NCBI GenBank assembly: GCA_039545335.1
Contig: BCIN01000011.1
Coordinates: 186,001 to 250,000 of the forward strand
Length of the DNA stretch: 64,000 nucleotides
Direction of reading: 5' to 3'
Source: Kondoa subrosea
Lineage: Eukaryota
Below are positions 1 through 64,000 of the stretch, in pieces. The position numbers were made by a program, and so were the translations under genes. The notes under the pieces are model-generated. The model did not search any database. It saw only the letters and a list, made by a program, of their open reading frames with translations, and was not told the origin of the DNA. Position 1 is the first letter of the stretch. Every line of letters starts with the position of its first letter.

Positions 1-3000
1 ACCACAATATGATACTTTCGGAGAAAGTGTCATCATCACCAACCATTCCGAATTGCAATACTTCCTCTCCATGCTGAATCAGCAGCTACCAATCGAATCT
101 CAATTGGTCAAGAAACTGCCTGATAATATGAATGCCGAGATCGTTCTGGGCAACATTCGAAACCGGGATGAAGCAGGTGAGAAGATTTCTGCTTTGCTAA
201 ACATCGCTGAACCCAGAATGATTGTTACAGCTGCATGGCTTGGGTATTCATACTGGTTCCAACGTGCTCTCAACTCGCCTGTTCTCTACGGCATTTCTTC
301 AGACTACAAAGACGATGATGCCTCGCTTTTACAAAAGGTTGGAGCAAGCTATTGTCATTTAGCTTACGACTGATCATTGCCTTTAGCGTGCGGATATTGC
401 TCATACTGCCGCCGTTGTGCTCGAAAAGAGCGGTCTGGTCAAGTATGACAGAAAGACTGGTGTCTTGCAGAGTACTGAACTTGGTCGAATCTCTTCTTAC
501 TACTTTATCACATACCAATCGATGCAAGAATACAACAAGCATCTACGCCCCTCTATTGGTCTATTGGAGCTGTTCCGCATCTTCAGTTTGAGCGAAGAAT
601 TCAAATTCGTTCCAGTCCGACAAGAGGAAAAACAAGAGCTCGCCAAGCTACTTGGTAGGCAATCTCAGTCTATAGCAGGCCAGGCTGATAACCTTGCTAG
701 ATCGAGTTCCTATTCCGGTCAAGGAGAACATCGATGACCCTTCAGCCAAGATTAATGTGCTCCTTCAAGCCTACATCTCACAATTGAAGCTCGATGGCTT
801 TGCGCTGGTGGCAGACATGGTCTATGTGACTCAAAGTGCTGGTCGTATTTTGCGAGCCATCTTTGAAATCTGCCTCAAGCGAGGTTGGGCTGCACTCACC
901 CTGAAATGTCTGGATCTATGCAAGATGGTCGACAAACGCATGTGGTCTACTATGTCACCTCTCCGTCAGTTCAAAGGCATTCCAGTCGACATTGTCCGTC
1001 GCGCTGAACGCAAAGAATATCCTTGGTATCGCTATTTCTATCTTGAACCTCCTGAATTGGGCGAATTACTTGGTCTACCGAAAGCAGGCAAGCTCACTCA
1101 CAAACTTGTACATCAATTTCCTCTTCTCCTTCTTTCTGCTCACGTTCAGCCTATCACCCGCTCGATGCTTAAGATCGAGCTCACAATCACACCTGATTTC
1201 GAGTGGGACGAAAAGGTTCATGGCTCGACAGAACAGTTCTGGATCATCGTAGAAGATGTCGATGGCGAAATGGTCCTCTTCCACGAGCAATTCATGCTTC
1301 GTCAACGCTTCGCAACGGATGATCACTATGTCACCTTCACTGTACCTATTCTTGAGCCCACACCACCCAATTACTTCATTACCGTAGTCTCCGATAGATG
1401 GCTACACTCTATTACTCGTCTTCCTGTCTCTTTCAAAAATCTGATCCTTCCAGCTAAATTCCCTCCTCCAACCAATCTTCTCGATCTTCAGCCTTTGCCG
1501 GTATCAGCGCTACATAACAGATCGTATGAACAAATTTATGCTGATTCGGTCAACTCCTTCAACAAGATCCAAACCCAAGTCTTCCAGGCTCTATATACAA
1601 CCAATGACAATGTCCTCCTTTGCGCACCAACTGGAAGTGGGAAGACTATTGCGGCTGAATTTGCTCTTCTGCGCCTGTGGGCAAACAACGGTGGTCGTTG
1701 CGTATGCATTGAACCCTACCAAGAGCTTGTAGATGCACGAGTAGCAGAATGGTCAGCTAAATTTAAGACTCTGCAAGGCGGCAAAATTATCGAAGCTCTA
1801 ACTGGAGAAACAACAAATGACTTGCGCTTGCTCAACAAGTCGGACGTGATTGTTTGCACACCGACTCAATGGGATCTAATTTCCCGCAGATGGAAACAGC
1901 GCAAGGCTGTTCAAGAGCTCGGTCTGATCATTGCGGATGAAATTCATCTGGTTGGCAGCGGCATCGGTCCAACTTATGAAGTCGTGATGTCGCGAGCTAG
2001 ATTTGTTGCTGCTCAAACCGAGAACGCGACGAGGATAGTGGCATTCGGTGCTTCCTTGGCCAACGCCAAAGATCTCGGTGAATGGCTTGGTGTGTCTGCG
2101 CAGAACACCTTCAACTTTTCTCCAGGTGCAAGACCGCTACCAATGGAAGTTCACATTCAAAGCTTTAATGTTCCTCATTTCCCATCGTTGATGATCCAGA
2201 TGGCTAAACCAGCTTATCTTGCGATGACTGAATGGGCAGAAGATAGACCAGTCATCGTTTTCGTTCCAACGAGAAAGCAATGCCGTCTTTCTGCTGCAGA
2301 TCTTCTCACGTACTGTCTGGCGGATCAAGATTCAGATCGCTTCCTTAACATCGAGAAGTCTGATCTTGAACCTCATCTCGAGCGAATTACCGATGAAGAT
2401 TTGAAGGAAACGCTACGGAACGGTATCGGCTTCTATCACGAAGGTCTCTCGAAGCAAGACAAGCTCATTGTCGAACGCTTGTACACTTTGGGTGCCATTC
2501 AAGTTATCGTGGCCTCAAAAGAAACAGCATGGAGCATTCCACTCACCGCTTACATGGTCATCATTATGGGAGCGCAGACATACGAAGGCAAGGAACATCG
2601 ATATATCGATTACGCTTTCCCGGATCTTCTGCAGATGATGGGTCGCGCGTGTCGCCCGCGAGAAGATGCTAGCAGTCGATGTGTTCTCATGATTCCTCAA
2701 GTCCGCAAACCCTTCTTCCTTCGCTTCTTGAACGAAGGTCTTCCGATCGAATCACACATGCACCTTTCTCTTGCCGATCACTTGCTGTCAGAAATTGCTG
2801 CAAAGACGATTCAAAACAAGCAAGAAGCAGTAGATTGGTTCACTTGGCTATGGTGCTACAGACGGCTGACGCAGAATCCTAACTACTATGTAAGTTCTGG
2901 TATGCTATCATCGATTGCAAGCTAATCCGCTTGTCGCAGAACATGCAAGGAACAAGTCACAGGCATATGAGTGACTACTTGTCTGGCTTGATCGAAGATA

Positions 3001-4338
3001 CTCTCGCTACGTTGGAGCAGGCTAAATGTATATCAATCGAGGATGAGAGTGAGTGTTGCCGTCATTTCATGGACTTCTTGCCAATAGCGCTATTTAGTGG
3101 ACTTGAGTGCCCTCAACCTTGGTCTTATTGCTTCCTTCTACCAAGTCTCAAGTGTAAGTCACCTTATTGTCGGGTTTTCTCTAGCTTATCTCCCGTCTTA
3201 GATCACTCTGGATACCTTCAGCATGTCGCTGACCGAGAAGACGAAGCTCAAGGGTCTACTAGAAATCGTCTCTTCAGCCGTCGAATTCGAAGACATTCCG
3301 ATACGGCATCACGAAGACCTCATCTTGCGCAAGATCTACGACAGAGTACCTGTCAAGCTTTCCTCAGTAGACTTTGGCTCGCCCAATTTTAAGACAAATG
3401 TACTGCTACAAGCTCATTTTTCACGCATTCAACTTACCGCCGATCTGGCGTCCGATCAATTGCTGATTCTTGAGCGCGTTGTCAAGCTGCTCTCAGCCTG
3501 TGTAGACGTAATGTCGTCAGAAGGTTACATCAATGCGCTCAAGGCAATGGACATGACCCAAATGATTGTGCAAGCCGTCTGGGATTCAGACTCGCACCTC
3601 AAGCAAATACCACACTTCTCTTCCACGGTCACTCAGCGTTGCGTGGAAGCAGAAGTCACCAGCGTATACGATGTTACCGATCTGGACGATGAACCTAGAG
3701 ACAAGCTGTTGCAAATGGACGCCCGACAGATGCGAGATGTGGCACGCTTCTGCAACGCCTACCCTAGTGCGTTCCGATCTATCAGGTCGTGCAGTCTACT
3801 AATTTCTCAATGTTCCCTCAGGCATCGAGATCGAGCATGAAGTACAGGACGCCGATAGTCTCAATGCAAGCAACCCGATCAAACTCTCAGTATCATTGGC
3901 CCGAGATGAGGAGGGTGAGGAGGAAGATCATACAGTCGTTGCGCCCTTCTATCCTGGCAAGAAGACCGAGAATTGGTGGGTAGTCGTAGGCGAAGCTGAG
4001 CGAACGAAGACAGTACGTTGCGCCTTCAAGCTCGTAGACTTGTCTTATATCTGTGTGCAGCTGTTGAGTATCAAGAAAGTTCCTTTGCAACAAAAGGCAA
4101 ATGTGAATCTGGAATTCCAACTGCCAAAGGGAGCTCACAAGCTCACGTTATCTGGTAAGTCTACTTCAAATAGAATGCTGTCCAACCATGCTAATTTTTC
4201 TTTTCAGTCGTTTGCGATTCGTATATCGGCTGCGATCGAGAGTTCTCAATAGACGTGAATGTTGCAGAAGGGGACGACAGTGATGATGACGATGATGACG
4301 ATTCGGGCGATGATGTCGAAATGGGTACGGCTGCGTAA
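1..4338 (+). CDS. BRR2: U5 snRNP DExH-box RNA helicase Brr2/SNRNP200 (5' part lies outside the window; multi-exon)
   Basis: Sec63 domain ([16 protein letters not shown]), second helicase cassette with APTGSGKT and DEIH motifs, second Sec63 ([21 protein letters not shown]), acidic tail, TAA at 4336-4338. Confidence 0.97.
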
Positions 4339-4471
4339 AAAAGCTCTGTATAATTAAGGGCAATCTGTATTGTATATAACGATTTGCGATTAGCATCTGA
4401 TGTGCATAGTTCTTTCGCAACGCATTTCGCTTCGATGCTATGCAAGTTTCTTTTGCTCTGTGTCTGCATAT

Positions 4472-6515
4472 TTACAACTTTGCTCTGGAGAATTTGGCAT
4501 CTGGCGAAAAGGCAGAGATTCCCATTAATGAGTTTTTGTCTTTCTCTTGCGCTTCATCCATCAAAATAACCAGAACAGAGATATCGTCACGGTAGCGTCT
4601 TGAGAGCGGTGAAGGTATCGATAACAGACCTCTGAAATGTTCTGTATTGCTACCACCAAGGGCATTCCTATATCGCAATCAGCCACGATACTTATTGTGG
4701 GCGTAGAGCACAGACCTGATCAAATGAGTACTCAAATTGCCATCCACAAACAGGAATTGTCCCTTTCTTTTCCCTGCAGGAACGTGACCACTTGCTGCTA
4801 TATCTTTCTGATCTGGCGTTACTCGCTGCAGTAACTCTTTCTCATCTATGGGTGAACGCAAGCCGTCCAAATGTGCTCCAACCAGACCGACAATAGTATC
4901 GTTCTCGAGCTCGTCGAACAGTCCATCGGTTGCCATGATAAGGAATCTCTTTGGCTTTTTCACTTGAGTAGGTGCTTCGATCGGATCGAGTGTGCGAGTT
5001 GTGACTACAGGTTCGGATGTTACGTATGGAGGAGTAGTGCTGTAATGACAATGTCAGTTACACACTGGAATGTCAAAACAATGTTGCCTACTAGTGCCTA
5101 GGGTCACCTCTTCTCGGTAGATTGAAGTACTGGCAAACCTTGTTGTACATCCCGACAGGCCATTTGTAGCGATTGTCGCTGTATATGGATCAGCTTTCGT
5201 TGCCATTTCGTTTTGAGTAAGCTTACCCAAATGCTCTTGTCGGCTCAAGATGACCTGAACAGGAAGTTCAGAATCATGAGCACAACAAATAGAGGTATGA
5301 CATACCGAGTACTCGACCTTGCATGACGACTGTATCCTTTTCCGCTGACGGATGTTCTGCTTGCATCCGAGCTACTTCTTTCAAGTTTCTACCCGTTTGA
5401 TCATCCGTCAAGACATCGACTTTCCATTTCCCGCTCGCTTGATCCCAAATACCCATTACAGCTCTACTGTCTCCGGTTACTGCTACACTTAAACGATTCC
5501 TTGCTGTATCGATAAGAGAAAGCAAAGCACATGAACCGCTCAAGGCTGGTAAGACACTTTGTAGATCTGCAGCAGAAGGAATGGTAGAATTAGAATCTTT
5601 GTTTGCTGAAGATGATTGCTGCATAAGATTGAGTGGTTTGTCGGAAATGTCCTTGTCCAATTTGACGAAAGCGTTCTTCAATGCTGCTGCGATGATATTT
5701 GGATCTTCATCCAAGTTAGAGAAATGCACATCTCCTTCTGAACCCCTTTTTAAGCCATTGCCTTTGAGAAGTTGCTGAAGTAAGGAAAGTTTGGATTTTG
5801 CATTTGCGCCTGAAGTGATTTGCTCAATGGCTGAAACTCTCAGTGCTTCATATTCTGGTGTCGCAGAGAAAACACCTTGCAGTTCTCGAGAAACGTAAGG
5901 TATGAGGAATTCGGAGAGGTGTTTCGATGTTTGCCAACCGGAATGACCATCGAAGACGCCAAACATGAGCAGATCGCCTGAGATATCTGAAGAGGAGTCT
6001 CTTGTAATTACAGATACTGCATGATCGTCTTCTATAGGAGAATTGGAAGCGAGGAAGGATGTATCCCATCGCGTAACGATGTTGTTGCCTGGTCGTGAGA
6101 TAGTCCATGCGGCTTGATGTTCATGAAGCTTGGCTTCTGCTTGAGCCATAGACAACATAGTGAGCGTTTTGGTAGATTGGCCGAAGCTGTTCGACCCAGG
6201 AATTTGAAGAGTGAAAGTTTCGCCTTTGCTGGAAGAAGAAGATGTACTAGCCGAAGCTGCTTGATTCGGTGCACTTGCAGTATCTTGTATGCTTGATTGT
6301 TGCCAAATGAGCAATCCAGCTATTCCGGCGACGCCTGCACCGAGCAATGAATAGTCAAGGATTCGTCTTCTCTCTGGAGAAGGCGGCGGACGCTTTGCTT
6401 TGGGCTTAGGCGTAGCAGATGCAGGAGGAATCCCGTTTGAAGCAGGTGCAGCCAAAGTTGCTGATGTCGTCAAACAGCGCGAAACTGCTTTGCTAGCATT
6501 CGCTGGAAGCCTCAT
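4472..6515 (-). CDS. PTC5: PP2C-family pyruvate dehydrogenase phosphatase-like protein (Ptc5), multi-exon
   Basis: Mitochondrial presequence-like N-terminus plus one TM helix; motifs ASNSPIEDD, GVFDGHSG, SGSCALL, VTGDSRAV, LIMATDGLFD, RDDISVLV; C-terminus -RAKL. Confidence 0.92.
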
Positions 6516-6941
6516 TGGTATACTATGAGTGCATGCACTGCTCTGCTATGGTATCGAGAGCTCTGGTATCGGTGCTTCGGCTGTCTATTTTCAAGAGGTT
6601 TCTGGCGCTTGCTACTTGCTCTGACACTGTCAAGTTTGGCTCCCCTATTACATGAGCTGACTCTGAATCGTTCTGCTATACCATAGTAGGCATCTTTGAA
6701 CTATCTGCTTTGGGCCTCGTTCCGTTCAGCGTCGATTACATGTTCTGGTATGACTGTGTCTTTTCCCTCAGGCCAGACTCGCTGTCTCGGATCATCTTGC
6801 GGTCTTCATATTTGAGTAGAATACTCGAATGATGAAGCGCTTCAATATCTACCTATTCAACATTGAGATTTTGTCCATCTCATGTCCAAGTTGATTTGCT
6901 GCTTCTATTCCTTTGCTTCTTCCGCTTGCAACTTCAATACT

Positions 6942-9225
6942 ATGATCAAGCTCCAATTGTTGTTGCTCCTTTCGACTTGGTTTCTTGTTCAATCGCAAGC
7001 TGCTGTTCTGCCTCCTCGATCGCCTCATCACACGCACAATTTGCATTCTCATTCTCATTCGCACATCCATAACCACAAGCCTCGTCGAGCAGCAACAGAA
7101 CAAGCTCCTATCTACCTTCAACGGCGATCAGATGGCTTGCTCTTGTCCAGCTCTCTCAAACAAGCTTCTTATTTCCCAATTCGAAGAGGTACAATCGTTG
7201 TAGCTGGCATTCCTTTCCTAGTCCATCCAGTCCACAAACCCTTCGAACTCCGGTCAAACAAATATGACGATGAGGAAGACGAAGATGATTCGGACAGTGG
7301 GAGTTCATACTCGAATTCGGATTCCGATCCACCAAGTGTCAAGCGATTAAAAGCACAACAATACAATGATGATTCAAGTGATGATAGCGAAATCTGGCAA
7401 AATAAAGGCTCAAAATCAGTTAGTGGTGGAGATTCAGATTTGGGCTCGGGTTCGGGGAAAGGATCCAATTCCAGTGAAGACGAGCACGAGGTTTGGAAAG
7501 ACAAGGGATCGAAAGAAAATAGCGATTCAGGTTTAGGAAAGAGCGATTCAGGATCAGGGAACAGTAAATCTGCAAATTCAAGCGATGCTAGCTCCGAGAA
7601 ATCGGGTAGTAGCCAGTCCAACTCAAGCTCTTTCAACAATGATGATGCGGATGATGATGAAGACTCAGAAGGTAAGTGTTAGGCCGCGAAAGATAATTCA
7701 AGATCTTGCTTATGCTGGCTGCGTTCCAGATGACTCAGGCTCGCTGCTCGATTCGCTTTTCGCGTCCTTGATCTCTAGAGATACCGATCATTCTAAACAT
7801 CACTACACTGCTTCTTCATCATCATCCAAGGACGGCTCAGACGCTTCCGATTGGACCTCAAAGTCATCGAGCAAAAGTTCTAGCGGAAAAGACTCCTCAA
7901 CAAGCGATAACAGCGATGTTTCCTCTTCTGATAGCGGACCTTTCAAGTCATCAGACAACTCGAAATTTAGCTCCTCTTCCAAAAACAAAGATTCTTCGTC
8001 AGATGATGACGACGATAATAGCGCGATGAGTTTCCGCAGAGACAATGCTCTACCCGCCGCCGATTGTCAAGCTCTTCGTCAAATGTACAATGATATGAAT
8101 GGTACCCAATGGTCGAATCAGCTCGGCTGGACAGCACCAGATCAGAACTGTTGTCACTGGGCAGGCGTCACCTGCGACAAGAATTCCAGAGTGATAGATT
8201 TGGAGTTGGGAGAATACAGTCTTTGGGGGTCTTTGTCCAGTGCGGTATTCCAACTGGATCAGCTACAGAGTCTGTGAGTATCTTCTACAAGTACTGCTGT
8301 CAAGCTAATACATTTGCGCAGCAATCTCTCATTCAACCATATCACTGGCTATTTACCGGATAGCTTTGCTATGTTACCACTCTTGGAGGTGTTGTAGGTG
8401 AAGACCTTTCTAAGTACTCACTGTCAGCTGACGCTATATTCAGGGCTCTCGACAATAACACCTTTAATGGCACTCTACCTGCTTCTCTGCATGCGTCAAC
8501 AAGTCTCATTAGCTTCCATGCAAGCGCCAATGATCTCACTGGCTCGATCTATTTCCTCAACGCGTCAAAATTGGAGCAGCTTTATGTTGCGGGAAACAGC
8601 TTCACCTATCTGAATCTGGCTCCGAATTACGAGTTGACGAAAGTCGTTATCGATGACAACAAATTCGCTGGACCGATAAGCAACATCAGCGCCGCGGCCT
8701 TACAAGTCTTCACTGCTTCAAATAACATGTTCACTGGTGCCATGTTTGACCTCACGCCCATGTCTCAACTGGGCACTCTGTTAGTGTAGTTGCAACCTCG
8801 TTCGATCCAGAGCTGAAACGATAAAAACACAGAGACATTTCGAACAATCAGCTTCTGGGTCCTTATCCGGCTATTTCAGCCAACGCGAATCTGCAATATT
8901 TGTATGTCTTGTCCCGTCCTTTTTAGACACATAAACTTAACATGCTGTTCACAGTGCTATTAGCGGTAACCAATGGCAAGGCGCCTTCCCTTCGACTACT
9001 GCTCCTAAAAATTTGTACCAATGCGCTATTGATCCTGTACCGAAATCAGCTTGTCCTGCTTCAGTTGTAATTCAAGATCCAACTTCGCTCGCTTACCATT
9101 GCAAGCTTGAGTGTCGGGGTGGCAGGGAAGACATTAATGCGGGCGGAACTGGCTCTTTGTCTGTTCCTCCTGCATCATCTTCTTCGGCAGTGACTGCGCA
9201 AGGATCCAATTCGGCTGGCTATTGA
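6942..9225 (+). CDS. Secreted protein: signal peptide, His-rich tract, long Ser/Asp/Lys-rich region, LRRNT cap and plant-type leucine-rich repeats
   Basis: Signal MIKLQLLLLLSTWFLVQSQA. Intron 7672-7729 joins ORF 6882 in frame to ORF 7585. Cap DCQAL..Y....G..W....GW....CCHWAGVTC, then LRRs such as LNLSFNHITGYLP and LALDNNTFNGTLP split by introns. Confidence 0.8.
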
Positions 9226-9404
9226 TTTGTATATTCATTCACTGGGTTATCACAAGGGAGGAGTCTTCGATCTGTGATAGATGCTGATTTTAGAAACATA
9301 TTTAATTCACAATGCTATGCTACATGGATGACAAATATGCTCTTAATACTCAATAACAGGGGAATGATCAAGATTGTCCATTTACAAACTCTTGTCTCGA
9401 ACGT

Positions 9405-11153
9405 CTATGCAGTCGGCGTTGCTGCAGCTGTCGCGGAAGCCGAACTTATCGCTGTAGGAGTGACAGAAGCGCTTTCATCTGTTCGAAGTCGATAACCCAT
9501 CGATCTCAAGATTTCTCTCGTTGCTGATCCTACAGAACGAGCTAGATCGATATTGCCCAAGAACTCTGTCGTGTTGAGCTGTGAGAGCTTGAGATCGGCG
9601 TTTGCTGGATCAAAAGCTGCTATTCTGAATGCTAAACTTCCGCGTTCCGCTCTTGGACACATGAGGAAATTTAGCGTGTCGGCATATGTTTCTTGGTCAC
9701 TGCAAACATAGTCAACATCGGTGGCAGACCATCATAGCAAGTACATACAGATGAGAACCGGATGATCCAGGAGACCAGATGCCTTGATAAAGTGTCTGAA
9801 GTCTTAGCAAAGTCCCCGCGGTCGTCTGGAAAAGAAGAGCAGATTGATCGACTACAGCTGCAGCTAATGATGCTGAAGTATCTTGAGCAAATTCAGATTG
9901 AGGTGTATCATTGTAAGAGTTGGAAAAGTAAGAACCATTGTTTGGCAAGAGGGAGTCTTGTACTTGCTGTGCGACGGCAGTCAATGATGTTAGGCTAGAA
10001 GTGTTGAGGTAGAGGAATCGATCGAATGCCTGTATTGGAATTTAGCTCGCACCCAGGCAGAGTAACATAAGGACCAACATATTCATAGAATCCCGCAAAT
10101 TCTGACGTGCCATTAACGTACTGGTAGCCGGTCAGTTCCAGACCAAAAGCAGCATCACTGTTTCCGTCTTCAGGTTGATAGTACCACTATGCAGAAAATC
10201 AGCCTTCGCATATCTAATCATGATAGACGTACTGCTGATGCGAATCCTAATCCATGAATCATCTCATGAATCACAGTGCCCAAGAAATCGCTTGAGCTAT
10301 AACCACTTGGATCGGCATCTCCCCTGAACCACGAATTACGAACTTCCGGTCGCTAAGGATATACGTGAGCGCTGTTCCTCAATGCAGGAAGCTACTAACC
10401 GAATTGAAACGTGCTCGAAGATCATAGGGTGCGTAAACGGGCTCGACAGATAAGTCAAGTTGTTTCGCTAATGCTTGAGGGTAGAAGCGAGTTTTGCCAT
10501 CGTCGTCGAGCAAAGGTATGAAGCGTGAAGCTGATGCAGACCCTGTTGGATTCGAAATTAGAGCACAGAACAAATCGAGCGATAGAGCTTACCTAGATAA
10601 GTTTCACCTTCTCCACGCGCACATGCGCCTCCAGGTAAATTACAAAACGGTGAAACGGTAGCATTGCTGCAGCAGTAAAGAAGCATAGATATGAGCGAGC
10701 ATTACGACTACTGAAGAGGTTCTGAGCGTACACTACTATTGTGGTCGTGAGCTGAAAGACGTCTGAGAGTATTTGACCTGCGTCGTTGAAAGCTTGCTGG
10801 ACTTTCTCGCAGTAATCTGAACGCTGATTTGATGGTGCTTCACATTCCAATTTGATTTGAAAGGCGTTCGTAGAAGAGGGCGAAGCGCCATTTGGCAATG
10901 CAGACGAAAGAGGTGTAGCAGAAGAGATAGGTGGTGCAATAGCTGTCGGCGTAATCAGATAATTGACACCAAAGTTGACAGGCAAAGCATCATCAGGCAT
11001 GCAAGCTACAGGTACGCGCTCATTCGGTAGCAACGGATTTGGCACATCGAAACAAGCGAGACTGCCTTTCTGCGAAGGTTCTTGTCTAGGTTGAAGTGGT
11101 ACAGCGCAAGTCGCTGATAGTAGCGCTAGACAGAGTAGCAAGGGAGAGATCAT
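9405..11153 (-). CDS. Secreted zincin/metzincin-like metallopeptidase (leishmanolysin-like motif layout), multi-exon
   Basis: Signal MISPLLLCLALLSATCA. Reverse strand at ~10243-10278 reads TVIHEMIHGLGF. Distal SPGSSGSHL and FLM (possible Met-turn). Confidence 0.7.
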
Positions 11154-11910
11154 GACAGCACAAGAGGAAAAGAAGGCCACAGCAGAAATTGGGTGAGATC
11201 AATGCCAAGCCAACGTCCTGCAGCAGCCACTCGACTTCAATTCCCATCAGTCTCTGCGCCTGGCGAATGTCTGGTGGATGCGCAGCGATATGTCTGATTT
11301 CACAGTCTTGCGAAAGCAATCCAGAATTATTACCTAATCCAGTCATGCAAGCAAATTTGCTCAGAGAGTCAACATTCGCTATGCCGTTCGTTCGCAGTAG
11401 CAAAGATAGTTTTTCTTTGTTTCGTGCGAACCGACCGTCGCTTCTGCTTGCCTTCTTTGATTCGTCTTCATTTGCAACGACTTTGCGTGCGAGTTGCACA
11501 AAGACAACACGATGTACCATTTGCTTCGACTTCGTCGTCAGCTCGACTCTGTGCGGTCGTATGCTGACCCAACGATTTGATATTCGATGGTCTCGTCTAA
11601 AGCCTTTGGGCCACTTCCGGAGTTTACCTTCAACTCGCTTCATTTCATTCAATTGGGCAGGGCTTCCCTCCTGGATGAGAGCCACGTTGCTCCTCTTGAT
11701 AGTGGCTATGTCTACTTGCAGCTATAGACAATCCAAGCTCAGCTCAAGTCACCCATGAGCCTCAAAATTTCCCAGCCAATGACAGCTTAGTCGATTCTAC
11801 GGGTCTAAATTACGGCATGCTGCGTCTTGTCTTGTATTGGCAATATGGTAGTCGAGAAAATCGGTCCACTCAGATTGTCTGGAAGAACTTGAAGGAGGTT
11901 GGATGTGCTA
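11086..11910 (-). CDS. Hypothetical basic protein (orphan; boundaries uncertain)
   Basis: 199-codon K/R-rich ORF 11086-11685 preceded by plausible acceptor/donor sites. No family recognised. Confidence 0.3.
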
Positions 11911-12279
11911 AGACGCATTAGATGGACACGAGAGATAGGTAAGTCATGTTTACAGCAATCAGATCGAGCACGTTGACTCTACACATGTAGGGATGCGAAG
12001 AATATGTCTTCGATGCTGAACTTTGATGACTGTATCTACAGTATGTCTCAGACTGTTTGAATGCGTTACAGGCTGATCCCACTTCAGATCCGCCTGATAA
12101 TTATACAGGACAACACGGCTGGACATCTATCGCCTGAAGAGGTTGGTTCAGGCTAATACTCTCGCAGAGGCAGAACGATGCCCAGAGATCTAGAGAAGGA
12201 CAGTGACAGGGATTCAGGAGACGTCACGGGACTTTGTCTTGGAAATAATGTCAGCAAATTTGTAGACTTTACAATTCTT

Positions 12280-12296
12280 GCTTGGCAAAGCCAAGC
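12280..12296. promoter_or_regulatory. Inverted pair of PacC/Rim101 consensus sites (GCTTGGC-AAA-GCCAAGC) upstream of pacC
   Basis: CTTGGC at 12281-12286 and GCCAAG at 12290-12295 match 5'-GCCARG-3'. A further GCCAAG lies at 12420-12425. Confidence 0.65.
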
Positions 12297-12435
12297 TCAA
12301 ATCCAAACCCTTTTTCGTCTGCCGCCGTCACCTTCTACCTCTTTCTTGCTCTCTAGGACCCATCAGAACAGTACGTAATACACGGCTGTACTGGTATAGC
12401 AAAGATCGGCAATTTCAAAGCCAAGAAAGCTCGAA

Positions 12436-15400
12436 ATGGATCAAGCTGCAACTCAGGAGCCCGTTATCTGTTATTGGCAGGTCAGGCCACATGCCGTTCA
12501 TATTTGGCTATCAGTAGCTGACCGTAGAATGTGTATTAGGACTGCAACCTTCACTTCAGCTCTGCCGAGGATCTGTATGAACACTTATGCACCAATCACG
12601 TTGGTCGCAAGTCTACAGGCAATCTCTGCTTGACTTGTCACTGGAAGAACTGCAACACCAAGTGTGCTAAGCGAGGTGTGTATTTCTAGCATATCTATTT
12701 GGAGAAGACCGCTGAGGCCTAGAGTCTATAGATCATATCAGTGAGCGGATAGCCTCCTACACGTCTCATGTTTGTTAATCAACTGTATAAAGCCTCTCAT
12801 CTTCGAGGTAAGTTCTGGCGGGTTTCGCGCAAAGAATCGAGCTCATCAATTTACCAATCTGTAGTCCACACTCCCTTGAAACCACATACTTGTGATGTAA
12901 GCATCCCTTCTTTTCATCTCTGTTGCAATTCTTCTTCTCTGGTCGGCTCTCGTCGTATATTACTTTACTGCGCATCGCTTGTGCAAATTTCCATTTCCGA
13001 TCAGCTTTCTGTGGCTGCGTTGCTTCTCGTGCTAGACGACAAACATCAGACCATGCACGTTCTATGCATCTTGATCTCCTCCGTGTGCTACGCTTGGTCA
13101 TGCTTCGACCTCAAAAACATCCCACTTGGCGTTCCTTGGCAAAAAATCTCGGATAATTTGTGAAAGATGCTAAATTTGCTCAATCACAGATCTGTCAAAA
13201 GTCTTTCAAGCGTCCTCAAGATCTCAAGAAGCATGAGAAGATTCACACTGAAGAGCATCACGCAAAACACGCTTACTCTAAAGCTGTGACTGTTCCTCAA
13301 GGCACTGTTGCTCCAGTTCAACCAAAGACATCACGCAAGACTAACAAGCCAAGTACATCTAGTGCTTCCAAGACAAATGCTAACAATAACAGCACAAGCG
13401 CTCCACCCAATTATGGCAACCTCGATCCTTCTGCCGCTAACGCTATTCTTGCTTTCCACCAAGCTCAGCAACTTACTTTAGCAAACATTGTCGCTCAGCA
13501 GCAACAGTTGAACATGGCTCATGCATCTCAGCTCATGGGTATGCCTGCGCCATACTCTGCTGAAGCTGCTGCCTTGGCGAATGCTGCGCATGCTTCAATT
13601 ATGGCTGGTCAGGCTCCTTCGATTGCGCTCGCCGGAATGTACGGCGGCATGCCCAATATAAATACATATTCAAACAATCAATACGGTCAGCAGCAAGCTC
13701 AACAACCTCAGCAGACCCAAGCCAGATCACCCCAAGATCAAAATCTTCTGCAACCTTTGCAAAACTCGACCAACAATGGCTTCCAAGGCTTGTATCCTAC
13801 TTTGCCTGTATCTCCTATACCCTCAGCTCCATCTGCACAATCTCCTGAATCTAGCGCTTCTTCAGTCCATTCTTACTATTCACCGAACAGAACAAGCTTT
13901 AGTAGTCAAGATGGAAGTCCTCAGAACATCCTTGGGTCACCACCTTTCGGTACTCGTTCTCCGGATAATAACAATTTCATGATTAAGAAGCATTCGCCCT
14001 CTGAACATAGTTATCATTCTGGATCCTCCAGACGTTCAGCTGAACCTGCAAGTGGTGGGCGACGTAAGAGACCTTTGGAAGATGAAGTGCTGGAGATTAT
14101 GGGAGATTTCAAGCGCGGAAAATTGTCAGATTTGGACGACGGTTAGTCTTCCATGAGTGGTCAGACGATGGGAGCTGATAATAAACATGATGTAGCTGGC
14201 CGTCGTCTTGATGAGTTGTCACAGAGCTTACTCATCGACGATCTCATCGCACCCGCTCTGACGCCCTCAGGCTCAAAGTCTTCCAACTCACCTGAAGAAG
14301 AACCAGCTTTCTCTCCTCTTCCATACAGCGCTCTGGATTCTTTCCCGATCACTGCACCTCAAGAGGCTATCACTAAGTCCGATGTTGATCTATTCAACGA
14401 CTATTTGCTTCAGCTTGGCCAATCATATGAAACTGGTTTGACAGATGTCGAGACAAACTGGCTTTCATCGAGCAATCAGCCCCAGCCAAAGCCTAAAGTC
14501 GCTGAAACTGCAACTCCAGCATACCAGAATTTCTCCGGCACTAGACAAAACTCATTCAACTTCAACTCGAATCCTGTTGCGCCTGTGGCTGGTTCAGCTT
14601 CTAGCTTATATCCTTCACTTCAGTCTTTGAGCGGAATGACTTCAGCATACGACACCACTTCTGTCAAGGTACCAGTCCAGATGCCGAACTACAATAGTCA
14701 ATTCGGCAACACCCTGGCCTATCCTTCTTTCAATAGCAGCAATAATTACGCTCTGCCAGACATGTCTTCCTACAACAGCTTCAACTCCAGACCTCTTCCT
14801 CCACCTCAAATCTCTTCGAATTATCCTCGCGAAAATACTTATCACCATACCAATCTTCTTATGGCTGCGCCACCATCACTCAAGAAAGAAGACGCGCAAG
14901 AAGGAGAAGTTCGTCGCCCTGAGCGCACAAGATCAACCTCTTCTATACGATCAACAGCGAGTGATGATACTGAAGAATCCCTTATTCTGCCACCTATCAA
15001 TCGCTTGTCGACCGATGAGCGCTCAAGTCGAATTTTGCCTTCCTTGGCTTCCATCCTTTGTGCTGAAGTTGATACTCCTACTTCTCTGGCTCGCGAAGTT
15101 GACGGAATGGAATTGCATTCAGCAGCTGGTTCACCTCAACCAGATCGACCGATCACTGCTTCTTCCTCTTCAGCATCTATCTCGGTTCTAGGCAGACGCT
15201 GCGCTTCACCAGCAGCCAAGAGCGAAGCAGATTCAGATGAAAGAACTATCAGAGAAGATAGCAGCGATGATGAAGATAAATCACCTTTACCTCATAAGAA
15301 GACCAGAATGACACCTCAGAATGAAATTGATGCAGATGTTTTGGCAAGAAGACTTCAAGCTATTAAGATGTTGGCTGTTTTGTCAAACCATGTTTATCGT

Positions 15401-15484
15401 ATGAGCCTTTCTTCTGGCGCTGCCCAAGAATCTCGACCACCTGTACAAGAGATGTACCCTAGCCGAATGGTAGCAGAAGTATAA
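12436..15484 (+). CDS. pacC: pH-responsive C2H2 zinc-finger transcription factor PacC/Rim101
   Basis: Spliced fingers [33 protein letters not shown]...[40 protein letters not shown]; YPxL motifs (LYPTL, LYPSL). Confidence 0.96.
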
Positions 15485-15958
15485 GACGGGAGATTGGGAT
15501 AGTGAGAGAAAATGATGTGAACAGTTTTTGTTTTTTTCGGAAATGCTCGTTTTTTGTGTATGTTGCTGCCAGCACTTGTATAGATGGTATTGAATAGGTG
15601 CTCAAATTGAAGTATAGCATGTGCAATGTTCGTTTGGTTTTTATGCGCCCTAGATCTTTATTGGTTTTGTTGGTTGGACTGTGCCGTTTTGGTTATATGC
15701 ATACGATTCGGAAGAAGGAGTCACCTCACATGAGGCGAGCATACCATGCGATGATCAATAGTAAGTCATAGATGGTAAAGAACCTGGAATTTCATCGGAC
15801 AGATGAGAAAGAGAATCAGAACTTGAAAACTTGCAAAGATGTATGAAGTGATAGGAAAAGGCGTCATTTTAAAGCTTTAGCAGAGCGAATAAGACAGCGC
15901 GAAAGTCAAGAAGCTACCGGCAAACCACCGGGCAGAGTCGAAAGCCAACAGAATACAA

Positions 15959-17054
15959 TTACAATTGCGAACTCTTCCTCGCACTTCTCATATACGGCCG
16001 TAACACCTGTAAGACAGACAGATCAGCTGGAAGTAGACACGAACGTGAATGGACGCACCCATTCTACATCCGCTTCTGTCTGTTCTATCGTTCCTTGCTT
16101 GATCTCATACGCTGCAGGAAGATTAGTCAGTCAAAGCGATGCTAAAACTACAATTTGACGCACGCCTCATCTCGAATCTCGGCCCTACTTCTGCCAATTG
16201 CACATCTTTGTACGTTGTCTTGACATAAACATGATGCCTGAAGGAAATGAAATCTTTCTCGTTGCTGAAAGTCATTACTCTTTTGCTTTCCTTTTTCGGT
16301 ACAGGGAATAAAAACTTGAGGATTTTCGATATTCGATCACCCAATTTTGAAGAAAAGTCATCGAATATAAGATGAGGGTATTGTTCGCTGACTGTTGAAG
16401 TAGACATATTTGGTGTTTCATGCCGGAGTACTACGTTGTGAAGAGTGAAGAGACATGTTGGACCATGTGGGAAATGAGAGACGACCATTGCATCTGGTAC
16501 ACCTCGATGTTCGTGTAGAACCACAAGATCGGTCATGTTGTTCGTTCGACATGCTTCTGCTAGATCTTTCATAACATAATTACCACGATTGATGCGATGT
16601 GAGTTTGGGAAGACCAAGCGCATTTCCTACAATGCAAATTCAATCTAGTCGGCATTTCGACAAGAAGTGAAGGACTCTCACCTTTGCAAATTGCTGAAGC
16701 CTACTACTCGGATCTCTTGATGTAGTAATGAGAATCTTTGGATCCGCTACACCAGCTTGACCATATTCATCATCGTAGTCAAATCCAGTCTCTGCAATCC
16801 CAAGAAAATCACATCAAGACATCTTACGCTGGCGGTATCTGTGGATGCGCACCTGTCTCTTCGCCCTGTTTCGCTTGAGGCTGTTTCCCTTTGGCCAAGG
16901 CATACTTTGCTCGCTCTTTTCGATCATGAATCCCTTTTTCTTTCGCTTCCAAAGCTTTCTTGTACAAAAACTCTCTTCGCTGTCTCGTCTGTCGTCGAAG
17001 CTGATACACTGGCTTAGCAAGGAGCTTAGTAGAGCAGAGGAAGCAGCTCACCAT
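15959..17054 (-). CDS. IMP4: U3 snoRNP Brix-domain protein Imp4
   Basis: [60 protein letters not shown]. First coding exon is the ATG alone (17052-17054). Confidence 0.95.
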
Positions 17055-17301
17055 TCTTGTGATTGTTGGCAAAAGAAAGCAAACTGAATTGTAACCTCAA
17101 TTCATCTGTTGAGTGATTGGCTCGATATCATTGTGAGAAAGTATGCTCATTGGAATCTGATTCGCTCTAGCTCTCTAACGATATACAGCTTGCTAGTCAT
17201 CGGACATTTCTTCAGTAGAAACGCGATACCTTATACGCATCATTCGGGCGTCCAACACTGGTCTTCAAGAAGTCTCACAAGTGAAATTCAAGCTTCACAA
17301 G

Positions 17302-18405
17302 ATGCTTCGTTCCCTGCCAAGATCGACAACCGCATGTGTCCGATGCCTGTCTACAGCTAATCTTTCTCCCGCTGCAATCGACGGGAAGCAAAGGCTACGA
17401 CGTGCAATGCTTTACGGTATGTGTAGTGATCTCTTACCGTCTGCGATTCTGAAACTCAAATCACCGATAGTCCCTGGTTCTGACGAACGAAAGCTCAAGA
17501 AAGCTATAGCCAACTCATCGGTCGATTCCCTTTGCTTTGATCTGGAGGATAGTGTTACTGCTGCTCAGAAACCTGGCGCTCGGAGTATGGTCTTCAAGTA
17601 ATTTTATCTCATCAAGTCTGCTATGAGATTGAACTAAGAATCGGGCAATAGTGCACTTGAAGCAGCTCAAGATCTTTCAGCAGAACGCTGTGTTCGAGTC
17701 AATTCTCTTCGCACACCATTCTTTTCTGAAGACATTACTCAAATTCTCAAATCGCCTTTCCTTCAAACCATAGTCATGCCAAAAATTGAATCAGCTCAAG
17801 ATGTGCAATACGTTTCTTCTCTTATCGATAAACATGCAGTGGCTCCAAATGTGGGGATCATAGCTTCTCTCGAATCAGCTAAAGCTATTCTTTTCGCAAA
17901 AGAAATAGCTTCTTCTTCTTCTTCAGATCGATTATCAGCTCTTTTATTCGCTGCAGAAGATTATTGCGCCAATATTGGAATTCAACGTACTGTTTCTCGA
18001 AACGAACTTTATTTCGCAAGAAGTATGACAGTACATGCTGCCAAAGCTTTCAATCTTCAAGCAATCGATTTAGTTTGTGTAGCTTTTAAAGATTTAGCTA
18101 TTTTAGCAGAAGAAGCCGAAGAAGGTTTACGACTAGGTTTTGATGGAAAACAAGCTATTCATCCAAATCAAGTTGACACTATTCAAAGTGGTTTCAGTCC
18201 ATCTGAATCGGAAATCAAAAGAGCTGTAGCTATATTAGAACAGAATAACGAAGCAGTGCAAAAGGGGAAAGGAGCTTTCGGTCTAGCAGGAGATGATGGA
18301 ACTGCTTATATGATTGATGCGCCAATGTTATTGCAAGCAAGAAGAACCATCATGAAAGCACAAGCATCTGGAAGAGATGTAGCATGGACAGGAGAGCCTC
18401 TATAA
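17302..18405 (+). CDS. Citrate lyase beta-like (CitE/CLYBL, HpcH/HpaI aldolase family), likely mitochondrial
   Basis: RRAMLY|VPG, FDLEDSV, MPKIES, FAAEDY, GFDGKQAIHPNQV, MIDAPM; presequence-like N-terminus. Confidence 0.9.
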
Positions 18406-20682
18406 TGGATTCGATTCGGAAGAAAAAGAGTGGTAGGGTGAGGAGATCTTGCCTTGCTTAGCGAGTCGGCAAATGTTTGGGTCTGGGCAACGTCGCCTTG
18501 CCCGGGGAATTACTTCAGACCGTTTCCACGGTAAGACGGCCATCGTTTCCAGTGTATACAGTCGGTCATCCAATGCTGCTCTGAAGCATCGCTGATCCTC
18601 TTTCAGAGATTCTACAAATGTCGTGGTGTAGCAGTATGGCCCGGGTCGATCGCGAAAGCGATACGTCAAGCATTGCAGAAGACGAGGCTTCATTAGTCGG
18701 AACGCTCTGGAACGCTCGACCTGATAAAGGACTCGATGGGTATGGCCACAGCACGTATCAACAGTGCACCCTAGCGAGACGAATCCTTCTTTCCTGTGGT
18801 TCCCCTAAATTAAGAGTTGAGCTTGTCTGCTTCATCACTGCGTTGTACCTTGAACGTCTTCTTCGATTTCATTGAAGAGCAAGAGTCAAACTTCGGGAGT
18901 ATGGCGAAAAGGAGACAAATTTGTATAATGCGGTGGCTTTCTCCTTGCAAGCTCACGTCATGTTTTATGTACAAACACCTTTTTGTGTTCCCTTCGCTTT
19001 CAGTTTGCTCTAGTCTTTACTCCTCAGAATCGGTATCAGGACCAGTGCTAATAAAACTCTTTAGTCGCGATCGAAGACATCGGTTAGTGGACATACGAGA
19101 CGCCTGTGTATTCCGCACTCTTGCGATCCATTTTCGGAAGCATGACTAGAATCCAATTGGGATCGTACCATTCCCTCTCACAGATCTCTTCCATTTTCTC
19201 ATCGATATTTTCGTCCTCGGGATCGACAACAGCGTATCGTTGATCTAATTCAATCTCTTGATCCCGCGATGCAAATCGGAAGTTCAAAGCCAGATCAATC
19301 ATGCCTTGTCGTTTGTCAGGCAAGGCAGGGGAATTGAAGATTTTCGGATCGAAATGTACGTTAGCATAAGATGGTATTGAAGAGAAGCTTGCGGCGCCAG
19401 TATGTCCAATAACGCAATGCAGACCGTCAATTGCTCCCTCGACAAGATCTTCATAGTCGCCTTCCGAACCCTGCACGTTTCCTAGCTCGTGGGCATGAAG
19501 AAAGGAATTGATAGCTCTGAAGTCCTGTACATAGCTGAGTTCAGTATACTGTTATAGCAGCAAACGATTGCCTACTAGTGAACAATTGTACTTTGTAGTC
19601 AGCTCACGGCCTGAAGAGCCATGGCACAAAGTCTCAATGATGACAAAACGATCTTTAGGACAAGTTGGGCAGTCATCAAATCTTGCGAGAGCGGCTGCAG
19701 CTTTGTAATCTCTGTAAGGCTGAGATTGACGGAACTCGTGGTGTTTCAAGCGAAAGTATTGCTCGTTCATCTTGTTGGAATGATTGAAGGTAACTTCATT
19801 ATCTTCTTCGACAACAAACCAAGTATTTTCCAATCGCTTTAGTTCTTGTTCAATTCGAGCTAGATTGGATTTGTTGAAATCGCTAGGCGTCTTGACAACT
19901 TCGGCTGCAGCAGTGTGGTGAGCGGTACGACAGCAAGCGAGATCGATTTCGAGTGCTGCTTGCTTCTGGCGCAGAAGTTGCTCGGCTTTGAATAATTCTG
20001 ATACCTGCATGCGAGATCATAATGATCTTAGCAATCAAATGGGCAGTCCTCTTACCATGAAATCATTGTACAAAGCCTCCAGTTCTTCAGGCATATCCTA
20101 TATAGGTACCAGATGAGCAGACTGGCCATCAAATCGACAAAGGACTTACCTGGCCTGGCTTCTCCAAGAACTCGCAACGACAAGCTGACAAAATGGATTT
20201 GATACATATAGGAAGTCAGAATTTGAAGCATACCAGGCAGAAGAGGAACTCGATTGTTGACTTCTTCAAAGATCAGATCCATAGCGTCTTTCGCGATGAA
20301 TTCGAGAATCTCAGCTGGCAAACTGGCAAGGTTTGCTCCTCGAGTCGTGCATTGGAGAGTATTGTTCCATTTGCGTTTCTGAAAGCAGCTCAGAGCTCGT
20401 CAGTGTCATCAAGAGATTTCCTTTGCACTACTTACTCGAATCATGCGCAAAGCCTTGATAGTCTGCCATGCGAAAGCAGCCTGTGCGAGCATTTTCCTTT
20501 ACTTCGTATCTGGATGAGACATTCGGAACTCAGTCTTACCTGCAGAAGCGACTTGAATTGAACTTGATAGCCAAAGAGGAAGGCAGCTGATGGACGCGGC
20601 GCAATGCATCAGTCACGTCCTCATATCGTGCGGTAGGATACTCACCTTGGGTAGACGACATGATAGTGGACCAGAGGAGGCT
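18400..20682 (-). CDS. Hypothetical protein with F-box-like motif and coiled coil (multi-exon; boundaries uncertain)
   Basis: Co-oriented ORFs 20536-20718, 20052-20321, 19552-20010 and 19084-19476. LASLPAEILEFIA at ~20290-20335 resembles an F-box start. Confidence 0.4.
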
Positions 20683-21002
20683 AGAGCTGCAGAAGCAGGA
20701 AAATGCAAAAGTAAACATGACATCTATGACGGTGATGTCTAACGCGAATAGCTACCTTGCAGCAACAGGGACTGCACTTGCGCTGTACTTGACTTTGAGG
20801 ATTGACGAAGTAAATGTAGACAGATGTTCGTGATTAGAAGAAAGAAGTGCTTCGTGAAGACTTTGGCGGATATAAGTGGCCAGGCAGCAGATTGGGCCAT
20901 TAGCGAGGGGAACAGAGCTATTCGTTACAATCAATTGTCAGGGTATAACAAATGCATAGATCACATGTATTTTATTGTACATCCACATTGACTTGTTTGC
21001 TG

Positions 21003-22905
21003 CTAAGAAGTTCCAGATAGCAGAGCTTGACTCTCTTCATCCGCTTTTTGCCTCTCTTTCAGCGCTTGCGCATTTCTTTCAGCAGCATGTCTTGCTTCTT
21101 TTGCCCAGTCCGTAATTAACACATGGCGAGTGAGAAGGAGAGCATTAATACTTAGCCCGACTGACATGCCCAACCACAGACCGTTAAGCCCGAGCTGAAG
21201 ATATCCGAAAGTGAACCACAAGCCAAGAGGAATACCTAAGAGATAATATGACATGACATTGTCTAATGAATCACAACTTGTCAGATTGCGTCGGAAGCAA
21301 CAGGTATTCTGGTACTTACAGACTGCTCCTCCTTCACTTCTGCCTATACCAAAGAGCAAACCAGCTGAGATAGTCTTGAAAGCATCGACAAATTGATAAG
21401 AGCAGATCTGACAAACAATCAGCCTTGATCGCTTGCTCTTGTACCGATCAAAGCCTACAATGGGAATAACGGCATTGCAAGCTTCTATGACATCCATGTC
21501 CCGTGTGAAGAATGGGGCAATATTATCACCAACGAGAAATATACCAATTGCGCAAACAGCTGCAAGAATGACAGCCATGGCAAGGGTGACTTTTGTACTG
21601 ATTTCCGCCTTCAGTGTATCTGTCAAGAGATGAGTCTTGTTGGCAACCATGATGTAGAAGGGAGATCTACCTCCTGAACCTAGCAGATGTCCTACTCGGA
21701 TGGCGCCAGCTGCTCCACAAGCTTGATAAGGGCGATAGAAGAATGTCGTAACAGTGGATAAAACAGATTGAGCTGCTAAAGCCGTCGGACCAAGAAGAGA
21801 AGCAGCAAAACCAATGATCTCAAACTGGCAAAATCGGTCAACACCTATTTTCTTCTGTTATCATGGAAGCGTACTGCGATCCTATTGCATATGATAAGGA
21901 TCAGTCTTTTCGTTTGACCAGGAAAATACTCACCATTCTGAACTATCCAAAACGAAACCAGCCAAGCCCAATCTACAGACTGGACCCCAGGTGCTAGGCA
22001 AGAACGCAGCCTTCTTAAATCCGCACCACCCTCTCCTGGAAACAAAGAAATAGCAATAGGCCAGATAGAGAAGTGCCATTAGATTGACTGAAATTGAATT
22101 TGCTAGAGGTGCTCCAGCGAACCCAAGACCATATCGATCCGACCAAACGAATATGTAATTGAGGAGTATATTGACGGGACAGATAAATGCTAGGATATAG
22201 GTTGGTACCAGAACAAGACCTTGATTTTGAAGCCTGTAACGCCGAATTAGTCATAAAAGCTAGACTAGATCACGATGCGTACCATTTCCTTGACACCTCA
22301 AGAAAGACATATGCTGGAATACTCGAGCACATCACTTGAAGGTACTGACCACCCAAAGCTGCAATACCGACTTCTTGTTTGAGGAAGAGAAAGAGAGCAT
22401 CGCCGTTCCATATTAGAATCACTGGGACTATAAGAGCGCAGACAGATACAAGAGCCGCTCTCATTGCATGTAGAGACATCAATTCGGGATGTGAACTCGT
22501 CCATGCTTGCGAGCAAAGTGTGTCGAGCGAAAAAGCTGCACAAAATATCATCAACCCTTGCCATGAGTAGTCAGACCGCACATACCGATGCCAGATATCA
22601 CAGACAGAATCAGGATGTTGAAAGTGAGTATGCCTACGAGCTTGAGTCAGCTCCCTTTCGCATTATCTAGCTGGAATCAACCGACCGAGACCCGCCGCAG
22701 ACAGTTCATACTTTCCCAGATGACCCGTCGATACTATTGTGCTGACAGGAATGGAAGAGTTCAGGACGGAAGAGAAGAAGATCGGAGTTGCATAACGAAG
22801 CAGTATCCAAAACTCATGCCAGGCCACCTTTGACTTAGAGGAAGTAGAAGCAAACCCAGAACCTTCATCAGGCTTCAATAGAGCTTCTCGTTCCGAAGCT
22901 GACAT
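21003..22905 (-). CDS. MATE-family multidrug/toxin efflux transporter
   Basis: GHLGKYELSAAGLG, SLDTLCSQAWTS, GLGFAGAPLA, SEWIAFEII, LAAQSV, YYLLGIPLG, GLNGLWLG, TDWAKEA. Confidence 0.93.
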
Positions 22906-23253
22906 TGCTAGATAACTCCGAAGAATCGCAATGCTTTTTTGTTTCCTGTAATGTGTTTCGTTTCGTATCGTCCAAGCGAGCGACTTGAGCTCTTCAGGAA
23001 ACAGAGATAAGCCTCGCAGCCAAGGACTGGCCAGAGCGGAGAAGGAGCCCTTTGTGCGTTTTTAACAAGGTCAAGAAAATGTCAGAAGTCATCACCAAAT
23101 CGATAGCCACTATGTCTAGCTCTCCGGTCATTGTCAAAGTGATGTTCAGTGGGTCATGAACGACTGGCAGCAGTCTGCCGTGTTTTCGTAAAGCGGCTTC
23201 TGCACATCATGTGAATGTACCATAATAATACAGAGAAGCGGCAATCGATGAAA

Positions 23254-25514
23254 TCAATGAATCCCTTGCTTAAAGTATTCCATCACTTCCTGGTAATCAT
23301 GTTTGATCAGTTCTATATGTTTTTGTGACCGCGGCGAAATATCGAGCTTGAAAGGTTTCGGCTCGCTCTGCAGGAAAGCCTTCAGATAAGGCCCGCGTAT
23401 GAACAAGAAACGTACATCAAAGCCATCCGTGAATACTTCATGACCCGTCGGTATCTGCGGATCATGTTTGATGTTGAAACCCCATAACAATCTTGCGATG
23501 ATCAAGTTCACATTCTGAAAACCCACTGTGAAGACAGACTTCAGTAATTGCTGCGAATTATCTTGTGAGTAAGTCTCACAATGTATCCCAGGGCAAATTC
23601 TGGATTCAGAGATCAGTATTATTACATTTTTCGCTCACAAATTAGTAACTCACCTTCTTCCCCAGCCGAAATTCGCATGGCCAAAATTTCCGGGGAAGTT
23701 CTTCATTCTTTCAGCATCGAGGAAGCGCTCAGGCAAGAAATTATCGTGATCCGGGTAATCGGCCTCGTTCGAATGACTAGAAGAGAATGAGAGGGTTGCA
23801 CAAAGGTTTTGGGGCTCCTCACATTGAGTACAAGCTGCCACAGACAGTTGAGCCTGCCAAAGAGTAAATTAGGGCAACATTTTGCAGCGAGAAAAAGACT
23901 TGCCTTTCGGGATTAGATATCCGCGATAGTAGTCCGTTTGTGTACTCTTATGCGGCGTTCCGCCAAGTATGGCTATCGATCTCCACTGCAATAGCAGTCT
24001 TGAGTGTCCAGCTCTTTTTCGCCAAGGGAATGGACATACCCGCATTGTTTCATGCATTATTGCATTTGTGTATGGCAGATCTTTGAGATCATCGAAAGTA
24101 GGCATTCGATCTTGACCGCACAGAGCATCAATCTCAGCTCTGCACAACATTCAATTGCTCGTTTTGAGGGTGACTAATAGCGACTTACTGAGCTTTCGGA
24201 ATGAATTGGGGTCCATACTTTACAGCAGCGAGTAAGAAAGAAGCCAGAGTTCCACTTGATGTTTCCTACGAAAGGATGAGAGGAATTCAGCTTAAGCAGG
24301 ATATAAGACGTACAACTCCAGCATCGAAGGGCGTAGCAGCGGCATAAGCAAGCTCAATATCCGACATTCCCAAAGACTCTTGATTCCTGATCATGTCTAC
24401 AGCGAAGCATGGTGGAGCTGTGCCTTCTTTGATCTGTTTGCGTAATATGTTGATTTCTCGGAAATAAAACTCTTCATCTTTCTTTTGCTGTTCTAGAGCT
24501 GGCTTCTTCCATGTTGCAATGAAGCTCGGTATGTACTTGAGGAAAGGGAAGGTTTCAACAGCGTAAAGACCGGGTATGTTGACTTTGTTCAGCATGCCCA
24601 TTGCTGTGGTATTGCCAATGACTACTGGATCATTGTGGTAATCGGTTACTCTCTTTCCATAAGTAAGTGTTACGACGACGGAGGCTGCATATCGTTCTAG
24701 ATGTGTTCTGAAGCCATTTGGATCGACAAGCATGTCATGCATGAAAACTTTGCTCTCGTTGATTTGTATCGGTTGATACTTGATGACAGCTTTCTGCATA
24801 AATCCACCATGCAGCAGTTTCCTCCAGCGACGCCAGACATCAGTGTTGGATAGCATTAGACCTCGCAAATTGGCGCTTAGTAGCTCACTGCATGATACAT
24901 CAGATTATGTCTTGTCCCGAACGAGGCCAAAAGCTTACGAGCCCATTATGAATCTTGGTCGAGCACTATAGATACTGCCTCTCTTCTCTAACAGATCGTA
25001 TGCAGCTTGTGCACTTCCCAAAACTATGTAAGGCGTCTGACCCATTCTATCGGTTTGAGGTCAGGGAGAAGCGGGGCAGGATTGCAAGTCCACAACAACG
25101 CACTGTAGATAGACTATATCTCCATAAGAATCATGCAGCTCCTTGAACCAGACCTATCCAAGAGCCATGAGTTTCCTTCGACAAGGCACGTTTGATCAGG
25201 AGAGGCTACCCAAGGTTTGGTCTTAGGCCCTTGACTTGCATTTCCAGTGAACAGTGATCCTTTCGCTAGTAATGCCCAGCATGAGCACGCCTGTGGAAAT
25301 GGGCGAAGGGAATTGACACACGACCAGGTGGAACGCCTTTGGGTCGAAGATTGAGCTATAAAGCATGACGCGACTTGAGCCCGAGCATCGATGCACATAG
25401 TAAAGAGCACACAGGAAATAGAATAGGCAGAACGGAAGCCAAAACCAAAAGAATCGCAGCTACAACAGCTTGCCATGGTTCGAGCGAGTAATCTGATAAC
25501 CGAAAGCTATCCAT
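23254..25514 (-). CDS. Cytochrome P450 (CYP64-like clan), multi-exon
   Basis: N-terminal membrane anchor and PPGP, K-helix ETMR, PERF (FLPERFL), heme signature FGWGRR|ICPGIH assembled across exons. Confidence 0.93.
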
Positions 25515-25730
25515 GATACCAAGAAAAGCAGGTGCTATATCAGAATGACAGGCCTGCTGATGCTTGGATACCGCTTGACGAGAAGACTACGGGATGCATC
25601 CTTGATCGCATAGGCAAAACAATTCTAGATGACTATCTGTGGAGAGCAGGGCTCTTGCGAGGAGGTCGTAGTCTCACGATTAACTTCATCTTGAGCAACG
25701 TTGCTGGACTAGTCGCAGGAACAAGAAAGG

Positions 25731-27753
25731 ATGGCAGAACAACATCAAAAGAAACTGAAAGTGCTCAGTGAGTGAATAACCGAATAACCCAATCATAGTT
25801 TTCCGCGCTGATTGCTGCATGTACAGTCGTCGGCGCAGGTCTCGGTGGTAACTCGTTCGCAAAGACTGTCAGAATCTCGCTAACAAACCTGTTATAGGTT
25901 GTGCGTGCGCGATGGCCATGCATTACCAAGGCTTTGAAGTAGTATGCTACTGCTCTTACGATTCAAGACAACGCTTATACTCGTGACATAGGTTATCTAC
26001 GAGAAGATCAGGCAATTCCAACGACTCGGCGATTCTTTGGGTTTAGGGGAGAATGCTCTGCGGCTCCTCGATAAATGGGGCTGTACTGAGAAGATCAAAG
26101 CTATCGGTAATACCAGTCCTGTTTTCCATATCAGGCGTTTCGATACTGGCGAAATCATTGCTGTTAGCCAAAGTCTTTCATCACTACAATTGTTCCTGAA
26201 ATCTGTATGTCCAGACTCAACGTCTGATGGATATGGCTGGATATATTGGCCACAGAGGAGACTATCATCAAGCTTTTATTGATAGAGTCAACGAGCTAGG
26301 CATTTCGATAAATATGGGCAGCGAGATCGTCAGCTTTGACGAAAGCAAACCTTCAGCAACTCTCAAATCAGGCGAAATTATCTATGCGGATGTGATTGTT
26401 GGAGCGGACGGAATTGCAAGTCATGAGCTGTATGGAAAGTTTGCACCTAATGGTGTAGCTTAACAGAAATCGCCATGTCGCGAACTGGTTCTCGGATATC
26501 AAGACGCTCCAAAGTCATCTGGTTATGCCTGCTATCGAGCTTATACCGAAGGTTCAAGGCTCAAAGACGATCCCTATGCGAGTGTCCTAGTTGAGCAGGA
26601 CACGATGAATGTGTGAGTTATCTGCATCCAAGAGTAGCTTAGACTTATTCATAAATAGTTGGATTGGGCCAGACAAGCATGTCGTGCAGAACACCTGCAA
26701 AGGAGGCAAGGAGTTCAAGTAAGTTATGAAATCTAGGTTGTGCTTTCTTACAGCTCATCCTCTTCCGTAACAGTTGGATTGCCAATCACAAAGCCTCAAA
26801 GGATCTTGGCGAATCTTGGGTGGAGCCTGGGAGTATAGAAGACGCAGTCGCCAGCGTGGAAGGATGGGATCCGACAATCGTGAATGCTATGAAACTCACT
26901 CCCTCCTGCTTGGACTGGCTCATCGTCTATCGTGATCCTCTGCCAACATGGATATCGCAGACAGGCAATGTTTGTCTGGTAGGAGATGCAGCTCAGTACG
27001 GCTGCCGTCTATTATGGAGCTTTGACTGATAGTACTTCTGTCTTCTCTTATTTCGTGTAGCCCTCATTTACCGACCTCTGCTCAGTTAATCTTGTCCATT
27101 CGTGTCTTCCGCTAAGTTCTGACGCTTTGCTTCAGAGGCGCAAGTCAAGCTTGCGAAGACGCAGCCGTCTTAGCGATATGTCTTAAGTTGGCTGGGAAAG
27201 ATCGTATTCGACTTGCAACGCTTACCTACGAAAGATTACGCTACGCTCGTGTACTGAAGACACAGAAAACGGGAGAAGCACTGAGGAACAAGTGGCACAA
27301 CGCTCTGAAGAAGAGTATGAACGGTGAGTACATTGATCCCCGATCTGTAAGGATGGAGAACGCCTGGATATATCGATTGCGAGTCGAAGAGGATGCACAC
27401 GTAAGTTATCTCCTAGCTTTCGGCATCGATTGCGAGACACATAAGCTTTCGCGCGTAGGAACGATGGCCAGCTGTTTCCGCTCAGATACAAAAGGAGATA
27501 AACGCTGGCTCTGTAGCTCTGCCTGGAAGTCTTTTGGGCGACGATCGATTTGACATCCCTGGTGAGTTGTTTGGCAAAAACATAAAACAGCCCGCTGACC
27601 TCTGTCCCTAAAATTCTAGACATCGATGAGGAAGAGCTAGTCAAGATCGAAGCCTTTGTAGCCGATGCTATGAAACATCATTCAAAATCACTTACAGGTC
27701 GGGCTGCCGAATACTTCAAGCCCAAGTCTCAGCGTCCGGTGGAAGTTCAGTAG
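25731..27753 (+). CDS. FAD-dependent monooxygenase (salicylate hydroxylase-like, class A), multi-exon
   Basis: VLI|VGAGLGG Rossmann motif, VIVGADGI (DG motif), LVGDAAH|PHLPTSAQ|GASQACED (GD motif). Confidence 0.92.
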
Positions 27754-27872
27754 AGGTAGCCTGGATAGATAAACTACAGCCGACAGAGTCGTCATTAGTC
27801 ATCAAACTGTTAACCATGCATTGCAGAACAAGGCATGTCATTTGACCAAGTGTATTACAATTTCTATTGGGG

Positions 27873-29766
27873 TTATACGACTACCACACCTTGCGCCAAT
27901 CCTTTCTTCTTTTTCTCCTGTTTGTGCTGTTTCCGTGCGGCTTGCTTCTCTGCCTTCTTCTGCACCTTGCCCTGATGCGCTTCACATGGCTCTGCAGCCA
28001 AACAGCAAGCTTTACACAAGCCTTTCGGACACCGAGCAGCTCCATTATTCAGACAACCTTCCGTTTTGCAACGTGTCACTTCAATCTTCGGTCGTTTCAC
28101 TTCAACTGTATTCCGCATATCAGCCCGAGACTGCAAGAAAGGCGACAAATGAACCTTCGGGTGACCCAGTTCTAGCCCGCTTCTTCTCCCCTAATCCTTC
28201 TACAAGTAATTCTACTGTTCCTACTTCTGCTGGCGGTCGCAAACCAGGTTGACAAACATCATAAGGGAAATTTGAGGATAGTAGCTTGTCCGAGGTAGAA
28301 GGTAATTCGAATTGAGTATGTTGCAGTCTGAGCTCTTCGCCCTTCTCGCTCTGTTATATCTGATAAGCAGCTGACTTTGATCAAATGAACGAGGTATACC
28401 TCTACCAATTGTTCCATCTCCTCTATTATTTGCTGGAAGGTAGCTATTCTTTCTTGCCAATCGCCAGATCCCGCTGATCCTAGCCTATTCCTGCTCTCAA
28501 TCATTTTGCCCCTTTCGAAAATGGGTTTGAACAATTTGAACAAATGACTCTTGACTGCCGACAAAGCGGTTTGGGTTTTGAGGGTTCTGACAATCGCAAG
28601 ATATCGGTTCGCCATCCAGAAAATGTTGGGATAGGCATCGTTGTGTTTAGACCAAGTGGGCGGAATAGGTACAGCGAGTATAGCTTCACGAAGTTCAGTA
28701 GGCAGCTGAGCGAGATATTCGGCTCCTTTATTCGGTTCGAGAGGAGCAAAGATAGCAGGATTGTATAGATTGCCTTCAGCTGACATCACACCGTCACAGC
28801 CGGTTCGAGCTATGCAGGATGTAACATCTTTGTCGATCAGGATGTTGCCGTTCGCAATGACCGGTATAGAAGTGACCGCCTCTCGAACAGCTTTGATCTT
28901 GGCCCTGCATGACAAGGTCAGATTCTTAGCAGAGGGTTTCTTTGCACAGAGAGTCACCCTCACCAGTCTGCTCGACCTGTAAGTTGACCTTTTTGATCTC
29001 GCGTTCTTCCGTGTACAGTGATGATTTGAGCACCAGCTTTCTCAAGCATCTTAGCATAAGCAACGGTCTTCTCGACATCATCGAACACTCTAAATTTGGC
29101 TGTTATCGGAACAGGTAAATTGAGGTGAAGATGATGTACTGTAGCAACCTTCAGCTCTCGAAGTCTCCATAGATATATCGACATACTCAAGCTTTCGATT
29201 AATGCCCAATCCTCCATCAAGAAAGCACCATAGTGACCTCTTTTCGCTATCCCTTGCGGGCAGCCCAAATTGAGATCCACAGCATCAATCACACCCTTCT
29301 CCGCCAAGAGCATTGCAGCTGATAAGAACTGATGTTTGTCATTCGAACAGAACTGAGCGATCAAAGGTCTATCCAGCGAAGGATTGCCTTCTTCCTTCGA
29401 GATGAGATCGAATTGTTCATGCATGTAGACTTTGTGATCGGGCGTGAAGATGTGAGCGTTGATCATTGGTGTGTAGACTAGATCTCTGTGACATCACAAG
29501 CATAAAGCATGAGCGAACACAGGTTACTGCACAATCGCTTAACTTACGTTCCGTGCAAGCGAGACAGAACACGCCAAGCCAGCTCAGATGCATCGACCAT
29601 AGGAGCAACGATCTTCCTATTGCATAAGTCCGACCACCGCATGAGAAGACAATCAGCTCACAGCTTTAGGAGAGCCCAGAACTTGGTGATAGAAGTCATA
29701 TCCTCCTAATTTGGGTATAGCTGCTGGCGCAAGGGGTCTCTCGATCTCGGGTATTGCTTCGGACAT
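27873..29766 (-). CDS. DUS1: tRNA-dihydrouridine synthase Dus1
   Basis: DRPLIAQFCSND, VDLNLGCPQGIAKRGHYGAFLM, TVHGRTRDQKG, GVMSAEGNLYNP; C-terminal Cys/His cluster. Confidence 0.93.
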
Positions 29767-30091
29767 CGCTGTTGCAGGAACAGAACAATCCGAAAATTTG
29801 AAAAGGCAACATTGGCGATACATGGGATCTGATTACATAAGCTACAGGTAATTGTAGCAAGAGAAGAATACGCGAGATGTATACAATACAATGTGCAAAG
29901 GTACGTATGATGTAGACTACAAGGGAAAAATGCTAGGTAAACCTTACGGAAAGAAATCAGAAGCATAAAAGAGGACCCAAAATTATTGTACATCGGAAAT
30001 TGAGACTGTCTGATGTGTTTAATCAGTCTTCTTCTTGTTCTTGAACTTGAGCTGTCATAAATCGAGCCAAAACACCCAAACTTGGAGACTG

Positions 30092-33000
30092 TTAAAGCAA
30101 ATGAGTACATCCACCTGAACAGATATGACAACAACTCACGATCTCGTCCCACTTGAATTCTAATTTAGATATACGTTCAGTCATGACCGATCCACCACCT
30201 TCTAAGGCTGAGACTTTGTCACCAAGAATCAAGAAATGCTTGAGGCTCTCAGCTGTTCTCGCGTCTGTCACATCTTCAATCGTCTTGACACTCTTGTCCA
30301 GGAGATCAAGTCTCCTCTTATTTTCAGTCGAATTCTGCTTCACTTCTGCCGAATCTTTCGAGACTTGCTTCTTGAGCTTTTCCACGGACTCGCTAACCAA
30401 ATTGAATTCATCAGGTGTCACCAAAGCTAAAAATTGGTGTTGCAATTCGGACAACTGAGTTTCGATAGAGGTTACTTGACGCGATAAACGTTGATCTTTT
30501 TGTAGTTCTGAAATGGAATTGCTCAGTTCTAGATTGATGCTTCGGATCTGATTTTGTAGATCTTCTCGAACTTCGTCAAGAACGATACGACTGACACCTC
30601 GAAGTTTCTGTGGTTGAGCTTCGATATCTGGAGTAGGTTGAACGATTGGTTCAGGCGGCAGCTACTTTAGATCTGAGTTGTGCTCAAATAGTTACAGCTA
30701 AATCTTACCTCAGTCACTGGCTTGTCAACATCCATGCCAGTGGATGTCTCGATAGTAGTGGCTGCAAGGTCTTCCTGTGCTGTGGTCGTGGGAACAGAAG
30801 GTGTTTCAGCAGCAGCTAGAGCAGGAGTTGGCGTTATTTTGATCAGAAGTCCACTTGCTTTCAGCTTGTCACAGTCGGCTTCTAATTCAGTAACACGATC
30901 TTCCATCTCTCGAACCACACCGCGAGTCGAACTGATGGTTTTAGAGCAATCGACAGCCTGTACATTCAAACACAACTGTAAATCAGCTGTGAAACTAAAA
31001 GCCAAGATGATTTGACGTACCTCAGTATCAGCTTCGAACTGTCTCTTCTTCATCGCTTCAATCGCTTCGTCCACAGTAACTTTCCATTCTACCAAAGTAG
31101 CCAATTTACCCAATTCACCACCATAAACTTCAGTTCCAGAATGAGTTGAACTGCTTTCAGATCGTTTCCTTTTCTTGTTAGCTGGTGGTTCTAAAGAATT
31201 TCGGTTTGGAGCTTGAGTTTGCGTTTGCGTTTCACCAACTCCTCCTAATCCTTCTTCTTCACCTTCCATCACTACAGTAGCACCATCATGCTTATCTTTG
31301 TCCACTAATGCTCCTGCTTCTTGAGCTTGAGGAGGTTCAGAAGCAGCGTCACCTGTATCAGCCGTGGCAGAAGATTCCTTCTTGTCGTTGTTGTTATTGG
31401 ACGTAGACCGAGAATGAGGTGCAGAAGGTTTAGGAGTAGACTTGGTCACCATAACGCTGATCCCTAAAGTCTTTTGCAACTTATCGATGCACGCAGCGAG
31501 ATTAGCCAATTCTACTGTAGCTCTTTTTTTATCCTAAAAGCAAATAATCAGCTTTGTTCCGCAGAGTTATAGCAAAAGGAACTCACTTTCTTCATGGTAT
31601 CCATCAAGTTTTGTAGCTTAGGGAACAAGTAATTGCTGTCGATGACAAAGTTCTTTGGTTTACCACTCTTTGAAGTGGAAGCAGCAAGATTCTTGTCCGG
31701 TACAGGCATGTTGTTACCAGAATGTCTAGGCGTAGTACCACCGGTAGGAAGAGAAGGAGATAAACCACCATCAAACCCGTTGTTTTGGGGACCTGTTGCT
31801 GAAGAAGCTGGAGAATGAGGTGGAGCTGGAGTATGAGCTGGTGTAGCATTTCCAGTTATTGGTTCATCTCCCCAAGCACCAGTATCGGGTAAATCGTTGT
31901 GAGAGATATCCATTCCCCAATCAGAATCATCTGGAGCTTGTTGCTGCTGCTGATTTTGAGGTGGAAATGGCGGAGGTGGCATTTGACGTTGTTGATGATG
32001 CTTGTGAGAGTTCGAAGCAGATCGCTTTTGCAAACCGAAAGCATTTTGCTGCGGTCCATTATTTTGAGGTCCAGGATGTCCCATTTGCTGTAGAGGACCA
32101 CCACTGTTATTTCTCAAATGATTTTCTGCTGTCTCCATTCGGGCTTCTTGCATAGTCAATCGCTGTCCGTGATTAGCTCGAAGTGCGGTGATTTCCTCTT
32201 GCATCTTTTGCATCTGTTGTTGGAGTTGTCCGATCTCATGAGAAGAAGAAGGAAGTAGAGTAGAAGACGAAGGTGTAGGAGGAGCTTGATTAGCCATAGC
32301 AGGATTCGATTCCTCTTCACCCAATCCGCCGCTGAATGACTCAGCTCTAGGTTGAGGAGCTTGAGTCGTAGCTTGCGACACAGCTGTAGAAGTTGGATTC
32401 TTCTCCAGGCTTTCAATGCGAGCTAGCAAGTCTTCCGTAGTGACTGGATTCAACCCACCAGTACCAAGTAAGAATTTCTTTGCGATGGCTTCAGCAATAG
32501 AGTCAACTTTGGTAGAAGCTCTTTGTTTCTGGTTCTCTACAGCCGTAGCACGTAAAGTCAAGCTGATGCCAGTCTGACCAGGAAAGTTCTCAGCGTGAGT
32601 TTGTAAGGTGTTGATATTGGCCAGTTCAGCTTCAGCCAAGCAGAGTTCTCGCTGAGCATCACATAAGTCTGTGATTTGTCTGTATACAGAGTCTTGGCCC
32701 TGTAAACCTAGTGTTGCGACTTTACGTACTTTGTGAGAATGATCCAGCTGGCTATAGTACTCATGTTGAATTGCCCTTGCTGACCAGCAGCATTGTTGTT
32801 AGGCGTCAGAGCAGAAGGAGGACCAGCATAAGGAGCGCCAGATGGAGGAAGAGTTCGAACAGCGACAATGGGTTTCGGTCGGTTTGCTGGCGGCCTGGTA
32901 GGCATGAACATTGGATTCGAAGCCATGCAACCAGCAGTAAGCTCCAAGCTGAAGCGGCAGTCCAAGTAGAATCACAGATCTGCTGAGTTTTGATTTCAGG

Positions 33001-33447
33001 CACTTGAAGTGATCGTCCTGGGTCAAGACAACTTCAAGGCAATGCGCATGAAATGCGGCTTGAAGAATGATTGCATATGACTAGATACATTGAATGTGCG
33101 CAATCTATGCGGACCGAAATTGCAACGCGTCTTCGCCTGCTTTCTTCTTGATGATTCGATGTTGAAAATACTCAGAACAACCTGCAACGCGTGTTAGCAG
33201 GAGTCGCTACTCTTGGCGAGTGAGAGCGCACCTAGCCACTTGTCGCTACCTTGAGATTTCTCCTTGCCGGGCGAATCTATAAACCGAAGCATAAGTGCCA
33301 TTCAACGAGACCGCAGCATAGAGAACTTACCTGTATCTTGGTAATAAAATCTTGCTGAACTTTAGGAGAAGTAGCAGCCCATATAGCGCTGTAGAAACCT
33401 TGCTCGTTAGATCTTCCAGAAGGCAAGAAATCGTCAAAGTGAGACAT
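30092..33447 (-). CDS. Large low-complexity / coiled-coil hypothetical protein (multi-exon)
   Basis: Co-oriented ORFs 31548-32639, 30667-31509 and 30092-30454 with Q/P/S-rich and heptad segments and a putative NLS (KKRKR). 5' end uncertain. Confidence 0.5.
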
Positions 33448-33656
33448 ACGAGTTGTGACAGCTTCAGGATGTGGCAGATCGACTAAATACTGTCATTTTT
33501 GACGTTAATGACCTTTTCGATTATACCATACCGCTGTCGAGGATCTATCAATTTCTTACATAAGCATCTTCACTTTTCAGAAACAGCTCACACTAAACAT
33601 CGCCGTACTTACCAAGGATAGGGTCGAGTATAGCTGGATATCGATATGGTATCGGG

Positions 33657-33680
33657 GAAAGAAAGAAAGAAAGAAAGAAA
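33657..33680. repeat. (GAAA)6 microsatellite
   Basis: Direct reading of the sequence. Confidence 0.9.
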
Positions 33681-33815
33681 GCGGAAATCCAGAAACCTGG
33701 AAATGCGATTCGGACGCAGCATGACAATTTGAGATTTGGCAATCAACAAATGAAGCGGGAAGAAAAGTAAACATGAAGGGAATACATGCATGGATATGGT
33801 ACAGCGGGTAAAGGA

Positions 33816-36800
33816 TCATGATAATTGCCCGGCGACTGAAAAAATACATCAGAAAGAGAATCTCGATACGGAAAGTACTGACAATCCTCCAAGAACTCAA
33901 TTGCTTCTTCAGCAGTCACTCCATCATTGCCAATATCTTCTTCATCAGTAATCAAACCCAAAGTCGGCGTAGAACGCATGATATGACTTTGCCAGAAGGT
34001 GTTGATCTTCTCTGATTCCGGCCGCAACTGCTTGAGTTTTCGAAGAAAGGTGTCTGTTGTCGTATATGTCAGACTTATCATTAATCAACAAGCAGCATAC
34101 GCACTGTATTGAAGAGTTTCCTCTTCTTCCGGCGCGAAATTTCTCACAGTGCGCAAGCATCGGACCGCCAGATCGTTCCTCTTTCCACCAAAATTCGTGA
34201 CTCTTGCAGCTTCGGCTCCTTCCATGCCAAGCATCTTGCCAACAAATCGCAACACTGAAGAAGCCGTAAGCTTTCGTTTGACATGGCCAATCTCATGAAC
34301 TTACAATCACGAACAGCTTCTTTAGTCATTTTTGCGTTTTTCGGCGCAACCAATTTCTCAAAATCCCTATAGAATTCCGTTGCAGCGAAATTCGACCTCA
34401 AAATCGAAGAACATACTTTATTGGATCTTCAGCGCCGACGAAACCAGTCTGTTCAGCTTTGAGGTCAATATCCATAGGAGTGACTTTCGGTTTCGAGCGA
34501 GGTGGTCGAGGTCCATCGTCTTCCGAGGCAGTCTCATCATCTGTATCTTCATCACTTGCTTTCCTCTTGAGCGAAGACTGGTCTAGAAGAGTAGATGTCC
34601 CCGAGCGAGGTAGAGGCGGTGGCGACGGTCGAGCAGTGAAGGCTGTATCATCTTCGATACCGCCGAAAGCATCGAAATCAATTTCCCCTTCGAGGTCATC
34701 TGGTCTGATGTTCTTGTTTTTGCCTCGATTGGAGACTTTGATCGGTACTGTCAGAAGAACGACCGCGCATCAGCGGAAACTTGACACCTGAATGTTCCCC
34801 TGACCTCGCTTGACGTCCAATTCTTGAGTCAGTTTCTCGAGCGAATCTTTCGCCTTTTCAAGTACTGAATCAGGAGTCGCGGCATACTTTGTAATTTCGG
34901 GGTGAGGTGGAGGCAGAGAGGTATCGTTTGGATGATTGCGTCGATACTGAACAGCAGCCGCAACATTGTGAATAGCAGGGTTGTAAGAATCTTCGCATTC
35001 GAACCAAGGTCCAAGTCGTCTTATCATATAGATCAATTTTGCATATCATTCAATTGAATGTGGGGACTCACTCTTCGTCATCTCCTTCTTCAGCGACGCA
35101 ATTCTCCAAATCCATATCATCGACAAATTCAGACATGGCCAATAATTGTTTCTCAGTAGGAATTTGCTTGTGCTCGACTACTTCTTTTCCAGTCCGGGAC
35201 CGCAAATTGGTCAAGCTAGGGAAATTCTGTTTCCTGTTATCTTCAGCAAAAGGTAACTAGAAAGCTCATCAGAATACCAATATTCACAACTCGCTCGAAC
35301 AACATACCTGAACAAAGACGCAGTATTCATTCCAAGTAGGAGGAGTGTCTTCATCCGCGCCTTCGGGTAAAGGTACTTGTTCTCTTCTTGCAATCAGTGC
35401 ACCCATCTTTGTAGCGTTAGAACCTTTGGAGCTGATGTAACGAACGATAGCGAAGAATTCCTTGACCAGCAAAGCGTTGACGAAAGCGGAAAACATCGTT
35501 TGACCTTTCCCACCGGCTCCCCACATGTAATAAGAATCGCCCAGGAGAATATCTCTAGGTAGCTATCCAGACCATATCCAGACCATATGAGCATGATATA
35601 GTACAAATCCAAGGATTCAACGTAGACCTACCAAGCTCAATTTAGTCGAACCCAAGAACTCAAATCCTGGAGTTTTCTGAATTTCCAAAACGTTTGCATC
35701 GACCGATTCCATTGGTACTCTCGTTCCACCATACTTGTAAGCTCTAGTAGCTTCAACATTCTGATCAACTCTTTCCAATCGTTTCCCATCCTCATCTTCA
35801 TCTTCTTTCGGTGGGTTAAGCCTTCTTTGAACTTCGCTTGCTGCTCTTTTGTTTAATTCTGCTTCACTTGCTTTCAATTGTCCAGGTTGAGGTTGAGGAA
35901 CGTAGTATCGTAAATTAGTCTTTTTCACTTCTACTGAATCTTTATCCATCAAAGGTGCTTCTTCATCTAGATCCATTGAATGATCCATAGGTTGAGTGTA
36001 AGATTGCATAGATTGACTTTCTCCACCTCCTAAAGTATAACCTTGACCCCAAGAATGTGAGAATTGAGATTCAGCATCTTGAGCTGCGAAATCTGATGTG
36101 GAAGCAGTAAAAGCAGAATAAATCGCTTCTAAAGTCGATTGTGAAGGCATTCGACTTAATCCATAATTATCTGGATTGGTTGCGCTCTTGATCTTGTCGT
36201 TTCGAGAAGGATCAATAATTCCAGGTACTTTTTTACCTTTAGGTAAATCTTTGGTAGAAAGTTTTTGGGCAGTTTTAGCAGAAGCTTTAGCAGTCGCTTT
36301 TTTCCAATGCACTGGGATTTCCAAACAGGTTTCCGGGTCATCTTTGTCACCGATTCGAAAGGTGTAATTCTCAGCACGAGAGGCGACAGTTCGGACTTGT
36401 GGACCTGAGGCTTGGATGAGAGCTCGTTCGAGATTACCGATGATGGCTGGCGTCTTCATGCTTTTAGCTAATGCAGTCAAGTGTTCTTCATTGTTGCGCT
36501 GTTATTGCAGATTGAGTATAACTCCAGTAATACGAGACTAGACGAACCTTGTCTGCAGACTTTCTCTTTTGCGTAAAGCCTAACACATCATCGTCAAATT
36601 CAACGCCTCTATCACTTTGCTCAGTGAAGTATAGATTGAGAAATGAAAGACAATCTTACACAACAGTCAATTCCATTGCCATCTTGTCGAGCTGAGAAGT
36701 AGTAGTCTCTACATCGTCTTCTCCCCACTCAGTAGGTGCTTCACCATCTGTGATGAGAATGATGTTCATTTTGTTCTTCCTCTCGCCGATCTTGTGTTTC

Positions 36801-37305
36801 AGTTGAGCCATGCCACACAGAAGAGCGGACAGAACTGCCGCTTCTGAGAATAACAATGGTTTCTGAAGATAATGTACCTACTGTCACCTTGATTTTCTGA
36901 AGGTTTGATACGCTTCAATTTGTCCAACATCTTGAGATCCGAAGTATCGATTTCGATAAGTTCTCTGATGTTTTCATAGCCATCTTCTTGTAGGTCAGCG
37001 CCAAACAATGAATATAACGCAAGACTCACCTCTGTCGCTGTCTGTCAGGATGTTCTTCGTCTTGTTCGAGCCAAAGAGAGTTACACCAACCCAAGCAGTC
37101 TTGAGATTCCTATCAATCTACACCCAGCTCAGTGACGCTCGAGACATCTACATTTACGACGACCAACCATGTTCTGTATCTTGTGATTGACATAATCCAG
37201 TGCTCGGTTTAGTTTGCTGACTTTCTTGCCATTGTAGTCTCGTTCTTCTGCCATGGTGAGACCAGTATCGATCATGAACAGCGTAGTAGATCTGGCTTCC
37301 GCCAT
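33816..37305 (-). CDS. KU80: Ku80 NHEJ DNA-end-binding subunit
   Basis: vWA N-terminus (MAEARSTTLFMIDTG, VGVTLFGS, IILITDGE), beta-barrel (AYKYGG, AIVRYI, QLPFAED), YNPAIH motif, C-terminal helical domain (LGLITDEE...VTAEEAIEFL). Confidence 0.88.
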
Positions 37306-37619
37306 CCTCGCAGTCGTCACGCGCCCTTCAGACGACGTGCAGGGTCAACAAGAGAACTCAGCGGGGGAGCAACCTTGTCCTGTAACAGTCGCTAAGCTAT
37401 GCCTGTCGAACCTGCCCCTGCTATTCCGTTTGATTCGTGAGCGTCTCAAGTGCAACAGATTAATCCAGCTTAATGCTTTGCCCTTTAAGATTCAACTCAG
37501 CTCCAGGTCAGCCTTACTTTCAGGCCTCTCGCACCCCTTTCCTCATTACCCCGTGTAGACTATTCTCTACAAGGGACTACGTCTTCCAGTACTGCTACTT
37601 CTGAGACTAAAGCTACAGC

Positions 37620-38247
37620 ATGGGTTTGTGCAATGACTTTCTCCGCATTTTCGTTACTTCCACTGAAGGTCTGCTATACAGGACCCAAACTCTGCTCCCA
37701 ACTATGAATTACAAGGAGATAAACCTGTTCGAACAGATGAGATCAAAATCCCAGTATTGAAAGATGAAATTGAAGAAGAAGGCCGAGGTCGAGTAAGTTA
37801 CCTTGCACTCGTCAAATTCCCTTATTGACTGATCACATCTTTTGATTAGACGGCTAGAAACACTTCTGCTTCTCGTCGTGAACCTTCAGTTACTGGTTTA
37901 AGATCACCTTCATCTTCCCGAATCATGGATCGTGTAAAGCAAGATGAACCCTCATCTGTAGTTAGGACTTCTACTTCACCTTCAAGAGCAATGGGGGCTC
38001 GTTCTATGCCTCGATCGGATTCTCAATCTCGAGTGGAAGATCCTGTTGTCTTGGTTGAGGGCGAAAGTGAAGATAGAGGTAGAGGAGGTTCAAGATCTTT
38101 CTCTCCTTCTAGGTAAAGTTGGAGATCAATCGGTAATGAGACAGTACTGATATCTAATGCAGGGCTATGGGAGCTCGTTCAGCTTCTATCAGCAGAACAC
38201 TTGATATCGCTGAGGGACAAGAAGAAGAGCGTCGCGGTAGAAATTGA
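37620..38247 (+). CDS. Small R/S/E-rich hypothetical protein with internal repeats
   Basis: Spliced ORF with SPSRAMGARS twice and E-x-x-R-G-R three times; canonical introns. Confidence 0.55.
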
Positions 38248-38737
38248 TTTGAATGGGATTGAATCACACATAGGAAACTAAAAGGATGCCAATGGAACTG
38301 TACTCACAGCTAAAAGCTATCCTGAGAAGCTCGACCGAATTTCGAATCTTTCATGCTGCTTCCCAACTCTCTTCTTGCATTGACGATGTACGCGGTAGGT
38401 TCGCAGCTGCACTGCAGTCGGCCATGGAACATCCAGGCCTTAAGATATCCAGCTATAAACGCTAGCTCATAGCTCTTATTATCACTGCCTCGCCGAGGCA
38501 ATATTCTGCATACGCTGACCGAATTCAAAGATCATGAGCAATTCTATCTGCCCAGATAAATTCAGCGGGCTCTACTAGGATGTTAGACTGCTCCTGGTCA
38601 CTTGAATCCGTTTATTTCCAGATCATGATTCCCTTTGTCTTGCCTAAAATGACCTCTCGATTTTCTCGCTTGCTTCCTCTTCTCTCGAACTACGGTATCT
38701 TCAACCAAGCTTCTTCTATTCGAACCTTCAGCGAACA

Positions 38738-40362
38738 ATGACTGACAAATACTCCATCACGGGCGCTATTTCGAACATGCGACTAGATAAGACTGGCAAT
38801 TCAGCAATGCCAAAGCCTTTCTATTGGCCTAATACTACCGCAAGCAACGAGAAAGGCTTTCAGGACAATCCTCTTCCCCAAAGTCTGCGGTATCTACTAC
38901 TGAATCAGCGTACTTTGGACGATAGACAAGCAGAACAATTGACCCTCCAACTCTTGGCTTATTTGGACAAAGACTACAATAAGCACAAAGCTGAATCTCA
39001 TTTGTGGCTGCCTGCAGCTTTGATCGAAAACCTACCATTGGGTTTTCGTGGCGAAGTTGTAATCTCAATATTCGAAAGATGTCTTCCTGCTTCTGACAAA
39101 GAACACACTGACTGGCTCGATATTGTTTCCCGCGTAAGATACGATGAACCTGCAGAAGCTCTTATAATATCCTGCGCACCTCTTTACAATAACCCAGACT
39201 TTCGAAAGACAGTCCCGGAAGTCATGCAACAGTGGTCAACTCGGAAACTGTTCTTCTACGCTCACTGGTCAGCTTGTCGTCGTTCAGTCGAACCTACGCG
39301 TGAAATGCTCAGAAGTCGTGATCAACTTGGGTTTTCCACCTGGATCCAAGTGCGAAAGTTGGAACTTCGTGCATCTCACTTGCGTTCTGATCAACAAATC
39401 GCATTATTCAGCGAGCATCGCAGAAACGATCATACTTGGGCAATGGCAGAGTTCGGATCTAATGCATATAATATGTCGCCTTTTAGCAGATCAATACAAC
39501 GTCTGCAACAGAAGGCTGGTCCTGGTAGGTGCTATGCGTAGAAGCAAATTTCGCTAAAGCTTCTTTACTTTTAGACTCTATTAGGTTCAATCCTTTCAAG
39601 GCAATCCTACCTATACCATTTTATTGGAAACAAAGCAAAGAACCCGTTCCTCGTCCTCCTGCTCTTACCGCATTGCTCAACAAAGAACACTTGACGCTCA
39701 CAGAAAGCGGCAAGCTCGCTCTTTCTTTATTACAATATCTTCACGATGATTGGGAAGTCAACGGCTCGAAGTCTGGACTTTGGCTTACGTCCGCTCTGAT
39801 CAATCGCTTACCTCTTCATTGGCGCTCTGAATTGGTTGTAGCGTTAATGGAGGCACGTTTACGAGAAGATGTAACCAACGGCAAGCACTTTGAAGATTTG
39901 TGGGACGTCAGCTACGATCAAAGTACACGAAGCGCTCTCAATCACTACATCAAACTTGGTCGGATTTCGCATCCCTTTCCGGCCAACTTGATGGCCAGCG
40001 ACGGCGGTCAATTCATGTATGTATTATGGAATGGTCGCTCCGTGGCAGCATCACGAGAGGACGGTAAAGCAATGCGCAGTTTCGAGAGTACCGGCTTCAC
40101 TTATCTGGTAAAGCGGTTCCTCTTGGAAACAACTGCAACAGAGAAGCACGGCCCCAATGTGAATAAAATCCACCAACATTGGGCAGCAGCGTCTACAGAG
40201 TACACTCGGTCTGATCACGAAATTGCAATGAATGAATTCGGGAATGGGGTGTATGAACTTTCGCCTTTTGCACGCGCTACCAGACGTCTGCAATCCAATC
40301 ATGGTCAAGCTCTGTTGCATTGTACGCCTTTGGCTTGCCATGCTTCATGGATTTCGAGCTGA
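38738..40362 (+). CDS. Hypothetical protein built from two tandem homologous ~240-aa domains
   Basis: ORFs 38738-39541 and 39529-40362 are joined in frame by intron 39525-39574. The two halves align along their length. Confidence 0.7.
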
Positions 40363-40610
40363 TCTTTGTCTTACGCAGCTACTACTGCAGCTTGATGTTG
40401 TTGTTGCACGAAGATATGCTTGTATAGACACCTTTCGAATGTGCATTGCTCTTGCTGCTGTATAAAATGCTTTCGTCAGAGCTGCTTTCATTTCATAAGA
40501 CTGAGAGCGCGACGCGGTATAAACAAAGCTCTTTGTTATTTTTTCCATGCTTGACCCTTTTCCATTCTCCTTGCCGTTCAACCGCTTCGTCAACTCTCTA
40601 CAGCACAGTC

Positions 40611-42755
<2,145 letters not shown>

Positions 42756-42889
42756 GTTTGGGGGAATAAGAGAGAAGAAGAAGAAGGGGAATTGGAGGGT
42801 TTTCTGTCTCACACTTTCGTTTGTATTGTATAAAGCGCACATTGATTATTGTTTCTTCTTTCTCGTGCATTGCATTTTGGCATTTACTA

Positions 42890-44086
42890 CTACGACTTGC
42901 GTAACAATCCTACTAATTCGCTCTGCAAACCTTGACGTTTCCGACCCTCATCTAAACCTTCCATTGATCGCAAATCATTAACAATATCTCTCGTCTTGTG
43001 CAAGTAGACCTCCTGTCGCATTACGGACACTAACAATCAGTACAAATTTGATTGCCACAGACCCGTGCGCCGACCTGCAAAGCGCTCCTCATCTTGAGTT
43101 CCTGTTCTTCAATATAGCGACCAATATTAGCAACATGAGGATTAGGTAAAGTCATATCCAAAGTCGCATCCTGTTCGTTTTGCCTAGTCAAACTTCCACC
43201 TAATTCAATCTTGTTTTGATTCTCGTTTGAAGGAGTAGTATGAGAAATGTGAAGCATGACTGTTGAAGTTAATTTGTAATGCGCTGTTCTACCACGTTCG
43301 GTAGCTTCGAAAACATGAATCGAATCCCAAGATCCAGAGCGAGAGGAAGTTGAAGTTGCTGTTTGAGTAGGAGGAGCATGTGCTATATTAGCAATGATCA
43401 ACAGGATTCGGAATAACCAAAAGAAGAAGCAAATGTACTCTTTTGGAGAAGGACTACGCCTGCGAAAGAACCTTCCTCGTCCAGATCCCATAGGTAGACA
43501 GATGATATGCCGCCTTCATAGTACCTACCTCCTGAATGAGCAAACAAGCCTTAAGCAATAATTCGAGGGGAGCACTTACATATCTCTGTATACATCAAAA
43601 GCTTCATTCGCAGCTTGTTCTAGCTTCCTCAACTTCTCTGAAGGTTGCGTCCCATCAGGTAATGGTGGATCATACTCGTTTGACCAAGGTGATCTATTCC
43701 ATTACAGTCAGCGCATGATCCCCCTTTCCCTTGCGCGTGCAAACTAACCTATAAGAGTCCCCATCTCTGTTGTAATCGCAAACAAGGTAGGACTTTGCAG
43801 CTTTGGGATCATTCTTAATCTTTAAAGGTTGATCAACAGAAGAAAGGATGTCATCTGCCAAATCTGGGCAGAGCGACACTAAGCTAGCCAAGTTCTCTTC
43901 TATGTCTTGAGGTGGTAAGCGTCGACATATATCTAGGAAACAGCAAAGTCAATGCGTTGAATCATTCCATGCATCTCTCTCGGCAAGAGAGCTTACCTAG
44001 AATGCTGTTCAAGTGTAGCCCTGACAATCAGAGACTGTTGTCTGTCTGGTTTGGCCATGTACTGACCAATCTAATTGAGATGCCAT
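42890..44086 (-). CDS. CAP2: F-actin capping protein beta subunit
   Basis: [59 protein letters not shown]. Confidence 0.96.
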
Positions 44087-44290
44087 GTCGTAGTCTGGGG
44101 TCGAGCGAAAAGGTGAGTCGGCATTTCGCGCTCAATGACGGGCAAAGGACAACTGTCAAGTTATTCAAACACAAGCTGATTTACTGTAAGGCGCGCTAGA
44201 AGAATCACTGAGACCAGATAGAGTGTGGATAAAATACACTGCAGTAGACTAGAATGAGATGCCAGCAATGAAACGTGAGGAAGCGAATGT

Positions 44291-45316
44291 CTAGCATTGG
44301 CATAAGTCTATTTGTTCTCCTTCTTCACTGGTACAAACAACCAACTCAATCCTATCAGAGCTTTCAAAACACCGCCTATCGTTAAAGCTATATACGGGTT
44401 GAAGTGATCATCTCTGTTTCCGCATGTCAGTGAAGGCTTCATTATAAGATTCAAGAGAGACTCACGCTAGTTTCCCTATCAGCCCTCCTGTTGCAACAGC
44501 AACTAATGCCAATGCGCGAATAAATCGATCTGGATTCGCTTTGATTGCAAAGAGGTTGTTGTCTGCTGCTAATGAGGACCAGACGGAAGTAAGGACCTGT
44601 GAGAAAATTGTACAATGTCAGTCGAGTAAAGCGACAACAGAATACAGTGTACTCACGACTGTAGTTTGAAATGTTGTAGCTAGCTTTTGCGCCATGATAC
44701 ATTGAGATCCCATAGCTGTTGCTAGTAGAACGAACGCTATTGATCCATCTGTACTTCTCCAAGAGATATGAGATGTTGCTGGAAATACAACCAATCAGCT
44801 TTATCCCTCTTTCCTAGCGAGGATGAATCTACGAGATAAGAACAAGAGCAAAGCAGCAAGCAATTGCAACACCGCTTGAGCCAATGTAGCCAAACATAAC
44901 CATTTCGGACTCTTTTCTTTCCCGTAAAATGAGCCAAGTCTCCCAGTCAAGAAAGCGCCAAAACCAAAAAAGAGGAAGACTAAAGCACGTTGTCCATCTT
45001 CTATTCGAGCTGTACCTTGAAACAAAGAAGGGAGAGCCATTGCTAATTGAACACTGTTACCTGAAGTTTGATGCATAAGTACTTGTGTAAGAAAAGCACC
45101 GAAGGGAAGGAAGGAACCAGTTTGGAAAGCTATCCATGTTTGTGCTCGAGAATACGTGACAGCATCCGATATGCCCACAGTCAGACAAAGCAGGGCTAAA
45201 GGGAGAGTAGCTTTGTTTCCATCGATAGGTAAATTGCGATCATAGCTTCCTGAGCTCGACGCTTTCGGTTGATTCGCGGAAGAAGGCAGGAGTGGATCTC
45301 GTTCGTTTGCAGGCAT
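44291..45316 (-). CDS. DUF1275 (YoaK-like) multi-pass membrane protein
   Basis: Spliced motifs GISDAVTY..AFQTG|NSVQLA, FGFGAFLTG, AMGSQC, TTV|VLTSVW; about six hydrophobic helices. Confidence 0.8.
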
Positions 45317-45490
45317 CTCAGCAGCAAAGAAGAACGCGGTTATATAAAGACCGATCAAATGAGCAAATCTTTGACAAATCTCCGCATTTGTTGGAATTGC
45401 ATGCTTTGCGAGGTTTGGTTAGCATCCGTGACTTGTTAGGCTTTCGCTTTCTCTACCTTTCTTCTATCTGTCTTGAACAATTCCGATAGG
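45317..45490. promoter_or_regulatory. Putative bidirectional promoter between the DUF1275 gene and the oxalate decarboxylase
   Basis: 174 bp between divergent ATGs; TATATAAA at 45341-45348; CAAAT at 45356, 45364 and 45375, and inverted at 45386. Confidence 0.5.
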
Positions 45491-47918
45491 ATGAAGCTCC
45501 TTCTCTTGCTCGCTGCGATCTCAATATCTGCACTTCCACTCGCTCCACGTTCTCAAATCAACCAATTGACTTTCGTAGACGGTGCTATTGAGACTCGTTT
45601 GTATCCTAAAACTTACAATACCGATGAAATCCCTTCTGCTCCTCTTGAAGGCAACCCAAGCTATTTTGGTGATCCTACTTGGAGTAAGAATCCGGTTGCA
45701 GTAAGAGGAAAGAAAGGTTCTAGTGTTCTCGGACCTCAGAATAGAAGATTGGATAGGATGAATGCGTAGGTTCCTCATATGGCAAACGAAAGTGAGGACG
45801 ATATATATACTTATGTAATCTCGGATAGTGATTCTCTGGCTCCTCCTTCTACGTATGTTCCGCTCGTGGGAAATGGAGATGAAGACTCTGATCATATCGT
45901 AGCGATCATGGCAAAGTCCCCAACGCTAAATGGCCTGTGAGGAATCCCTCTATGATATATGCTTTGGTATATTCAGCGATTGGACCTTCTCACAGTATGG
46001 CAACTCCCACAATCGTTTGAGCGATGGAGGGTGAGTTTGCTTGCGCGCGTGCGCTACTAGATTGCACGCTCATGTATTAGATAGATGGGCTCGTCAGCAG
46101 AATCAACAAGTCTTGCCAATTGCTACCGAAGTATGCGATGCTCTCAAATTCCGTAAGACTGATTCTCATCGTATTTCTGTCCTTAGATGGCAGGTGTAAA
46201 CATGCGACTGGAGAAGAATGCAATCCGAGAACTTGTGAGCCTTTTACTGTATTATGCTTTAGCGCTATAATCGAGCACACTCTATCTAGCATTGGCACAG
46301 AGCTTCTGAATGGTCTTACATGATCTCTGGTAGCGCTATAGTCACTGCTGTCGATCCTCAAGGTCGCAATTTCATCGAAGAGGTCAATCAGGGTGATGTG
46401 CGTGCTCAATAATGGCTGTTGGCATCGAGATACTGATGTGACTGTTATAGCTTTGGTATTTCCCTGCCGGTGGCACGTTCTTCGTGCTCGTCACCATAGG
46501 AGAGAAGAAGCTCATTAGGCTGAACAGTCCCTCACTCTATTCAAGCAATCGGTGATGATCCAAATGGATGCGAGGTAGGCATATACCTTTCCTCTGCAGT
46601 ATACAGGCTAATGGATCTCTCTCAGTTTATCCTGGTTTTCGACGATGGCAAATTCGGTCAGTACCTGACTGAGACGTGCATGGTCCTTGTATTGATTTCT
46701 ACTCAACTTGCTCAGACGAGAACGAAACCTTCTTGTAAGTTTGAGCTACCAAATTGATCCGCTTGATTGCTGACTTCGCATCTTGTACAGACTGGTGACT
46801 TTCATTGAAAACTCCTGCAATATGTATCGTTGAGTTGAATCTTATACTACAGACTGACTGGCTCGCTCGAGTACCAAAAAACGTTCTTCGCAAATCTTTC
46901 GGCTTCTCAGATGCATCTCAAGCCTTTGACAAGATCCCAGGGGAAGAAGTGAGCATCACTTTTCCATCTAACTTTGTTCTGTGTACCGACATATGTACAG
47001 CTCTATATTTTCAGGGGAAGTGAAGCAGCATCAGTAGCCCAGCAAAAGATTAAATCACCTCATGGAGTAGTCCCAGAACCTTACGTTCATAAATTCAGTA
47101 CTCAACAGAAGATGCATTTCGATGGAGGCTGGTACGTCATTCTGGGGACTCTTCCTTCAAGAAATACTAAGATGATGCGGATACAGGGTCAAGATTGCTG
47201 ATTCTACCAATTTCAAGGTTTCAAAGACTATCGCTGCCGCTGAAGTTATGCTACACCCTGGCGCTATCAGGGAATTACGTGAGTCCATGCATCCACCGAT
47301 CATAGGGCTAGCTGAGACAGACTAGACTGGCACCCTGATGCCGACGAATGGGATTTATATCTCGTCAGTAGCTGTCTTGTCTCAGAATACAGTCGTCTGA
47401 TGCATATCGCAGTCCGGAACTACAAGAGTAGGTGTATTCATCGGTAGTGGAAAGTAGGCTCAAACAGCATCAGCCTGAAAAGCATGGCTGAAGTCATTTT
47501 CCTTCAGCGCCCATACTTTCAACTTTGAGGCTGGTGATGTCGGCTACTGGAAGCAGCAGGTGAGTTATACTATATCCCCCTGCTGCCTGTTGACTTATGG
47601 ACTGTTAGAACGGTCACTATGTTGAATGCCTCGGTCCAGAGCCATGTCGTTTCCTGGAATGCTTGAATGTAAGCATCTACTGTTGGTGCAAGACAGAGCT
47701 GACGATTATGTGATAGACCGACAAGTACTCGGATGTCTCGCTCAGCCAATGGCTGGCCCTCACTCCAGTCCAACTGGTTGCGGATCATTTGCGTGTGTCG
47801 AATGAGACAATTCAGAAGTTCAGCAAAGGTGCGCAATCTCCATTACCAATATGAAAGAGGCTAATCAGCGACTGCAGAGAAACCTGTCTTGCGTAGCGGA
47901 AGCGTTGAAATCAGCTAA
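45491..47918 (+). CDS. oxdC: Secreted bicupin oxalate decarboxylase (OxdC family), ~21 exons
   Basis: Signal peptide. Spliced motifs GGWARQQN, MAGVNMRL, IRELHWHRASEW, LWYFPAGVPHSIQ, LVFDDGKFDENETFLLTDWL, IRELHWHPDADEW, GHYVE, DVSLSQWLALTP. Confidence 0.93.
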
Positions 47919-49054
47919 AGTGCTGCTCATGAGCAAATATGTCTCGCATGAAAGTATTGATGTTAAGAGAAAGAACCTCAAATGTATATTTCGTTGTGAT
48001 CTGTTGTGACTTATGCTTGAACATAACGACTTTCAGCTTGATTCCCCTTGAAAGACTTTCTTCAAATTGTCCGCAACCTGTGACTTCTCTATCAACAGTG
48101 CTGCTAGGGCTTGAATCGCTTGATCTTGCTCTCAGCACTCCCCTCTGCCATTGGTTTTGTAAATCGCCTGGCGGAGCTCTGTATGTCAATTCCTCGTGAA
48201 TCATATTCCGCCAGAACATTACAGATGGAAGCAGTAGAGATGTCTGCCACATATACAACTGTTTAACTCCATCGTCGATGTCTCTTTTGACCCTGCTAGC
48301 GACGCGTTACAATCTTGGATTCTTGCCCAAACCTTAGAATCAAGAGTCTCTGAAGTGGTGCAGTACTTACCGTCGAAGAGCAAGATACTCTACCTGACTA
48401 CAAGGTCAAGACCATCCTCAGGCAAGAAAGCTGATACGAATTGAAGTCCATCTTCAGTGCCAGGAGCAGGGCAAATTGGTAGAAGAGGGTCAACTCAACA
48501 TGTCCGAGAATCTCAAACATTTCTGCGATGAAGCATACGTAGGATAGTCGAGTTTGGCTTGGGCTCATCTGTCAGAAGATCGATCCAGTCAAACAGACGA
48601 AGCTGCTCGAACGATCATGCTTCATATGTACATAGCAGAACGGCTCACTCCGCTTATTCTTATTACTATCAATGCTCTTCCTGGCAGCAAGAACGGTACG
48701 ACAGCAACAAGACTACTAAAGCATTTGCAAAAAGAAGTTTGTTGCAATCGAAAGTAATTGTCGATGGTAAGGAAAGAACGATATCTGCGAGGAGTTTTTC
48801 TTTGCGATTACGGTCAGCATATACGGATCTCGGTTCTCTAATCTTCTCAGCTCGAAAATCTTGATCGTTCTTCTACTTCTTAACCGCTTACTGAACTCTT
48901 GTCCTGACGACTGTCTAATTGTTGTCGTATCCCTGCAGCATTGCAGATCTCGAAGTCTGATGAGCAACCCTGCAAGTAATTTAAACTCGTTTTCAAGCAT
49001 CTTGACCTGTTCCCTTTGTCTTTCATCATTGCCAGCAAAACTTGTCAAGGACAT
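47911..49054 (-). CDS. Hypothetical protein (multi-exon, uncertain)
   Basis: Co-oriented ORFs 48716-49054 and 47911-48258 with intron-like gaps; no family recognised. Confidence 0.3.
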
Positions 49055-49391
49055 GTCACTCCCTTGAACAGTCTGTCATTTGTAGAAGAGCTTACTGAAT
49101 TTAGTTGGTGTCTGTTCTATTAGTCAGAACACTCTGCGTTTCATTAGTCACTATCTTCTAGTGCGTTTCATGCCCTTTGATTGTTTTGCCACTGCGGCAA
49201 GCGAAGCAGTGCCAGCTTCTCTATACAAAGCTGATTTCTCCCTTCTCTTCTCTTTCCATCTCAGGCGACGAGCACTTTTTTTCGAATCAGTTTGCCCAAC
49301 TCTTTTGCTGTGTCTCATCTTATTTTCAGATATCCAGTGCGTACTCTTTATATATCCTTGAGAGATCAGCTGAAGTCAAATTCAGTTCAGC

Positions 49392-50292
49392 ATGATTCCA
49401 ACTCATATCAAAGTTCCTCTCGATTCTGCGGAGCTCGAGAACTTCAAAGATCGTAGAATTGTCACAACGTGGGAAAGTGCTGTTCCCAATTACGATTTGG
49501 ACAGGGTTCTGCGCGCAACAGACGACAGGGAGTGTCAAATTGAAGACTTCATCTGGAGACCTAGAGAAGGAGCGAGAACTGAGATACCTGCATACCAGAG
49601 TAAGTCCATTTCTTCATCTTATCCCTTATCTTTTGATTTATTCTTGGGAAACAGATGCCCAGCAATTGCTTATGCCTCCTTATACTTTGCTGGTTCCGGG
49701 TCAAACGACAAGGAGCGAAGCAAAGCTCTATGTCGATGGTATTCGGGAACTAAAGACGCCCAGCACATTCCCGAGTAGGGCTCCGCCGAGTAGTCACACC
49801 AGTGGGTCTCTTTCATGATAATGCCGGACAAGTCTGACATCTTTATGTCCAGGAGCTAGTAACGCCCCAACTCTGGCAGATCGTAAAGATCCGCCCAAAG
49901 CTCCCGTTGGCCCCGGTGTGTACCACTGTCTTGCTTTAATCTCAATATTGCTGATGAATAATGCTAAGTCGCTGCTAGATTTCAAGGTGCTGCTTACCAC
50001 GTCAAGAATCTGGTCAACCCATCTCGCCCATCTGCAAACAGGCCGCCAAAACGATACCGTACCGCAGCCGGCTGGAAGGATTATCACAATCAGACCACCG
50101 AGATCCAATGGCGCAACGGTGCCTGGCATCACGAAACACCCGCAGGACAATGGATTCCAGTACCAGCAGCCGATTTGGTATTCAATTAAAGTGATAGATC
50201 AGACAATATTTATGCTCGAAACATTTCAATCATCTCTGCTTTGCAATTTCATGTCTGCTGTACTATTTAGTCCTGTACCTCGTGCATTCTAG
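49392..50292 (+). CDS. Hypothetical Pro-rich protein (multi-exon, uncertain)
   Basis: ATG at 49392, GTAAGT donor near 49600, in-frame continuation through the ORFs at 49459 and 49918. Confidence 0.35.
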
Positions 50293-50670
50293 ATTTCAGC
50301 AATTTATTGACAATGAGTGATAATGACAAACATCGCATGACGAATGAATAGAGCTCGACTAATCTTGACTTTGAATCGGCCATGCGATAGCTATAAACGA
50401 GCAAAAACGAAATCACAGACAGAAGGGCCAAGAAGATCACCCAGGGACAGACAGATTTGCTCGAAGCTCGGTACACAGCTCAGAGGAAAGAAAAAATGAA
50501 GCGCCATTTAATATTGGATGGAGAAGGAATAAGCATGCAGCTAGATCAACCATACTCTTTGTATACCGTCTCTGGTGACCACACAGGATTTCAGCCAGAG
50601 GAACCAGGAAATCACCAATAACGTCAACGTTGCTCTCCAACTTCAAGTATTTTCTTTTCTCGAGACCATC

Positions 50671-53108
50671 ATGTCGCAGCCGGCTCATATCACCAAACTC
50701 ATTACGCTGCTCAACGTAGCAAATGCTCGACCTGCTAATCTCAAGCGAAACCGACCTGAATCGCATGAGTTCTACAAAATAGCGAAAAGAGCAAGATTAG
50801 CAGATCTAGTGACTGCTCAAGCGGAGATACAGCAAAAGGAGGTCAAGGAAGTCAAGAAAGCTACAAAGGAACAGCTGGAAGTAGCCGACGCTGATCTGGA
50901 AGCTCAAGGTTAGCGATTCCAAAAATGTTCGCAAGATCTAGTATTGATGCAAAGACAGCAGAAGAAGAGACAGACGATGCTTACAAAGTTCATTTCGCTC
51001 CTGAATCAGAATTACTATCAGCTACTGCTCTTGCTGCCGTGAAAGAAAGTGTTTGGCAAACATCAAGTACGGAGATTGAAGGTTTAGGCAAAGTACAATT
51101 GTCCTCTGTCGCTCAGCTACAGTCTACGGCGGAGTCGAAAGTAAGCTTGCGCAGCCTCAGATGTCACGGCTGGCTGACGTATGACTCACAGATCAATCCG
51201 AAGCTTCTGGCTAAGCTACAAGCACACCTCGCAAAACAAGGCGAAGGTATGTCCGTTTAACAACCTTTGGTCTCCTGCTCAATCTTCTGCAGAATCGATA
51301 CCGACTGACTTAATAAAAGAAGTTGGCTCATATAAAGATCTCTTCCATCCACATGTTTCGCTGGAAGAACATGACAAGCTCCGTTCAATCATTGCCCTGC
51401 ATGCAATGAACCATATCATCAAGTGAGTATTGCAGCGAGACAACGCGATTGAGTCTCATACTCGCTTTCTCATTTTCGCAGAACCAGAACTCGCGTGCTG
51501 AAGAATAACGAGCATCTAGCACATCATGCAGCAGCAGAGAAGGCAAAAGAACCACTACCAACTTTACCAGATACGCGGGATCAAGGTTTCACTCGACCTA
51601 AAGTCTTGATTCTTTTACCTTTCCGAAACTCCGCAACAACTTGGCTGGATCTTCTTTCTACCCTATCACTAGCTACATCGATCGAGAACCATGCTCGGTT
51701 GTTATCCGAATACACTTTACCTGAAGATTCGATTGATAAACTTGCTCAACCTGATGCGAGTTCCAAATACCCTTTGGATCATATCGCTACTTTCAAAGGA
51801 AACATCGACGATTCTTTCAGATTGGGTATCAAGATGAATAGAAAAAGCTTAAAACTGTTTACGGAATTTTATTCGAGCGATATCATTTTAGCGAGTCCTT
51901 TAGGTTTGAGGAAATCGATCGAAGCCAAAGGAAAAGAAGCAGAGGGTGAAGCTGATTTCTTGAGTTCGCTTGAATGTGTTGTGGTGGACCAAGGTGAAGT
52001 TATGGGTATGCAGAATTGGGAACATTTACAAGTCAGTCCAGATGAATAGCTGTAGTGACTTGCTCACTTTGGCTGTTATATGACTGACAGTTCGTCTTTG
52101 ATCACTTGAACAAGATTCCGAAAGAAGCGCATGGATGTGATTTCGCTCGTGTGAAACCATGGTATCTCGATGGAAAGTAAGTATATTGCTCTGCATCCAC
52201 ATTTGACACAGCTAACATTATTGCTGAAGGGCATCAAATCTACGTCAAACTATCTTCCTCTCTTCTTATGAAACTCCAGAAATGCGATCTCTCTTTCGAA
52301 CTGACTTCAATAATGTAGCTGGCAAACTTCGAGTAATAGCAGAAGAACAAGGAGTATTACAACATGTGCGAAGAGGAGTGCAGCAAGTCTTCAATCGGTT
52401 CGATGCGGATGAAGCAGAGGAAGAAGATGAAGCGCGTTATCAAGCTTTCATTACCCGAGTAAGTGATCTCTTCTGATCGATATCTGTCGTAGCTTATCAG
52501 ATTTCTAGACTCTCCCTGGATTGCTCAAATCTGCTGTAGCTTCAGCTGGTCACACACTCATATTCGTTCCATCATACTTCGACTTCCTTCGGGTGAAAGC
52601 TTACCTACGAACGATTGACGATCTAGAATATGCTTGCATCTCAGAGTGAGCGGTTGATCTCCTTCCTTCGAAAGCCTGTTGACCGTTTTAATCTCACAGA
52701 TACTCCTCGAATTCGGAAATTGCTAGAGCAAGAAACTCTTTCTTGGCTGGCAAACTACCCTTCTTGGTTATGACTGAGCGATTCCACTTCTTTAGAAGGT
52801 CAGTGGATGCCTTTCTCTTCAGCTTTGTTCTGATGAAAATGGGAACCATTTTTGACAGATACCGAATCCGCGGGGCTCGCACTCATGTCTTCTACGCTCT
52901 ACCCGAGCACGCAATCTTCTATCAAGAAATGCTCGCTCTGCCATTCGAAGAGGTTCCGAACAGCAAGTATGAGATAGCGGACGAATCCGAGGTTTCAAGC
53001 CAAGTCCTCTTCTCCAAATTCGATCTACTCAGGTTAGAGCGTATAGTGGGAAGAAAGAATGCAGTGAAGATGCTCGGTGCGGAAGAGGAGCGCTTCAGGT
53101 TTTCGTAA
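50671..53108 (+). CDS. UTP25: U3 snoRNA-associated protein Utp25 (DUF1253/DIEXF)
   Basis: [72 protein letters not shown]. Confidence 0.95.
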
Positions 53109-53324
53109 AAGCATCACATGGCATGATTTATACAACATTATGGATGCTGCATTTCATCAACCGCCCGACTTACGCTTGAGATCACTTGGACATTTTTCTC
53201 TCTGCTCGGGATAGTCATCCTACGGGATCCTCAGGCATTTCTAGCCTACTTCCCCTTTGTTTGCAGCTCACAAAAAATGCGCAATTTTCCTTCTCTCTGC
53301 TTTTCTCGTTCCCTGTGCTCATCT

Positions 53325-54125
53325 ATGGCTGAAAGTAGTCACATGCTTCACATCACTTCTTTGCCTTCCGTTCTTTCTGCAGAGCGCTTGACATACGAGC
53401 TGAAGAAGAGCTTCAAAAGTATGTCTGGCCTCAATTTGGTTCGGACCTTGCTCACCTTGCTATAGTATGCGGTGATATCACCTCTCTCAAGTAGGTCGAT
53501 CTCCAGCACGAGGCTGAGAAGAGCTGATCTTACCTTCGATCAGAATTCAACCGCTCAAAGAAGCTGCCTTCATCTCTTTTGCTAATAAAGATGTGAGCAT
53601 CTCATTCTTGCCAGTCTTTTCTTGAACCCTGGCTGATGCTGTACTTAGGCTCTCGTCAAGGCAATTCAACTTATTGAAAATGGTCTGTTCATCGGTAATC
53701 AGAAGCTGAACATACTTTACGGGAAAGGTGGGATTACATCAACGGCTAGAGAGGTTGGTGGGAAGAAGAGAAGTCGCTCGCCAGACTTCGAAGAGGGAGA
53801 GATATTTGATAGTCCAACCGAGAAGGGAAAAGTCGCTTGGAAACCCTATGAAAGAGCGAGCTATGTTCGAAGGAAGATCATCACCGAAACGGCGTCTAGG
53901 CCCACTGGTCTGAAGATCAAGCTCGTCATACCTCCATCCAAGAATCTCAAGCAATGTTTACCACCCAAGCCATCAATTGCCGTCCAGAAGAATCCTTCTT
54001 CAGCTGGTCAAACTATACCTGCGTCGGCAGTTCAAGATTCGATAAGTCCAGCTGCGGCTTTCTCTCCCAAGCTGCCAGCTTTTCGCTCGATGAATTACTG
54101 GTACAGAGCATCTTGCATACTATAA
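53325..54125 (+). CDS. Small RRM-like RNA-binding protein (3' end uncertain)
   Basis: LHITSLP (RNP2-like), AAFISFAN (RNP1-like), LFIGNQKLNILYGK, then an RSRSP tail. Confidence 0.5.
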
Positions 54126-54242
54126 CTTCACAGCTAAAGCATTGTGAATAGGTGTGATGAAGAACCAAGCAGTGCTATATGGAAGTAGTGATGCAAATGA
54201 TACTAGATAACACTGTAAAACAGGGACTGAACATTACACAAC

Positions 54243-56064
54243 CTATTCATAGGCTTCTCCCATATCAAAACCTTTCAGCATATCTTCAATTCCACTATCT
54301 GCTCGAGTAGAACCACTCCTCTTCAACCCTTTCTTTGCTGATCGTTTTTCTATCCCATTCTTCGCTGCGTGAGGGAAAAGATCTCCCCAATGACATTTCC
54401 GAGCATCTGAATAAGCTTGTTTGCCTTGAGATTTTGGAATTGTGAATCGCTCAATATCGCCTGTCCGGAACACTCTGTCAGCTGACTGTACAGCAAATAA
54501 GAAGATACGATCACGGACCTGATGATGCACAAACATCGAAAACTACATGACCTGATCTCTTCATCGGAGGAGCCACAATTCGAGGCCAAGAAAAGGCTTC
54601 GGTTCTCATTTCTGCTGTTGCTACTTCTGCGTCTTCTTCGATGCTGGCTGAGTTTGCGAGAGGTATTTGGTCAAAGACCGGCCGAAGATCTGAAGGCTCT
54701 TCAGGTCGGAGATGGAATGCAAGAGGGTTTACCGAAGGTGAAGAAGGATAAGAAGAAGGAGAGAGCGGACCTGACTTAGTCATTGTTTCTGCACTAATGG
54801 TATGCGAAGAGATTGGACGAGCACCGCGACGGAACACAACGTAAGAGAATTTGCTATCTTCTTCTCCGCCTGTTGTGTGCTTCGTCTTGCGTAAGAAATC
54901 AGGCCGTTCCACTGCTGAAGTATTAAAAAGAATTGGAAGACAAGAGATGGCATTACATACATCTTTGACTGAAATGACAGAAGCTATCTGCGAAACGAAG
55001 AGGACAAGGTTTCTCATGCGAGCACTGATCATTAATTCAGCCCAAGATGAATTAATGCAGGAAAGTACAAAACTGACCGGCGCTACAATATGACATTCTC
55101 CCTTTGCAAACTTTAACAAATGATGCCTAGCTTCCGCTATCAACCCAAACCCAGCTGGTGTACCCCGATCAATCAAAACAACCAGTTCTGACCCACTCTC
55201 CCACATCTTCTCGAGCAGTTTCTTCCTTTGATCAGGATGCCGAATGTCGCTCAAAGTATAAGCAGCAATCGCAATCTGACCAGATCCACCGGTAGCTAAA
55301 GCAGCCGTATCCGGATTTGAGAAACTCGTCTGATGTAACTTTGTTTGCAAACCAGGTCGAAGTGCTTCAAGTAATTGAGTAGATAAGATATGCATTGGTC
55401 GAATTTCATCCAAACCAACATAGTACCTTAAATCAGGCCAAACTGATTTAGCCGCCCATGCTGCACTAGCTGTACCAGAACCCCAATCGACAAGTTTGTT
55501 AGGTTTCCAATCATCAGCTTCTGTTCTTTGTCGAATTTCATTCAAGACTCTATAAGTTGAGGCATAAATTGAAGGCATAAGACCAGCAGCGTAAGCTAAA
55601 GATACATCTTCGTTATAAGGTGGAGAAGTCTTTTTGGGTCGAGGATCTCTAGAAGTGCCTTTGACTTCAGCTGCGATTCTTTTGCTTGATTCACTTGATG
55701 AAGCTCTGAGATGAGCATATAGAGCCAGAGCATCCAGTCGAAGCTTCTTCTTGTCCGCGTCTGTTCCAACCTCCAGCTCAGCTCGAATTCTGGCTCACGC
55801 AACGATTCTCGATGTACCTGCTATAAGGGAAGACACGATATCCTGCAGCTCTTGAGGTAATTGTATACTGCCTATTCTACAATCTCCATACAAAGCAGCT
55901 TGAGATCGGCGAGAAACACGAGCAGGCAGTTCCAAATCATCTTGTTCTTCAGAAGCGACATGTGGTATACCCTCGAAAGCAGAGTTAACGGGTTGCACAG
56001 TCTCTAGCGATCGAGCTCTGGTGGAAGCAGAGAAAGATCTGCTACTCAATCGCAAGATTTTCAT
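54243..56064 (-). CDS. RSM22: Mitochondrial small-subunit protein Rsm22/METTL17 (methyltransferase-like)
   Basis: Presequence, VDWGSGTASAAW, LIDRGTPAGFGLIAEAR, HIVAP, EDSKFSYVV, WPRIVAPPMKRSGHVVFDVC, YSDARKCHWGD. Confidence 0.92.
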
Positions 56065-56103
56065 CGTTCCAGGCCAACCCTCTAAGTTATTTGTATATTC
56101 ATC

Positions 56104-58206
56104 TTAGGTCTCTTCGTCCGGGTCTTCGTCCCGCTCGCTGACCCTACTCAATCGATGCGGTCTATAATCGTCTAATGAATCATCCTCTTCTTGTAAATTC
56201 TTTCTACTGCCAAACCGAGATTTGAGCGATTCGAGTCTCATACTATCGGGTAAAGAAGAATAGAGATCTGATGCGCTGTAAAATCAGTGACCCAGCCTAA
56301 ATTCAATATGATGAAGTCAATTACATACCTTGAGATCGTTGTGTGAGAAAATATATAGGTAATCCAGCTAGCATGAAACCGAAACTTAACAGTGCTGCTA
56401 TGGGTGAAGAAGCGATTGGCATGAAGAGAAGGAATAGTGCAGTACAGGTGAAGATTATTGGAGTAGCCAGATATGTCTTGTACGGCCTATATGTACGTAC
56501 TCATGGTGAAACCATAAAACCGGTAATCACGAGTTATACATACCTTTCTAGGTCAGGTTCTCTAATCCGCAATACCAGTAAGCTGGAGACAGTCGCAAAG
56601 TAGAATGTCCAAGCAGAGATGGAGAAAAAGACGACCAGAGACTTGAAATCGCCAAAGAGAATCATTAGAAAAGTGAGAGCAAAATTGAGGAGAATCGCAT
56701 TGATTGGCGTTTCCCTTGTAGAGTGTAGTTTGGCGAAGATCTTGGGCAAGAACTTCTCTTGACCCGCTACGCAGATAAGGCGAGCGGTTGTATAGAGTCC
56801 GCCTGTCCTTTAGATCAGTGTGAATATGAGACTGAAAGGCATTGTAACTGACCATTCAAGGCTCCAAAGCATGACAAAGCAACAACAAGCGCTAGAAGTA
56901 GACCTCCGACAGGTCCAAAGATTGCTTTGCCGAAATCGAGTGCAACAGTGTTTGAATGGGCGACCAATTCTCGTGGTAGAACAATAAAGAAGGAAAGGTT
57001 TGCGATGATGAAGAGAAGTATCACAGCCGCTATCTACTAGCTGTGAGTGTTTTTGTCAGACCGAATAATAGGAAAGCGCACTGAAATATGTATAACCCGC
57101 GGTAAATCACGCGAAGTATTTGCCAACTCTGCCGCGACATAATTGACTTGATCCCATCCATCGAAAGCCCATAGACCAGAGTATAGAGCCAAAGCGTAAT
57201 TGCCAGGAGAGGTACTTGATCCAGCGAATGTATTCCCTCTTAAGCTTGAGGAAGCTTTCCCTCTTGCCAACTGCACTATTCCTGCCACAGCGACCAGGAA
57301 GAGTGCAAAGATCTTGGCAGTTGTTGTTACTACTTGCGTACGGCGCCCAAGAGTATTGCTGAGCATGTTCAATATACTGATTATTAGACATATTGAAATG
57401 GCTACGATCTTGATGACTGCTTGAGGAATAGCTTCCACCGATTCTTCCGACGCTAATGGCACACATCAGGTGAGAGGTCTTCTGAGCCAGCGAGACACTC
57501 ACATGCGGAGAAGGCAGTATGATAAAGCACTCGACACAGGTATTCGGCAGCTACAAGGGATATAATAGCGGCCTGTTCCTCAAGCTAAGCGACATTCGCT
57601 AATCTATCAGAAAGAATACTAACGCTTCCTGGCTAAGGTAAATGAGCTCTAAAGCGTGGCTCTTTTGCACTTCTCACTGACTTTCACAGCGGTGATTGAC
57701 GTCCAAGCATAGCAATAAGCTATCGCGGGACCAAAAGCGTATTGCAGATAGGCTTGACTTCCTCCATTTAGTGGTATAGCTGACCCTAATTCTGCGTACG
57801 AGCTAGCGCCCGTCCAAGCAAGTAATCCTCCAGCTACCCAAACCAATAGACTCGCTCCCACCGACTGTGTGTCCAACACAATCACACCTGGACTCGCAAA
57901 GATGCCTGATCCAATGATTACACCCGCATTGAGAGCGATGCCTCCAATGACTGTCAATGCCTTTGACTTTCCTGCAACATTTGACTCTTGTGATAAAGGG
58001 ATAGGAAGTAGATTTCGCGTGTATTCAAATGAGAAACGCGATAGTGTATTGCTGCGACCTCGACTGGGTCTTTCGCTTGATGTGGATTCGCTTAACAGTG
58101 CTTGACCTGCTTCATAGTCCTCATGCGTCGTCTCTTGCGGGTATTCCTTCACAGCTACAGAGTCCAGCTCAGTGTCATCGCGTTCACTTCCATCAGCAGA
58201 GGGCAT
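56104..58206 (-). CDS. L-type amino-acid transporter (APC superfamily, LAT/Mup-like)
   Basis: GVIIGSGIFASPG, SYAELGSAIPLNGG, YSGLWAFDGWD, SCFGALNG, TPINA. The last exon has two possible acceptors, so the 3' end is uncertain. Confidence 0.9.
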
Positions 58207-58658
58207 TGATTTGCTGCAGATGGTTGCATTAGACAGACGTACTATTGTTACAAGCTCATGCGAATTATGGAAGTCTCAAGCAACGAATGGCTAGGTGATC
58301 AAGCGATTGGTGCCGGCTGCACGGTAGTAATGTTCTCTCTAGTAATATCGCGTGAAAGGGACTCGCTCGAAAGGCAGTGAAGCCAATGAATTGACAAAGC
58401 TAGAGCCAGCCAGCTCCAAGTGTCAATGCTAGCCTGTCAAGCTCAGTAAGTTGCTGCAGCAAGACTGAGATCAGATGATTAGCGAATTTCCTCGTGAAAT
58501 GTACTTGAACTCACTGTTCGCCTTTTCTGCTACGTAAACTTTGATAACAAAGGCTTGATTTCAAGATTTGCAATCTTCATCAGAGGCGATACTACAGGAC
58601 CATTCCAAGATAAGCCGCTACGAGACGAGTGCTTTGGTCTGGCGCTCACCTAGCTAGG

Positions 58659-60642
58659 TCAAGGTGTTGCGTCTGGCAGCACAACAGCATCGGACAGCGT
58701 GCCCGTATCCGCAACATGTTCTTGCTTTTCGTTTATCTTTTCGTCTTCTTCTTCGACCTCGTCCTCTTCCACAGTCTTGGCCATCCTTTTCCTTTCTTTC
58801 GCCTTTGCTTCCTTTGCCAACTTCTTGATCCTCCTGTTAGGTCCTTTCATATCTCTCAACTTATCCAAAGGTTTAGGTGTCGCAATCTCCCTTTCAACCC
58901 TTTCCGGTCTAACTCTATAAAGAGCCAACAATTTCTTGATTTCTTTTTCTTGAGATTTCCTATATCGATCCAATTCCCTTAAATCATCTTTTTCTTCTTC
59001 ACTTAATCTTCCACTACCTCTTCTTCGAACCCAGAATATTGATTTTCTCATAGTCTGAGAAACTGTCCAAGCCCAATATAAACCGAATTTAGTTCTTGGA
59101 TCATTTCGAGGTCCTCTTTGTATTTGATGAGGTGGCGGTGGATCTCCGTAGACTTGTGGGATAGTGAAGATGGTTGTTTGAAAAGGCATAATCATTTTGA
59201 GACATTTATGGATTTCCAGATAATCTGCTGAAGGATTGATGAGTTGTAGGAAATAGATGATGATTTTGTTCTGAGGTGCTAATGGTGGAGGACGTTTGAA
59301 TATCCCAGCTTGAGTGAGTAAAGGTGCTTCTCCTTCGGGTAAAAGAACAGCTTCCGAATGGGTCATGTATGCTAATATTCGCCGAGCGAGAGAATAATCG
59401 CCAGTCTGTTGACATGCTAAGACTGCATTGGCGTATGTATCTTGTAACGGAGGTGAAGATGAGTAGAGAAGCTGATGACAGAGGAAATCTAGATGCTTTG
59501 ATTAACAAGGCGACATGGAATAAAATAGGAAGGGAAACTGACTTTCTGCTAAACCCGATTGGAAAGATTTAGCACACATCTCCATTGCTAAATCATACAC
59601 TCTTGGCACTAGCAATTCTTCCTGACCACGAATAGGTTTTCGGCTCATCAGAGGCGTGATCAGATTGATCCCGGCCGAGTATTGTTTCATCGTAAGACAA
59701 AGTATCAGAACTGCAATCAGTGCCGGTGCATCAGGATAGACTGTTCCACCGCTATGTCCCAACTTGAAGTGTTCTTGAGCTATTTTGATAGCTGCAACTT
59801 TCTTATCCGCTTGCGATAACAATTGTATATAAGCGCCAACCAATCGAGCGTCCAATTTGGTGGTAGAGGTGGAACGAGTGAGAGATCGCCAAAGACCTTC
59901 TGCGGTTGCTAGATTTACTGGGGAAGGGTTTTCTGCTATGCTTCGAAAGATGGTAGTGTACGAAACGATGGACGGAGCCAAAGGACCAGAAGTAGGTAAA
60001 GCGTAGAACATTTCCATAGCTGCTGTTAATGAGATATTGTGGCATAAGTAATTCAGATAGGTTTCTGCTGGAGCTGTTAAATGTTCTGGATGATGTTTTG
60101 CAAGTTGTTCTGGATCTGACACAATGTCTTGAGCTTCTTTTTGCCATTGCGAATAGAGCAAAGCAGTATTTTCTTTTGCCTTGTCCGGTAAATCACGCTC
60201 GTAAGCCATAGCGGTGAAGTAGGTTGCATAAGACAGAGGAGTTGGACGAATGCCTCGCTTCTTCATCTATACAGCGATAGCTTCTTAAGGCAAAGAAAAC
60301 AGCACGAGCAACATTGAGACGAACATCCTGCCAAAGAGAGTAGGCCAGACTGAAGCGCCGCTTTTGCAAAGCCTCGCGTATCAAAAGGTTCCATAAAACG
60401 ACATTTGCCTGAAAGTCTATGTACTTCAAAGCCCGGACAGTGATGATTGCTTCATCCAGCTTGTCCTGCGCAAAGAACTTTTGTAACTGCAACGAGACAG
60501 TGCGAGGTTCTGTTCGATCTTGAAAAAGTGGTTCAAAAGGTCTAGCGGTCTGAGGAATCGTAGAGGCATAGCGTATCATCCTTTGTGAGATATATCGGGA
60601 CAAGGTATCCACCCTTCGGAGCATAAGGCTAGAGTTTGACAT
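58659..60642 (-). CDS. Mitochondrial pentatricopeptide-repeat (PPR) protein
   Basis: Presequence; PPR-like NVVLWNLLIREA...AYSLWQD|MKKRGIRPTPLSYATYF and PSIVSYTTIFRS; K/E-rich tail. Confidence 0.75.
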
Positions 60643-60822
60643 GGCTGCCTGTGAGAGCAAAATTGTCTTAAATTTTGAGCGAGCATTTTCCCCACATAAT
60701 AACTCGCGGACTGCTATATCCGAATCATCTTTGCACCTGCTCGTCCATCCGCTCGCGCTTGTCTGCTTTCTTGTCCGTGTGTTGCCCAGTGTCTGTACAA
60801 ATCCATTCATCTCAGCAATCCA

Positions 60823-62632
60823 ATGGCATCTCGATCTATCATTCATCGCTTAATGCGAGCTTCGCAACACGGAGCTTGTCCATGCCATAGCTGTACTTCC
60901 AAGAGCTCAGCAGCTGGTATCACTGGCGCTGTTCAAGCTTTACACAGCAACGGAGCCAGTACTAGAGTCGCTACTCGGAATTTAGCAACTCCAGTCGAAG
61001 CACATGAGAAAGAGTATGCTTTCGAAATGGCTGCAAGTCAATTGAGATTCGGTCCTGGTGTGACTCGAGAAGGTGTGTATTCTTATTCGTTAAGGCATAC
61101 AACAGAATATTGAAAGAACCCATATGAAAGTCGGTATGGACTTTGCTAATTTCCAAGCTCGCAAAGTTGGTGTCTATACGGATCCAACAGTTCGACAATT
61201 GCTACCTATGCAAACTGCTATTGAATCGCTTGAAGCAAATGGGGTCCCTTATGAAATCTTTGATCAATGTAGAGTGGAACCCAATCAAGAGTCTTGGCAG
61301 CAAGCGATTGATTTCTCAAAGAAACACGATTTCAGTCACTTCGTACGTCCAATATGGTACCTGTGAACGAAACTGATACTAGTTTGATAAGTTGGCTGTT
61401 GGTGGTGGAAGTGTTATCGATACCGCAAAGGCGGCGAATCTGTACACTTGCTACCCTGATGCTGATTTCCTGGACTTTGTGTGAGTCTTGCAAGGACAAG
61501 GAACGAGCATTACTGAGCTCATTTTGCAGCAACGCACCAATCGGTAAAGGCAAATCGATCGACAAGCGTCTTCGACCTTTGATTGCTGTACCAACTACGG
61601 CAGGAACTGGAAGTGAAACGTGAGTAATGGTGTTGAATCTTGCATCTGTGCATAAGTCAAGACCATTGGGTCACAGGACCGGAACGGCCATTTTCGACTA
61701 TACCCCTCTTCTAGCTAAGACTGGTATCGCCAACAGAGCTCTCCGACCTCTTCTCGGTATTGTCGATCCTCTCAATACCGATTCCTGCCCATTAGCAGTC
61801 CATATTTCAAGCGGTCTAGATGTTCTCTTTCATTCTCTCGAATCCTACACCGCTATCCCATACAACGAAAGAACTCCTCGCCCATCCAATCCTCTGAATC
61901 GACCAGCTTATCAAGGCAGAAACCCAGTTTCTGATGTTTTCAGTTTATGGGCATTGAAAGAGACAGTCAAGCATTTACCTAGAATCAAGAACAACACGGA
62001 TGATAAGGAAAGCAAGACTCAAATGTTGTTGGCTAGTTCTTTCGCAGGTATTGGTTTCGGAAATGCTGGCGTACATCTATGTCACGGAATTAGGTAAGTT
62101 TCGATTCCACAGGCAGGGCAATTAAGCTGATGTTAGTGTTGCAGTTATCCTATTAGTGGATTGAACAAGAAGCTGGCCAATTACAAGCATCCCGGATATG
62201 TCGTAGATCATCCTATCGTCCCTCATGGTGTTTCTGTTGCTCTGAGTAAGTCTTTTCCGTTTTGATATCTAATGGTCACTTAAATCCTGTCCAGCCGGTC
62301 CTGCTGTTTTTGAATTCACTGCTCCATCAGCTCCAGATCGTCACAGAGAAGCAGCAGCCATCTTCAATTCTTTCGAACCGGATACAGTTCAAGACGATCG
62401 AATCCCAGATTCCGACATTGGTCAACTCTTGCATGATCGAATCGCGAGATTCTTGGTCGGTGTTGGTGTACCAAGAGGATTGAAATCCATTGGTTATCAA
62501 TCGGAAAACATCCCTGATTTAGTAAAAGGTACATTGCCTCAAAGAAGAGTATTGGATTTGGCACCTGGTATGAAGGGAAGTGAAGGTCAGGAAGAGTTGG
62601 CTGGTATCATTGAGAGAGCTATGAGCTTCTAA
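60823..62632 (+). CDS. ADHFE1: Hydroxyacid-oxoacid transhydrogenase (iron-containing ADH family, ADHFE1/HOT), mitochondrial
   Basis: [75 protein letters not shown]. Confidence 0.94.
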
Positions 62633-62805
62633 GTTATCCTTGATAAGAGCGGATATCCGATTCAGAATAGTCCCCTTGTCCGGCGGATGTGTTCTTCTGA
62701 TTCTGATTCGATCTCTTCTCTTTCGGTTCTCCGTCTTCTTCTCTTCGTCTCCTCCTCTCCTAGTCAATCAGGTTTCTGCTCTCTATTCTTGCATTTCCCT
62801 TCATC

Positions 62806-63751
62806 ATGTCGAGCTCGTCAATCGATCTTTCTCAATATCACTCTTCGGACGAGATCAATAAGATCCGCTATGCTTTATCGCTACAACATTGCACTTTCAA
62901 GTTGTATTACGAGGCAAAAGAATCTCGTCTGGATCCTACAGCTGCTTTACCAGCTGTTCAGATGGGTCAACAGCGCGCGAAGCCTAGAACAGTTCATCTT
63001 GTTCAAGGCGGTGCAGATTGGCAATGGTGTATCTTTGGTCAACCAGGATACGAAGAGGTGAGGAATTCGACTATGTCCAAAGCTAGCATTCTAATACTCT
63101 TCTTCAGGTTAGACTTCACGAAATCCATCAATGCTCAGATTCTGGCTCTTATTTCTTGCTCGTTGTCAACCAATACAATGTCAATGAGCCGTTACTCCTC
63201 GGTCATACGCACTGGGTTCACCATAGGGACAAATCTTCGACCTTGAAAGTCATGAATCATGGTTCAATCTGGGTCGACAGTGCTTGGCAAGGGCATCTAT
63301 GGGTCGATCCGGCTTGTCTTCATCCACGCACTCATATGCCCATCGCATTCTCAGTCGGGACGATCATAATGGATCTTTACCATTTCGCTGCTACTCTAAA
63401 GAATACGCATGTCCATTCAAAGCTTGAAGTGGTGCCTGAAGCCACTGGCAAGTACTTTCCTTGGCAGTACAAAGCTGTTCAAGGCGAGGAAGTCTTAGCG
63501 AGAAACGAAGCTATGAACATGGGATACACTACAACAATGGAAGCGAGTCTTCATCGAGACAACATGCCAACGATTCATCGCGGGCTAGATGAACGTCCCT
63601 GTGAGTGTTCTCGCTTTGGCACCTGAGCGTTGTTCAAAATTTTGAAAGGCGCCCACATGGCTCGAGCAGTATGCTCTGATTGCAAATTCCGACGGGAACA
63701 GGCATACCAGGCAGCATTGTCAAATGGTCTCAAGTATACTCACCGCTCTTA
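62806..63751 (+). CDS. Hypothetical protein (multi-exon)
   Basis: ORFs 62806-63246 and 63156-63626 with GTGAG donors and Cys/His residues; no family recognised. Confidence 0.4.
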
Positions 63752-64000
63752 AGGCCGTCAACTGAGATTTTGAAACCGGCATTTGTGTATAGACTCTATG
63801 CATCTTTTTTCTGTATGATGGTAAACTCTCTTTGTATTTGTCTGGAAGCTCACATGTTCCTTTTTCTTCTTCTTCTTCTGCTGCCTCTTCTTGTTCTGAC
63901 TGCTTGTAGCTCTACGTGGGGTGGGTGTCATGCAAATCTTCCATTGACCAGCTTATCCTTGGCTTTCTCCTGGCAGCACTCTGCCCGAAGGAAATTAGCT

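Follow-up and report, generated by a model that had tools for sequence, protein, structure and literature searches.

A gene for a DUF1275-type membrane protein and a gene for an oxalate decarboxylase (OxdC) stand head to head in the window (the whole 64-kb stretch of DNA analysed here), and their arrangement raises the question of whether the two products work together on oxalate, which the decarboxylase converts, together with a proton, into formate and CO2.

The two genes and the spacer between them

The plus-strand gene (45491-47918, ATG at 45491, TAA ending at 47918) is modelled with 21 exons (45491-45765, 45829-45852, 45903-45936, 45996-46030, 46085-46130, 46187-46234, 46290-46397, 46451-46472, 46528-46574, 46626-46656, 46716-46734, 46791-46794, 46853-46948, 47001-47131, 47187-47278, 47326-47363, 47413-47453, 47508-47559, 47609-47668, 47717-47828 and 47878-47918) separated by 20 introns of 47-63 nt, and encodes 451 aa. 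Over 459 columns this model shares 92.2% identity with its relative P0028, and it is 56% identical to the Melampsora americana protein P0029; these relatives score 533 and 506 bits, respectively, against TIGR03404 (cut-off 254), and the alignment of P0028 to B. subtilis OxdC (1J58) extends through both cupin domains (E 1e-128). Pfam detects Cupin_1 in exon 7 of the window gene, the single exon scanned (E 2.5e-7). As in B. subtilis OxdC (1J58, 1UW8), the manganese ligands are kept, both in the N-terminal domain (HWHRASEW, PHSIQ) and in the C-terminal domain (HWHPDADEW, GHYVE), which conform to HxHxxxE plus H (HWHxxxE plus H in the comparison with the B. subtilis enzyme), and so is the lid glutamate, with DENET aligned to SENST of 1J58 (FDDGKFDENETF versus FDDGSFSENSTF). 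This glutamate corresponds to Glu162 of the B. subtilis enzyme, the proton donor that separates decarboxylase from oxidase. Judged by its sequence, the gene encodes a manganese bicupin oxalate decarboxylase, in agreement with the original prediction, which had placed a bicupin OxdC on the plus strand with its ATG at 45491.

Two details of the gene model deserve mention. A predicted micro-exon of 4 nt (ACTG, 46791-46794), lying between introns of 56 and 58 nt, is required for the frame and yields FLLTDWL, identical to P0028 and P0029. A probable GC-AG intron (46473-46527, donor GCACGT) restores FPAGVPH (cupin motif G-x5-P-x-G-x2-H) as in P0028; an alternative GT donor 3 nt upstream would lose the glycine. 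Compared with B. subtilis OxdC, the fungal protein is extended at its N-terminus by about 70 residues, which include a hydrophobic signal, and its gene has 20 introns. The first approximately 22 residues (45491-45556, plus strand; MKLLLLLAAISISALPLA) are strongly hydrophobic in a hydropathy scan (2.0-2.65 over residues 1-18), and the N-termini of P0028 and P0029 are alike. This segment is probably a secretion signal and the enzyme is probably secreted; secretion, which had also been claimed earlier, fits the hydrophobic N-terminus and is retained here as putative.

The minus-strand gene (44308-45316) encodes 261 aa in five exons (45316-45118, 45060-44833, 44778-44657, 44596-44466 and 44413-44308, stop included), with the first in-frame ATG at 45316 and a stop ending at 44308. 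The in-frame 57-nt intron at 45117-45061 was placed by comparison with the relative P0001, which is continuous across the conserved FQTGN motif; the spliced model is 74.8% identical to this relative over 111 aa. Exon 1 alone matches PF06912 (E 9.4e-11, 42.3 bits versus a cut-off of 25.4), DUF1275 being the only Pfam match obtained with it, and 16 of the 17 best relatives, found in a search of 1.84 billion representatives, also belong to PF06912. Word-based homologue searches with the same exon as query yielded only one 126-aa fragment. The protein has six to seven hydrophobic segments by Kyte-Doolittle hydropathy, where about six transmembrane helices in 220-300 aa are expected of the family, and it keeps the motifs of the family alignment, GxxDA, F(Q/M)TGN, MGxQ and TTxxT, as VGISDA, FQTGN, AMGSQ and QTTVVLT. 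The membrane protein belongs to the DUF1275/YoaK/UPF0700 family (PF06912; TCDB 9.B.143), and the multi-spanning DUF1275-type gene with its ATG at 45316, as first proposed, stands. The interval originally assigned to the pair, 44291-47918, ends exactly with OxdC at 47918, while its left edge lies 17 bp past the DUF1275 stop.

The original prediction had also placed FpOAR of Fomitopsis palustris in the DUF1275 family, which would make the window gene a homologue of a protein of oxalate efflux and resistance. FpOAR is indeed described as a characterised oxalate exporter in the sections available of the papers that treat it (PMC10576180, PMC3976251), and both are small fungal multi-helix membrane proteins, FpOAR being the one tied to oxalate. 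However, published BLASTP searches with FpOAR, as far as the accessible text of the reports goes, retrieve plant proteins of the SNARE_assoc (DedA/TVP38-like) family, namely HbOT1, HbOT2 and AtOT/AT4G09580 (PMC9738940, PMC10003554), and DUF1275 is the family matched by the window protein and by 16 of the 17 relatives, with a Pfam match to SNARE_assoc (PF09335) in neither the window exon nor any of the 17. On present evidence, with the family of FpOAR read from the published BLASTP, the two proteins belong to different families, so that the placement of FpOAR in DUF1275 is not supported and homology of the window protein to FpOAR, which was proposed on that ground, is very improbable.

The start codons of the two genes are separated by a divergent spacer of 174 bp (45317-45490), into which both core promoters and both 5' UTRs must fit. 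The elements reported for it could all be located: TATATAAA lies at 45341-45348 on the plus strand, at a distance of 25 bp from the DUF1275 start codon and 143 bp upstream of that of OxdC, and CAAAT occurs in three direct copies and one inverted copy spanning about 45 bp, among them two copies of CAAATCT (45364-45370 and 45375-45381, plus strand) 11 bp apart, which together occupy 45364-45381. Neither motif is enriched in the window, where TATATAAA occurs twice (0.94 copies expected) and CAAATCT 20 times (17.8 expected), so that only the local pairing of CAAATCT is notable. The genes around the pair are of the housekeeping kind, and the intergenic gaps in this compact, gene-dense window range from 0 to 400 bp; a head-to-head gap of 174 bp is therefore ordinary here. 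All this fits the view that the two genes are neighbours by chance, adjacent because the genome is compact, and that the function of this DUF1275 paralogue has nothing to do with oxalate. Since one adjacency in a compact window cannot be judged against chance by itself, the test of chance was drawn from other genomes. For fungal synteny, a comparison of the fungal DUF1275 alignment A3 with metagenome contigs gave 591 pattern matches, none of which was confirmed.

Pairing of OxdC and DUF1275 in bacteria

A first OxdC-anchored scan of bacteria covered six loci, none of them linked to DUF1275. Among metagenome loci, represented by the 80 best of 594 OxdC-encoding contigs, a DUF1275 ORF is present in 17, and all 17 score above the Pfam cut-off. 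In 15 of these 17 linked loci DUF1275 follows OxdC directly in the same orientation, the distance between the two ranging from -237 to +235 bp; among the loci with at least 700 bp of sequence downstream of OxdC, 10 of 59 are linked. With a background of seven DUF1275 matches in ten whole genomes (about 50 Mb), only about 0.08 DUF1275 genes would be expected by chance in the 539 kb of OxdC flanks. Bacterial OxdC and DUF1275 genes thus adjoin far more often than chance allows. The unpaired state is nevertheless the common one: 25 of 26 and 40 of 40 genome-anchored bicupin loci (65/66 together) and 63 of the 80 best metagenome loci lack the partner.

In the Paenibacillales, locus L010 carries genes for TetR, a bicupin and DUF1275 in a row. 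Orthologues were found in 11 of 301 genomes, all of them within the 22 genomes that have two bicupin matches, and in one subclade the bicupin adjoins a DUF1275 gene or its remnant in 10 of 10 loci examined, the DUF1275 gene having decayed to remnants in two genomes that retain the bicupin. The flanking genes vary among the linked loci, and the GC content of linked loci ranges from 0.52 to 0.74 in the metagenomes and is 0.48 in Paenibacillales. On the OxdC tree (28 linked rows, 106 assessable unlinked rows and 21 not assessable) the linkage state changes at least eight times, and the linked DUF1275 proteins are distributed over at least two clades. It is therefore the pair, rather than its neighbourhood, that is conserved.

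DUF1275 also recurs downstream of OxdC more often than any other family: among the 81 downstream same-strand ORFs scanned from 127 unlinked loci, the family seen most often, YrvL, reaches only four occurrences. The loci with a lid of the B. subtilis type, L042 and L044, have a gene for this YrvL regulator downstream, not one for DUF1275. All linked OxdC sequences keep the manganese ligands and a lid of the type SE[ND]xxTF; they have short N-termini without signal peptides, and the OxdC proteins with an RR signal (L001 and L005) are unlinked. Judged by these features, the linked bacterial enzymes look like cytoplasmic decarboxylases.

These observations weigh against the explanation by chance. 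It is true that a link between OxdC and DUF1275 was proposed only after the pair had been seen, but the pairing that this link predicts elsewhere was looked for afterwards and was found, in the metagenome loci and in the Paenibacillales subclade. The pairing in many soil bacteria suggests that DUF1275 carries oxalate or its product formate. What the original prediction had offered as a functional link between the two genes has thereby gained an operon-like counterpart in bacteria.

How far this reaches the fungal pair is a separate matter. The window DUF1275 is placed within a eukaryotic clade (support 100); its best bacterial matches are the unlinked L161 and L162 (E 1e-10), and the linked bacterial members were undetected by it, except L156 at 2e-4. 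The bacterial evidence therefore bears on the family and not on this orthologue. On the OxdC tree the fungal OxdC proteins group together in a separate clade, which branches off at an unresolved fork. The possibility that the fungus acquired the pair from bacteria was considered and rejected in view of the separate fungal OxdC clade, the eukaryotic DUF1275 clade and the unlinked state of the best bacterial matches. Moreover, because the fungal OxdC is probably secreted and the linked bacterial enzymes lack a signal, the logic of feeding a cytoplasmic enzyme fails to carry over, and a secreted enzyme could reach external oxalate without a carrier.

Nor is the family dedicated to oxalate, since it occurs in genomes without a TIGR03404 match and in several paralogues per fungus. 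DUF1275 matches are present in the Bacillus, Caulobacter, Lactococcus and Methanosarcina control genomes, and in the last three no protein exceeds the TIGR03404 cut-off; in the genomes G923, G805 and G509 DUF1275 is distant from the bicupins or located on a different contig. In B. subtilis yoaK may lie close to oxdD. A pangenome table for this species, in the portion available, gives "YoaK family protein", pelB_2 and oxdD the same presence pattern, which is only suggestive (PMC12712070), and four DUF1275 paralogues are listed for A. fumigatus in the part of the source that could be consulted (PMC3576715). Given the distance of the window protein from the linked bacterial members, the paralogues and the ordinary spacing on one side, and the recurrent bacterial pairing on the other, we regard chance adjacency in the fungus as unlikely, although it keeps real weight.

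Fold and possible cargo of DUF1275

The carrier that offers itself for comparison is OxlT of Oxalobacter formigenes, an MFS oxalate:formate antiporter that is coupled to cytoplasmic oxalyl-CoA decarboxylase and formyl-CoA transferase and binds oxalate through Arg and Lys. In both systems a membrane protein would be coupled to an oxalate-decarboxylating enzyme, with the transport role of DUF1275 being putative; the partner of DUF1275 is the manganese bicupin OxdC and not the ThDP enzyme Oxc. A model of the DUF1275 homologue P0009 (pLDDT 84) is an all-helical bundle, and in a wide structural search all 50 rows listed for it are MFS-type transporters with Z 9.9-13.4. OxlT (8hpj_A) ranks third (Z 13.0, rmsd 3.4, 166 residues aligned), with many others within 1 Z of it, and helical bundles can reach Z values of about 13 without kinship. 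Foldseek found nothing in the PDB that reached E 0.001; all its rows are weak (E at least 0.02), and those at the top are all MFS proteins. There is no significant MFS_1 sequence match, the best being that of P0002 with 23.3 bits against a cut-off of 33.4. According to the accessible parts of two papers, TCDB counts DUF1275 within the MFS superfamily, as family 9.B.143 with 6 TMS (PMC8154325, PMC7778945). As modelled, the fold of DUF1275 is that of one half of an MFS transporter: it superposes on one six-helix half of OxlT, and unlike OxlT, which has twelve helices in two halves, it is a single six-helix unit.

Such a unit may act as a dimer. The homodimer prediction for P0009 scores 0.80 (best of three controls 0.00), with at least 97% contact agreement between runs and partner pLDDT of at least 80. 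Of the proteins solved as one-chain pairs, 21 of 30 attain the mark used here, as against 0 of 23 among those solved as single chains; for eukaryotes the figure is 17 of 29, with only 1 of 7 among those without an older solved relative. The predicted interface includes the invariant G47, G66 and F100, the nearly invariant F63, G103 and G166, and the conserved polar residues of the helix-1 Asp, F-Q/M-T-G-N, M-G-x-Q and T-T-x-x-T. DUF1275 is thus predicted to pair with itself, and the pass may reflect likeness to solved MFS folds.

The nature of the cargo is less straightforward. In contrast to OxlT, no Arg, Lys or His is conserved in the DUF1275 alignments, and the sole conserved charged residue is the helix-1 Asp, which has Thr, Asn and Gln next to it; a site for the oxalate dianion would therefore be odd in this family. 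The two proteins might instead be coupled while DUF1275 carries something other than the substrate, e.g. the Mn2+ that both metal sites require, or protons, so that pH is kept steady while the reaction consumes acid. The conserved Asp and its neighbours would suit such a cargo, OxdC needs manganese in both domains and keeps the ligands, and delivery of metal to the compartment of the enzyme would fit both a cytoplasmic bacterial and a secretory-lumen fungal enzyme. The fold, however, is the one known from MFS proteins that carry organic solutes, and no known metal-transport motif was recognised, Pfam giving DUF1275 alone. Substrate or product is also favoured by the region uctB-oxc-uctC-duf1275 of Acetobacter aceti, named in the methods of the paper describing it, in which DUF1275 adjoins genes of the other oxalate pathway and stands beside oxalyl-CoA decarboxylase, not a manganese bicupin (PMC3720670). 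Unlike the window pair, this region belongs to the oxalyl-CoA pathway, and the text available gives no function to its DUF1275 (PMC3720670). DUF1275 was found beside oxc in 0 of 2 loci of our own sample, which lies outside the A. aceti region and is underpowered (TIGR03254 in 1 of 151 and 1 of 401 genomes, three candidates scored per genome). We consider a metal or proton cargo improbable.

A candidate carrier for oxalate or formate

Our preferred reading remains that DUF1275 moves oxalate and/or formate. In this proposal, a DUF1275 dimer would be a small-solute carrier that partners the decarboxylase, and its most likely cargo would be oxalate and/or formate, moved across the membrane between the enzyme and its substrate. 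In the bacterial operons the enzyme would be cytoplasmic, and the carrier would import oxalate, export formate or do both, just as OxlT serves the oxalyl-CoA pathway. The fungal enzyme would be located outside the cell or within the secretory lumen, so that the exchange would be reversed, cytosolic oxalate passing out to the enzyme and formate back, and the shared 174-bp spacer would drive both genes. That the fungal OxdC and DUF1275 are functionally coupled in this manner, with the dimer as a carrier working with the decarboxylase, is plausible, and we hold it at a little short of an even chance. More tentative is the wider proposal that DUF1275/YoaK proteins are homodimeric half-size MFS carriers, at least some branches of which carry oxalate and/or formate and have repeatedly become the membrane partner of manganese bicupin OxdC, several bacterial lineages having them in a two-gene operon and this basidiomycete, independently of these, in a divergent pair.

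The accessible parts of the literature searched assign no role to DUF1275/YoaK. Few oxalate carriers are known, namely OxlT, FpOAR with its plant relatives, and SLC26, the last according to the part of the source available (PMC11776485). The recurrent pair of OxdC and DUF1275 offers a concrete and cheaply testable transport hypothesis in a field where oxalate turnover bears on fungal wood decay and plant infection, on the cycling of metals and calcium in soil, and on engineered degradation or production of oxalate. If the hypothesis is true, DUF1275 would give the engineering of oxalate or formate a new, small part for export or import and would be a second, unrelated solution to oxalate/formate exchange of the OxlT type, and a family present from archaea to fungi and plants would receive its first function.

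The gene pair in the Kondoa subrosea window

The window region is eukaryotic in character, with many introns. On the minus strand, the DUF1275 gene was modeled as five exons encoding 261 aa, running from the first in-frame ATG (45316) to 44308. The model includes a 57-nt in-frame intron (45117-45061, minus strand), assigned because P0001, the closest relative found, is uninterrupted through the conserved FQTGN motif. With exon 1 alone, the match to PF06912 (DUF1275) reaches 42.3 bits against the Pfam cut-off of 25.4, so that the HMM search suggested in the original prediction was positive and the predicted minus-strand gene is confirmed.

The OxdC gene extends on the plus strand from ATG 45491 to the TAA at 47916-47918, with 21 exons separated by 20 introns (47-63 nt) within 2.4 kb, and encodes 451 aa when spliced. 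The spliced protein exhibits 92.2% identity to P0028 (a 459-aa protein whose source is a 1,527-bp JGI contig) and 56% to P0029 from Melampsora americana. For the match to P0028, a 4-nt micro-exon (46791-46794, plus strand; neighboring introns 56 and 58 nt long) and a GC-AG intron (46473-46527, plus strand) are needed, both putative and derived only from agreement with P0028 and P0029. P0028 and P0029 score 533 and 506 bits, respectively, against TIGR03404, the profile of the bicupin oxalate decarboxylases (cut-off 254), and P0028 aligns with B. subtilis OxdC (1J58) with E 1e-128. In the window protein the Mn sites of both domains and the lid glutamate (DENET vs SENST of B. subtilis OxdC) are conserved, which, together with its identity to P0028, bears out the predicted bicupin OxdC. 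Its N-terminus is strongly hydrophobic, a feature compatible with secretion.

The two start codons are 174 bp apart. The spacer contains, as originally described, TATATAAA (45341-45348; 2 copies in the window vs 0.94 expected) and CAAAT repeats (CAAATCT at 45364 and 45375), but CAAATCT is not enriched across the window (20 copies vs 17.8 expected). Pfam, applied to 107 open frames from the 30-62 kb part of the window, revealed a Ku70/80-like protein (33500-36500), a protein kinase (41500-42800), F-actin capping protein beta (43030-43950, the gene that immediately follows DUF1275), UTP25 (51200-53100), Rsm22 (54500-55800), an amino-acid permease (56500-58300) and a Fe-alcohol dehydrogenase (61100-62100); formate dehydrogenase, oxaloacetase and other oxalate genes were not among the hits. 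The pair is thus located in a compact, housekeeping neighborhood without a wider metabolic cluster.

Recurrence of the pair in bacteria

A first scan of species genomes with a fungal OxdC alignment yielded 6 loci, none of them linked to DUF1275. OxdC matches were then collected in sampled genomes of a bacterial phylum, an order and a class, ~20 kb was fetched around 60 matches, and all 66 loci were scanned with a purpose-built DUF1275 profile and rescanned with a wider one. Among these genome-anchored loci only one, L010 from Paenibacillales, possesses DUF1275; there, TetR, a short bicupin (TIGR03404, 377 bits) and DUF1275 are consecutive on one strand. Of 301 Paenibacillales genomes, 11 have an ortholog of this DUF1275, and all 11 belong to the 22 genomes with two bicupin matches. 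The bicupin adjoins the DUF1275 gene (8) or its remnant (2) in all 10 loci fetched; nine of them have the entire 20-kb neighborhood of L010 and were counted as one event, while L040, with a bicupin and a remnant, has a genomic context unlike the other ten loci. In L039 and L040 (genomes G679 and G663, Paenibacillales) DUF1275 is reduced to fragments of 60 and 40 aa and the bicupin is intact. L011 stands for a bicupin that is widespread in Paenibacillales and scores high (574 bits on TIGR03404); it has FSDLNTL vs FSENSTF in B. subtilis OxdC, and since the lid glutamate is missing, this main type of bicupin may not be a decarboxylase.

When metagenome contigs were scanned with an OxdC alignment that combined fungal and bacterial sequences, 594 loci were confirmed, of which the best 80 were kept. 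A DUF1275 ORF, over the Pfam cut-off in every case, was found in 17 of these best 80: 15 directly follow OxdC in the same orientation, another lies 1.2 kb downstream in the opposite orientation, and the last is 1 kb upstream, separated from OxdC by a polysaccharide deacetylase gene. For sixteen unlinked loci the downstream sequence is shorter than 700 bp, too little for a judgment. Whole-genome searches gave a background of 7 DUF1275 matches in 10 genomes of ~50 Mb, i.e. ~0.08 expected in the 539 kb of flanks. The flanking genes vary between the linked loci (kinases, sortase, fumarase, LuxR, GAF-histidine kinase, MarR), as does the GC content in the metagenome set (0.52 to 0.74). A FastTree phylogeny of 158 bicupins (28 rows linked, 106 unlinked but assessable, 21 not assessable) requires at least 8 changes between the linked and unlinked states, and the linked DUF1275 proteins are spread over at least two clades. 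The counts, the varied flanks and the repeated changes on the tree indicate that the OxdC-DUF1275 pair genuinely recurs as a unit in some bacterial lineages and is absent from most others. In the scan of 127 unlinked loci, which covered 81 downstream ORFs on the OxdC strand, no family is as recurrent as DUF1275 (YrvL 4, EamA 2, Alginate_exp 2, FUSC/ALMT 1, DMT_6 1, HPP 1).

The linked bacterial OxdCs have short N-termini without signal peptides; twin-arginine-like signals were found in the OxdCs of L001 and L005, both unlinked. The Mn ligands and the lid SE(N/D)xxTF are conserved in every linked bicupin, and by these sequence features the linked enzymes look like cytoplasmic oxalate decarboxylases, which would require oxalate import and formate release. 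Genes for an Alginate_exp-type outer-membrane channel are located downstream of OxdC in L142 (11170-12549) and L154 (1747-3210), and FUSC/ArAE/ALMT-like organic-acid exporter genes adjoin OxdC in L084 (3712-4632) and L094 (11143-12288), one of which carries DUF1275 as well.

Family and fold of the DUF1275 protein

HMMER, run exhaustively against 1.84 billion representatives, retrieved just 17 proteins with E of 0.001 or lower; the named relatives are from Mycena, Wallemia and Favolaschia, and one record is labelled fern. Judging from these comparisons, the window protein is a divergent member of a eukaryotic branch of the family. It falls within a eukaryotic clade (support 100) and its best bacterial matches are unlinked members; a joint transfer of the pair between bacteria and the fungus was rejected on these grounds.

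The original prediction cited FpOAR, the oxalate exporter of Fomitopsis palustris, as a DUF1275 member. In two papers, BLASTP with FpOAR (BAJ10704.1) leads to the plant SNARE_assoc proteins HbOT1, HbOT2 and AtOT/AT4G09580, with which it is also aligned, and DUF1275 is mentioned in neither (PMC9738940; PMC10003554). In Pfam, the window protein matches DUF1275, as do 16 of the 17 best relatives, and SNARE_assoc is matched by none of them. The cited link is probably wrong, with the family of FpOAR taken from published BLASTP results, and an action of DUF1275 via homology to FpOAR is highly improbable.

TCDB places DUF1275 in the MFS superfamily as a distant 6-TMS family (9.B.143) without an assigned function (PMC8154325; PMC7778945). 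We modeled the Wallemia homolog P0009 from a 20-sequence alignment (pLDDT 84, pTM 0.81). Foldseek gave no matches at E 0.001 or better, its weak top rows being all MFS transporters, and all 50 rows listed in a wide structural search were MFS-type chains (Z 9.9-13.4). The oxalate transporter OxlT (8hpj_A) was third among the chains listed (Z 13.0, rmsd 3.4, 166 aligned), tied with many others, and Z ~13 is reachable by helical bundles without kinship.

Homodimer prediction for P0009 gave a score of 0.80 (best of 3 controls 0.00), with agreement between runs in at least 97% of contacts and partner pLDDT of at least 80. The pass mark is reached by 21 of 30 proteins solved as one-chain pairs and by none of 23 whose structures are single chains; among eukaryotes 17 of 29 reach it, but only 1 of 7 without an older solved relative, and similarity to known MFS structures may account for the pass of P0009. 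Conserved family residues sit in the predicted interface, as would be the case for two halves surrounding a central cavity. The conserved residues are Asp, Thr, Asn and Gln, and the DUF1275 alignments contain no conserved basic residue.

Functional implications

The pairing, of which the original prediction knew no description, seems to be new: searches of the full-text literature on DUF1275, and on YoaK with oxalate, retrieved no account of an OxdC-DUF1275 pair. The nearest precedent is the uctB-oxc-uctC-duf1275 region of A. aceti, named in the methods of one paper (PMC3720670). Other papers report a DUF1275 gene among 27 up-regulated genes in an A. niger citT deletion strain, which shifts to the production of oxalic acid (PMC8224569), and, in a B. 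subtilis pangenome table, an identical presence pattern (0/0/12) of a 'YoaK family protein', pelB_2 and oxdD (PMC12712070).

The bacterial pairing makes a functional tie between the two families, and with it the core of the original prediction, credible. It does not carry over cleanly to the fungal locus, because the window protein belongs to a eukaryotic clade, the fungal OxdC seems to be secreted, unlike the linked bacterial OxdCs, several DUF1275 paralogs are present in fungi (PMC3576715), and DUF1275 also occurs in genomes without OxdC. Chance adjacency of the fungal genes, in a region so gene-dense that a head-to-head gap of 174 bp is ordinary, is in our opinion unlikely, albeit far from negligible. 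A support role of DUF1275, e.g. in Mn or proton handling, appears improbable to us.

Tentatively, and at slightly under even chances, we propose that DUF1275 is a carrier of oxalate and/or formate serving OxdC across a membrane. Transport would be directed inward in bacteria and outward in the fungus, where the 174-bp promoter region would be shared by both genes.

The N-terminal tail of the window DUF1275 protein contains ERDPLL (residues 5-10; 45290-45307, minus strand), an acidic dileucine-type pattern ([DE]xxxL[LI]), and its relative P0003 has ERRPLL at the equivalent position; such a pattern is present at this place in 2 of 14 eukaryotic DUF1275 sequences checked. Acidic dileucine-type motifs are known sorting signals to vacuolar or endosomal membranes. 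If the motif serves as a sorting signal here, it would bear on the site at which the DUF1275 protein of K. subrosea acts.
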